A stretch of 63,445 nucleotides of DNA, counting the filler, from Folioceros fuciformis (taxonomy: Eukaryota): assembly GCA_049999805.1 (NCBI GenBank). It is 4 parts of 4 records of this genome, joined end to end, with 100 filler letters (N's around TTAATTAATTAA, not from the genome) between each part and the next. Parts side by side here need not be neighbours in the genome. Positions count along the whole stretch, not along the records: positions 28,757 to 59,886 come from JBNGIO010005477.1; 3 more parts are not named here. One strand, written 5' to 3'. Numbering within the stretch: the first letter of the stretch is position 1; each line of letters begins with the position of its first letter. The notes under the pieces were generated by a model. That model saw nothing but the letters and a program-made list of their open reading frames with translations. It was not told the DNA's origin and did not search any database. This document shows, piece after piece, positions 1 to 63,445 of this stretch. Made by a program: the position numbers and the translations under genes.

Positions 1-782
1 ACGCTCTTTGTCCCATTTTCTGATACGGAGGCCTGCTTATATTGCTCTTCTCTCTGCCTTTCTTTCTTACTTTTATTTCATCTCCGGCTTTCATCTCGAG
101 TCTCTCGGTTATAGTATGTACTGGAAGGAGTTTCCCATTTCCGCACGAGTGGCATAAATAAAGTTATTCCATTTGCAGGCCACCCCACGCATACAGCCAG
201 AAAACCTTACTTTTCTCTTTACGACGAAGTCGAGGGAAATGCGAACATGGAAGGGTTCCATCTCCCCCACTCGCCGCAGGTGGGCACAACTTGATGAAAA
301 TAGCAGAGCTGCGGGGACCGGGGTTGGCGTTCCTGCGGAACCTGCATGATAGGCGCAAAATCTGTTGGCAGGGAGGGCTGCGGGGCAGCAACGAGGGTCC
401 CGTGACCAGGTCCTGTCGACAACAAGTTCCGTTGGACACTTTTTTCCTCTGCCGTCCGGAGAAGGAGAGAGATGGGACATCGGAAGTAGCGGAGCCAGTG
501 GGCCTTCCCGGCTGGCAACAGCTCCAGTTCCAGATTTCCAGCTCCAACTCCAGCTTCAGCCCCCTGTACAGTCGACAGCACAGTTGCAGCCCCGGTGGCT
601 GCAGTGGCAGCGGCAGGCCCGCTCCGAACCCGCCAATCTTGACAGCTTGTCCCCGGCAAAGGAGGGCGCACATTTCATGACCAGGGACGCGATGCGATCG
701 GCTCTCCACTGCTGGACTGCGATATTCGGAACCGGACATTGGCCCGGGATCAGATCTCCTGGGCCCTGATTGGCTGACATGC

Positions 783-835
783 ACCCATACCCATACCCAT
801 ATACCCATACCCATACCCATTCCCATTCCCATTCC
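783..835. repeat. (CCCATA/CCCATT)n microsatellite
   Basis: Hexamer run read directly. Confidence 0.9.
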
Positions 836-890
836 CTTCAACCCCACCGCACATGTGCCACTTCCAACTACGGCACCTGTCAAGAGCGTT

Positions 891-1199
891 CAGGACTCCT
901 CCCTGCCATGGTTCAAGCTGGGCTGTCCTGCTGCGTCTCGATGAAGGAAAGGCAGGACTCCTCCCTACCATGGTTCAAGCTGGGCTGTCCTTCTGCGTCT
1001 CGATGAAGAAAAGGCAGGACTCCTCCCTACCATGGTTCAAGCTGGGCTGTACTGCTGCGTCTCGATGAGGGAAAGGCAGGACTCCTCCCTACCATGGTTC
1101 AAGCTGGGCTGTCCTGCTGCGTCTCGTGAAGGAAAAGCAGGACTCCTCCCTACCATGGTTCAAGCTGGGCTGTCCTGGCGCGTCTCGATGAAGGAAAGG
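891..1199. repeat. 62-bp tandem repeat, 5 copies
   Basis: Unit CAGGACTCCTCCCTACCATGGTTCAAGCTGGGCTGTCCTGCTGCGTCTCGATGAAGGAAAGG starts at 891, 953, 1015, 1077 and 1138. Confidence 0.95.
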
Positions 1200-1835
1200 A
1201 ACTATCACCTCTTCTTCCCGGTAGATATTACGTGGTGTACCTACTCCAAGAAAATCACAGCACAGGAAAACATGGGAGGACGTTTCTGTGCATCTGGGAG
1301 AAGCCGGCGCATCCGAAAATGATGTTTCACATGTAGAGAGAGGGGAAACTGTAATGAGCACCTACCTGCGCCAGGTGTCGGCTCGTGTTTGCGCCCGCTC
1401 TGTTTGCCGGCTTCCTGCCGTATAGCTCCAGATGCCGCTGGCTCTAAGCAGGGTCGCGGCGCCAAGCACGGCCTCTGCCTTCACAGATTGATGAAAAGCC
1501 CACGTGACCATGTGCGACCATGCCGTACACGCCAAGACGGTTGTCCTCTACCAAAAGTGTATGTACATGTGGGGCTGCATGTGGCGTGTACGGGGGTACA
1601 TACGACGACCAAGTAACTCCTTGTGGAAGGCCTGTCTCCAATCTGCTGCTTTACGCGTGAGTGCGCGTGCTTGCGAGCCGGCGTGCGTGCGAGCATGCCG
1701 GCTCGCACGCACGCTGTCCATCGGTGGATGTCATGAAGCTAAAGGAGTGACGGGTGATACACCACGGCAGCGCTTGATGAAGATCACGGCTCGCAAAACA
1801 AAGATTGGTGCATGTTTCGGGACACGTATCATAGA

Positions 1836-3484
1836 TCAGTGGTGATACTTTTCTCCTCGAAGGATAGTCCATGCTCTGAGGCCATCAATTACACAGGCAA
1901 GGTAAAAACTGAAGCAGCGAACAAGGCAAAGGGAAAAGGAAACACGACAAGGGGAAAGGAGCCATAAAGGAGAAGGGAAAAGGAAAGCAAAGGGGAGCTG
2001 CTTGCCTGTAGATCTGCTCCACCAACACGATTCGAGCTACCTGGTGGTTAAGCACCATGGAAGAGAGCTTCAACACCAGGTTGGCTCGCGCGTGCATCTG
2101 AGGCCCGTGACCGTATGGCCCGCCTATACAGAACACTATGGACGACGCGCCCTGTAGAACCGTAGCAAAAGACTCTGGAATGAGACTGAGAATTTGGGAA
2201 AGCACAAAGATCGCAAGGCGATTAGGGTAAAGCACAACTATTGCAAGGAGATTAGGGTAAGGCATAAAGATTGCAAGGAGGTTAGCGTAAAGCATAAAGA
2301 TTGCAAGGAGATTAGGGGAAGGCACAAAGATTGCAAGGAGATTAGGGTCAGGCACAAAGACTGCGAGGAGATTAGGGTTAAGCTCAAAGCTTGCGAGGAG
2401 ATCAGGGCTAAGCTCAAAGCTTGCGAGGAGATCAGGGTAAAGCTCAAAGCTTGTGAGGAGATCATGGTAAAGCTCAAAGCTTGCGAGGAGATCAGGGTAA
2501 AGCTCAAAGCTTGCGAGGAGATCAGGGTAAACTCAAAGCTTGCGAGGAAATCAGGGTAAAGCTCAAAGCTTGCGAGGAGATCAGGGTAAAGCTCAAAGCT
2601 TGCGTGGGGGGTTAGGCACCGCAAAGACTGCAAGGAAAATTGGGGCAGACACGGAAACGGAAAGAAAAAGACTGACCCTGTCACCCGCATCTGCAATAGA
2701 TGTAGCAAGCTGCTCGGATGTCATGTCCTTCCCCCTCTCATCTAGCACCACAAGCTGGAGCAAGCCAGATCCGTGAACCAATGCACCTAGATGGCGGAAC
2801 GGTAGACAGGATCCCTTCCCTGAATGGCTCACATACCCAGTCTTTATTGGAGACAGCTCGCAGAACCTGCTCACCTTCAGAGCTGATCTGCGTCTCTATG
2901 TCACTGCACATCTTCCCGCCACGCCAACGGAATTAAGCACAATAGAATTCCAACATTACTACAGCCAGCCGATATGCTGTGCATGTGCAAACCTTGCCTT
3001 GTATTCTTAGGGTTAGACCGGATCTGAACCTCCTCGAAGCTACAGTAGCGCCGGATTTTCTCTCCAAAATCCAGCACCACATTCTCCACCGCAGAGTCCC
3101 GGTGCCTCCCCACGGTGATCAGCCGGATCGGGAGCGCTCTCTGCAGCCAGGGCAACATCACATCGATAAATCGCTGTGCGGTATTACTCAAACGCCCGCA
3201 TCCTCCAAATGTCCAGAATTACACACCCCGACTCACAGCTGCTCGAGCAAAGCTTCTCCGGACCTCACTTTCCTTCGTCTTGCCATCCTTTGCCGCTGGC
3301 TCCACACACCTCGGAAATCAGCACCCGGTCATCCATCCAGTTTCCGCTCCTCCTTCACAAACCAGCTCCAGCCATGTCGCGAACAAAGCTTCGGGTGTAA
3401 CGTACCTACAACAACCAATCCCCCACGCCTGCACAGCCCTGTCCTCCCAGGCCCGAGAAAATGCACCTCCGCCAAGACAGCCAT
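1836..3484 (-). CDS. RlmH-like SPOUT rRNA methyltransferase (At5g10620-like) with a likely organellar transit peptide; about 7 exons
   Basis: Spliced peptides RALPIRLITVG, RSNPKN, LVVLDERGKDMTSEQLA, FCIGGPYGHG, LSSMVLNHQVARIVLVEQIYR and AWTILRGEKYHH* (stop 1836-1838). The probable ATG at 3484 (MAVLAEVHFLG) is phase-consistent with the downstream exons. Confidence 0.92.
2193..2635. repeat. 30-bp minisatellite (about 14 copies) inside RlmH intron 2152-2676
   Basis: Units of type GATTAGGGTAAAGCACAAAGATTGCAAGGA and GATCAGGGTAAAGCTCAAAGCTTGCGAGGA. Confidence 0.95.
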
Positions 3485-3830
3485 CGATCCTCTCGCTCCT
3501 ACCTGCGAATTCCAAAACGTCTCCTGTTTGTGCCATCCGAACGCAGTCTGCACCTTCGGAATAAAATAAGTTACAATTATTGTGGTTACGTGAACCAGAA
3601 GCAGGATTTGGACCTAGGTTTCAGGCGTCGAGTGTCCACCAGCTTCCACAAAGCCACTGTGATGCGATTATCTTCATGTTCACCAGCACAGCTAACACAG
3701 TGCGTCGTACGATAATTCTTTTGAGTTAGAATGTGATTAGAATTGCATAGGGCTTAATATCACCCGGGTTAGGGCTTTTGGGACTGAAGCCCGACCGAAT
3801 GTCAGTTGCGGATCATCATCGTCGGGAGTC

Positions 3831-4124
3831 ATGCAGAATTTTCTGATCGGTGCGTTTGGTCCGCTGTGCACCATCTCGATCGACTTTGCGGACGGGGAGA
3901 CGCGCAAGCAGGTATCACTTCTGCTTCTGTGCCGGTATTCCAGCTGGTATCTGCTTTCTGCTGTATATTTCAGAGACTGATCTGCAAGCTGCCCTGTAAT
4001 GCAGGCCAGCATCAAGAAGGAAAATGGCCAAACTTCGTTGGTCCCGCTGTTTCAGGGCCAAGAGAGCGTGGTTGGAGAGGTAGGCTGCATACGTACACTG
4101 GAGTGGCGAGAAGAAGAGCAGGCT

Positions 4125-4155
<31 letters not shown>

Positions 4156-5783
4156 CTCGGGTCCAACATACCCTGATCTGGGTTCCTCTTTTTTGCCTTA
4201 CGTAGGTCCGAATTGATCCTCATCCTGGGAAGAAATTCGAGCACATGGGGGTGAAAATTGAGCTCCTGGGACAGATTGGTCGGTTTTGTTGTCCTGGACG
4301 TCATTTTCTCCTTGCTTTCTGAGTGGACACTGTTTGTAAATCTGATTTGTCTTTGGAATGTTTTGTAGAGCTGTATTTTGATCGAGGAAGTTTCTATGAT
4401 TTCACCTCCCTTGGTGAGATCTCATCAGAGAATTATCAATTTATCGCTGCTTGTGTTGTGAGTGAATCTGCACAACTAGCGGGTGTGAGAGTGAAGTTGT
4501 TCGATGGTTGTGCAGCACAGTGCTGGTTTCTGATAAGCAGGTGTCTGGCCTTGTGTAGTCCGGGAGCTTGATGTGCCAGGGGAAATTGCGGAAAGGAAGA
4601 TCTATCCTTTTGAGTTCTCCACAGTGGAGATGCAATACGAGTCATACAATGGTCAGAACGTGAGGCTCAGGTAGACTACGAAAATATTGTGTGGTCACAT
4701 CGGTCGTGCATATTAGGCATGCCCCAGGAGTGTCTGCCTCTATTGCTTGTTGCCACTTTTGAAGAGTGTCGAGCTCTGGCTCATGGATCAAGCTTGAGTC
4801 TGCTGCTAGAGCTGGTGGCCGGGCATGTCTCAGCCCCTTCGGTCACTCTTGTATCTAGTTATACTGGCACAGACTTATGGAGGAACTTGCAGGTATATCC
4901 TGAAGGTAACCATCAGTCGGAGCTATGCCTCAAACATTGTAGAATATAAGGACTTCTGGGTATGTTCAAATGCGACACTCAATTTCCGTATACTTACCCG
5001 CCTTGTTCCTGTGGTCGTATGCATTATAATTTTGCATTTACCTTGTCACTTTCAGGTTAGAAATTTCTCGCCCCCTCCTGAGATCAACAACAGCATCAAG
5101 GTCAGATGTTCAGCATTTAGTGACACGATTCTTCGTGCTGCTCAGTTTGCTGGAGCACTATGTATCTCAGATGATGGTTGCAGATGGAGGTCGGCATTGA
5201 GGATTGCTTGCATATTGAGTTTGAGTACAGCAAGAGCAAGTAAGACTGATTTCGACTTGAATACTAGTTGCACTATCTGTTGAGTCGAATGCCTGATTTT
5301 CAACACGATTATCTCTTCCACCAAATGTGCAGATATCATCTCAAAGATGTGATTGTTGGCAAGATCTACTTTTTACTGGTCCGGATAAAGATAAAGCACA
5401 TGGAGCTTGAGATTCGACGCCGTGAGTCCACAGGATCCGGGCCCAATACATACAATGAGAGTGAGACGCTAGCAAAGTATGAGATAATGGATGGCGCACC
5501 AGTGCGTGGTAACCACCCTGTGCTCAAGCTCTCTTCACTGTCTCCCCTCCTGGTAAGCAGACTTGCTGGTCCTGACTCTCAGTGTCATTTGTATCCTTGG
5601 CCAATGTTTACAGGCGAGTCCATACCGATCAGATTATTCTTGAGCCCGTACGACCTGACGCCTACATATCGTAACATCAACAACAAGTTCAGTGTGAAGT
5701 ATTACCTGAATTTGGTCCTTGTCGATGAGGAAGACAGGCGTTACTTCAAGCAGCAGGAAATCACGTTATACCGATGTGAATAG
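3831..5783 (+). CDS. VPS26: Retromer subunit VPS26, multi-exon
   Basis: MQNFLIGAFGP...RKQ, GKKFEHMGVKIELLGQIE, YESYNGQNVRLR, MEVGIEDCLHIEFEY, YEIMDGAPVRGESIPIRLFL and LNLVLVDEEDRRYFKQQEITLYR, across GT-AG introns. Confidence 0.96.
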
Positions 5784-6881
5784 ATTTCCGTGGGCAGCCT
5801 CGTGAATGCTCGTAAATCTTCAACTCCTAGGTGAGCTTTTTGTTGTTCAGATGGTCGCGGGGAGGGTGGTCCAAATTGTCTCGCTATCAGGCTCCGCGGC
5901 AAAACTCTAGGTTGTGTGGCGAGTTGAGTAACCATGACGGGGGTTAAGACCAACTAATATTTAGAGTGATGGGTAGGTCGGCTAGTAGAACTATTCACTC
6001 ACTGAAATTGGAATCAATTTCTGATATTGTATTCTATCTGTTTGTCAAGTCTGGTAAGGTGTCAGAGGCTTTCATGTCAAAAATCTTCATCTTCGTTTAT
6101 GAAGCGCGAAGGACACGGATGTCAAGTCCACACCCTTGGTTCAAACATGAAGGCACGTTCCACCAGAGCTCCATCTGCTTTGAACGCATCCAACTCTGTC
6201 CATTCAGAAGGTGACTTGCTCAAGAATCCACCCCACGTCGTTGAGACGAGATCACGAATTCCTGCAACTACGAACACAGCGCGCTATAAGCTGACGATCT
6301 AGACTGGTGCACTGACTGTTCTTTCGTCTGCGAGCGCTTTGGGATTTTCGATCTGTTTCACACACGACCAGTGCATACAACCCACTTGTGGATCCAATCC
6401 GAGAAAACACGAAGTGTTCGGGATGGCTGCCCATGAATTTGGGAAGATGGGTCTCAGCCAGAAAATGTGGGTGAACATGTGTGTATATTTTGGTTCAAAC
6501 CAATTTTCCGTTCTATGCAAGTGTACAAGTCTGATCTCGAGGAGCCCTGAGAAGCTGGAGGCCAGGCTCCTTCAGGCTACATATGTTGCGTTTCACCTAC
6601 CCGATGGCTTTGATCTGAAGTGTACAAAGGAGTAGTTCAGGAACTGGCACCCACTGATGTCGTCAACAATACCCAGATTGGGTGTTTGGAGATCTACTTC
6701 TTGTTGCAGTCACAGACACTGCTCCCAAAGGTATTCTGATCGAGGGTGATTTATAAGATCTCGATATGGCAGAATTCTAGAGATGGAAGGATTCCAGAGA
6801 TGGTAGGATCTCGGCATTGTGATTTGAAGGTCTATAGATGAGATAATGAGAGTGGTTTTCCAGGGCAGAGCTGAAAAAACG

Positions 6882-8158
6882 ATGGCCGGAAGAGCGTCTG
6901 TTCCAACTGCGCAGACCAGCTCGTCCAGTAGTGATGTCGAGACGCAGCAAGAAGCTGATGGCGTCAGCGAGTTTACTGTTACGAGGAAGGAGGTCTTGGG
7001 AGTGTGTTTATTGGTTACGGCGTTTGGCCTCGTACTGGGTGCCTTGTATTTTACCATGCCATCGCTGGACTACAGCGTATTGAAGATTCCACGCAGCATT
7101 CCAGAGCTTCAAACTATGAAGTAAGCGACAGAGGAATTGTGTGCACGATGAGTGGTGAAGGAAAGCGATGTTGATGTTGAGCTGGTGATGCCCTAGAGTT
7201 GTCTAGACTAGACTGTTGTGCGTATTGATGCAGGTCATGAACACTACATGGTCCGCGCATGCAGAACCAACTTGGCTTGTGTTTGATGGGGTGGACGTTT
7301 GACCAATCTGTAGGGAGTACCTGAGTTCTTACGCTCAAGATTACCCCGTCCAGATGGTGCTCGGATACACGGCCATATACGTATTGATGCAAACTTTCAT
7401 GATTCCTGGAACCATATGTTTGTCACTCCTCGGCGGAGCTCTGTTTGGGTTCGTTCCAGCCCTTTTCATGGTAGTTGGCGCAGCCACTGCTGGTGCATCG
7501 GCTTGCTACTTTTTGTCCTTGCAGATCGGCGGGCCGATTGTGTATCGGCTATGGCCTGATAGATTGACGTATCTTCGAAACGAGGTATTTTCTCAATCCC
7601 TCAACCCGGATTTCATGTTGGAGGATGTTCTGGAGAGCTTGATCAGTACTAGATCTACCATGTTTCTGGGTTTAAGGGTTCTCATGTGACTCACAACTCC
7701 ACATGTCGTCCTCTCCAGGTAAGAAAACGGAAGAGTAAGCTTCTTAATTACATGCTGTTTCTGAGACTCACCCCAACTCTCCCAAACACTTTCGTCAACT
7801 TCTCTTCGCCCATCGTGGGCATTCCGTTTCCAACCTTCCTCTTGGCAACAATGATTGGTCTTATTCCCGGGTCCATTGTCAGCGTGAGGGTAAGAAGACA
7901 CTCCTGATCTCGTAATTCGTGCTTTGGCTGCTCCTTCTACAGCTGCCCCGTGGAAACAGCTATGTAAACCTCTGATCACACTTGGTGAATTGGCAGGCTG
8001 GGCTTACTCTTGGCGAGCTGGCGTCCTTCAACGATCTGTGTAAACCGACGACACTGTTTACCTTCTTGCTCATCGGATTGCTGGCCATTATCCGTACTTT
8101 CCTCTCAGGAAAGGACGACACGCAGACGGAACCCGATGTTAAGAACCGGATCTCCTGA
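6882..8158 (+). CDS. TMEM41/VTT (SNARE-associated Golgi protein family) membrane protein; 4 exons
   Basis: N-terminal TM segment, LKIPRSIPEL, MQTFMIPGT, GASACYFLS, YMLFLRLTPTLPNTFVNFSSPIV and AGLTLGEL; stop TGA at 8156-8158. Confidence 0.9.
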
Positions 8159-8672
8159 AACTTGATTTGAGGAGGGGCCCCTGTTGAACGGAGGTTGCGC
8201 CGCTCTGGTTGCTGACGGGAGGCGATCGACCTACTTGAATACGTCGTACTTTCCGTTGTGTACTGGAGCAACTGGAGTTGTTCCTCGTGTTGGAACTGTG
8301 CATTTTGTATTTTGTAAAGATTCTGTGGGAATCCCCCAAATTCGGCTCTTCCTCCTGATAATCCTTTTAGCACTGGTTTTTTTATTGGGTGTCATGAACT
8401 ACCAGGATTTTCCACGTTTCCTGTTAAAGGACCGATGAACTGGCTAGAAGGTGCTGTCAAGCCTCCTTTGGTAGATGTTTCCACGCAGAGTGTGTCAAAG
8501 TTGCTCCTTTGCGGGCTATGGTGCCCTGGTATGGTGTTGAGAGATCGTTTCTGTGTTGTGATGAGGGCTAACAGCCTCGTGCCTGTGATTGTGAGTCTTG
8601 GGTTTCTGTGAGGTGGGACGTGGGTGTCAGAACAGCTGGATTTGCATTTGCTTCAGGCCGTTGCTATCCGGA

Positions 8673-10729
8673 ATGGAGAAAGTGGGTGCACTCTTGCGAT
8701 GGTGGGCGATAGTGCTGGTGCTGGTGCACGCGGAACTGGCAACATGTTTAAGGNNNNNNNNNNNNNNNNNNNNNNNNNNNNNNNNNNNNNNNNNNNNNNN
8801 NNNNNNNNNNNNNNNNNNNNNNNNNNNNNNNNNNNNNNNNNNNNNNNNNNNNNTGGGAGCAGGGGGTGGGGGTTGAACGAGGGCAGAGGCGGGACTGCTA
8901 GGGCTTTGTCGGATGCGTCTTGTCCTTTGGATTTCAGTGTGCTGGATGGGTACCCAAGACCCATGCAGGACTGTCTGGGAACCTTGGAGCTCAACAGCAC
9001 ATCCACGTGCTGCGAGTCGCTCTTGTCCAGGTTCGGGCTGGTGACTTCTTTGTATTTGAGGACCTCTGGTAACTTCGAGGTGCCTGGCGGAGAAAATGCC
9101 CAGGCGTGTGTGGAAGGCTTTGATTCCAAGCTTCAAAGTCAAGGACTGTTTCCGAACATTGTTCCACAATGTTTCCCTACCGCAGCTCCTTTCACACAGG
9201 ATCCCAGCTTGTGTCACGGGATTTTGAGGACAAGTGACTTCGAGGCGAGAGTGGATACTTCCGCGTTGAAGAAAAGCTGCAATGGGGATTTGTTGGACCT
9301 GGCAAACTGCAGACATTGCACTTCGGACATGGGTGATGTTGTGTTGCAGCTGAATGCTACTTCGGCTAACAGATGTCTTCCTTTTGTCGTAATCTATTCA
9401 GCGGGTGTGGCTAATGGGAAGGGCCCATCTGACCTCGGGGCTGCCGAGTGTATCCTGGGGGTGACGGTCGCGTTGAGCACGGAGAAAAGTAGGCATATTG
9501 CCTTGGATATCAGTGTTGGTGCAGGAGTCATAGTGGCTTTCAGCGTTGCCGTGGCATTTGCTGTCTATTACTGGTGGTGGAGGCGTAGACGAGCCATTCA
9601 CCGGAACTTCCTCGACAGAAACTGCAGGATGCTGAGACCCAACATGGGTTTGGTGTGGTTCAGCTTTGATGATATCAAGGCAGTCACCAAAAACTTTTCT
9701 GACAAGCATCTCATCGGGGAGGGGGGATTTGGGAAGGTTTACAAAGGCTACATGTATGATCTTGGAATGGAGGTTGCAGTGAAGAGATTCAAGAACTGCT
9801 CTCCAGAGACGGATGCAGACTTCCGGAGTGAGGTGGAGAGGATCAACAGTGTGCGTCACCGCAACCTGGTGGTTTTGAAAGGGTGCTGCATTGACAGCAC
9901 CCCCGCAGATGGCCACCAGCGCCTGCTCATCTACGAGTACATGGCCAACGGCAGTTTATATGACTATCTCTTTAACGGCACCAAGCCTGTCCTCACTTGG
10001 CAGGCAAGAAAGAAGATTGCCTTTGGTATGGCCAAGGGACTTGCCTATTTGCACGATGATATGCAGCCCGCCATCATCCACAGAGACATCAAGTCCAGCA
10101 ACATCCTCTTGGATGTATCACTTGAAGCCTACGTGGCAGACTTCGGTCTGGCGAAAACCATAACAGAGCTGGCAACTGCAACTGGCAAGGAAGGCAGTGT
10201 AGCAGGCACGTACGGGTATGTTGCCCCTGAGTACGCTCTGTACGGGAGGATCACTGAAAAGGGAGATGTGTACAGCTTTGGAGTTGTTCTTCTGGAGCTG
10301 ATAAGTGGACGCAAAGCACTGGACACTGGGTCCGACTCACCTGAGATGATGCTGATTGTGGACTGGGCCTGGGCACTTCTCAAGGCCGGCAGACTCGAAG
10401 ACATAGTGGACGCCAGGATCCAAGCCTCCACCCACGAGGACGAGATGGAAAGATTCATCAGAACCAGCATCCTCTGTGCACATCCTCTGGTAGCCTTTAG
10501 ACCCAGAATGCAGGACGTCCTCAGACTACTGGAAGGAGATATGGCTATTCCAGAGATGCCAGACCGTCCACTGCCTCTGCTCACTCCCAAGTCAAATCAC
10601 GACAGCCCTCGAGCATACGTCTTCGGAAGCAGGGGCACCCTGGAACTGGCATCTCCACCAGGCATCCCCAGCTGTGACTCAGTCTGCACAAAGGAATATC
10701 TCAGTGTGGAGCTTCTTGATGGCAGGTGA
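8673..10729 (+). CDS. Receptor-like kinase with a Cys-rich SPARK-type ectodomain (RKF3/At1g11050-like); no introns in the sequenced part, spans an N gap
   Basis: Signal peptide MEKVGALLRWWAIVLVLVHA, then SCPLDF...CC...C ectodomain, a TM segment followed by WWWRRRR, and kinase motifs GEGGFG, VAVK, HRDIKSSN, DFG and GTYGYVAPEY. Confidence 0.9.
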
Positions 10730-11405
10730 GTGGGAGCCATCACCTCATTGTGTTTTATCACTTCCTCTGTACCATAGAACTACAGACCTTTAAGTGTCCG
10801 TGTTCCTCCTCGATGTTGTTCCCCTGGGGCTTACAAGGTCCCTCTGCAACCATTTGTGGGGAACGGAACTGAGTTCTTCCCACCATTGTTTTCTCTCTCT
10901 CCCTTTATCCAATTGAACAAGCCTTCTCACTGTAGTCATCTAGATTTGGTGGTCCTGGCATTTGCTCTGCCAGAAATCACGAAAATGTCTGGATTTTTCT
11001 CTCATTGGTCAGATGCACAGCTTGAGTCCTGCGGGGGCTGGCAGCTCTCTTTGCGTGTACGTATCACACGAGATGTACGTGTCGTCCACGTAACTGATGA
11101 CGTGGCAGTATTTCGATGACCCGAGTCTGGAATATGGCCAGGGTGCTAGTTCAGCTTTGCCACGTCTGACCAGAACCTTCGCCGTTTCGCCAAACAGCAT
11201 GCCTGAGACGCTTCTCAGGTCTGAGAGTGGCGGCCACGCCTGGACATGGTTGGTCGGATCACGGCGACCGTTTCCGATTCTCACTGGTACAAAACGGGAA
11301 AGGCTTCTTCCTGTCTTGCATGCACAGGACCATCCGCTGCTTTTTGTTCGTCTTCTGTGTTCGTTCCATCTTGCGTTAGCTTCGAACTTGAGAAGGATCC
11401 AGAGC

Positions 11406-12244
11406 ATGGCGGGAGTGAAGGCGACTAGGCTCATTTGGAGCCTGCTTGCTCTGGCTGTTTTGACATCTCCGCTGACCGCCGTGATGGTGAATGCAGCGTA
11501 CAATAATGAGTCAGGTTTGATACGCTACTTTCTCCGGATGGATCACATTTTCGGCTTGAGACGTTCCAGATGTGAAGTTCTTTCCTTGTGTGCAATACGG
11601 ACGCCTGATCACCGTCAGGCTGTACGATCTCGTTTCAATGACTGCAGGCGTGGTGAAGGATGCCTGGCCTGAGTATTATTTTGCGACCGACGTGACACAA
11701 GTAGAGGAAGAGATCCAGGACAGCGGCCTTGCGGATTTGGTGTTTGTCTGGGGACCGAGCCCGAGCCAGTCCCCGCCCTTCTTCCCCGGCACGGAGAATT
11801 CTGTCTGGATCTACACTGACTATGATGGTATCGTCTACCAGATTCCGAAGCGCGGGCTCTTCCACTTCAATCGTAAGCTGCTGGCATCTTGCTCCTTTGG
11901 GAAAAGTGTCCGTGAGTTGTGGCAATTGGAAAATGTTCCGGACCAGGGGTTTCTCACTGCAACTTCTGAGCCTCACCAACCTGTGTTCGGATTGTCTCTT
12001 CGAAAATCTAACGATGTGTACAATTGTTACTTATTTGCACTTTGCAGGCGTGGATCCTGGGTGGACAGAGCTGGTGGGATGGAACTACCTTGATGCTATA
12101 AAAGCCATCTTGGAGGAAGTGATTGGAGTAACGGTGGTGTATGGGCCCCAAGGATTCCCTCGCATTCAAGACTATCGCCTTGATCGCGTGTTCCTTGACC
12201 TTGATGAGGCCGGAAACGTTGCTTTAGTTCCAAGGATTGGTTAG
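11406..12244 (+). CDS. Secreted two-domain potato inhibitor I (I13)-like protein, copy A; 3 exons
   Basis: Signal-peptide exon; exon 2 KDAWPEY...IPKRG; exon 3 PGWTELVG...FPRIQDYRLDRVFLDLDEAGNVALVPRIG*, matching the CI-2/eglin WPELVG...DYR.DRV...VP.IG pattern. Confidence 0.85.
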
Positions 12245-12409
12245 AGCTTGACGCGGTGTGAAGTTGTCCCGGCGCACGCCGAGTTTCTTTAATCATGTTT
12301 ATTGTACATTATGTGAAATAATGTTATACTATCAAATTCCTCCTTTGGAAATGGAGATGTTCCGGAAACCTACCAATTCGAGGATTCGCGTCATCCAATC
12401 TCCGTCTGA

Positions 12410-13285
12410 CTATGCAATCCTACAGGCTCCTTGGAGTTTGCCAGGACTTTGGCCTAACACCACACTCCAGGGCTACACCAAGACTTGCCAGCCTACTACC
12501 ATACTTTTATAAGTGTGCCAATCGACTTTGCCAGCCTACTACCATACTTTTAGGAGTGTGCCAATCAACTAGCGCAGTGCAATCCCTAGAGTACTCTATT
12601 TAGCCGGCACCCTCACGAAATGCACGGGTTAACTTGTATCCTAGCGCACTCCCAAGGTTGGGCTTCGACTTCTTAGAGTGTGTTGGGGCAGGAGTTGATT
12701 GGCCAAGCCTCAAGATTGAACCTGGATTATATATGTTGGGGCACTGGTCACCGACACATTCTTGGGATAATACTCAGCTGCCAACTCATTGACATAATCC
12801 AAGGACTACATCGAGCCACTGACTAATCAATGTCATCCCATGACTATGCCGACGTGCTGGTTGACTAGCACACTCCTAAGGGGCCATTGGCTACACTAGC
12901 TTATCAGTGCACTCACGGGGTACTCTTATCAAGGCCGACACTCACTAGGGGTCAAGACAGGGGAGTTGGGAAGGGGGAAGATGTGGTTCAAGTTGTGCTA
13001 GCCTACCAACACACTCAAACCTAGGGGCGATGGCCTAGCGGCGCACCTAGACCTAAGTAGTAAGTGCATTGGCNNNNNNNNNNGCGATGGCCTAGCGGCG
13101 CACCTAGACCTAAGTAGTAAGTGCATTGGCCTATTGATGCACCAAACCTGAGTCTTGAGTGCGTTGGCCTACTAGCGGCGCACATAGAAATGAGCCTCAA
13201 GTGTATTGGCCTATGAACACACCCAAGCCTAAGTCCCGAGTGCGCTAGCCTACTACTAGGACCACCCAAACCTAAGTCTTGAGTA
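12410..13285. repeat. Degenerate repeat array (GAGTGYGCTAGCCTACTAGCAC-like units); left part of the host sequence of the copia insertion
   Basis: Recurring GCCTACTA/CTAGC motifs and a roughly 42-bp direct duplication at 12482-12568. The same motif family resumes at 18530. Confidence 0.6.
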
Positions 13286-13477
13286 TGTGTTAAACTGAGA
13301 ATGGAGAAACTGTAAATTGTATTGTGTGTTGATTGTATCACAAACTGTATGGGGTAATGCTCTGAGAGCATATGAGAGATCAAGTCTCGAAGAGACACGA
13401 CTATTCATGAACGGGCATGACTGTCTAAGTCATAATTCCCCGGTCAGCTTATCTGTATATGTTCACACATGCTCACA
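13286..13477 (-). repeat. 3' LTR of the copia element
   Basis: Direct repeat of 18336-18529, preceded on the minus strand by the PPT AAGGGGGTG. Confidence 0.93.
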
Positions 13478-16400
13478 CACCCCCTTAAGCGCAAACGGGT
13501 AGATTGGGAAATCAAGAATGATCTAAAAGTCCCAATGCTACAGTGAATTGTGAATGCTTGATCTTGGCCAGCGGCTTGGTGAGTATGTCCGCTACCTGGT
13601 CCTCTGTAGGCACATAGGTGAGGTATAATTCTCCGCTCTTGGCCTTCGTCCGCAGGAAACCCTAGCGTATCTCAATATGTTTGGAACGCTCGTGAAATAG
13701 AAGATCCTTGGATAGCAGAATGGCCTCCTGATTATCGCAACGGATTTCTATGGGTCGGTCATGTGGATAGCCAATCTTTTAATAGTTGAACCAACCAGAG
13801 ACCTTCTTTGGCAGCAACAGCACCTGCGATGTACTCCGATTTTGTAGAGCTTTGAGCCATGGAGGATTGTTTCTTAGATTCCAGCTAACAGCACTCCCTT
13901 CCAATAAAAATACATTGCCACTTGTTGACTTCCGTGAGTCTGGATCATCACTGTAGTCCGCATCCGTCCAACCTGTAAGTTTGGTTTGGGCTCCAAGCCC
14001 ACCTTGGTATCGAATTCCCTTACTCTTGGTGCCTTGTAGGTAGCGAAGAATGCGCTTTACGGCAACCCAATGGGCTTGGCCAACATTGGAGAGGAATTGA
14101 GATGTCAACGAGGTTGGAAGAGCGATATCTAGCCGTGTATTATGTACAAGGTGCTGAAGGTTGCAAACAGCCCTAGCATATGGAATAGGTTTCATTTCCT
14201 CTTCTTCTGCAGGGGTCTTCGGACACATTGTCTTACTAAGGGGAGGCCCTGTTTGCACTCAGCTGGTTTGCAATTAGTCATGTTCAACTTATCCAAAACG
14301 TCAATCACATATCGCTCCTGATGTAAGGTGATTCTCCACTTAGAGGAATCATACATAACCTGTACGCCTAAGCAAAATTGCATAATGTCATTATCTGTCA
14401 TGGAAAATCTACGCAAGAGTGCACCTTTGCATTCTGATAGGTATTTTGCATCATTGGAGACCATGATGAGATCGTCAAATCTATGCAAGAGTGCACCTTT
14501 GCATTCTGATAGGTATTTTGCATCATTAGAGACCATGATGAGATCGTCAAATCTACGCAAGAGTGCACCTTTGCATTCTGATAGGTATTTTGCATCATAG
14601 AAGATCATGATGAGATCATCCACGTAAAGGCCCAGCATCACGATGTGAGAACCTATGTTCTTGGTAAATACACAAGCATCAGCATTACTCTTGGTATATC
14701 CTAGTTCTCAGAGGCATGCGAAGAGTTCTTCATACCATTCTTTTCCGGATTGTTTAAGGCCATACAGACCTTTATGGAGCTTGCAAACCAAGTGTTCGTG
14801 TCCTGGTTTGACGTATCCATCCGGCTGCTTGATATAGATCTCTTCCCGGAGGATACCATTCAAGTATGCAGTCTGCACATTGAACTGATGGACATGGAGA
14901 TTATGTAAAGCTGCTAACGCCAGAATAAGACGAAGAGAGGTTAGTTTCACAATTGGGGTGTAGACCCGATCGCCTGAATAATCGAATCCATCTCATTGAG
15001 TGAAACCTCTAGCCGCAAAACGAGCGTTTAGTGTAGAAACCTGACCATCAGCGTTGTACTTCTTTCTAACTACCCATTTACTTCCCACAACGTGACGTCC
15101 TGGTGGCAAAGGTACAAGAGTCCAAGTCTTGTTGTCCATGAGGGATTTATACTCACTATCCATGGCCTTTCTCCATCCTTCTGCTTCGGGGCCAGCGAGA
15201 GCCTTCTTAGTTGTTATTATGTCGGGACAATCAGCTGTATAAGCAGCTAAGCCGCGAGCTCTAAATTCCAAATTATGGAACTTTATTCCTGGAATACCCT
15301 TAGTGGTTCTCTGTGAGGTCCGAGTTGAAGGGATAGGAGCTGCTACAGTAGGTTGGTTAGAGTTCTCAGATTGCTTATCTCTGTTGCTAAACCTTGCGAA
15401 TGGAATTGCATTGCATTGTTGTGGTCTTCCCTACCCTCTCCCCCTGTTAGCTGCAAGGAAGGAAGCAATCCTGGAAGGGCAGCAGAAGGAGAAGTGAGGG
15501 CTGGAATTCCCAGGATACCTGAATGTGAAGGAGCCCTAATTGGTCTGATGGAATTGTCCAAAGCCTCACGAAATGAAAGGCGGGACCGAGGAGGGGAAGG
15601 CACATGATCCCTAGGGGGCCAAAGTGGTGGTTGGTGATGAAAGGGAATTGAGGATCCGCCGGAGAGCTGTTGGTTGTAGAGCCAGAAGGTCGTCATAAAT
15701 TTACTTGAAAATTAGGAGAGCCAGTCATAACTGACTGCGCCTACGGCAAAGCCAGGGTTTGCAGAGGTGCAATAGAGCCAGGCTGTGGAGGTGAAGCTGT
15801 GAGGGGCATCGCACCTCTAGCAATGGGATGATTAGCAGGGGTTATGATTGTGGCAGGTCCTGCCACAGGGCTGGCTTGCCAATCTAGGTCAAATTCAACG
15901 GATACAGCAGGATCATCCGGAGTCTGTAAAACTGGTGTTGGTGGTGCCATAGGAGGAGAATCCGGAGCGCGTTGAGCAGGGGCTGTAGGGTTTTGAAGCA
16001 AGCTTGCCTTGGAGGTGTCAGGGAGGAAATCTGGAGCCGATATTCTCTCTGTATCTCGGTTAGGAAGTTGTACACCCCCTGAAGGCTAGATAAGGGAATT
16101 CTCATCAAACACGACATTCCGACCTACAGAAATTCAGCGTGTGGCTCGGTCCAAAAGTCTATAGCCTTTAACTCCTATGCTTTCCCCATAACCAATAAAG
16201 GTGAGTTTGACAAATCTGGAGTCCAATTTGCGGCATCCTTCTGCTGGAACATGCTTGTAGGCAGGACAACCAAAAATTCTTAAGTGGGTGACCTGTGGTT
16301 TGTGGCCTGTCCAGATTTCGAAGGGTGTCTTGTCCGAGATCGTAGAGGTGTTGCATCGATTTTGAACGTAACAAACTGCAGTAGCAGCATCAACCCACAA

Positions 16401-18323
16401 GGTATCGGGTAGACCTGCTGTGACTAGGGAGCTCCTAGTTGCATCCGTGAGGGAGCGATTCCTACGCTCCGCTTTCCCTAATTGCTTATGTGCATAGGGC
16501 ACAATTTTATGATGGGCTATGCCGTATGTAGACAAGAAGTTCTCAAAGGCAGATGAGGTGAGTTCACCTACGTTGTCTGTCCTAAGTATTTGGATGCGCT
16601 TACCAGTTTGATTTTCCACTAGGGCTTTATAGAGTTGAAAGGAAGCAAACGCTTCAGATTTATGCCTAAGGAAATAAAGGTGGGTGTAGTGGCTATAATC
16701 ATCCAAAAGGACAAACATGTGCAGCTTTCCATTTAGAGATTCTGTCTGCATGGGGCCATAAAGGTCAGCATGCACTAATGCTAAACTGCTATTTGTGGTA
16801 CTAGTTGATCTAGGATATGGCTGTGTGTGCTGCTTGCCCATCAAGCAACCTTCACATAAAGGCAGGTCAGCATGAAACCGGTGAGGTAGTCCGTCAACCA
16901 TTTGTTTGGATTGCATGCATTTTATGCCCTGGAAGTGTAAGTGGCTTAACCTCAAGTGCCAAAGTGTTGTTAGGGAACTATGGTTGAGGTGAGCAGCAAG
17001 GCTTACATTTGTGGGTTGGGCAGGAGCAGAAACTCCAATCCCCACGGGGAAGAGTCCCCTTGTACAAGGCCAATGGATCGACATGTCCTGGCCTGCAAAG
17101 GTAGTAGTGTGGATAACACACCCATGTTGGTTGAAGATGATGCTACAGTTAGGATTGCGGATTATCTGATTCTCAAAGCACAAATTCTTGGACAGCCCGA
17201 AGACGTGTAGGAGATCCCTTACACAAGCTATAAAGTCATGCACCTGGAGTTGAATGGTGCCCTTGCCCACGGCCATGTGAGGAGAGTCGTCTCCCATGAG
17301 GATGGGTAGGGATACCTCAAGTAGTGAGTAGTCCGTCCATTCTTCTCGCGAGGTCATGTGTTCCGTCGCTCCCGAGTTAAGCAGCTAGTGATCTGGAAGG
17401 ATGGAACTTGCGGCCAAGGCGGAGATAGCAGTGAAGAGGTAAGCATTTGTGGAAGTGGTAGCAATAGATGTGCTAGAAGTACTTCCTGCTTTATACCTCT
17501 GTTTCTTTCTGCAGGCTGGGGCTATATGCCCTCTCTTACCGCAATAGTGACATGTTTTGTCTTTGTGATTAGGGTTGTTGGAAGGTGGTGGTCTGCTAGG
17601 ACCGGGAGCAGAGCCAAAATTTCTAGATCCAGCTTTGAATCTAGGGTTCCTGCCTCGTCCACCTGCAAAGAGAGCTGAAGGAGGAGAGTTGTCTCCTGCA
17701 ATCAAGACATCTTTGTTGCGGATTTTCATCAAAAGACTTGCTAAGATTAGAGGTCTTTGTTTGGTAGCATGATTGGCTTCTATAGAGATAAATGACCTCC
17801 AGGATTTTGGGAGGGCCATCAGTAATTGTGTGACCTTCTATTCCTCCTTCAAGTCAAGTCTTATGGAGATGGCCTCGAGGGTCTAACGTCTTTTCCCAGG
17901 TTTCCAAGAAATCCGAGACTGATCCTCCGTCCTTGAGTTTGATGGAGGCAAGCTTTTGAGCAGTGAGGAGTTGTGATGGTAAACTTACCTCCTGCAACGA
18001 TGCCGCAAGCTTGTCCCATAAGGATTTAGCATTAGGTTGTTGTCTCACAATAGGTAGGATTCTGTCTCCTATGTGCAGGATGAGCTCCGCATGGGCGGAG
18101 ATATCCTTGATGATCCAAGCATGTTCATCTGCATGATTCTTGGCTGGTCTAGGCTCAAAGCCGTCGACCACAAGCCATAGCATCAACTTTTTGAGCAGAG
18201 ATTCCACCTGTATGGACCATGTCTCATAGTTCTGGTGAGTTAATTTTTCTATCTGATAATGTCTTCCTTGTGTGGAAGGAAGAGTAGCCATTGTAGGCTA
18301 CTAGAGTCATGGATCTTTTCCAT

Positions 18324-18335
18324 GCTCTGATACCA
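18324..18335 (-). promoter_or_regulatory. Primer-binding site (tRNA-iMet) of the copia element
   Basis: TGGTATCAGAGC on the minus strand, immediately internal to the 5' LTR. Confidence 0.92.
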
Positions 18336-18529
18336 TGTATTAAATTGAGAACGGAGAGATTGGAAATTGTATTCTGTGTGTAGATTGTATCACAAACTGT
18401 AGAGGGTAATGCTTTGAGAGCATATGAGAGATCAAGTCTCGAAGAGACACGACTGTTCATGAACGGGCATGACTATCTAAGTTCTAATTCCCCGGTCAGC
18501 TTATCTATATGTGTTCACACATGCTCACA
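18336..18529 (-). repeat. 5' LTR of the copia element
   Basis: 194 bp, TG...CA, direct repeat of 13286-13477. Confidence 0.93.
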
Positions 18530-20050
18530 GAGTGTGCTAGCCTACTAGCACACCTGGACCTACATCCCGAGTGCACTAGCCTACTAGCCCACCAAAACGA
18601 TCATCCATAGGGCACTAGCTCACTAGTGTACTCACACCTTTTGGCCCGAGTGCAATTCCCATGGATACAAGCACATCTTAGGGCCCAAGTGTGTTGGTTT
18701 AAGTATGCACGTGCCCCCACACCTTGGGGCTCTAGTACACTAGCTATAGCTCACTAGCGCACTCACACCTTGGAGCCCATGTGCATCAGCCTAGTGTAAT
18801 TAAGACTTAGCTCTAGTGTTAGGGTCGTCCTCACATCATAGAATAAAGTGGCTATAGCAAGTCTGAAGGACGGATGTAAGGGACGAAGGCCATGTCCTCA
18901 ATGCCCACGACGACAACCCGTAAGATAATCAGTCTTGAATAATAAAACATGAGAACAAGATGGGGAGAAAGAGAACCTAGCTTCCTAAAAATACCGTGCT
19001 TAAAGTGCTTATTGCTCGGCCAAATCACTAGCTGCATCGTTGAAGGTTTGTAGGCAGATGATGTCTTCCAAAACCTATAGAATCCCTTTCTTTCAATTTG
19101 TCATAAAAAGCAAAAAGCTGGTACAATCTCAAGAGTTTTGGCTCGAACATTCTCAAAAGGGCTAACTAGGATAGCTTTGGGAGTCCTAACTAAAATAGTT
19201 CCAAGAGTTCCCATTGCAACAGTTCAAAGAGTCCTCATTGAAACAGTCCTAAAAGTCCTAATTGAGACAATCTAGGGAGTCCCAACTGATCCAACACATA
19301 ACTGAAACAGTCTCAGGAGTCCCTACTAAAACAATTGCGAGAATCCTAACTGAAACAATCCTAGGAGTCCTAGCTAAGATAGTCTCAAAAGCCTTACTAC
19401 AATAATCTTAGGAGTCCTAGCTGGAACAGTTTTAGAATTCTTGATTGAGATAGTCTCAAGTGTGCATTGTTTTAGCAATCTTAGTTGGGGAAGACTTAGG
19501 AGTCCCGACTTGACTTCCTCAAAAGAAAATGAGTTTTGTTCATGGGGATTAGACAAAGCTGATAAAGTACTTATTGCTTCGAAGAGATTCTCTATGCAAC
19601 AAGAGGGAATTACAAGGGTTGCAACTCTAATTGCCTATGCAACTTGGCCAAACCAACTTGTGATAGATGGGAGTCTATCAACCACACCTTAGCCTAGTTC
19701 AAAGGAGCACATAGCAATGAGAGAACTCAACTTTGCATTCCTCAACACAAGAGCTATAAAATGTTTCTCCTCTAATAGCAACAAACTAGATCTAGGTGCA
19801 ACTTTGAAGATTAGACTCACTTACGCCTTGCCTCATAGTCTTTATCCTTGTATGCACCGTCACCTTCACAATCCACCCAACCTCTCTACTATGCTTCGCT
19901 AGATTTGTTGTTGTGCTATTTGTGCTATGATGCTGGGTGCTTATGCTCTTCATGCACCTTACCCATGTTAAGGTGTAGGTGTGACCTTTTTAGAGTTTTT
20001 CCAATGCAATCACACTTGCTAGTTTCTAGTCTTTAAATTAAATTTTCTGG
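18530..20050. repeat. Degenerate repeat or TE remnant; right part of the host sequence, including a roughly 21-bp GAGTCCTAACTGAAACAGT-like array at 19170-19510
   Basis: Recurrent motifs, AT-rich, no intact ORF, and absent from the homologous spacer between copies A' and B'. Confidence 0.55.
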
Positions 20051-20623
20051 TAATGCCAACAACCAACAAAGGGCTAGCTAGCCTTTTTTAAATTTAAATA
20101 TTTTGATTATATTGTTTATCGCCAGCGAGGTAGGAGCACAATTCGGCATTATGGAAGTCACCAGAATGTCCAGACCTGGTGATGGACATTATCCACACTC
20201 CAGTGACCGACAACAGAAAAGCATGCGAGAAGACAACGACCAATTCGGGACGGTGTCCTACACAGATATACAGACACAAACATATACATACATAACGTAA
20301 AGTGTATGTACAAAACGTGTCGACTCCACACTGGATGGTTTGAGCTGAATCGTGGACGCGCATGATGTTTGCTGGCGCCGAGCATTGACGCAACCCTTTG
20401 CCGGTACGGCAGGTCGCCTGCCGGGAAGCTTCCTAGCCGGCGTCTGCGGGGAGCCCTGTCGGCGGTGTGTCCTCGTATCCGCGACCGCTTCCACATCTGA
20501 ACGGTATAAATGGGGAAGGCTTCTTCCTGTCTTGCAAGCACGGATCACACGGTACTTTACGCTTGTGACATCTTGTGCACTGTGCGACATCTTGTGCGGT
20601 TTCGGTCCAACGTGGGAGGCAGG

Positions 20624-21656
20624 ATGGATGGAGTGAAGGCGACGACGTTCATCCGGAGCCTGCTGGTTCTGGCGGTGTTGGCATCTCCGCTCACAGCCGT
20701 CATGGCAAAGACGGCCAAGTACAATAATGAGTCAGGTTTGATGTGCTACCCCGGGCCGGATGAATCAGTTTTTCCGGCTTTGTGTGAAATCCTGATTTCT
20801 CGTCGGCAAACCTAAGGTTTTTTTCACACGGACATTTCGAGCTAATCGGTGTAAGCTGGCATTGGATGGTGATGGCTGCAGGCGTGGTGAAGGATGCTTG
20901 GCCTGAGTACTATTTTGCTGCCAACGCAACAGAAGTTGCGGACGAGATCCGGGCCAGCGGGCTTGTGGATTTCGTGTTTGAGTGGGGACCGAGCCCGAGC
21001 CAGTCTCCCCCCTTCTTCCCTGGCACGGAGGAATCTGTCTGGATCTACACTGATTACGATGGCCTTGTCTACCAGATTCCGAAGCGCGGGCTCTTCCATT
21101 TCAATCGTAAGCCATTCGCATCTTTCTCGTTTGTTAGATCACATTCCGCTGAGGTTGCTCACGTGAGGAGTGGTCCGTTGCTTGTGGCAATGGGAATGAG
21201 TGCGAGCTCAGGGTGCCTGTCTGCATTTCGATTGATTGATAGTGGATCGCCAATCCTTGCACGATCGGTGTTGCCATTTCTTTGATTTGATCCTGGACCA
21301 CCAGAGTTTGCACTTGCCATTTGTTTGATTTGACTTGATAGTGCATCACCAGTCCAAGGTTGCATGTTTGCACTTTCCATTTGTTTGAATTCATTTGATA
21401 GTGTTTGAATTGATTTGATATCAGCTCATCACCCATCCTTGCTTGTTTCCACTTTGCAGGCGTGGATCCCGGATGGGGAGAGCTCGTGGGCGTGCATTAC
21501 CTGGACGCTATCAAAGCCATCCTGGAGGAAGTGATTGGAGTTACGGTGCAGTATGGGCCTCAAGGATTCGCTCGCACGCGCGACTATAGGCTGGACCGCG
21601 TGTTCCTAGATCTTGACAAAAACGGAAATGTTGCCTTAGTTCCAAAAATTGGTTAG
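20624..21656 (+). CDS. Secreted two-domain I13-like inhibitor, copy B
   Basis: MDGVKATTFIRSLLVLAVL signal peptide, same 3-exon structure, exon 3 loop FARTRDYRLDRV. Confidence 0.85.
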
Positions 21657-22493
21657 AGCCAGAGTGGCCAGAGCCTGTGCCGGGGTTCCATACTCGCGGG
21701 GTTCACAGTGGGAACTCCTAAATAATCTGTCTCCAACACACTGAGAATTCAAGTTAAGTATCGTAATTTCAAATCATGTGGAAGAATCGCATAAGTACCA
21801 GGCTAGTGCGCTGGAAATGGAGCAAAGCTCTCCTGCTGTTGGAGGATTCAGTTAGTCTGCAGCATCCCATTCCCGTCCTTTGTCAATCCGACTCCTCGGC
21901 CCTGGATGTCGTTCCCCCGGGACTTACCAGGTCCCTCTTGAAGCATCTGCAGCAGGGAAAGGAACCCAATCCTTCCCACCATTTTCTCTGGTCTCCCCAA
22001 GATCCAATTATGGAGCAATCCTTCACAATGTACTGGATCAGCGTTTGTTCTGCCAGAAATCACGGAAATGGCTGGATGTTTCTCTCATTGGTCATACGCA
22101 CAACTCGAGTCATGCCAGGACCGGCTGCTCGCGTTTCCTGCACGTATCACGCGGGACGTACGTGCCGTCGCCGTAACTGATGCGCTGGCAGCATTGCGAT
22201 GATCCTAGTCTACACCATGGCCTGCGTGCTAGCGACGAGCGTTGCCACCCTCGGGCCAGAACCTTCGCCGTTTCGCCAACCAGCGCGTGCTTGAGAAGCT
22301 TCTGAGGTCGGAGGTCGGCGGCCACGCCTGGAAATGGTTGGCCGGATCTCGGCGACCGTTTCCGCATCTCGCTGGTACAAAATGGGGAAGGCTTCTTCCT
22401 GTCTTGCATGCACAGGATCATCCGCTGCTTTGTGATCGTCTTCTGTTTTCGTTCCATCTTGCGCTAGCTTCGAATTTGAGAAAGATCCAGAGC

Positions 22494-23325
22494 ATGGCGG
22501 GAGTGAAGGCGACGTGGCTCATTTGGAGCCTGCTTGTTCTGGCTGTTTTAACATCTCCGCTGACCGCCGTGATGGTGAACGCAGCGTACAATAATGAGTC
22601 AGGTTTGATAAGCTACTTTCTCCGGATGGATCACATTTTCGGCTTGAGACTTTCCAGATGTGAAGTTCATTCCTTGTGTGCAATGCGGACGCCTTGTGAT
22701 CTCCGTCAGGCTATACGATCTGGTTTCAATGACTGCAGGCGTGGTGAAGGATGCCTGGCCTGAGTATTATTTTGCGACCGACGTGACACAAGTAGAGGAA
22801 GAGATCCAGGACAGCGGCCTTGCGGATTTGGTGTTTGTCTGGGGACCGAGCCCGAGCCAGTCCCCGCCCTTCTTCCCCGGCACGGAGAATTCTGTCTGGA
22901 TCTACAGTGACTATCAGGGCTTCGTTTCCCAGATTCCGAAGCGCGGGCTCTTCCACTTCAATCGTAAGCCACTGCCATGTCGTTCCTCTATCAAAGGTGT
23001 CGGTGAGCTGTAGCAATTGAAAAGTGTCCGGGGCCAGGGGTTTCCGTCTGCAACTCCTGATATGCAAGGCAAGCCTCGCCAACTTGTGTCCGGATTGTGT
23101 CAGAGTCTGATTTATTTGCTCTTTGCAGGCGTGGATCCTGGGTGGACGGAGCTCGTCGGAGTGAATTACCTTGATGCTATAAAAGCCATCTTGGAGGAGG
23201 TGATTGGAGTCAAGGTAGTGTATGGGCCCCAAGGATTCTCTCGAATTGAAGACTATCGCCTTGATCGCGTGTTCCTCGACCTTGACGAGGCTGGCAATGT
23301 TGCTTTGGTTCCAAGACTTGGTTAG
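22494..23325 (+). CDS. Secreted two-domain I13-like inhibitor, copy A'
   Basis: Near-identical to copy A; exon 3 loop FSRIEDYRLDRV. Confidence 0.85.
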
Positions 23326-24052
23326 AGCTTCAAGCGGTGTGCAGGTGTCCCGGCACACAACGGGTTTCTTTTATCGTAATTATTGTAAATGATGTGGAAT
23401 AATGTTACACTGTCAAATTCATCCATTGGAAATGGAAACGTTCCCGAAACCTACCAATTCCAGGATTCGCTGGATAATCCCATTCCTGTCCAACGTCAAT
23501 AGGGCTAAATGCGGACCTAACAAAGGCCATTATCTTCATTCTCATTATTTGTTAAGCGATTTAAACAAGTCTAGTAGGCCATAACAAAAATCAGCCCTCG
23601 ATCGACGTCACTTCCTAACTAGATGTCATACAGTATGTATGTACGTACATAATGTAAAACGTATGATACGTGTCTGCGAACTGGATGTTGTGAGCTCAAG
23701 GAAGAGTCGACACGCCCGGATGTTTGCTGGCGCCGAGAACTCACTCCACCTTTTGCCGTCTTGGCAAATCGCCTGCCGAGAAGCTTTCGTGCCGGCGGCC
23801 GTGGGAAGCCCTGTCGGCAGTGTGTTCTGGCGGAAGGGTGATGGACAAAGAGGCTTTGTCGTCACTGTTGTTTACTGTTGATGGAGATGAGGCGGGAGGG
23901 TGGTGATGCCGTTGAGATGCGGAAGCGGTCGCTTCCGCATCTCAACGGCATATATGGGGAAGGCTGCTTGCTTCCCGTCTTGCAAGCACAGATCATTCGC
24001 TCCTTTGCGTTTGCGACATCTTGTGCGTTTGTGTTGCAACGTGGGAAGCGGG

Positions 24053-25229
24053 ATGGATGGAGTGAAGGCGACGAGGCTCATCCGGTGCCTGCTCGTTCTG
24101 GCGGTGTTGCCATCTCCGCTCACCGCCGTAATGGCAAAGGCGGCCGAGTACAATAAGGAGTCAGGTTTGATGTGTTACGTCGTGCGCCGGTTGAATCAGT
24201 TTCTTCAGCTTGTTTGAGATCGTGAATTGTCGTCGGAAAACCTTTGGTTGCGGGACACGGAAATTTTCAGCGTATCGGTGTAAGCTGGAATGGGATGTTG
24301 ATGGCTGCAGGCGCGCTGAAGGATGCTTGGCCTGAGTACTATTTTGCTCCCAACGCAACAGAAGTTGCGGACGAGATCAGGGCCAGCGGGCTTGTTGATT
24401 CCGTGTTTGTCTGGGGACCGAGCCCGAGCCGGTCTCCCCCTTTCTTCTCCGGCACAGAGAAATCTGTCTGGATCTACCCTGATTATGATGGCCTCGTCTA
24501 CCAGATACCGAAGCGCGGGCTCTTCCACTTTAATCGTAAGCCATTCGCATCCTTGTCGTTTGTACATTCCGCTAAAGTTGCTCACATCAGGAGTGGTCCG
24601 CGCTTCTTGTAGCAATGGGGGTAAGTCCGATACTTGTATTTTTGTCTGCAATTTGACATGCGAGCATCACCAACTGTGTCCGGATTGTCTTGAAGAACGT
24701 TTGCACCCGCCGTCTATTTGGATTGATTGATAGTGGATCACCAATCCTTGCAAGATAGGTGTTGCCATTTGTTTGAATTGGTCGACCAATGTTTGCACTT
24801 GCCATTTGTTTGATTTTACTGGATAGTGCATCACCAATCCTTGCATGTGCACTTTCCCTTTGTTTGACTTCATTTGATGGTGGCTCATCAACGTTAGACG
24901 TTTGCACTTTCAATTTCTTGGAATTGATTGGATAGCAGTGCATCACCAACGCTTTCGTGTTTGCACTAGCCATTTGTTTGAATTGAGTTGATACCAGCTC
25001 ATCACCAATCCTTGCATGTTTCCACTTCGCAGGCGTGGATCCCGGATGGATAGATCTCGTAGGCGTGCCTTACCTGGACGCCACGAAAGCCATCTGGAAG
25101 GAAGTGATTGGAGTTACGGTGCAATATGGGCCCAAAGGATTCGCTCGCACGCGCGACTATAGACTGGACCGCGTGTTCCTAGATCTTGACGAGCACGGAA
25201 ATGTTGCGTTAGTTCCAAGAATTGGTTAG
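24053..25229 (+). CDS. Secreted two-domain I13-like inhibitor, copy B'
   Basis: Paralogue of copy B; exon 3 loop FARTRDYRLDRV; intron 2 expanded by repeats. Confidence 0.85.
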
Positions 25230-25835
25230 AGTCAGATCGGCCAGAGCCTGTGCCGGGGCCGGGGTTCATACTCTCGGGGTTCAGAGTGGCAACACCTAAA
25301 TTATGTCCGACACACTTCGAATTCAAGTTCAGTATTGTAATTTCAAATCCTGTGGAATAATCTTACAGTACCTAGTTAATGCGTTGGAAATGGAGAAAAC
25401 TTCTCCCGCCATTCGAGATTTCTTTCAGTTAGCCTGCAGCATCATTCCATTCCCGTCCCACGTCAATCCGACTGTTGCACCCCAAAGAGGTCAGAGAGTC
25501 TCTGTCCTCTTTCGCGACATCACACGCAGGACTAGTGTCCGATTGGTACTCCAACGAACAATACCCTTGAAAACGTGTGGGGAGAACGCGTGTGTTCCTT
25601 TGGCATGCCATATTCCTGCTCCTCGGCCCTGGAAACAATGCTGAGGAATGTTAAGCCCTTCTCATCACTGGCCATCTCACCAAGTGTTCCAAGAGTTTGC
25701 CTAGCCTGCAGGCTCGACTGCGCAGGCTCCCCCACCCACGTTCCGAAGAAACCTTCACGATCTGTGCGAGTCTGAATGTCTGACAGCAAACGTGACACGG
25801 CTTGATTTGTGATTGTGGTTGCGGAGTTGCCGAAT

Positions 25836-26542
25836 ATGGGAGGCGCAGGGAGCAGAAGCTTTAGACACAGACTTTTCCTTTCTGCGTACCTGGCGTTAGC
25901 CACACTGTGGTCACTGCAGGCTGCTATGGCGGCGTTCACAAGTCGTGGTACGTCAGAAACCGTCTCTGGAGAAACGGAGAACGTCTTTCGGATTCTGACG
26001 AGGAGTAGCTGATACCGAGCTAGGGTCTATGTTTTGCAGGAGTCGCTAAGGATGCTTGGCCAGAGTATCAGTACATGATGGGAGACGAGGTGAGGGTTCA
26101 CTTAGCGGACGAGAACGCGACTGTTTGGTCACCTGAGAGCGGAATGACCGCTGTATCTGTCAACCCGTATGAGCATGATGATAAGGTTTGGCTTTACACA
26201 GACAGCAATGGCTTCATCTATCAGATTCCTGCGCGTGGCCAGTGGCACCCGAACCGTAAGGCTTGCTTCCTCTTGTAATACTGTACTAACGTTTCCCTTG
26301 TGTGAAGTGTCTAAAGTGTTTTTCATTGTGGGACGTTGTTCGTAGGCGTGAACCCCGGATGGCCTGAACTTCTTGGTGTGGACTACCAAGAGGCTATTGA
26401 TACTATTTTGACGGAAGTGGTTGGAATAGAAGTCGTTTACGGTCCAGCTGGGTTTCTTCGCATTGAGGATTTGAGAAACAATCGGGTATTCTTGGATGTT
26501 GACAAGAAAGCCCGAGTGGCACAGGTGCCCAGAATCGGATAA
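25836..26542 (+). CDS. Secreted two-domain I13-like inhibitor, divergent copy C
   Basis: Signal exon MGGAGSRSFRHRLFLSAYLAL; exon 2 KDAWPEYQY...QIPARG; exon 3 PGWPELLG...FLRIEDLRNNRVFLDVD...VPRIG*; same intron phases as the other copies. Confidence 0.83.
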
Positions 26543-26907
26543 CATAGTTGCACTGATGAGGAGGGCTCAAATGGTTGTATACAAGCCACTGTGGTAGTTC
26601 CGACTTAAGGAGCACTGAGAAAACTGATGCGTATCTTACAATACTTGTGTTAAAGTATCAGCAACACGGACACTGAATACGGGAAAGAAAGCCCATGTCA
26701 AAGGACCACATGCAGCTTACTTCGATGTACAGCAAAAGCAAGCGGCGAAAACTACATAGTCGCAAAGGCCTCCCTCTCCAGAGGTTGAAAAACAGTAGTG
26801 ATCTCAAGAGGTTTGTCAGCCAGTTCAATGCACTCAGTTCGAAAGAGAAGATGGTCTACAGAACTCCGGTCAAGAGCTGGACCTATACACAAACACATAC
26901 TAGACAT

Positions 26908-28656
26908 CTAAAACAAAGCCGAAGAGGGTGCCTGACCTCTGTCCAAGTCCGGCCTGCTTTGTCTGCCGCGGAGCGGGTAGGCAGGTTCCTGTCCATCAAT
27001 AGGAGGAGTATCCTTTAGAATTTTGAGAAGAGCCGATGCTTTCGCCCTGGCTCGAGTTGTACCAGAGCTGGCCAGAACAAGTAAATGCTCCTGTGCGTTT
27101 GTCTGTGCCACCTGGGACCTGAACCTCAGATTGTTATTGGAAAGTTGGAATAAGGCAGCCACTGCATGCTCTCTCACTTCAGCCCAGTTTTGTGGCCGAC
27201 CATCTTCTGCATCAGCATTGTTGGAAGCATTCAGTAGTCCAACCAGAATCGAAACGTTGCTCATCTCTGATAAGGCAGCTCTGCCTTCTGGAATGAGGGC
27301 AAGGTGGCTCAAGATCACCAGAGCCCTGCTGGCTAGGTCACTTTCACGCTCCTGAGCGAGGCCCATGAGAATGTTGACCCCGCCAGCCCTGACAAGCTTG
27401 GTGCGATTCATCTGGACAAAAGAGAGGTGGTAGAGTGCCATCGCAGCATCTCTTCGTGCACTACCCTGACCAACTTGTAACAGTTGCATGAGGGGGCCAA
27501 TGGCTCCAAGCACACCAATAGGCATCCTATTTTCCTCATTTGCGGCCAGGCTGAAAATGGCTCCAGCAGCTATTTCCTGGGCCTCCCCACTGCCCCTCAG
27601 AACCTCAATCAGGTGAGGTATGACACCAGCCCTAGCAATCTTCAGTTTGTTCTCCCTTTCCAGAGACATATTCATGATTGCAGCCACTGCGTTCACCTGC
27701 ACCGTTTGATGGCGAGACTGCAGAATCACTATCAATCCACCGAAGACTTTCTCAGCCAGCTCTCCACAGCACAGGGCTAATCTGTTCTCTCTGCTCTCCC
27801 TAGTGAGCCTCCTAATTTCAGCGGCTGCCTCATCTTGTTCCCTGGGGTACTTGGAATACAGCTTCTCCGCCAGAGATCCAAGATTTGTGCCAGCATCAGA
27901 CCTCACAGGTGGCACAAACTCATCAGACCTCACATGTGGCACTAACTGCGGTGCCTCTTGCGAACCTGTCCCTACCGCGATTCCCTGAGGATGCCGCCTT
28001 TCACCTGAGTAAGATGATGGAACAGTTTTCAGACTCAAAGGATAACCAGCGGCAGCAGCAGCAGCAGATCCTTCACTGCCGTCACCGGGTATGCACGAGA
28101 TAGAATGGACAAGCAGACTGCTCCGTGGAGCGCCTGATGCTACCCGTTCTATCATCATTGCCTCGTCACTCGAAATCTGTCCCACAGCCTGCACTTCACA
28201 TGTGACTGCAGGGAAGGATTCAGAAGGAGGCCCTGACTGCGGTCCAGATGAGGAAGCAGAGTGTGGGCCTGATGACGAAGCAGAGTGTGGGCCTGATGAC
28301 GAAGCAGAGTGTTGGCCTGACGAGGAAGCGAAATGTGGGCCTGATGGCAGGTAAGGATCGGGTACAGGAAAACCATGTGGTCTGGAACCAGTGCCACCAT
28401 CGTCATCATCAACAACAGCAGGCTCACGGACATGCACAGCCTTGCCTGCCTTCGGCAATTCGGAATACGTTTCAGATGGAGCTTGCAGCGATGGCTGCTC
28501 ATACGCAGGCACAGCCTCCACCTTTTCTGAGTCGGCCAAAGACTCAGCCGATGCACCCGAAGACAGCCCTCCACTGACCCCTTCATACTGCCCTCCACTG
28601 ACCCCCTCATGCTGCCCTCCGCTGACCCCCTCATGCTGCCCTCCACTGACCCCCTC
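26908..28656 (-). CDS. ARM-repeat protein, PUB38-41-like; 5' end lost in a gap
   Basis: VQVNAVAAIMNMSLERENKLKIARAG, AAGAIFSLA..EENRMPIGVLGAI and ARRDAAMALYHLS. The frame stays open upstream of 28539 through EGVSGGQH repeats up to the N gap. Confidence 0.85.
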   Translation of the reverse strand, partial: EGVSGGQHEGVSGGQHEGVSGGQYEGVSGGLSSGASAESLADSEKVEAVPAYEQPSLQAPSETYSELPKAGKAVHVREPAVVDDDDGGTGSRPHGFPVPDPYLPSGPHFASSSGQHSASSSGPHSASSSGPHSASSSGPQSGPPSESFPAVTCEVQAVGQISSDEAMMIERVASGAPRSSLLVHSISCIPGDGSEGSAAAAAAGYPLSLKTVPSSYSGERRHPQGIAVGTGSQEAPQLVPHVRSDEFVPPVRSDAGTNLGSLAEKLYSKYPREQDEAAAEIRRLTRESRENRLALCCGELAEKVFGGLIVILQSRHQTVQVNAVAAIMNMSLERENKLKIARAGVIPHLIEVLRGSGEAQEIAAGAIFSLAANEENRMPIGVLGAIGPLMQLLQVGQGSARRDAAMALYHLSFVQMNRTKLVRAGGVNILMGLAQERESDLASRALVILSHLALIPEGRAALSEMSNVSILVGLLNASNNADAEDGRPQNWAEVREHAVAALFQLSNNNLRFRSQVAQTNAQEHLLVLASSGTTRARAKASALLKILKDTPPIDGQEPAYPLRGRQSRPDLDRGQAPSSALF

Positions 28657-29870
28657 NNNNNNNNNNNNNNNNNNNNNNNNNNNNNNNNNNNNNNNNNNNN
28701 TTAATTAATTAANNNNNNNNNNNNNNNNNNNNNNNNNNNNNNNNNNNNNNNNNNNNGGACACGCACCCCGGGCAATCATCCTCACCAGCCTGAAGACCAT
28801 CGCCATGGACCCAGCCTTGGACAAGAACGGCGGAGTATTTACCGCTCCCGCGGCTGATGCAAACGGCGAGGTCCACAAGTGAGCTCCATCAGCCACCAGG
28901 TGGCAGGTACACACAAGTGCACCCAGTAAATACATACCTCATACAAGGATTTGGCTTGCACTACCATTTTCTTCGAACTCTCCGAGTGTCTTACATTCCA
29001 TTCTCGTATGGCAACGTTCCCTTCCTAAAGACAAGATACAATTGTCCATGGGCTGTTCCTTCATCAAGAACATTGGAATACGTACTTAGGTTGTGAGGGT
29101 GATCACCGTGAGCGCTCGAGGGAGGTGAGGTTGAGAAGAGGGATTGAGTAAGGGATTGTTATGGTAGAAGAAAGGGAAAGGACAGAAGTGAAACAGGTGG
29201 GAAGAGCTAGGGTGGACTAGAGAACGGAGGGTGGTACGTACTGTTTTTTGTTATATAGGAGCCTCTGGAGGGATGGTGTGGAAGTGGGACCACGGGAAGG
29301 GGGGTCTACCTGCCTTGGAGCTTCGTGTGTCCTGGAGTTCGCAAAACGGGTGGCGCTCTTTCGGCCCGGTCGCAGGGAAGAAGCGGAAGGATCCAGGAGC
29401 GAATGTACTTTGGGCCGTGGGTGTTGTTGCTGCGCAGAAATGGGTGTTTCAGTGCGCGTGCACAGGCACAGGCACAGGCACAGGATTGAAATTGCGTCGA
29501 AGACATGACAACTGGTGTGAGCACGTGAGTGTCCCGCTCCCACTGCTGCTACTTCCGCTGCCCTGCCCGTGAGCAGTCTGCTCCTGGTGGCGCTGTTGCT
29601 GGCCTGCCGTGCGCTCATTCTTCAGGCTACTGGGGTTGGGATTTGTGTACCAGGCGGGCTTGGAGGCCGGTGCTGCGGCCAAGGCCACTGGAATTGAAGC
29701 TCGATGATCGCCCGGAGGGCTGTGGTTAGCAGGCTCGGATTCCGGTTCTCAATTTTGTAGCTGGAGAGCGGGCACTTGTGCAGGAGGCGGACGAACGGGA
29801 TTCGCCAGCTAGGACCAGTGCTGCGGTGGTTGTGGAGGGAGGTGGAAGTTTGCGAGCGGGTGCAGGCGGG

Positions 29871-31744
29871 ATGGGAATCGGGTCCGACATCGTGGCCAGG
29901 TTGCATGCGCCGTTGGCAGCTGCAGCGGCTGTGGTGACTGCGGCTGCGGCCACGGCCGCGGATATTCCTGACAAAATGTACTTCAAGACGCAGCCTCTCA
30001 CTCCGCTGGTGCTCTACTCTGCGGGTTCTGTGGCCCCGATTGTTCCTGTCGGGAGCGGGAGGTTGGATGGGAGTGGATTGGCGATGGGCCGGGGGGGATC
30101 GGGATCTGGTATTGCGGTTGCTGCTGCGAACACCGCGCCGGCCATCTGTTTTTATGGAGGTGGTAGCAGGGCTGTGCCTGCCTCGGTTTCTGCTTTGCAA
30201 AGGGTTTGCGCCAGGCATCAGGTCTGCGTCCCGGCCGGCCATTTTTTGCCTCATTTTCAGTCGCATGGATGGCGGTTCTCAGCTAGCCTTTGGGACTCCG
30301 GAAGCAATTTCCGTGGACCGCGGCTGGATGGCGTGGGCGCTGTTAGGTTTCCTGTAGATTATTCCTCTTCTGTTCTGGACCCCAGGACTCTCGTTGCCAC
30401 AGCTGTGCTGTCGATGCACGTTCCTCCCTCGCAATTACCTCACTCTGTATTCAACTCCTATGTGTCTAGGTGTTTTGTTAGCCTGCTAGCTAGTTATCCA
30501 AACAGGTATGGATATTCAGGGGCTTCGGCGGCCGCTAAGCTGTCCATGCATACATGGCATAAACCTGCTGAGCCCTTGCGAGTACTCTCTGCGGACACGG
30601 GGTTGCATGACAAGGACAGGCCAGAGCTTACAGTGGTTCTGCTAGGATGGCTTGGCTCTAGTCAGAGGCACCTGAGGAGGTATGCAGAGTGGTATACAGC
30701 AAGGGGCATCCACGCCGTCACCTTTGTCGTGCCGATCAAGGATGTCGTGATATTTAGATCTGGAGGGAAGGCCGAAGAGCATGTGGAAATGCTGGCACAG
30801 CATCTTCTGGCTTGGTTGAATGGCAAGTTAGAGGGACAGAAGCCGAGTGGAAGGGAGCGGCAGTTGCTCTTCCACACCTTCAGTAACACTGGCTGGCTTA
30901 CGTAAGTCTACAGAAATCTTGTGGCTTTCAGAGTTTGTTGCCCGACCTATCATGGTCTGGAAGTGCTGGCTAACCTTCTGAAACTGTGACTGTGCAGGTA
31001 CGGTATTCTGTTAGAGCAGCTTCTCAAATTGGATCCGAGTCTCTTAGACAAAATAAAGGGTTGTGTTGTGGATTCTGCCCCTGCTGCGAAACCGGATCCT
31101 AAGGTGAGTAAGATGGTTTTCTTGTGGAAGTCTCTGCGATCCTGTTTAATCTGTGTTGGACCATCACTCAACAGCTTCAAATACTGTGTCGTGCAGATTT
31201 TTGCCAGGGGTTTGTCTGCGGCCTTATTGGCGAAGAGAAGTGTTGCTGTCAAAAAAGCGGAGTATAAAGCAGGTGATGACGCCACCAAGGACACAAGCAT
31301 CAGCTTCCCCGAGCCCGGTGCTGCCGAAGCAGCCTTCTTAGTGGTTTTGGAGAACTTTTTCAGATTCCTTTTGATGGTCCCTTACGTTGAGAGGTAAGGG
31401 CCGTTTTCCTCCAAAAAGGTTCCTCCTCCTTCACCTGGACCTCATCGTCTCACGATCTTTTTTTTTCCTTTTGCAGTCGGCTGTCAGAAGTAATTACCAT
31501 TCTTTCCAAAAGGCAACCTTCCTGCCCTCAATTGTATATCTATAGCACGGCGGACAGGGTTATTCCTCACTGGTTGGTGGAATCCTTCATGGAGCAACAA
31601 CGACAGGAAGGCAGAATTGTGAGGGCTTGCAACTTGGAGTTGTCACCGCATGTTGACCACTTCAGGACATTCCCAGAGATTTACGGGAAGCAGCTACAAA
31701 ATTTTTTGCAGGATTTCATTAATCACCCTGTTCGTGACCACTAA
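29871..31744 (+). CDS. TMEM53/DUF829 alpha/beta-hydrolase-fold protein; 4 exons
   Basis: VVLLGWLGSSQRHLRRYAEWY, LFHTFSNTGW, GCVVDSAP, LYIYSTADRVIP and SPHVDHFR. Confidence 0.9.
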
Positions 31745-32035
31745 CACATTTTTACGTCTCTGTGGAGGCTCGGACTATTTCAATAGCTATTGATTGTAAA
31801 CGAGCCATTGATCGTCAATAATTTTTTGATAACGGACTGAAGGTGAAAGCGACCTTCATTCCAAGGCGAGACAATCCTTCCCGCGTCCCAGGAATGTTAC
31901 AATAATGTACAACAGACCTGCTTTACACTTACCCAGTCCGATAACAATTGCGAGGACCATAGCATGTGCAAGAATCCCTGTCTAGGTTCTGCAGTGGCTT
32001 CCGCCGAGTCTCTCACTCAAACTCTACTGTTGAAG

Positions 32036-34492
32036 TTACGTAGCAAGAATGCTGTAAGTGGTTTTTTCCCAAGGACTGAGGAGAATGCGTTTAGATTGCC
32101 AACCTTCACCTTCCATTTGGGCAAGCAATAAATTGACGTTCGCTTCTGCGTACCTCCTACTCCGATCGACTAAGCTCCTCCATTCAGAATCCCTCTCCCT
32201 CCCTTCCAGTTCCCCACCAAGGTGAGTGGGGAGAGGCATATCTCTACCAGGGAGATGTTCATGGGATGCACTTTCCACGAGACCAGCGTTCCGCAGATGA
32301 CACGCCTGCATCAGAGTCACAACATGTTTGAAACTCTAAACCTCGCAGCGTACATTCAGCTAGACTGGAAACGTTTCATGGGTATCGTACCTGCAACACT
32401 CCGGTTATGATATCCTTGGCCGTCGCCTCCTTGTGAAGCCATATCGACAGTCCAGGCTGTGGCAGAAGTCAACAAAGTACTCAACCGCAAAATTCGAACA
32501 AAACATAAGAAGCTAAAAGGCTTGCTTCACAGGGGCAAGGTTACCTTCCAACCACCAAGAGTTCCAACAAACGGAAGCAATTCGTGATTCTCTCGGCAAA
32601 TTATGTATCGTTGGTGATCTTGGCGTTGAACAGCTTTAAGCAGATCATCTACTCTCCATCTTCTTAAGTTGAGAGGACCTATTCTCAGCGAAGCTTGTTT
32701 TCTACCTAGCGCAGCCAGTGTGAAAAATCATGAGCACAGAAGCCATTTGGCCGACCAGTCGTGGTCAAGTATTAATGTAGTTGACGAACCAATGTTCCCA
32801 GGATAAACCAACGACGATGTTTCGATGTTATTGACTTCCGCAATGGAAGGCACCGATCCTCTCTTCAACCAAGTATCAACTATGACCTCGAGTCTTACCT
32901 GCAGTTCAACCATACAAGCACTTGTTTATGAGACAGCTTTGAAGAGGCACTATCCCCATTTCCATGACCGTCTAACAGTACCTTGTTCAAGGACGGGAGA
33001 TGAACTGCTCGCAATCCGTGATAGATGGCAAACAAGTCAGCGCCTGCTAGAACTGGGAATAAAGCCAGTGGCCCTATCTTCCCCACCCTGCAGTTGACAG
33101 AGAGAGGAAATGAACTCAAGCCTGGCCGGTCGCCCTTGTGTGATTCAGGCAGGAAAAGAAAAACAGGTTTCACTCACGTTGCATTGCTTTTGTAGAAGTG
33201 ATTCAGACCAACAGCTATTGCAAGTCCGAGGTTGTCACAAACTACTGTTTGCACCTGCATTTGGAAACACCGAGACTGTTATGAGAAATTCTGCTTTCCC
33301 AAATACTCGAGAATGGTAGCTGAAGATCCGAAGAGGCAACAACAGATACATCACCTGTCCTTTCGCAGAGATATCTGACAGGTTGTCTCCAAGAGCAAAG
33401 CTCCTGTGGATGGCCGACTGCAGAAGACAGCCATCAGCAGCATGAGTAAACGTTGTAAACCAGAAGCTGCTCTACGTCCCTGTGCTGACAAATGCTGAAT
33501 CATGATAATCTCGTGGGGAGAATATCATGCTCAAAACAGGAAGCTGGGGGAAGAGGGTGTACACTTGTGGCAAGATATGCTGCATGGCTTATGCTCTTCC
33601 CGACGTTGGCCATCATTGCCATCGACAGAAAGTGATGCGGAAAATAGGGTGTAAGAATCTCCAGCCCCAGGCTGAGAGTAAATAATACCGAAGTAGAAAA
33701 CCTCACTCTCTGCAATTAGACCAAAAGAGAACCGGGTGTTGAGAACGATGCACCAAATCGAAGCGCAGTCCATACCCAGCACTGCTTGCACCAAAGAAGT
33801 ACACCAGCACGAACCTTTAAATCAGAGTCGAACGTACGACTGAGGCTGGCAGTGTACATGAGCTTCCCAAGCCTACCAAGACCATCTTTCAAAACCCAAT
33901 TCAGAGCAGCTGCAGTTGGAAGTGTCCGCTTCGCCCCTATTCCGATAGCCCTCAACATAGCCTGCAGCTCTTGAAAACACGAGCGCCCAGAGTCACAGTC
34001 AGCAAGAGAGAATGCTCACGCGCTCACCACTCAGTCCGTCACGACACCAGTCCTGCCACTCAGACCCGGTGCACAACGATTGAAAATTACCTGCGTGCAA
34101 TGCACCTGAAGAACGGAGCTCACCACCCTGTGCAAGCACTTCCAATTCATGTAGTGGATGTACTGGGGCCGCACTTGGTCAGGAACAAAGGTCTCGTGTA
34201 CAGCTGTTTGGAGTCTGCCCACGGAATCACTCAACCACACGTCGGGCCTGAAGATTCTGTTTCCGCCCAGGTGGTCATTCACGCCCACCTTCTTCACGCG
34301 GCACCCATCCCAAACGCACTGCTGAGATCGCCTAGTCTCGTGCACTATAATTGGGAGCCTCTGGACTTCACGATCCACCAAATTGCCCTCCTGCGTGTAC
34401 CCAACAGGCCGGGCAGCCTCGCCCACGTCCCTGCGTCCTCGTCCTTTCCTCCGCCGCCTCCCCCACGGGTGCCGGACTCCGGAGGCGGGCAT
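32036..34492 (-). CDS. RUS4: Root UVB sensitive (DUF647) protein, RUS4-like; start codon uncertain
   Basis: WKCLHRVVSSVLQV, AAALNWVLKDGLGRL, FDSDLK-RVRFSTSVLF, SAIHRSFALGDNL; last exon GWQSKRILLS...*. Confidence 0.85.
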
Positions 34493-34808
34493 CGTTGCGC
34501 ACACAGCCTGCCCGGCTGCGTGTAATCGGGGGCCTTGTAACAAAACGGCGCGCGCGTGCCACTTCCCCGTTACACGGAAGCCTCCTTCTGAAGCGGTTTG
34601 TCGAGCAGTGTGGAAGTAGGAAGGGGCTTAAGGCGGTTAGTGACCGGCGTACTAAATACGAGACTAACTTGGGAGAGCAGTTACGCGAAAAGCTTGAAAT
34701 AAGGTCCTTGAAGTAACGCCCCCTTCCTTACGCACGGTAAAAAGGAAGCAACGGCCTCGAATCTCGTCTAAACACTCCGCAGCGCTCCACTTACAATTCA
34801 CTCACTTC

Positions 34809-35215
34809 CTCTCACACGACTCAGCACTAGGCTCCAAGTANNNNNNNNNNNNNNNNNNNNNNNNNNNNNNNNNNNNNNNNNNNNNNNNNNNNNNNNNNNN
34901 NNNNNNNNNNNNNNNNNNNNNNNNNNNNNNNNNNNNNNNNCACAGACGACTCGCAGACCACCTCTCACACGACTCAGCACTAGGCTCCAAGTAGCCCGCC
35001 GTCCACAGACGACTCGCAGACCACCTCTCACACGACTCAGCACTAGGCTCCAAGTAGCCCGCCGTCCACAGACGACTCGCAGACCACCTCTCACACGACT
35101 CAGCACTAGGCTCCAAGTAGCCCGCCGTCCACAGACGACTCGCAGACCACCTCTCACACGACTCAGCACTAGGCTCTAAGTAGCTCGCCGTCCACAGACG
35201 ACTCGCAGACCACCT
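34809..35215. repeat. 63-bp tandem repeat spanning an N gap
   Basis: Unit CACAGACGACTCGCAGACCACCTCTCACACGACTCAGCACTAGGCTCCAAGTAGCCCGCCGTC, at least 4 copies. Confidence 0.95.
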
Positions 35216-35304
35216 CCTCTAGGTGCTGCTCTTTATTCCAGATACTTATAAAGAGTCTGGCGATCTACGCCCCATTGGCTACTGCCCTCAACTCTATCTG
35301 ACAA

Positions 35305-35575
35305 GCTTGCTCTTCAAGCCCTTCACAACTATGCCTCAAGGCTAGACTTCTCACTGTCTGCCTGCTCTTCAAGCCCTCCACAACTATGCCTCAAGGCTAG
35401 ACTTCTCACTGTCTGCCTCTTTGTGTATCAGTGTATCACAATATATCCTAGTGTATCACAATATATCCTTAAGACCCTAACACTGTCTGCCTCTTTGTGT
35501 ATCAGTGTATCACAATATATCCTTAAGACCCTAACACTGGCCTATTTATACTCCACTGGCCTATTTATACTCCAC
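35305..35575. repeat. Nested short direct duplications (low-complexity or TE remnant)
   Basis: Duplicated TGCTCTTCAAGCCCT..., CACTGTCTGCCTCTTTGTGTATCAG... and CACTGGCCTATTTATACTC segments. Confidence 0.75.
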
Positions 35576-37298
35576 AGCTAAGCCACTGCTAAAACTGGGA
35601 ATGATACACACCACTCATCTTAGAATACTAGTGGTCAAGCATACTTGCTTCTTCATTAAGACAGCTCTAGATTTAGCTTTCACCTTTCTACTTTTAACTT
35701 TCACCTTATTTCACTTATACCATAACTCTTGAAGTCTTTCTCGTCCTTCAGGTTTTCCTTTTTCTGTTCGGTGTGCGAAATCTGTATGTACCGGCACGGA
35801 TTCTCGCCCCAGCAGATGATACGAGCCTTTCGTGAGCATCGAGAGAGGAATGTAACTGTATCTCGTGCTTCGCTTCTCCTCTGTGCATCAGGTGTCGGGA
35901 CATCCCGAACTGCCACAAAGCCAACCCCTGTTGTGAGTGGTGGTGCAGACGACCAGGCCGCAGTGTTCGAATGTCGTGGTAATTTCTCACGGGCTGCATG
36001 GCTTGAACCAGAGTTCCTCCTGTGATTCCCGCCATTCTTTCCCGCCGTCCTGCCTCGGCCTCTTTCTTTTCTCTGCTGAGGTGCGTAGTGTGGATGTGGC
36101 ACTTTCATCCCGCAGTATGCCGTCTCCTGGTCTCGGTTTCTCGTGATGAAGGCAGTCACACAGACTGTTGCCCTCGCACCTGACTCCAGAAGGGAATGGT
36201 CCGCATTCGTCCTCACAGCCGACTCGGGAACCGAATGGTTTGCCTGTGACGCCGGAGACGGAAAAGCAGTGTTGACGATTTTGATGTTTGTTATGGTTGT
36301 GTGTGACGACATCCCCGATCTTCAACTTCACGCTCGCTGCTTATGTCTACCAAAGGCAACTCTTGACACAGTCGTGCATGCTTGCGTGCGGGGATGAGGA
36401 GTTCGAGTCCGAGGAGGTGGCATCCGACTCTGAGGTGGCGGAGTCCGATGCGGAGGTGCTGGAGTCCGATTCCGAGTACGGGATGTAGACATCCGATGCC
36501 GAGAAGAGGAGGCTCGGACTCACCACCGGAATCCGCGCTGGGGTCCGCAACTGATTGTGCTTGCGTGTAAACTTGAAAGGATCAGCTACCAGCTTCGGGA
36601 AGGTAATGGATGGTACAACTCTGGGACCTGACTGATAAGCTGAGCTCAGCTGGGAAGCCTACCAGACTTTTATCTCATAAGCCACACGAGAGAAAGATAA
36701 ACTGACGCATTTTGTTGATGAACAGTCAAGAGAGCAACAATGGAGATCGCACCGCCCCGTTCTTCTATGTCGACCCTCTTGCAAGTTCTCGCGTGTGTGG
36801 CGGCATGACCGCGCTTATTGCGCTCTACAGAATCCAGATGACACTTCCCTACTTCCAGCAGAGTTGCAACCATCGGGGTCATTATCGTATCGGCCATGGT
36901 GGTCCTTTTCTCTACTCTTGCTCTCCTGACCAAATGTGATGGACAAGAAGGGAAAACCAACCATACCCTCGTTTGCTGTGCTCTACACAAACACTCCACT
37001 GGATTGCACCTTTGTATCAGAGTTGCAACAAATTGAGGTCACAGAGAGCCCTGTCACCTATGATGGTCCTTGTCTCTGCTCATGTTCTCTTGACTATGGT
37101 CACAAAAAAAGTCTAGGGGATATTCGCGTTCGTAGTACTCTATACGAAGTAACTTTTAGACTTTCACGTAACTGGCTGAATGAGTACGATGACAACAACA
37201 TCGTTCATATTTAGCATACCCCCATTGCTCTCAACGTTTTACTCCCTGCACTGCCCTGCTTTCCCCTGGCCCATTCCCGGAAACCAAAAAAAGCATCC

Positions 37299-38226
37299 CT
37301 AGGTTTCCATGGGAGTGGCCTCATCCGGGCCATCCCCTTCTGCTGCTCCTTCAGGAGATACTGCTGCATCAGCTTGGTCCGCAGGCGGTGAGTCATCTGC
37401 TGGGGCATCTTCAACCACCACATCCTTCGTCTCTTCCAAACTGTCAATGTAGGTCTGCAGCACCTTAGGATCCATAAGGTTGAAATTTTCGCCTATTCCA
37501 ACGACAGCAATCCCACAATTCTGGCTGGTCAGTTCATCCTCTTGCAACGACTCTTTCACAGCGAAGAGGGCGTGCCGGATCAACTCATCCCGAGAGCATT
37601 CAGCAAAGGTCTCGAATTTCCTCTCCAGGTAGGTCTTGGCAGCCTGCGACCTTGACCCAATAGCGAACGCGATGTACTCGAAGTAATTTCCGGATGGGCA
37701 GTTTTGATACAAATGAGGCCCGGTCTCATCCACACCCGCCACTAACAGCCCCACACCGAACGGACGCTTCCAAGACCGCTGAGTGCACACCTGCAGAGCG
37801 AGGAAGCTACGACTTTCGCATAACAAGCTCACATTATAACCAATGCTTCACAAACCTAAACCACATTCCACGCACCTGAGCTTTGTCCGCAACTTGGACA
37901 ACCAGCCTCCCGACAGGAAGGGGGGACTCGTACACAAAATTGTGGTTAATGCATTCCGATCGCATGTACCTCGAAAGCACTCTGCCGTCCGCCGTGAGTC
38001 CTGCCATCGCAATTCCTAAGTGGTTGTCGATCTTGAACATCTTCCTCTGGTGGGAAGACAGCTCTGACGATGCTTTGTTCACAGTAGCCAGCACCACGTA
38101 CTCCTTGTTGCGCAGCCCTATGGCCGCACTGCCCTGCTTTACGGCTTCCATTGCATACTCCACTTGATGCAACCTCCCGGCCGGACTCCATGTTGTGATG
38201 TCCGTGTCGTACTGATTCCGAAACAT
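37299..38226 (-). CDS. PAF1: 20S proteasome subunit alpha type-1/alpha-6; 2 coding exons
   Basis: [32 protein letters not shown]...[24 protein letters not shown]...PMET*. Confidence 0.97.
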
Positions 38227-38391
38227 GGTGATCTGCTCCTCCTTGCTGTTCAGATGCTACAGGTGTAAGCAAACACGAACCCCGGAGCTCAAGGGTTTGC
38301 CAGACTGCTTGGGGAAGAAGCCCCTCCAACAAACCTATTTTTCACCTCCACTTTTAGTAGCTCGCAAGACTTTCTTCACACGGCTGGGGTT

Positions 38392-38399
38392 TAGGGTTT
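38392..38399 (-). promoter_or_regulatory. Telo-box (AAACCCTA) upstream of PAF1
   Basis: TAGGGTTT on the + strand in the PAF1/WD40 divergent intergenic region; the motif is short and could be chance. Confidence 0.45.
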
Positions 38400-39019
38400 A
38401 GAAACAGCAGCCGTTCACATATGTACTCCATAATCGCGATGCCCGATGATTTACATGCCAACCGGGCCAGTTGGATCTTCACGTCTCTGAGCGTCCTCTA
38501 AGGTGATGGATACGGCGGGTGGCTCCTCTGATGCTGAGCTCGCAGAAAGGGTCTGAGACGCGGCCTTGTTGATTCCGGGTGAGTAGGCTGGGCATCTTTC
38601 TGTACCGATCGTGTTAGCTCACAAAGATTTCGCTTTGCAGATACATAGGTTGGAGGTCGCATGCATCGAGCTGAGGGAGCTACCTGCTGGTCGGGTAATG
38701 GACGTGCTTTGCAGTCGCCTTGCTGCTGGCTGTATGTTTGAAATCCGTATGCTCGGGCGCCTGATACTTGTTACATCAGGCGGCGTACCAAAAGCGTGGC
38801 GCTATCTTCTTCCGTGCCGACCCCAAAGTAGTTCTTGTATCGGAACACAGTAAGCAGCGTCTTTTTTTTTTGAGGCCTTCCTTATTACGTTAATATGTGG
38901 TTGGTGTTACATCCTGGTGTCGTTTTAATGGTAGATGAACTGGCGAAAGCAAAGGCCTGCGTGAGGAAAACCTAGGTTGGGTACCGGATTGTGTTTGGGG
39001 TTTGAGTAGTCCAGACACC

Positions 39020-40480
39020 ATGAAGTTGGTGGCTGGTTCGTACGAGCGGTTCCTCTGGGGATGGCAGGTGAAAGAGAAGCCACCATGTTTAGATTGCGTT
39101 TTTTCATATCCAGCCCACTTAGGGCCCATCAGGTGCATCGCAGGATGTGGCTCGGTTGTTGCCACTGGAGGGGCGGATGACACTATCAGGGTTTTTGATA
39201 TCAACGCCATGAGTGATAAAGGGTCTCTTATCAAACATGCGGGTGCAATCACTTGCCTTGCTTTCTATGGAACTGCCACTGTGGGACCTAGCTCTGTGAT
39301 CCACCCGACACATCTGTTGAGCGGTTCTGAAGACGGAACGATATGCATCTGGGACACTGATGCCTGGATTCATCTGAAGACTCTGAAAGGGGGAAAGAAA
39401 ACTACGATCAACGACCTCACTATTCATCCCTCTGGGCGAGTGGCTTTTTCGGTTGACAGGGACTCGCACCTTAGGATGTGGAATCTCATGAAGGGGAGGT
39501 GTAGCTTTTCCGCAAAGTTGCCCTCAGAGGCCTCACTCATCCAGATTGCTCCTCAGGAGGGGGACTTCTATGCCCTGGCCCGAGAGTCTGTCGTGGACAT
39601 CTACAATTCTGAGGATGGGCGTGCTACCCAATCGCTGCAACATGAGAAACGTGTTCTCTGTATGGCTATGCACCAGGTTGGGGCCGTTCGTCATGAGTAA
39701 TAATCCTGCTCTTTAGTATCTTTTGTGGCGTTGTGTAACTGATAGTAACCTAACCACCACTTAAGTTCCGTGTGGTTTTTGAGGATTCCTTGCTTTGATT
39801 GGTGACTGCTAACGAGTGTTGCCACTACTGAATCATTCACGCAGAAGAGCTTCGTGGTGACAGCTGGTGAGGGTGCTACGGTTCAAGCATGGGACCTCCG
39901 CACAGGCAAAGTTGCGTGTGCTATTGCCAAGGCTCACACAAACAGGATAAAGGGGGTTTGTCTGCTGGGAAGGAATCGAGATTCCGCATCAGATGAACTT
40001 CCCGAGCAGATCGCTTCTGCCTCCTCAGATGGTCTAGTTCGGGTGTGGGACGTAAGAGCTGCTGACAAATCAACTGCACTGATGGAAAGTGCCACGAAGT
40101 CCCGGCTGACATCTCTCATCAGCTGTGGAACCCTGCGAAGTAAGATCCTCCTGAAAGTCTTGGATAGCAAGTAGGTCGTCCTGTATCCTGGGTGGGTGTC
40201 GTCATTGATTCTTATACATTCCCTCGCAGAGAACGTCCGTGCAGAAATTGGGAAGTATGTCGCAGATAGCGCTGGAGCGGCTCCTTTCCAGGAACTTGTG
40301 GCTTCAAAAGCACCAACCCAACAAAAGAAAGCTATTCAGGTGGTGAAGGAGGACAGCACTACGCCTGAGAAAACGAAGAGCGAGAAAGCGAAAAAGGCAG
40401 GGAAGCGCAAGCCGAAAGCAGTTGTCCACATAAGTTCAAGCAAGGAGAAGAGTCGGGCGAAGCGTGTCCGGAAGGGATAA
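39020..40480 (+). CDS. PAK1IP1/MAK11-like WD40 ribosome-biogenesis protein; 3 exons
   Basis: MKLVAGSYERFLWG, ATGGADDTI, LLSGSEDG, HPSGRVA, WNLMKGR, AHTNRIKG and a Lys-rich tail. Confidence 0.9.
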
Positions 40481-42997
40481 GACGTGACGTGCCAGATGTT
40501 TGTGTCTTTGAGAATGTTGTGCATCATCCACAATCCGCCCCGATTGTCTGGCCAGCGTGAGCTCTGGCGAACACATGCCCTTGCCTTGAGGACCCACATC
40601 TGTGCGGGGTGGGAGCCAGCCTAGTCCGGTCTGTGGCTGCAACACTGAGGCCACCGGCTCTATAGCGCAACAAGTGCTCTATAGCGCAAAAAGAGCCGGA
40701 GAAGCATGAACACAAGATTGGGAGAAAGCGCAGTGACTGACAGGCGGGCTGTAGACACGCGGGATGTCGAGGACCAAGGGGCTGGGATATGCAGCACCAA
40801 GTTCTACATTTCTTGTCAGCGCAAGTGGGAACACAGGTCAGGCATGCAGGGCGGCGGGTAGGCAGGCATGCTGGAACGTGGCACTCCCCGAAGAGAGCCA
40901 AGCCGTAGACTTTTTAACTTGGTTTTTGACAGCCACCTTTGGTGCTCCAGTGGCAAGTAGGCAATTATGCTTCATTTTGAATTTTTGATGCAGCATGTCC
41001 AAGACTGTTGCATTGGCTCTGGTGGATTGTCCTGGCTCCGTCAGAGTTCGGGATATGCATGTGTGAAACGGTGATGGTGGCCTGCCTGCCTCTGCCTCCC
41101 TCCCTCCCATTCGCTGCAGCTGGAAGTGGGAAAGTGAGGACCAGTCGGGGAGCCAGCATGACCCGTACCGGAGGCCAGTCCAACTGCAATTTGTGCCCTC
41201 CTAGACACAGCATTCAGGGGAGCGTACAGTACGAACTGGGAATAGAATGGAATTCTAAAGTATCCGATCCAGGGCGCGCTGTACTGGAGTACTGCCTCTG
41301 CGTCTCCCATCGCCCTGTGTCTCTCTCGCATTCATGTACATTTCCCCTTGAACTAAGCGATCCTTGATTTGCTGCCCGGACTTGCCGGCCGTAAGATTCT
41401 AGAGCGTCGCGAACGCGAATAGCATGGCCAGGAGGAAATTCAAGCATAATTCTGTGCCGGGCCGTTAACCGATTCCGATTCTATAACTGATCATACATCC
41501 TCCCGAGTCGCCAAGACGGCCTGACCCGGCCAGCCCACGCGCCAACTGCGTGCCGATTTCTGACTTCATCAGCGGCTGGCATCATGATTTCACGTCCACC
41601 TCCACAGCCCAACCCAACCCGCGTGTGCTCCCTGCTGCGGCCATTCCATGTGACGGCCGCAGGGCGACCAGGTGCAGCTCCCCGGCCCATCCGGACCTGC
41701 GACAGTCCTCTCCCCCGAGCCTCTGCGCCCGGTGGGTCATGCACCTGGCCCTCTTCCCGCCCAGGTTCCTTTCCGCCCTTTCCCCACCAGCCGCAACAGT
41801 TTCCGTTGCGTTATGACGCGGCCGTTGGCCGTGCGCGGCTCCAGTGCGTGTCCCGACTCCCCACACTTCTTGCTAAACAACGGCACGGCACCCGTCCGGA
41901 CTCCGTAACACCTCCCGGCCGTGGCACGACGTTACAGATTCTTTTCTTTTCTTGATTCCGCAATTTATTATGCACAGCATTCGTGTAAGACTTTGTGTCT
42001 TATGCACGCTGGAAGGAATTGCCCCTGAAAAGGCGCACTACGCAGGGTACCCAGGTCATGCAAACAATAAACAGGATGCAATTCATCTTCACATCATTTG
42101 TATTCTTTCCTCTTGTTCTCCGATTTAGAGCCCGACAACCAGTCATTCAAATCGGGCATGATTTCCGTGTCTTGTCTCTTCAAGAACCGTCGAAAGGCAT
42201 GCTGTTTGTAAGCTTTCCCTTCCTTGAAATTATCGCGAAACCCTGACGCCCGGGTCTCTTTAGTCACACTTCAGTGACGAGCTTATGAGTCAGTAGTAGC
42301 ATGCAGCTTGGCTTGGCTTGGAGGAGGCAATACTACGAGTTTGCTTCAAGATAGCACAAGGATGGAGTGGAATTGAATGGAATGGAATGGAAACAACACC
42401 TTGCTTGCATTCATTTTGTTTTGCTTCATCCTCTTTGGAGAGATTGAAGCAATGTAGTGATGTGATCTCTGAGGGATTTGATTTGATCAAATTCATGATT
42501 CAATACTACGACATGGTTTGGTCACTAAATTGGCATAGAATCCTAGACAAGGTAGAGGTGTAGTGCGTACCAAACATCAGGGTGACCTGTAATGTTGCGG
42601 TACATGGAGAAGAGCGTCAATCCCACAGCCAGGCCTGTGGCAGCAAACAATGGATAAACCTACAAGCAAAGCAAAGCCACAGCACAAAATTCCACGCCCG
42701 CCCTAATAAATTCCTTGATTTCTTTCCGATGAAAGAATCTTTTATTGCAGAATCTGAGAATGCCCACGCTGCATTATTGGACATGCGTGTACATATATTC
42801 TCAAGTATCAATCACTCACTTCAGGTATAATCCAAGTGAATCCTTTCCTGCCGGGAGACATTGTTGCAGATTTTGTGAATATACGTGTGCAATAATAACG
42901 ACGGAAATGACGAATTCGATAGCCCGGCGAGTCGGGGACGTTTCACATGCCACGGGACCCGGAAATGTTAGTTTCTAAATTTGAACAAGAAGCGCAC

Positions 42998-43040
42998 TCC
43001 AGTCCAGTCCAGTCCAGTCCAGTCCAGTCCAGTCCAGTCC
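42998..43040. repeat. (CCAGT)n microsatellite
   Basis: About 8 pentamer copies. Confidence 0.9.
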
Positions 43041-44604
43041 TGCACTGGTTGGATGAACCGATTCACCACAACCCGTGCACGTCTTTTAGCACACCACGAG
43101 TTAGGGTTTACCGCAAACCAGGACAGTGCGGCTCGGATCCGAGCCACCTGGTCTGGGTGATTGTGGAGCCATGTTCCCACGCATGTATGTATGTGTTACA
43201 TACTAACGATACGAGCTCGTCACATGGAGCGCATGTCTCTCGCCTTGCCGTGCAGTGCCGTCCCGTCCTGTGGATCGGCAGGGGCGGGGATCGGTGAGGG
43301 CAAGTCCGCCGTCCGTCCGTCCTTGATGAGGCGGGCGGAAGACCAGTCTCGCCAACCCAGCTTGACGGATGTCGGTGTGGCAGCTGCAGGGCACCCGGCT
43401 TCGAGAATTGCTGGTCGTAAGCAGGAAAGCTGGAGAAGGTGATTGGACTAGGGGAGGTCCAATAGGCGAGCCTGGACGCACGCACCCGCCCTGCTCCCCA
43501 ATCGGGCTGTGCCTTCGTACACTGGAACACTAGTTTGCGAGAGGTAGTCACCGACGCCAGTGCGTGATCGATGACGTGGGGGACGAGAGGAGGCGGGGGT
43601 GGGGCAAGGGAATCGGCACAGCAGCCCATGGCGACGGACGCAAAACGCGATAAACGAGCGACCCAAGCACAGGAGCAGAATGTTACAAGCGGACCACATG
43701 CATAGTTCGTCAATGGGGCCGGCCTCTCTTTGTCAATCTCCATCTCGCTCGACCTCTGGCTCTGGCTCTTGTTCTTGTTCTCCCGATCCCGCCTGCTTTG
43801 GCATGCAGCTTTGCTTGGAGCAGGTGGGTCGCGCCGGGACCGACACACAACCGACCGTGCCTCGGCCTCTGCCCGTGCCCTCCACAATCGGCCGACCCAG
43901 GCTGGGCCCAAAGAGGGGCCAGGTGCAGAGCACCGGCTTCGCTCTTTATGCATCTCTCTCTTGCCCGCGCTGTCCGGGCACACGTTTCGCAACGAACTCG
44001 GCTGTCCCCGCCCCGGGACAGCAGTACCTGACTTAACCGCAACGTTGCGAACGACGCGGCGGGGTGCGTCCAAGCCACACGTGAATGTGAATGGCGGCCA
44101 GAAGCGTGCGATTCTGGGCGATCGCGAAAGAAGCGCGTCGTCCCGGCCGGAACGGATCGCTTGGAGCCCCCCGATCGATATTTGTGTCCGAGCGCAGCGG
44201 CGGTCCCGAGCCTGCGGACCCGGGCCGACGACGGGCCGGCCCGGACCAGGTGCATGGAACACAGTGTTGGCGAAGGAGCGTGGAAACTGGTCGGCTCCGG
44301 TAACCGAATCGGGAGGCCTGGTACCGGGCCGCGGATGGGTTGGTGGCAGGACGAAGTGGGGAATACAAAATGCAATATATGTGCCGCACGATGATGGTGG
44401 GCGACAGACCATGGATATATATGAGGGGAGGAGAGGCGAGGAGGCGGAATGAGACGAGACCGGGCTGGACGAGAGGCCAGCAAAGGACTTTTAAGACAAA
44501 GGCACAGGCAAAGGCAGAGCGAAGGCGAGGCCACTCGAGGTGAGAGTGCAGGGCGGGGGGAGGGGGATTTGGGCCCACGGGATCGGGCCGCCACACTGGC
44601 TTTC

Positions 44605-44666
44605 CCTGTTGCTGTTGCTGTGGCTGCTGCTACTGCTACTGCTCCGGCTACTGCTACTGCTACTGC
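44605..44666. repeat. (CTG/CTA) trinucleotide-rich tract
   Basis: Read directly. Confidence 0.8.
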
Positions 44667-45676
44667 GCCTTGGGCTGCTTTGCGGGCTGCAGGCCATTGC
44701 GACCTCCTCCTCCATCTCCGATTGTTGCCAGGGCACTGATTTAGGACCGGGCTCGGTCGTCAGCTCCGTGTCTCCGGCCTCGGTTTTTCTCCTTCCTCGT
44801 CCCAAGAGCAAGAAGAAGTGAAGGGCAGACCCGGCGGGCGGGCCCCCACATCTCTCCTGCTCCTCCCACCTGCTGCACCATCACCTAGTGTTGTGTATCG
44901 CTGCACCCTCGGGCTGGCCGCTCCATCTTCCAAAGTCTCGTGCTCTGTCGTCTCTCTGTCCTAACCCGGGCCTGCCTGCCTGCCTGCCTGCCCTCCCTCA
45001 CTCCCCATTCTCTCCCCACCTCCTCCTCTCCGGCTCGTTCAAATCTTGGCCCCTGCTCCCCACTTCCCACATCATCCCATCTTGCGCTCCTCTCCTCTCC
45101 TCTGCCTGCCTCCTGCGCCTTCTGCTCTCGGCCTCTCTTCTCTGCTCTGCCCCGCCGCTGCGCTACGCTGCTCTGCCCGGCTGCCCTCCAGGATTGCTGT
45201 CCTTGTGGGCATCAGGCGTCGCTGAGGCCCGGATCCTGCTCCACGCCCAGTGCCTGCCTGCCTTCTCGCCGGCGACCCTCCACTGCTTCGGTGATATCAT
45301 ATCTCCGGGTCCAGCTACTGGTGAGTCTGAGCTCTACCCGCTGCGCATCCAAGCCTGCGCTCGCCAGGCCCAATTTTGGCATGCGGGCCGTGAGCTGCTC
45401 CCTTCGTGCCCGCTTGCACTGCATGGGNNNNNNNNNNNNNNNNNNNNNNNNNNNNNNNNNNNNNNNNNNNNNNNNNNNNNNNNNNNNNNNNNNNNNNNNN
45501 NNNNNNNNNNNNNNNNNNNNNNNNNNNCCCGGGATAATGGATTGGGTGGAATGCCAAATTTTGTGGACGGGGAATGAAACTTGCTTCAAGCATACCGCCT
45601 CGTTGCGCACTCCTTGTGCCAGGCGCTGGCCGTAATTTGGCCCGCCCTCGTGGATGGATGCAGGGAATCCGCAAAC

Positions 45677-47227
45677 ATGGTGCTGTGGGTTTTCGGGTAC
45701 GGGTCGCTGGTGTGGAGAGCAGGCTTCACCTATGATGAGCGTGTTGTGGGCTACATCAAGGGCTACAGACGAGTTTTCTACCAAGGCATGCGTTGCCTTG
45801 GGGTGCTGCCTAATGTGCTTTTCTCTGCCTCTGCTTATGTCTTGTGGCTCAATTCCTTGTGTTTTCTGTCGGGATGTCAGGCAGCACGGACCATAGGGGT
45901 ACTCCCGAGAATCCCGGGAGAACGGTCACTTTGGAGCCGGAAGAGGGTTCTATTTGCGTGAGTATTTCCCAAGCTCTAGATCTGAAAGGGTCGTGGGTGG
46001 GATTTCTTTTAGCCGTTCCTGCCATGCATGAGCTACTGGAGTGGTAGCTGGTTGTTTCGCCCTCCTGTACTCTTGCTTGCCCGGAAGCCAAAGACTGGAC
46101 GAGGGCTTCACTTCTAGCCAGGGTCGTTTGTCGTTGCCTGTTGAACCATGCAAAGGTCCCCTTTTCAGGGAATGGAGTTGTCTGGGGTGAAGGTTGCTGG
46201 GGCATATTCTGCTTCCAGTTGTTGGGTGACATTGTGTGTCTCTTGTTGGGAAGACGAGGTTAGCTCACTATGTTTTCGTTCCTGGACGTGGCAGTGGGGG
46301 GCTGCGTACAAGGTTTCTGGCCACGATGCGGAACAGCTAACGCTCTCGGTGAGCTTCAAGCTCGGATGATCCATGGCATTTGTACAAGACTTCCGATTGT
46401 AATCACTTACTAGTATAAGTTTCGTCCTTGGCTGATTGTGGGCGTATTCCTGCTCTGTTGTGCAGTATTTGAATGTGAGGGAGAGGGACTACGATGTGAA
46501 GAAGTACATTGATTTCTTCACTGTAAGTGCTGTACACAACCACCTCATTGCACGAGTTCCATGCATGCACTGCACATTTTCGTATCTGCAATGATCTGTA
46601 CCTCACATGTCTCTGGCTTATCCCTCCAGACGGAGTCTGCAACAGAGCCTGCGATCACGGGTGTCCTGGTGTACATTGCGACCCCAGACGCAACAAAGAA
46701 CAGAACCTACTTGGGGCCTGCTCCTCTGGAGGACATGGCAAGGTAAGTTGAAACCATGGCTCGGATGTACTGTGAGTGAGAGCACTGCTTCCAAATCCGG
46801 ACTCTGACCCGAGGAATTCACTATGTTCAGCCAAATTGCCAAAGCGTCCGGTCCATCTGGACCTAACTACGAGTATCTTTTCCGTCTGGAGGAGGCACTT
46901 CTTGAAATTGGTAAGACCTTGCACATTCCCTCTGCCTATCTCATTTGGATGAGCTGCACTGAATTGCTTTCCAGGAGCTCTGCTGCATTGTATTTCCAAG
47001 AGGAGGATGACCGGATCTGAAAACTCTCGTGCACAGGTTACTGCGATAAAGAGATCGTCGAACTCTCTAATGAAGTAAGGAAGCTGATGGGCGGCTATAA
47101 CAGCTTGAGTTTCAAGCTGGGTGGCGGATATTCTAATGGAAGTACGTTCAAGACAACCATCAAGAACGACATCCTCAAGAATGGCTTCACCAGAAATGGT
47201 CTCCTGAAGAACGGTGTGAAGTCTTAA
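45677..47227 (+). CDS. GGCT2: Gamma-glutamylcyclotransferase (ChaC-like, GGCT2 family)
   Basis: [53 protein letters not shown] and [19 protein letters not shown]; stop 47225-47227. Confidence 0.95.
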
Positions 47228-47965
47228 CGACACACATCGGCAATTGGTCTCCTTTTTCGTAGTCTTAACAGTATCAGGCTTCGCAGCCAAGGGACTTGAC
47301 TTATGACTCCCAGGTTTGCAAGAATTGACACAGTTTTGTTAGGCCATTGTATTGAAGTGGTCGAACTGACCGCCGATTGGGTACACAGGTAGCTAGTCGC
47401 CTGACATTTTGTAGCGCATGTTCTTGTATTCTAGATTATTTCATTCCTTACGACCTGCCGTAGAGGTTGCATCTAGTATATGGTGCTGCTGTTTGTAGCT
47501 TAACTGTTTATACAAAGCGTTTGTCACTTACGTACAGTGGTACAATGGAATGGTACAACGTTATGATACGAGTGTCGGCACTAGTTGTGAGACTGCTTGC
47601 TGCTTGCACACGTTGAGGATTGCGCCTGGTTTCACTCGATTGCACAAAATCTTGTGTGCTTGTCTGCTGGGTCCGACTGTAAAATTTCAGGTGCTTGTGC
47701 TAACTTAAGCTCCAGGAGGATATATCCTACAACGCGTCAATGTCCATCTTTAGGTGATCCGAAAGGACAGTGCCCTGTACAGCAAGAACGTGCTGAGTAC
47801 ATGTTTTGTTGCCACGGTCACCCAGAATCTCAGCTCGAATGGTGGTCACAGAGGGGAACGGTTTTACAGTTGAACATGTGCCACCTGTCCTCATGCTAGC
47901 TAGCTAGACCTAGCCACAAAAAGATAAACGGTTTTGACATTGTCCACAGTACTGTATCATTCTCT

Positions 47966-50209
47966 TCATACGCCAGTGGAAAGTACTACGCCAGCCATCG
48001 TGTCAAGATCATGAGGGAAAAAGACCCTGCGCAAGGGAGGAGGTGCTGTTTAGTCAGGACAACCGCATCCTCTAGCGCGCACTCTACGTGCACCGCAACA
48101 GACTGAATATGGAGTCTCACAGTGAGGAGTCTCTAGCAGCCCAAGTGCGATCATACCTGCAGGTGTTTTCGTACAAAGACCTGGCAAAGCTCCCAACGTC
48201 AGCAACTTTCCTGTAACCAGCTACAACCTCAAATACTTGCCTGCACAGTGCGGAGGACGATTTGACAACCATTAGTGGACGAACCGAACCTCACCAGGAG
48301 CCGCAGCTACTGCCATGCAGGTAGACGTCACCTGACTTGGCAAGGTTCATTCCGACTTTTGACTAGACACTGAGGGTCATGCTTCTCTTTCTTCTTGGAG
48401 GGCCAAGTGGTTGAAATATGACTGAAGCCTGCATGGGTCGGCTTGATCTCACAATATGGAGCATCGGTCTCAAGCATCATTCGGTCTACAGGGATACCGG
48501 ACATGACCTCAAGATTATCCAGAGTCTTCATTGAGCATCCGTTAATACCTGTAGCAGCAAACAAAAAGTCACATATCTCTGACCACATTCAAAACTCCTC
48601 TGCAAGCATATTTTATTTGATTCTCACCAATGTACAGATTGTCAAACTCTAAAATCTTATCTCTTTCTTCAGCACTTCCAGTAAATGAGTGGACAACCCC
48701 ACCCCGAAATCTGAACAATATGACAGATGGACGAGTCCTCAAAACTCATGCAAATTTCTCAAAACTCATGCAAAATCCTTCGTCCACCCCTCGAGCACCA
48801 TCCACGTTTTGCAGAACATTGAGCTGATTCACCAGTAACTCTGTGGAGCCTGAGCGAAACCCACCTGAGCTTGTTGCGCTTCAAGATATCGAGAAAATCA
48901 CCCCCTGCAGCACGCATGTGCAGAAACATTGGCAGGTTCGTGCATTCAGCTAGATAGAACTGTTGCTCAAAGTACCTGCAAAATCGTTCACAATCTGAGC
49001 AACCGCCTTGTAACATCTCCAACTTCCGCTGTGTGAGACTACCAACCGAAACGCAATGGCTAGCTTGGGAAACGGCACACTGAGGCCAAGCTTCACAGAC
49101 CGGGAACCGAAATCTTACTTGCGTTGTGTCTCTGCAGGACAAAATTGTAGCCGGTCATAATCCAAGCCGCATTCACCAATGGCAACGACCTGCACAACAA
49201 ATATACACCTCAAATATGCCTAATCCTCAGTAGCCCACACTCTAGAGTGCTACATTCTAGTTGAGTGAGCGTGGCCAACATGTCGTAAACCTCATCAACA
49301 GCGACCCAGCATCCTACAGAAACAACGGACAGCATACATACCTTGCCTCTGGCCGCTCCTTCCCTTGCAAGATTCAAAAGGTCTTGCAAATGTTTTTTGG
49401 GGTCCCCACTCTTTTCAAACTCCTGTGACATCCACTTGACGAATTCAAAACCTTGCCGGACACCGCAACTGCAAGGAAGCGTAGCAACAGCTAACAAAGC
49501 AGCACTACCTACAGCTCTGTCACATCAAGTACCGTGCATCTTGTTGGATGCACCCCCACAGTGCAGAAAAGCCGACCTGCAGATGCATCAGTTGCCAATG
49601 CATCAGTTTGTTGAAGCAGTAGGCAGCACTTCGAAACCGAAGCAACTGAGGCAAAGCCTCTGTTGCTTACCATCGGTATCAGCAAGCGCCAAAGCCTCTT
49701 TGGATTCCCGTAGCGAACCCCCCGTCACCTGCAGAGCCAAAGAGCTCTCAGCCTCCATTCCGGACCCATCCCAAAATCCAGCTCCTGGTGCCACACATCA
49801 GAAAATGCAAAACTCACAATGACACGATCCACGCCAGCATCCCACGCCCGCTGTAGGATAGCTCCCATGTCGGGGCGGTGCCACTGCTTCCCATGATACA
49901 CACCCTTGAACACGCCATCTACAATCCGGTGAGAAAAACAAACAATGATTCCACACGTATTCCGTCAGGACTGCACAAGACGGCTGAACGTGCCGCATTT
50001 TCCTCACAAACGCAAGTGCAGCAGTGGGACAGACTCCATACCTCCCAGATTGGCTCCTATGTCTGCAGATTTCTTAGACACACGCATACAAGGACAAGAG
50101 AGGCATTGCAACCGTGTCAGTCCAGACAGACAGAAAACAATGGTGACCAGACTGCAGGGAAGCCAGACGGCAAGCAGCGAGGCGAACCGATGAATTTCAG
50201 GCCAGCCAT
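47966..50209 (-). CDS. TatD-family DNase (TATDN1-like), multi-exon
   Basis: [75 protein letters not shown] and RNEPC. Confidence 0.93.
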
Positions 50210-50432
50210 GCTTGATCTGAACCACCTTCGTGACTCCAGCAGATGCAAAACCGAAGGCCCAGCAGGAAAAACACCACTTCCGTATCTTACTGTACCAGGA
50301 ACATTCCCAATTTCCCGGCCCTACGTAGACCACTTAAAATGGATCCCGCTTACGATCTCGGTTCAGCTGAAAACGTTCCACACGCCTGCCCTCTCCCTGG
50401 TCCTGGTGCCTTGCGCGCCGTTGCGGTGTGTC

Positions 50433-53400
50433 ATGGAGGAAACGGGGGAGTCTGGGGAGACGAGGGAGACTTGTGCTCCACAGGGAGATTTGCTGTGCTT
50501 TGCAACCTGGCAGAGCGCTGTGGACGAGGGCTTCTGGCAGCGGCTGGCCAATTTCAAGCTGGACACGCAACGGCTGGGGGAGCATCCTGTCCCAATCACG
50601 GGCTTCTTCGCTCCATGTGGCCACGCGAAGCTGCCGTCACGAATGCAGCTCTTGTCCGAGTCTATGCCAGCGGAGTCTGGGGACGTGAAGGAGGTGTCTT
50701 GGAATCGGAACAGATGCCCCGCACCGGGAACACTTTACACCGCTAATTCGCTCGAGAACTTCAAATCGTTGGACGGAAAAGCACTTCTGGAAGGTGCAGC
50801 TCGGCAGGTGTAATTCAACTTCATTGCCTTGATGAGTCTGTTACAAGTTATGTTGTGCGGCTGATTGGAATGTGACGATGAGTGCGTGAGTTTATTGCAG
50901 ATATGGGACGACATCCGATCCGGGCGAGCAGAAGAGTCCAGTAACCTGCTGAACCGTTTCGTGGTGATTTCCTATGCGGATTTGAAGAAGTGGAGATTCT
51001 ACTACTGGTTTGCTTTCCCGGCGATTGTCCTTCCTACCCCAGCCTCTGTTTCCTCTGTGAAGCCGGCCTCTGAGTTTTGGAGCTCAGATCAGGTAGACCG
51101 TCTGCCATATTGATTGCTATTGGTAACCAGTACCTGGCTCGATGTGGCTGATAGTTTGTTGACTTCATGCACTCGGTGTTTTTCGCAACAGGCTGGCGGT
51201 TTCCTGTCAGCTTGTAAATGTTGGAGGGAATCGAAATCAGAGGCATGTAAGTGAGTCAGGCTGAAAGTGATCAAGGTGTGGTAGGGATCTTGAGGGACTT
51301 GTAACTGCTTGCGACGCGTCATGTCTTGGTGCGTAGCTAGTTAGTTTTGTTCTGAACTTGGAGACATCGCCTACAGGCTCGCCTTTTTTCCTTCTGTACA
51401 AGGGCCATGATGACTCTGTAACGGCAAGGCCATTGGGTGAGTGGCGTACCTTGAAGCAGGACGGAGGCGAGGTTTGTTCGATTCCCTGCCTGGCTCCTCA
51501 AATGCCGCATTGTTCTTGCAGTCCCCTCCATTAAGCTGTCCACGTCGCATGTACAGCAGTATCAAGTACAAGGAGTAGTTGCTGGCACACGCAATTATTT
51601 CCATAGCTGTTCAGCTAGGTGCAGTGTGAACTGAACCCTGACACTGAGAACGGTGGCTGTGTGACAGATTGTTTGTGCATTCTATGATCCCTGCCACTCT
51701 AATGAACATCCAGGATGGCCTCTTCGAAATTTCCTTGCTCTGGCTGTTCAACTGTGGCAAGTGACGGACCTGCAAGTGCTGTGCTACCGGGAAACACGAG
51801 GGCAACCTGATTTTCAGCATAGTTTGGTTCTTGATGTTATTCTTCCGAAAATTCCAGGTAAGTTGTTGAGGATACTCGTCTGTAGCAATGTAAGGGCTCA
51901 CTTGCAAGGTGAGAAGTGCCGCACAATAGCTCGAAGGTTGTGCACAATGGGAAAATTCAAATTTGGAAACCTTTTGTTTGAAAGATAAGAAATCGTCGAA
52001 GGTTGTGCAGAATGGGAGGTTTCAAATTTGAAAACCATTGGTTGGGAGATGAACACTCGAACAAAGAAGTATGGGCCCCAAATTGCTGACCTGGGCGATG
52101 TACTCGACCCCGTCAAGTGAGTTTCGTGGCTACATGTCAACTGATGTTTTAGGCAGTATCCTCAGTCTGAAGGTATCTTACTGCTCTCAGGCTAGCTGCA
52201 TCAGCTGCTGATCTCAACTTGAAGCTGATGAGGTGGCGCCTGTTGCCATCTTTGAACTTGGAGCGATTATCGTCCGTAAAATGCTTGATTCTTGGAGCTG
52301 GTACATTGGGTTGTCAGGTTGCACGTAATCTGATGGTAATGTTGGTTTTGTTGACCTTGAGGAGGGTGAAACGTTTTCATGTACTTCTGGCTTTATGAAG
52401 TTATGTAATGTGCTTCTCCCTAACTCTGTATAGATGCCTTGTTTCACAGGCTTGGGGTGTAAAGCATATCACACTTGTAGACAGCGGGCGTGTAGCAATG
52501 TCCAACCCTGTCCGACAATGTTTATATACTCTTGAGGATTCCCTTAATGGTGGTAAACCGAAGGCAGAAGCAGCAGCTGTGAATCTGAAGCGTATCTTCC
52601 CTGGTGTGGTAGTTGGACTGATCCTGAGCTTTTGCTGGATGCTATACAGATTTGGTTAGCTTTTCATTGGTCCTTTGAGTTGCAACCGTAGACTACTGAG
52701 AACCTACAGTTTGTCAGACTGACATGCATCCTGTAGGAAGCAAGAGGGATTCAAATGACAATCCCAATGCCTGGCCACAGTGTATCGCAGCAACAGGAAG
52801 CTCATGTGAAAGAGCAGTGTAGGCAGCTAAAACAGCTGGTGGATGAACATGACATCGTCTTTCTGCTAACTGACACGAGAGAGAGTCGATGGTTGCCAAC
52901 ACTCTTGTGTGCTGAGGGAAACAAGGTGATTGGCTTGAGTGGATGTTCGTCTATTCTGTGTTTCTCGTACAGTATTTGTTATGCTGAGTGGCATCAGAAT
53001 CTAATGTTTTAAAGGCTTTGATGCAGATTGCAATAAATGCCGCACTGGGTTTCGATACTTTCTTGGTCATGAGACACGGAACAGGACCTGCGTCTGGTCA
53101 GCAGGACGAATGTCCACCTAGATCACGTTTGGGATGCTATTTTTGCAACGACGTAGTCGCTCCACAGGATGTGGGTGTTCTTGTTTCTGTGTTAGGGGTC
53201 ATCTCGTCCTTGACTTGGTTTTCGTTGTTAATAGAATTGTGAGTGGACACTAAAGTGAAGGCTGTGAGTTCTTGGTGTGACGCAGTCCATGGCGCAGCGA
53301 ACTCTTGATCAACAGTGCACTGTGACCAGACCAGGTTTGGCTCCAATGGCAGGTGCTCTTGCGGTGGAGCTGGCTGTGAACATCTTGCATCATCCTGATG

Positions 53401-53915
53401 GGTCTGCCTCTCTTCCCCTGCTCTTGCTCCCTGTGGTGGAAAAGTGCTATGTTCTAGGTGTCAACATCTTCTAAGGATCTCACCCAAAGCTGGGTTGTCG
53501 TCTTGTTGCAGCAACAGTGCACCCGCGGATCCTGCCCCTCCGATCACTGCTAGCACCGACGAGCCACTGGGCATTCTACCTCATCAGGTGAGAGGGTTTG
53601 TGGCCCATTTTTCACAACTCGTGGTGACAGGCCACGCCTTCGACAAGTGTACTGCCTGCTCTAGCGTGGTGAGTAACGACGTACATCCTGTGCCTACGCT
53701 GTCCTGGTTTTACGTGGTGGAACTGTTTAGAAACGGAAGTGGTAATGTGTAGCTAATTAGCTCCAAATGCACAGGTGGTGGAGGAATTCCGTAAACGAGA
53801 CACGGATTTCATTCTGGATGTTTTGAATTACCCTACTTATTTGGAAGACTTAACGGGTATCACAGAGTTAGTTGCAGCTACTTCTAATCTAAGTGTAGAC
53901 TGGGATGAGGAATAG
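50433..53915 (+). CDS. ATG7: Ubiquitin-like modifier-activating enzyme ATG7, multi-exon
   Basis: [67 protein letters not shown] and [15 protein letters not shown]. Confidence 0.97.
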
Positions 53916-54287
53916 AGTACTTGGTCAGGATGCGCAAGGGTGGTTGCAGCTCGGGCGAGCAATTGGAAATTGGATTCATTTGTTTCGCTATGACCTGGCT
54001 GTTACATCCAACAGAGGAGTGTGTCGTAGAGGACAATCTGGAAGAACATTGCCTAGTTGCTTCTGGATACACACGTACACTCGATTCAGGGGTTTTTCAA
54101 GACTCACAGCTTCGATCAGTTCCGAGGAGGACGGTTCTCATGTTCGTTCAGATATATTACAGACACTGTCTAGTTTAGGGTCGTTTCAGGGCAGAGAGGT
54201 GGCTCGCAGGTCAGTGAGATGCAGCAGCCTTGCAGTACCGTGTCTTATTTTACAGGACTTGGGGATGGAGTTGCGCAGGGCGATCGA

Positions 54288-57136
54288 TCACTGCCTCGAC
54301 GTGGTGAGGTGAACCATGAGCGTGAGAAATTCCGCAAAATCCAGCGCCCAGTCTCCACTTGAGTCCCCCCGGAGCATCAAATCCCTCAGCTCTGCCTGCG
54401 AGCACTCCAACCCTCTCAGCATCAACCCCGTGCCCAGCTCCTGGAGCGAGATGCGGCCGTCCCCGTCCCGATCATAGGCCCTGAACTCCGCCCTCCAGGC
54501 CTGCAGCTGCGCGGGGCTGATCTGCGGAGCGTCCTCAGCCCCGGGCCCCAGGCGGCCCATGAGATTCAGAAACTCCCCGAACTCCAGCTTCCCGTTCCCG
54601 TCCAAATCCCCCGCGGCAATGTAGGCCCGCACCTCCTCCTCCCCCACGTCCTGCCCCAGCAGCCGCAGCAGCGCCCCGAGCTGGTCCATCGTCAGGCTAC
54701 CGTCCCCGTCCTGGTCCAGCAGGTTGAACTTCTCGCGGTACACCGCCACCAGCTCCGGCCTGACCTCGGGGATCGCGAGGGGTCCATCGGGAACCGGAGA
54801 TGCCGGTGAGGAGTCGGGCGTGGCCACGGAAGCGGAGGCAGCGGCCATGACGATGAGGAACTCCGGCAAGCTTAGGCTGCCGTTGCCGTCCAGGTCGCCC
54901 TCGCCAATCATGGCGGCCACCTCGGCCTCGCTGGCCGTCTGGCCGAAACGGCGTAGCGCGGCGCCGAGCTCGCGCGCGCTGATGCTCCCGTCGCCGTCTG
55001 CATCGAAGATGCCGAAGAGAGTGGTGAAGTGCAGAAGCTGCTCCGGGGACAGCCGCGGCTGGAACTGGGAGACGGAGCTACGGCGACCGGCGCCGCCGGT
55101 CATGAAGTCGAGGAACTCGGCGAAGTCGAGGGTGCCGTTGCCGTCCGCGTCCGCCTGGGCCATCACCACCTGCAGCTCCGTCTGGCTGAGGTTGTGGCCC
55201 AGCAGGCGCATGGCGGTGGCCAGCTCCTGCGTCGTGATGTGGCCGTCGCCGTCCCTATCGAAGACCATGAACGCCTCCTTCAGCCGGGATACGTGCTCCA
55301 GGGTGAGCGGCTGCGAGGACGAGGGCGACTCCGCCGTGGCGCAGATCAGCTCGTGATGGGTGTACATGAGATCCAGGAACTCCGCCATGTCGATCACACC
55401 GTCCCCGTCCACGTCCACGCTGCGCATCATGGCCTGGAGCTGATCGGGGGTGGGCATTTCACCCAGCAGCCGCAGCGCCACGCCCAGCTCGTCGATGGTG
55501 ACGCCGCCGTCCCCGTCCCGGTCGAAGGCGGTGAAGGCGTCTTTGAAATGCGCGATCTTCTCGGGAGTGAGGTTGGGGAACCGTCGCTGCAGCTCCTGCT
55601 TCACGGCTATGCATTCCTCGTCCTGCTCCGCCCAGGCGAGCACCTGGTTGATCATGAGAAGGGCCTCGCCGCACAGGCGCTGCCCGGCCAGCCGCAGTGC
55701 TTCGGCGCGGTATTCCTTCCGCCGCCGCCGGAACTTCTCCTCCTGCTCTGGGAATTTGTCGAAAAGTCTGCTGCGCACGTCGATGTCGTCGAACTCGATC
55801 TTGAGGGGGCGGTCCTCCCGCCGGTCGAAGGGGCTGCGTGTCATGCTGCTGGCGTGGTCGATGAAGGTCCATCTGTCGTACGTCCGCCCATCACTGCCCT
55901 TCACCGGATCGCACATCACTTCCCAGGTGATGGGGTCGTGGTACCACTTGAGCGTGTCCGTCGCAGGACTCTTTTTGGACTTGCTGGGTGGCTGATGGAT
56001 GTCCGGCACGGGTGCTGGTGTTGCAATGGCACGCCCATCTGCAGCCCTGCTGTTCCTGCTCTTCGACGGCGCTTCCAGTTCCTGCACAATCTACAGTCCA
56101 GCGTAGCCCAAGACCAAGGTCATCAGTACTCCCCCACCCCTAGCCTAGGTGCGGACATGCGTATGCTGGTTGCAATCTTGGCTCGTGTATGACAAACACT
56201 GGCTGCAACGGGATGGTCACCACAGGGCCCGGACACTTACGTGCGAGAAAAACTGCCGCACTTCATCGCTCTGTGGCTCTGTCGCCTTGAGGAAGAAGAG
56301 AGCCTCGTCCATTTTGCGGGGAAACGGCTCCATCTCAGCCCGAACGGGCTGCCACAGCCCGTGCAGCTCCCGTTGGAGCACATCCTTCAGAGACGGCGCG
56401 CTCTCGGTTGTCAGAGCCTTGACAAGGCCTTCAACCCTGGACAAGGCGGCCTCGAACTCCTCCTCGTTTCCACGACTCTTTAAGTCCACCTGCAACCGAG
56501 CCCCAGAGCAACCCAGGTCACTCCACCTGCCAGTGCACCCAAGCCCCCAACCAAACCCAAGCACAAACAGGGTCACCCCTTCCTTTCCTGCTTGCAACCA
56601 AATGACAGTCATCCAAGTCTTGTGGACGCGTCCCACGCACATTCAAGACAGTGAACAAGATGGTTATCTGGAAAAGTGTGACGATGCGCTCACGGAGCAG
56701 CCGCAGCTCCGAGTGCACCTTCTTGGCATCCCACACCGAGTCAAAGAAGCCCTTGCCTAGGATCTTATACGCCTGCCTAGCTGCGTCCCGCAAATCCACC
56801 ACCAACCCCTCTGCAACCAAGCACCCGATATGACAGACAAGGCCCCTCAGCTTAGCCTCTTGCCTCCAGGCTCAAGGTGGACATCAATGGGTGCAAGCCC
56901 TCAGTGTTGCACATACCATTAGCCAATGTTGCGGCGTTGTTGCGTGCCGACGTGTCGCCACTCAGCAACTTGATGTTCTCCTCCAGATTCCTCATCAAAG
57001 CATCGAGCTCCACGGCGACATCCTCCGTACTGCCGTCGCCATCCTGCTTCTGATCCCACAACCCCTTGCCCAAGAGCACGATCCTCAGCAGCGTCTCCGC
57101 ACCAGAGATGGCCGCCTTCACAACAGACTCCCCCAT
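54288..57136 (-). CDS. Multidomain protein of about 813 aa: N-terminal helical bundle, U-box, TPR-like hairpin and 5 calmodulin-like lobes (10 EF-hands)
   Basis: Phase-consistent GT-AG exons 57136-56917, 56810-56641, 56489-56241 and 56090-54288 (2442 nt). U-box-like DPITWEVMCDPVKGSDGRTYDR..SPF. Ten EF-loop motifs, eight with canonical DxDG(D/N)G....E. Confidence 0.85.
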
Positions 57137-57859
57137 TCCTGCACCAGCACCCGGGACTGGCAGCCCAGCCACAGGCGTAGCTTGTTACGACGGAATTCGA
57201 TTCCAGAAAGAGTGAAACCAAAGGAATCCGCTAGCCGTGAGCGTCTTGGGTTTGATCCGTTCGAGACGAGGATTCGCAAATTGCGCTGCAACTGTCAGGA
57301 AGGTGTGACAAGCGTGTGGACTTGGTCATCAGCTTCCGAAGACCGCCATCCCGAGTTCATCAATTCCAGATCACTCTAACCAAAACCCACCACCATGGTC
57401 CCGGGTACGACACAGGAAGGCGCAATATGCCACACGATGACCAACAGTTTACCCCTAACCCGATCACTTTAAGCGATTAACTGTGCGTCTCGTCTGACGA
57501 TCTGACTCTGTTCAAATAGCTGGGATGGTAAAGCATGAGGTACCTTCCTTGTACGTGGCGCTTTCGAGTAGGGAGCAGGCTCAAGGCTCCAAGCTCGCCT
57601 CCAGAGTCCACAGCGCCTGCTGGTGCGAATCTTCCAGTTGGACGGCATGGCCCCTCATTGCTGCAACAAACAGCTGCTGTTGACCCGTCAGTCACAAATC
57701 GAGCCCAATATTTCGGTTCTTTCAGGAAACATTTTTTGTTGCCCTATCTTCCGGGCGTGGACTGTTAGGAGAAGGGCTGGTCCTGCTGGCCGTGACCTTA
57801 CATCTCAATGGAGCTTTCTCATGACTCTGACCTTAGCAGCCGTGGAGGGTCAACAACGG

Positions 57860-59100
57860 CTGAGACTGTCAGCAAACTCTGTGATCAGAAGCTGCTAAGT
57901 GATGAGGCTTACCAGGGTTTGGGAGTTCTGGACATGTATGCTTCTCCTGCCCGGTTGCTAGACGCGATGGATGTGTTCACCATGGTGCCCAACCCAGGTG
58001 CTATCACGTAGTCTGCCCATTCTTTCTTTGGGGCCCATGATGAGCACGGGCCAGCTAGATGGGGCATAGAACTTCATCATCAGTCGGGCAGCTCGATCTG
58101 AGCTTCCCCCGGTGTTGGCCACTGACGGTGAGCCAGGTTTGCTTCTTTCCAATGGACATGAATTTATGCAAAAGGTAGCAGCCTTCAGGATGCTCAGGGT
58201 GTGCTTGATGATAACAGGACATTGTCAGCAGGGCATGGCTTAGAAATCCCTTGATCAGCAACGTTCAATGTAAGAAGAAGGCACCCGATGTGGCACCCGA
58301 TGGTCGGGAAGTTGTATCCGTGCAACAGGCATATGCCAGCGTGGGTAATTCGGTCTTGGAGACGGTAAAGCAGCTGCATGCACAGATTGGATCCAGAGCA
58401 AGGTCTTCAGGTTGATGCAGTTGTGGGTTGCAGCCTGGTGAACCATGTATGCATATGAAAACGTGGCATCCTTGCGGGTGCCCAGAGCGTGTTCCCAGAC
58501 GAACGTGGTTCAGGGACCAGGAATTCCGTGATACCGTGATTCTCCCGTCGGGCCTTGGTACAAGAATCCCTTACATCTTCAGGTTGTTACGCAAGAGGAA
58601 GGCGTGATTGCACCTGATCCTGAGACCTTCAATTCTCACCTGCAGGAATGTGCAAGCGTGGGTAGCCCGAGTTTCGAGGATGGGAAGTGGCTTCATGGAC
58701 AAAAAATGGGAGAGCAAGGACTTCAGCTTGATCTGGTATGAGCAGCTAGGTAAAATTGTGGTGTGGTAGATTTGGGCTCAATTTGGTTGCTGCTGCAGAA
58801 TTGATGGGACAGAAGTCCAGCGGCCTCTCACGTGGTTTTTTTTTATCGAATCACTTCTTCGTTTTGAGCAGACAGCTTCACCCCTTCTGCCTAAGGTACG
58901 CTGCTACTGAGAACGAGTTGATGTGGTTGTCCCTCATCTGGTCGCACTCAGTCAGCTGCTTTCCAAACCTCTTTGCAAAATATGGCCCCTTAACAGCATG
59001 ATTGATCCGAGGTGCATCGCTCCCGTATGCAAGAGCGGATGAAGTGAATGAATTGGGCAAAGCTGGGGACAATTCCTCCATGAGTCGGGTAAGCCTCCCT
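57860..59100 (+). pseudogene. Decayed PLS-type pentatricopeptide repeat (PPR) gene remnant
   Basis: PPR-like fragments in shifting frames with many stops: VLDMYASPARLLDAMDVFTMVPNPGAIT*, QAYASVG..LETVKQLHAQI, VDAVVGCSLV and PDPETFNSHLQECASVG...DGKWLHG. Confidence 0.7.
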
Positions 59101-59986
59101 TGGGAAATCTGATCTGGTGTATCTTTGTCCTCAAGCTCGTAGATCTCTGTGACGTTAAGTTAGAGAGGACGATGTGGCAACGCAGAAGAATGAAGGAGGG
59201 AAGGAAGGATGCGATCTTCGTATCATGTACATATCCATATTGGTAGTGATTAGGCCTCAAGTGGGCTAGCCCCTAATGTTCCTATCATGGTGATGGATCT
59301 TTCCATCTTGAATGTAATTTAAAATGAATTGGATGTGGTGGCGGAGAAATCCTGGGTGGGGCTTGCGTGCGAGGAAGGGAGGGTGAAGCATACGGGGTTG
59401 CGCGGAATGCAAGATATGGCCATTTTATTGTACTGTACGACGAGGGGGCCACGTGGAGGGAGACGAGGAGGAGCGTATTTTCCAGCGTGGCGTCCCCACG
59501 AATGGGATTCGCCAATTGGCATCGCCGAATGGTGCCCCTGAGAAGGCCACGTCGGAAAATGCCACGGCGCTTCTGCCGCCGCCGCTACTCGCCTGGCCGC
59601 CACTCGCATCGCAGCGGATAACCCTAACCTGGATGGAGGGGGACAGGGAGAGAGGCAGGCAGGGATCGAGGGTGGCCAATGGGAACAGCCAAGCCCCGGT
59701 TTTAGGGTCGCTCCACTTGGCACAGGACTGCTTCGAGGATGGCCGCCCACCGCACGCCGCGTGGCAGACACGTCAGGAATCTGCTCTCGCTGCGGCCTAC
59801 GGGTCTTGGTCGCGCCCGCGGAAGCACCCCGGGACCGGTCCTCACGCGACACTCCGACACGTGGACCGGAATCTACCACTGTAATTNNNNNNNNNNNNNN
59901 NNNNNNNNNNNNNNNNNNNNNNNNNNNNNNTTAATTAATTAANNNNNNNNNNNNNNNNNNNNNNNNNNNNNNNNNNNNNNNNNNNN

Positions 59987-62900
59987 TCGTTGAGACATTG
60001 GGTTTCGTTCCCACGAAGGAGCGATGGGGTTCCGTGCTGCTGTGGATGGAGGGTCGGACTTGATCGACTCGATGACGGATTCGAGGGCTCCCCTCCAGCT
60101 CCGATCAGGCGTAGGACAGGCCTCGCTGTCCGGCGGTTAGCTGCACCTCTTTTGGTGCCCACAAACTCAATCCAGTCACTACAACGACTCTAACCTCTCA
60201 GATCTGCGACTTCCCTCACACACTTCACTTACTCTCTCACTCCAGCACCAACACCAGCAACGACACCACTACCTTGTACACTTCCCTACGGACTCCTCCT
60301 ACCCGGCAAGAGTCACTAGACTAACCCCAAACAAAAGGAAGAAGGGAACACACTCCCCTCTTGGGTATCTCCTCCCCACAACCTTACCAGACGCCATGAG
60401 ACATGGCCGGCCTACAGCACTTGACCAAGCAAGGAACAAGAGTGGACAGGTTGAGAGAAAGACACACCCTTTACATCAAGAGCTAGGGGCAAGCCCCTAC
60501 ACCCGGGTCATTACACCTTGTGATCCTACCAGACACTGTACAGCCGGCAACACGCTGCCTGCGATCCTACCAGACACTGTACAGCCGGCAACACACGGCT
60601 TGCGATCCTACCAGACGTTGCACAGCCGGCAACACACTGCAGGTCCTAAAAACCAAGCAGGGACAGACCACAAGAGCTCATGAAGAGAGGACCTCCAAGA
60701 GCTCACGAAGAGATAGCCTGACTCCCCAAAGTGAATGACTCCTTCTTCCTTCAGGCTCACCTGATCTTATAGGAGCCTCTCTCTCTCTCTGACTTCACCT
60801 CTCTCTAACTTGAGAAATATTATTTTAATAGCCTAGCCAGCTGTCACCAGCCACTTATTTAGACTTCTAGCACAACCTGCCACCAATGAGCTCCTGGCCC
60901 TACCACCACAAGGATCTACCACCTCTTAGACTATCCTGAGACTTCAGAGGATGTCTGATCTTGAAAGATCTGCGGACGCCGCCTCTTCCTTGCTGGATGG
61001 TCGCCCGCTAAGTCTTCCCCTGCAACTGTTCACCCTTGGTGGCTGAGCCAGCCTCTAGGGAAGGAGCATGAGCAATGGGAAAGATAGAGAAGAGGTGGGA
61101 AGGAATGGGATCAGCAGCCGGAACCTGGCCTGAAAACGGTAGCTTATTCAGCGGGATCAGCTCCCAGCCGAAATGGTTCCTCGGCCATGGAAGACTAACC
61201 CCGAGGTGCTGGGGAAGGCCCGGAACTAAGAGGAAAAGAAAGTAGGTGAAACGAAGTTGAAATGGAATTTCTGGAATTAAATCCAGAAAAATAGGGAAGA
61301 AAATAGAAAAGGGGAAATTAGGAAAATAAAAAGAAAAGGAATACGGGGGTACGTATACGGTATAAATATCAGTATGTATTAAATACGTATCTAAACCGTA
61401 TAAAATATAAGGGGGTATACGTATATGGACCGTATACGGTCTCTAAAAAAACACCTTACTTGGAGTAAGGGGAGGGAGCGGGATGGAGGAGCGGGCAGAA
61501 ATCAGAAATGGGGGGGGAAGACGGGCAGAATGGACCACGGGAGCGGGCGGGACGGGCAGATCCGGCGCCGCGGTGGCTGGGGAAATCAGCGCGCCGCCGC
61601 AGCTAGGAAAATTGGTTAGCAGCGGGGTAGGATGGGCAGGAGGCTGAGGTAGAGATGGACAGCAGCGGAGGAGGNNNNNNNNNNNNNNNNNNNNNNNNNN
61701 NNNNNNNNNNNNNNNNNNTTAATTAATTAANNNNNNNNNNNNNNNNNNNNNNNNNNNNNNNNNNNNNNNNNNNNTCATGAAGTAAGAGCTGAAGACCAAA
61801 GGGTGGCAAATGACAAAATGAATTAAGGGGACTTTCCTAGCCTTATAGGATCTCCCCTCTCTCTTCATGCTCTCTCTCTCTATAGGTCAATACTATGAAA
61901 AGTCAACTAATTAATGAACCTCTTGGCTCACTTATCTAGGCTTGCCTAGAAAATGACCTAGTGTCAGAACTCTTAATGGGCCTACCATTTAGGCCCAATC
62001 ACCACAAGTTAGCATGAACTAAGTCTAAACAGTGGGGTATGACCCCACTTCTGACACTCCTTCGCCAGTTGTCCTTGGGAGGGAACCTTCTGATCTTCTA
62101 CTGGCTGAAATTATCCTCCTCGTCCTTCGGTGCTGTCACTTTATCAGCTGGTCTCTTCCTTATTGCTGACTGTGGTGCAGTTGTTGGGTTGCTCTCCAAA
62201 GGCATAGGAGGAGAGGACTTCTCCTGTCCTATAGGCAACAAAACTGACAGATCCACGTTAGCTTTTGTCCTAGGGTTAGGTGTCCCCAAGATCTCCTATC
62301 TGTCACATGTGCATTTCGCATCTGTCAGTGGCACTCCCCTACCAATCTTGGGGTGGGCATAGGACCAATGTTGTCCGTAGAGCCATTCCATCCTAACGTT
62401 AGGATCCGTAGCATAGGGACGGAAGTCCCACATATCCTTGGGTGACACCTGTCCTACAAGGCACAAAAATTTTGTGTTCTCTTGCTTGGGGGCACTGGTG
62501 GAGCGGGAGTGGAATCCACCTGTACCTCTGTCTCACCCATGCTCTTCCTTGTCTTCATGTTTTGCTGGTGGAGCCCCAAGTCCAGTCACTGCCGACAACA
62601 CTTCCATCCGTGAAAGAGAAAAGTACCTCAGCATTGGAGACTCCTACAACCGGGCTCCTACCCGTGACTCATAGCACTGCTTGCAACCCCTTCATCAGCT
62701 CCCAGGCCACCCTTTATCACCACTCTTGCAATTGTCACCTGCACCCCGAGAAGGAAAAAAAGGGGGGGGAAGGAAAGGAGGCCGAGAGCCACACCCCCTC
62801 CTTTGTTCTTAGCCACAACCCATGGAGTTTGAGGCACCTGCCTTGCTCCTTGCCCATAAGTGAAGAAGAGAAGGAAAAAACAAGCAAAAAGGGGTAGGAT

Positions 62901-63300
62901 CAACACCCCTTTCCCCTTTCTCACAACCTCATCAATCAACACATATGAGCAGCAATCTAGAGGGAGCCAGGCTGGCTCCATACGTTGCTCTCCACAATAA
63001 AATCAGCAGATACGGGGGATGCAAAAACCCTCACTGAATCTAGCTCCCTGTGATCAACAAGTTAGAGAGAAAAGATAGTTCTTGGGAGGCGGCTCTTCGC
63101 TCCGTTCGCTCACATCGCTCCTTCTCACTGCTTCAACCTGCCTTGCATGCAACCTATGCCTCCTCCAACTCACAGACCCCTAGGATCCTCTGCCTCCAGA
63201 TTGCTCCCTGATCACGGAAGGAAAAAAAACAAAAAGAAGGGGCAGCCGCCGCGTTCCTTCTCCCCCTTGGCAGCCTCACGGCCTCTTCACTAGCTAAGAT
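59987..63300. mobile_element. Probable transposon-derived remnants in gap-flanked small contigs
   Basis: No spliceable host gene. A possible LTR edge TGTCAGAA on the minus strand at about 62056 is preceded by a purine-rich tract. No diagnostic TE domain was recognised. Confidence 0.35.
60520..60636. repeat. About 40-bp tandem repeat, 3 copies
   Basis: GATCCTACCAGACACTGTACAGCCGGCAACAC units. Confidence 0.9.
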
Positions 63301-63305
63301 CACAA

Positions 63306-63445
63306 CCTCTCCACTGTGGCAGCGTCACTGCCTCTCCACTGTGGCGGCGTCACTGCCTCTCCACTGTGGCAGCGTCACTGCCTCTCCACTGTGGCGGCGT
63401 CACTGCCTCTCCACTGTGGCGGCGTCACTGCCTCTCCACTGTGGC
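63306..63445. repeat. 25-bp tandem repeat running to the window end
   Basis: CCTCTCCACTGTGGCRGCGTCACTG, about 5.6 copies. Confidence 0.95.

Follow-up and report, generated by a model that had tools for sequence, protein, structure and literature searches.

The window analysed here is a stretch of 63,445 nucleotides of Folioceros fuciformis DNA (assembly GCA_049999805.1), filler included. On its minus strand it carries a four-exon gene whose joined coding sequence of 2442 nt is in frame and gives a product of 813 aa (Table 1). The region 56241-57136 is not a single open frame; it holds the ATG and the first three coding exons, with two introns between them. An N-terminal domain had been assigned to this region in a sequence-only reading, and the limits given there coincide exactly with the start codon at 57136 and the final base of coding exon 3 at 56241. 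The peptide strings quoted there were all found: the ATG at 57136 opens the frame that encodes both MGESVV...GLWDQ and VAVELDALMRNLEENIKLL, and LVVDLRDAARQAYKILGKGFF...FQITILF is encoded in the next exon (exon 2).

Splicing was read from a 5600-nt contig of public run X1, which is labelled RNA by guess only and whose contig is without all three introns. The contig matched the gene with 100% identity and no differences, and it omits precisely the three intron intervals of Table 1; the spliced form therefore exists. For intron 2, the contig joint was reported as 56486/56638 ('cut +3'), equivalent to 56489/56641. This is a four-exon gene of a non-seed land plant, expressed and spliced as modelled. 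A second copy is absent from the whole window, where tblastn with all fetched proteins gave N-domain/U-box matches at 54-57 kb only.

Table 1. Features of the U-box/EF-hand gene (positions along the window).
Feature	Position	Strand	Content	Basis
5' untranslated leader	57137..57400	-	at least this long	X1 contig unbroken 56917-57400; first in-frame ATG at 57136
Coding exon 1	56917..57136	-	73 codons + 1 base; helices 1, 2 and start of helix 3	translation; donor GT 56916-56915; contig joint 56810/56917; alignment to model
Intron 1	56811..56916	-	106 nt, GT..AG	absent from X1 contig; CT..AC ends on + strand
Coding exon 2	56641..56810	-	170 nt; helices 3 and 4, GFF..W.A.K...L...FQ motif	translation; BLASTP; alignment to model
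Intron 2	56490..56640	-	151 nt, GT..AG	X1 contig joint; GT 56640-56639, AG 56491-56490
Coding exon 3	56241..56489	-	83 codons; second subdomain, helices 5-8	translation; BLASTP; alignment to model
Intron 3	56091..56240	-	150 nt, GT..AG	absent from X1 contig
Coding exon 4 and stop codon	54288..56090	-	linker, U-box, helical extension, five EF-hand pairs	translation; Pfam; X1 contig unbroken 54000-56090
U-box core	55815..55943	-	residues 50-92 of exon-4 translation	Pfam PF04564
EF-hand region	54291..55547	-	five EF-hand pairs	Pfam

The U-box (PF04564) scored 32.2 bits (cut-off 21.4; E 1.2e-7) over profile positions 5-48 of 73, and its second half is divergent. Identity in the U-box region was 67% to protein P0005 and 60-63% to Marchantia U-box proteins. 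In the Pfam scan of the exon-4 translation, EF-hand_7 matched five stretches (E 1.5e-67) and EF-hand_1 nine. The domain order is thus a helical N-domain, the U-box and five EF-hand pairs.

An N-terminal domain family detected by no Pfam model

The three exon translations tile collinearly across the N-terminal ~215 aa of relatives. When spliced, the N-terminal 216 aa were 33% identical to Marchantia paleacea P0006 over 216 columns (BLASTP, E 3.5e-30). Exon 2 matched residues 72-123 of Marchantia P0007 (38% identity, E 6e-12) and residues 69-124 of P0013 (E 4e-10), and exon 3 matched residues 125-210 of P0013 (E 2e-8). Exon 1 by itself did not match P0013 in BLASTP (E 8.7) and was placed by multiple alignment and full-length BLASTP. 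Exon 3 terminates in the family motif EKFF.DVL, here EVRQFFSH.

A profile search of 1.84 billion representatives returned 61 proteins at E <= 1e-3, 21 of them at E <= 1e-30. Named family members come from liverworts, one moss, ferns and one basidiomycete fungus; the fungal member P0076 (Microbotryomycetes) carries the N-domain at E 5.6e-5. A U-box was present in 17 of the 29 matches scanned (E <= 0.01). C-terminal partners in this set were a kinase (4), ARM, ZZ and an NLR, and relatives further supplied SPRY, TPR, ARM (P0020 and P0045) and EF-hand modules. In the family pattern, the N-domain usually precedes the same unusual U-box, behind which comes a variable module (ARM, TPR, SPRY, kinase or ZZ; EF-hands here).

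In the Riccia fluitans NLR P0040, the N-domain occupies residues 86-292, ahead of an alpha/beta-hydrolase, NB-ARC and LRR. The hydrolase shares 35% identity (E 2e-39) with the hydrolase at the N-terminus of Calypogeia proteins that bear the same U-box. N-terminal modules are therefore interchangeable between the U-box family and liverwort NLRs.

The translations of exons 1-3 matched 0 Pfam families even at E <= 10, and the N-terminal ~220 aa of eight relatives matched none at E <= 1 beyond chance-level rows. No Pfam model recognises this small N-domain family. In a search of the PMC11579444 supplementary files with Marchantia gene identifiers of relatives (n = 4), the sole match was Mp4g06240, in one row of an expression table and with no classification.

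Fold and kinship of the N-terminal domain

AlphaFold models were taken from two relatives, not from the 813-aa protein itself, to which they are 33% and 27% identical. Both models (pLDDT 85.9 and 86.9, pTM 0.83 and 0.86) have the same eight helices. Exons 1-2 (about 131 aa) align to four long helices, at residues 2-26, 31-53, 60-86 and 95-122 of one model and 2-26, 30-54, 61-87 and 96-123 of the other, and the bundle stops at the end of exon 2 (..TVLN). Exon 3 corresponds to the four further helices. A single four-helix bundle had been proposed for the whole of 56241-57136: judged by these models, the strings from exons 1-2 do make up four helices, but the interval also takes in exon 3, whose four additional helices had been left unseparated. 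The resemblance of the N-terminal region to a four-helix bundle is accordingly supported, and the motif noted with it, GFF..W.A.K...L, fits the family consensus g.fks.W.a..t.s.Le.lrq.l.s.FQ.

For both models the best natural structural match was the same plant immune CC domain (105/107 residues, rmsd 2.0-2.3). The proposed similarity to MLKL-class families was borne out at the level of profiles, as detailed below. Foldseek against the PDB returned nothing at E <= 1e-3 and had designed proteins, rhodopsins and GPCRs as its top rows. A PDB-sequence profile search also gave no match (best E 0.11, a designed protein).

The tail of the family-profile search (1.84 billion representatives) contained P0078, P0081 and P0083 at E 1.2e-4 to 8.6e-4, and in these MLKL_N/MCAfunc-bearing matches the first ~125 positions align end-to-end. 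On their N-termini, MLKL_N scored 32.2 bits in P0081 and 42.5 bits in P0083 (cut-off 27), and 26.8 bits, slightly under the cut-off, in P0078. MCAfunc reached 36.9 bits in P0081 (cut-off 35), and both P0081 and P0083 exceeded the DUF7792 cut-off and matched RPW8 weakly. The core member P0031 showed a weak MLKL_N match (E 0.009). MLKL_N was also the commonest Pfam family in the alignment rows among the 25 of 117 families listed (6/42, sub-threshold, best E 5.4e-4).

Aligned with hhalign to 13 grass MLKL_N/MCAfunc-kinase N-termini, the family gave a probability of 86.6% (E 4.5e-6, 116 columns), and the reversed control gave 0.7%. The real score was 42.5, which none of 100 composition-keeping column shuffles reached; the highest shuffle score was 19.8, and shuffle probabilities were at most 2.2%. 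With the first half only, the probability against MLKL_N-type profiles was 88.6% (E 2.7e-6). The nearest named clusters by language model were MCAfunc (0.85, 0.82), PUB10_N (0.82), RPW8 (0.81) and MLKL_N (0.81), all below 0.9 and therefore leads only. Profile methods thus point to a remote homology of the N-domain to the MLKL_N/MCAfunc/RPW8 class. Separately, an MLKL_N-like nature of the exon 3 subdomain was rejected (hhalign probability 0.3%), as was an internal duplication (first versus second half, 0.4%).

The first ~130 residues (exons 1-2) are probably a four-helix bundle that is distantly homologous to the plant MLKL_N/MCAfunc/RPW8 class and has a fold like that of NLR coiled coils; exon 3 probably forms a four-helix subdomain of its own, connecting bundle and U-box. 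Like the plant MLKL_N/MCAfunc/DUF7792/RPW8 bundles (PF22215, PF19584, PF25055, PF05659; e.g. grass 4HB-kinase proteins), the bundle comprises ~120-130 residues in four long helices at the very N-terminus, and F...W.A.....L at the helix 3 end/helix 4 is common to both (hhalign 87-89%). Unlike that class, the 813-aa protein and its close relatives are undetected by any Pfam model, an extra conserved four-helix subdomain comes after the bundle, and the partner here is a U-box with EF-hands instead of a kinase or pseudokinase.

PUB-ARM ligases (PUB13/PUB45 type UND/MCAfunc; PUB10_N, PF25368) likewise have a helical domain directly N-terminal to the U-box. The present family also has ARM-repeat members, and the language-model leads to the PUB10_N and MCAfunc clusters lie at 0.82-0.85. 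It departs from these ligases in its divergent U-box subtype (WYHDPITWE...DDIDVRSRLF) and in swapping C-terminal modules freely, with EF-hands here. The PUB10_N and MCAfunc models had no match in the exon 1-3 translations (E <= 10) or in eight relatives (E <= 1), including the ARM-bearing P0020. The combination of MCAfunc, U-box and Arm is described as an ancient streptophyte architecture in PMC8049495.

NLR CC domains (Rx_N-type; potato Rx CC, PDB 4m70; barley MLA13, 9fyc) provided the best natural structural match in the two models, and in P0040 the domain is itself the N-terminus of an NLR. No Rx_N sequence match occurred among the 25 of 117 Pfam families listed. The 813-aa protein is without NB-ARC or LRR, and among relatives only P0040 has both. 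The animal MLKL four-helix bundle (PDB 4btf, 6ux8) and Arabidopsis MLKL3 (6ka4) were counted among the closest known systems; fungal HeLo/Helo_like_N was not among the 25 of 117 Pfam families listed, nor was HET-s HeLo among the 50 structural matches listed. Some relatives start with MADLV.. or MEPVS.., which we take to be similar to the MADA/MAEPL motifs, and the present protein starts with MGESVV. An acidic residue after the glycine is disfavoured by the usual N-myristoylation rule. N-myristoylation of the MG start was set aside, since an acidic residue follows the glycine and relatives start with MA or ME.

Possible roles of the bundle in a U-box ligase

Taken as a whole, the region is best explained as encoding the N-terminus (214 residues) of an 813-aa U-box ubiquitin ligase that is expressed, a reading that we consider reasonably likely. 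For its mechanism, we lean by a little towards a scheme in which the U-box would recruit an E2, the C-terminal module would give the input, and the bundle would serve in targeting, partner binding or self-association. In this protein, Ca2+ on the EF-hands would alter ligase conformation or activity. The role of the bundle would parallel that proposed for the MCAfunc/UND-type domain of PUB-ARM ligases, and the bundle may put the ligase at a membrane or beside immune-signalling partners; it would not itself be a killing device.

The sequence-only reading had favoured a calcium-triggered pore or death module. Stated fully, the bundle would then be a membrane-inserting executor like the MLKL 4HB, RPW8/CC-R or a resistosome CC, released by Ca2+ via the EF-hands and limited by auto-ubiquitination through the U-box. 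We regard this as unlikely, even though the bundle appears to share its homology class and fold with executor domains. NLRs carry signalling domains ahead of NB-ARC and LRR, and P0040 has the same N-domain at that position; the interchange of N-terminal modules between the U-box family and liverwort NLRs also speaks for an executor. According to PMC11218826, expressing a CC domain of a non-flowering plant on its own triggers cell death, and grass 4HB-kinase proteins are reported as immune components (10.64898/2026.08.07.743466; PMC10951266). However, the N-domain precedes a U-box in 17/29 scanned relatives, and MCAfunc-type domains before U-boxes are of ancient origin and common in ligases that are not known to be executors (PMC8049495). 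The conserved four-helix subdomain after the bundle, too, lies outside the coverage of MLKL_N-type profiles. With a net charge of -3, the bundle shows, by this crude measure, no evident basic surface for lipid binding.

Helical hairpins or coiled coils serve as scaffold or dimerisation elements in other U-box E3s. The N-domain could be a generic element of this kind without specific MLKL/RPW8/CC kinship, its weak matches arising from helical composition; the lack of a Pfam, PDB-sequence or Foldseek match and language-model scores below 0.9 are consistent with this. Composition accounts poorly for the hhalign result (87-89% versus 0.7% reversed and at most 2.2% in the 100 shuffles), and the family profile reaches MLKL_N/MCAfunc proteins at a library-wide E of 1e-4 to 9e-4 with the first ~125 positions end-to-end. 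MLKL_N is, moreover, the most recurrent weak Pfam match among family members, and two independent models share a plant immune CC domain as best natural match. A purely generic scaffold is therefore distinctly improbable.

A long shot is that the family constitutes an unrecognised immune/stress executor class in bryophytes, ferns and possibly fungi, in which a CC/MLKL-like bundle, interchangeable with liverwort NLR N-terminal modules, would be hard-wired to a U-box and a sensor; here Ca2+ via the EF-hands would free the bundle to act at the membrane (pore/channel or recruitment), the U-box would end or propagate the signal, and a single protein would switch from Ca2+ to death or from Ca2+ to ubiquitin.

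Four-helix bundles of the MLKL/RPW8/CC class carry out the executing step of cell death in animals, fungi and plants. The present gene sets a probable bundle of this kind, one that has diverged beyond the reach of current domain models, on an EF-hand-bearing ubiquitin ligase, and the same N-domain recurs in ligases that carry many different sensor modules, as well as in a single liverwort NLR. Our literature search found no paper in which a bryophyte U-box protein carries an MLKL-like or CC-like bundle and no description of a U-box and EF-hand fusion; such proteins may be classified in Trenner et al. 2022, a review that PMC11579444 cites. If the bundle is only a scaffold, the gene still defines an unannotated domain family and a U-box/EF-hand fusion. 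If it is active, Ca2+ signalling, ubiquitination and 4HB signalling would be joined in a single polypeptide, and the gene would offer a simple non-seed-plant system for the role of MCAfunc/UND-type domains in PUB ligases.

Domain layout and expression of the U-box/EF-hand gene

Four exons were read from the sequence on the minus strand (table) and join to an in-frame coding sequence of 2442 nt (813 aa). The limits given for the N-terminal part in the sequence-only reading proved exact: 57136 is the A of the start codon and 56241 the final base of a coding exon, and all peptide strings quoted there were found in the translated exons. A 5600 nt contig from the public sequencing run X1, whose RNA label is a guess only, had zero differences to the window and left out precisely 56091-56240, 56490-56640 and 56811-56916, all GT..AG on the strand of the gene. 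Since a copy without introns and with canonical borders is expected of a spliced transcript, the gene was taken as expressed and the exon model as confirmed. On the 5' side the contig includes 264 nt or more before the ATG, and on the 3' side it extends 2575 nt past position 54000. Convergent open frames in the window are presumably ATG7-like, as judged by eye from E1-like motifs. Because this gene lies there on the opposite strand, the contig perhaps represents two convergent transcripts merged by the assembler; the transcripts may thus overlap or have been merged.

Coordinates of the U-box/EF-hand gene and of other features in the window
Feature	Position	Strand	Remark
Exon 1	57136-56917	-	donor GT at 56916
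Exon 2	56810-56641	-	
Exon 3	56489-56241	-	
Exon 4	56090-54288	-	stop codon included
Protein-kinase exon	9521-10552	+	uninterrupted
Open frames	52171-53242	+	convergent with 3' end of U-box gene
N runs around ttaattaattaa	59887-59987 and near 61.8 kb		appears to be a linker from assembly or masking rather than a biological feature

Pfam assigned a U-box (PF04564, 32.2 bits, cut-off 21.4, E 1.2e-7) and five pairs of EF-hands (EF-hand_7, E 1.5e-67, five stretches) to exon 4. For the translations of exons 1, 2 and 3, no Pfam family was found even at E <= 10. These exons encode the helical N-terminal region (N-domain), whose first part, from exons 1-2, is referred to as the bundle. This gene is best read as a U-box E3 ligase headed by a four-helix bundle, probably a divergent one of the MLKL_N/MCAfunc class with CC fold, followed by a linker subdomain of four helices specific to the family, the U-box and a tail of putatively Ca2+-binding EF-hands. 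Its layout, expression and family are established.

Family of the N-domain

A search with the U-box segment encoded by exon 4 retrieved 25 proteins, among them proteins of Marchantia, Riccia, Calypogeia, Ceratodon and Adiantum. The top match, P0005 (67% identity), likewise has EF-hands after the U-box and is a single-exon call without N-terminus. Many other U-box relatives begin with about 215 helical residues, on which window exons 1-3 tile collinearly. Exon 2 matched residues 72-123 of Marchantia P0007 (38% identity, E 6e-12), exon 3 residues 125-210 of the relative P0013 (E 2e-8), and the spliced N-terminal 216 aa Marchantia P0006 (33% identity, 216 columns, E 3.5e-30). Exon 1 by itself gave no match to P0013 (E 8.7).

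Profile A1 of the N-domain region served as query for a library of 1.84 billion representative proteins. It gave 61 matches at E <= 1e-3, of which 36 reached E <= 1e-10 and 21 reached E <= 1e-30; the family is small. A U-box follows the N-domain in 17 of the 29 longer matches (Pfam scan). C-terminal partners were kinase (4 proteins), ARM and ZZ among the A1 matches, and SPRY, TPR, ARM and EF-hands in the first relative set. Organisms were obtained for 16 of 20 looked-up matches: Adiantum (ferns), Riccia and Calypogeia (liverworts), one grass (Aristida, P0083) and one basidiomycete yeast (P0076).

The fungal protein P0076 (Microbotryomycetes sp.) has the N-domain, a weak U-box and TPRs, a layout as in Marchantia P0006. 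It resembles the family member P0068 both in the N-domain (E 3e-6) and across the U-box region (33% identity, E 1e-13); P0072 was noted alongside these two. The fungal occurrence may stem from contamination, gene transfer or a family of old common origin. Three short, exon-sized proteins (P0073, P0061 and P0057) are 57%, 51% and 41% identical to window exons 1, 2 and 3, respectively. They probably represent the same gene in a related species, with each exon called as a separate protein; the exon borders would then appear to be conserved. In P0062 (747 aa), a match to the N-domain's second half (profile positions 120-208) comes after a retro-element integrase (Integrase_H2C2, rve); the probable cause is a chimeric gene call or a transposon inserted beside a family member. 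The kinase exon of the window matches the kinase domain of Riccia N-domain, U-box and kinase proteins at 40% (P0035, E 8.6e-55) and the grass MLKL_N-kinase P0081 at 31% identity; neither N-domain nor U-box was found beside it at E <= 1e-4.

The Riccia fluitans protein P0040 is an NLR with the N-domain at 86-292, followed by an alpha/beta-hydrolase, NB-ARC and LRRs. In Calypogeia P0025 and P0027-P0029, a hydrolase replaces the helical N-domain before the same U-box. The P0040 hydrolase is akin to these N-terminal hydrolases (35% identity, E 2e-39), so both alternative N-terminal modules co-occur in tandem at the head of one liverwort NLR. PMC11218826 describes NLRs headed by hydrolase or kinase, and cell death induced by CC domains of non-flowering plants. 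The sequence-only reading went further and proposed a pore or death module released by Ca2+. This idea, to which the N-domain fusion in P0040 lends some weight, is regarded as unlikely.

Probable relation of the bundle to MLKL_N and MCAfunc domains

The tail of the A1 search contained P0078 (E 1.2e-4), P0081 (3.9e-4) and P0083 (8.6e-4). Profile positions 3-127 aligned to P0081 and P0083 from their first residues, and positions 8-143 to P0078. On exactly these stretches Pfam placed MLKL_N, with 42.5 bits in P0083, 32.2 in P0081 and 26.8 in P0078 (cut-off 27). MCAfunc reached 36.9 bits in P0081 (cut-off 35), and both P0081 and P0083 exceeded the cut-off for DUF7792 and matched RPW8 weakly. A weak MLKL_N match was also present in the core member P0031 (E 0.009). 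When the rows of the larger family alignment A2 were scanned singly, MLKL_N was the Pfam family with most matching rows (6 of 42, best E 5.4e-4).

A2 was compared by profile-profile alignment (hhalign) with 13 MLKL_N/MCAfunc-kinase proteins of grasses. Against their first 135 residues it gave a probability of 86.6% (E 4.5e-6, 116 columns, 10-125 vs 10-128), compared with 0.7% for reversed grass sequences and at most 2.2% for 100 column-shuffled grass alignments (best score 19.8 vs real 42.5; at least two shuffles returned no result). The first half of the family alone gave 88.6% (E 2.7e-6), the second half 0.3%. The relation is therefore limited to exons 1-2. Exon 3 as a duplicate of the first half was ruled out, as the halves compare at 0.4%; it is a different subdomain. 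The nearest named neighbours in a language-model search were streptophyte MCAfunc, PUB10_N, RPW8 and MLKL_N clusters only, with scores of 0.77-0.85 that serve as leads.

For structure prediction, relatives stood in for the spliced window protein. Models of P0007 residues 1-222 (pLDDT 85.9, pTM 0.83, 42-row alignment) and P0013 residues 1-220 (pLDDT 86.9, pTM 0.86, 9-row alignment) had the same eight helices, at about 2-26, 31-53, 60-86 and 95-122, with four more at about 128-221. Aligned to the model, window exon 2 ends exactly at the end of helix 4. Foldseek gave no match at E <= 1e-3 in the PDB. With an exhaustive structural aligner, the best natural match of both models was the same immune CC domain at near-complete coverage; the predicted structures were hence counted as consistent with and suggestive of an MLKL/RPW8-type, CC-fold bundle, short of proof. 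Homology of the bundle to the MLKL_N/MCAfunc class, in divergent form, is considered probable, and a helical scaffold of wholly generic kind, unrelated to MLKL-type bundles, unlikely.

Novelty and proposed function

PMC8049495 reports MCAfunc in U-box and Arm ligases from charophytes onward and regards this combination as the oldest one for MCAfunc. A 2026 preprint (10.64898/2026.08.07.743466) equates MCAfunc, DUF1221 and Cbl-N annotations with the 4HB/HeLo domain of monocot MLKLs. A 4HB ahead of a U-box and 4HB domains common to NLRs, MLKLs and ligases are already known. A literature search that covered few subscription reviews, and not the PUB review cited in PMC11579444, returned no description of this U-box/N-domain branch. 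The branch goes undetected by current domain models, has an extra subdomain, exchanges its C-terminal modules and carries EF-hands in this gene. In the preferred reading as a U-box E3 ligase, the U-box would recruit the E2, and the EF-hands would turn a Ca2+ signal into altered ligase activity or conformation. The bundle would target or assemble the ligase, by analogy with the role presumed for UND/MCAfunc domains.
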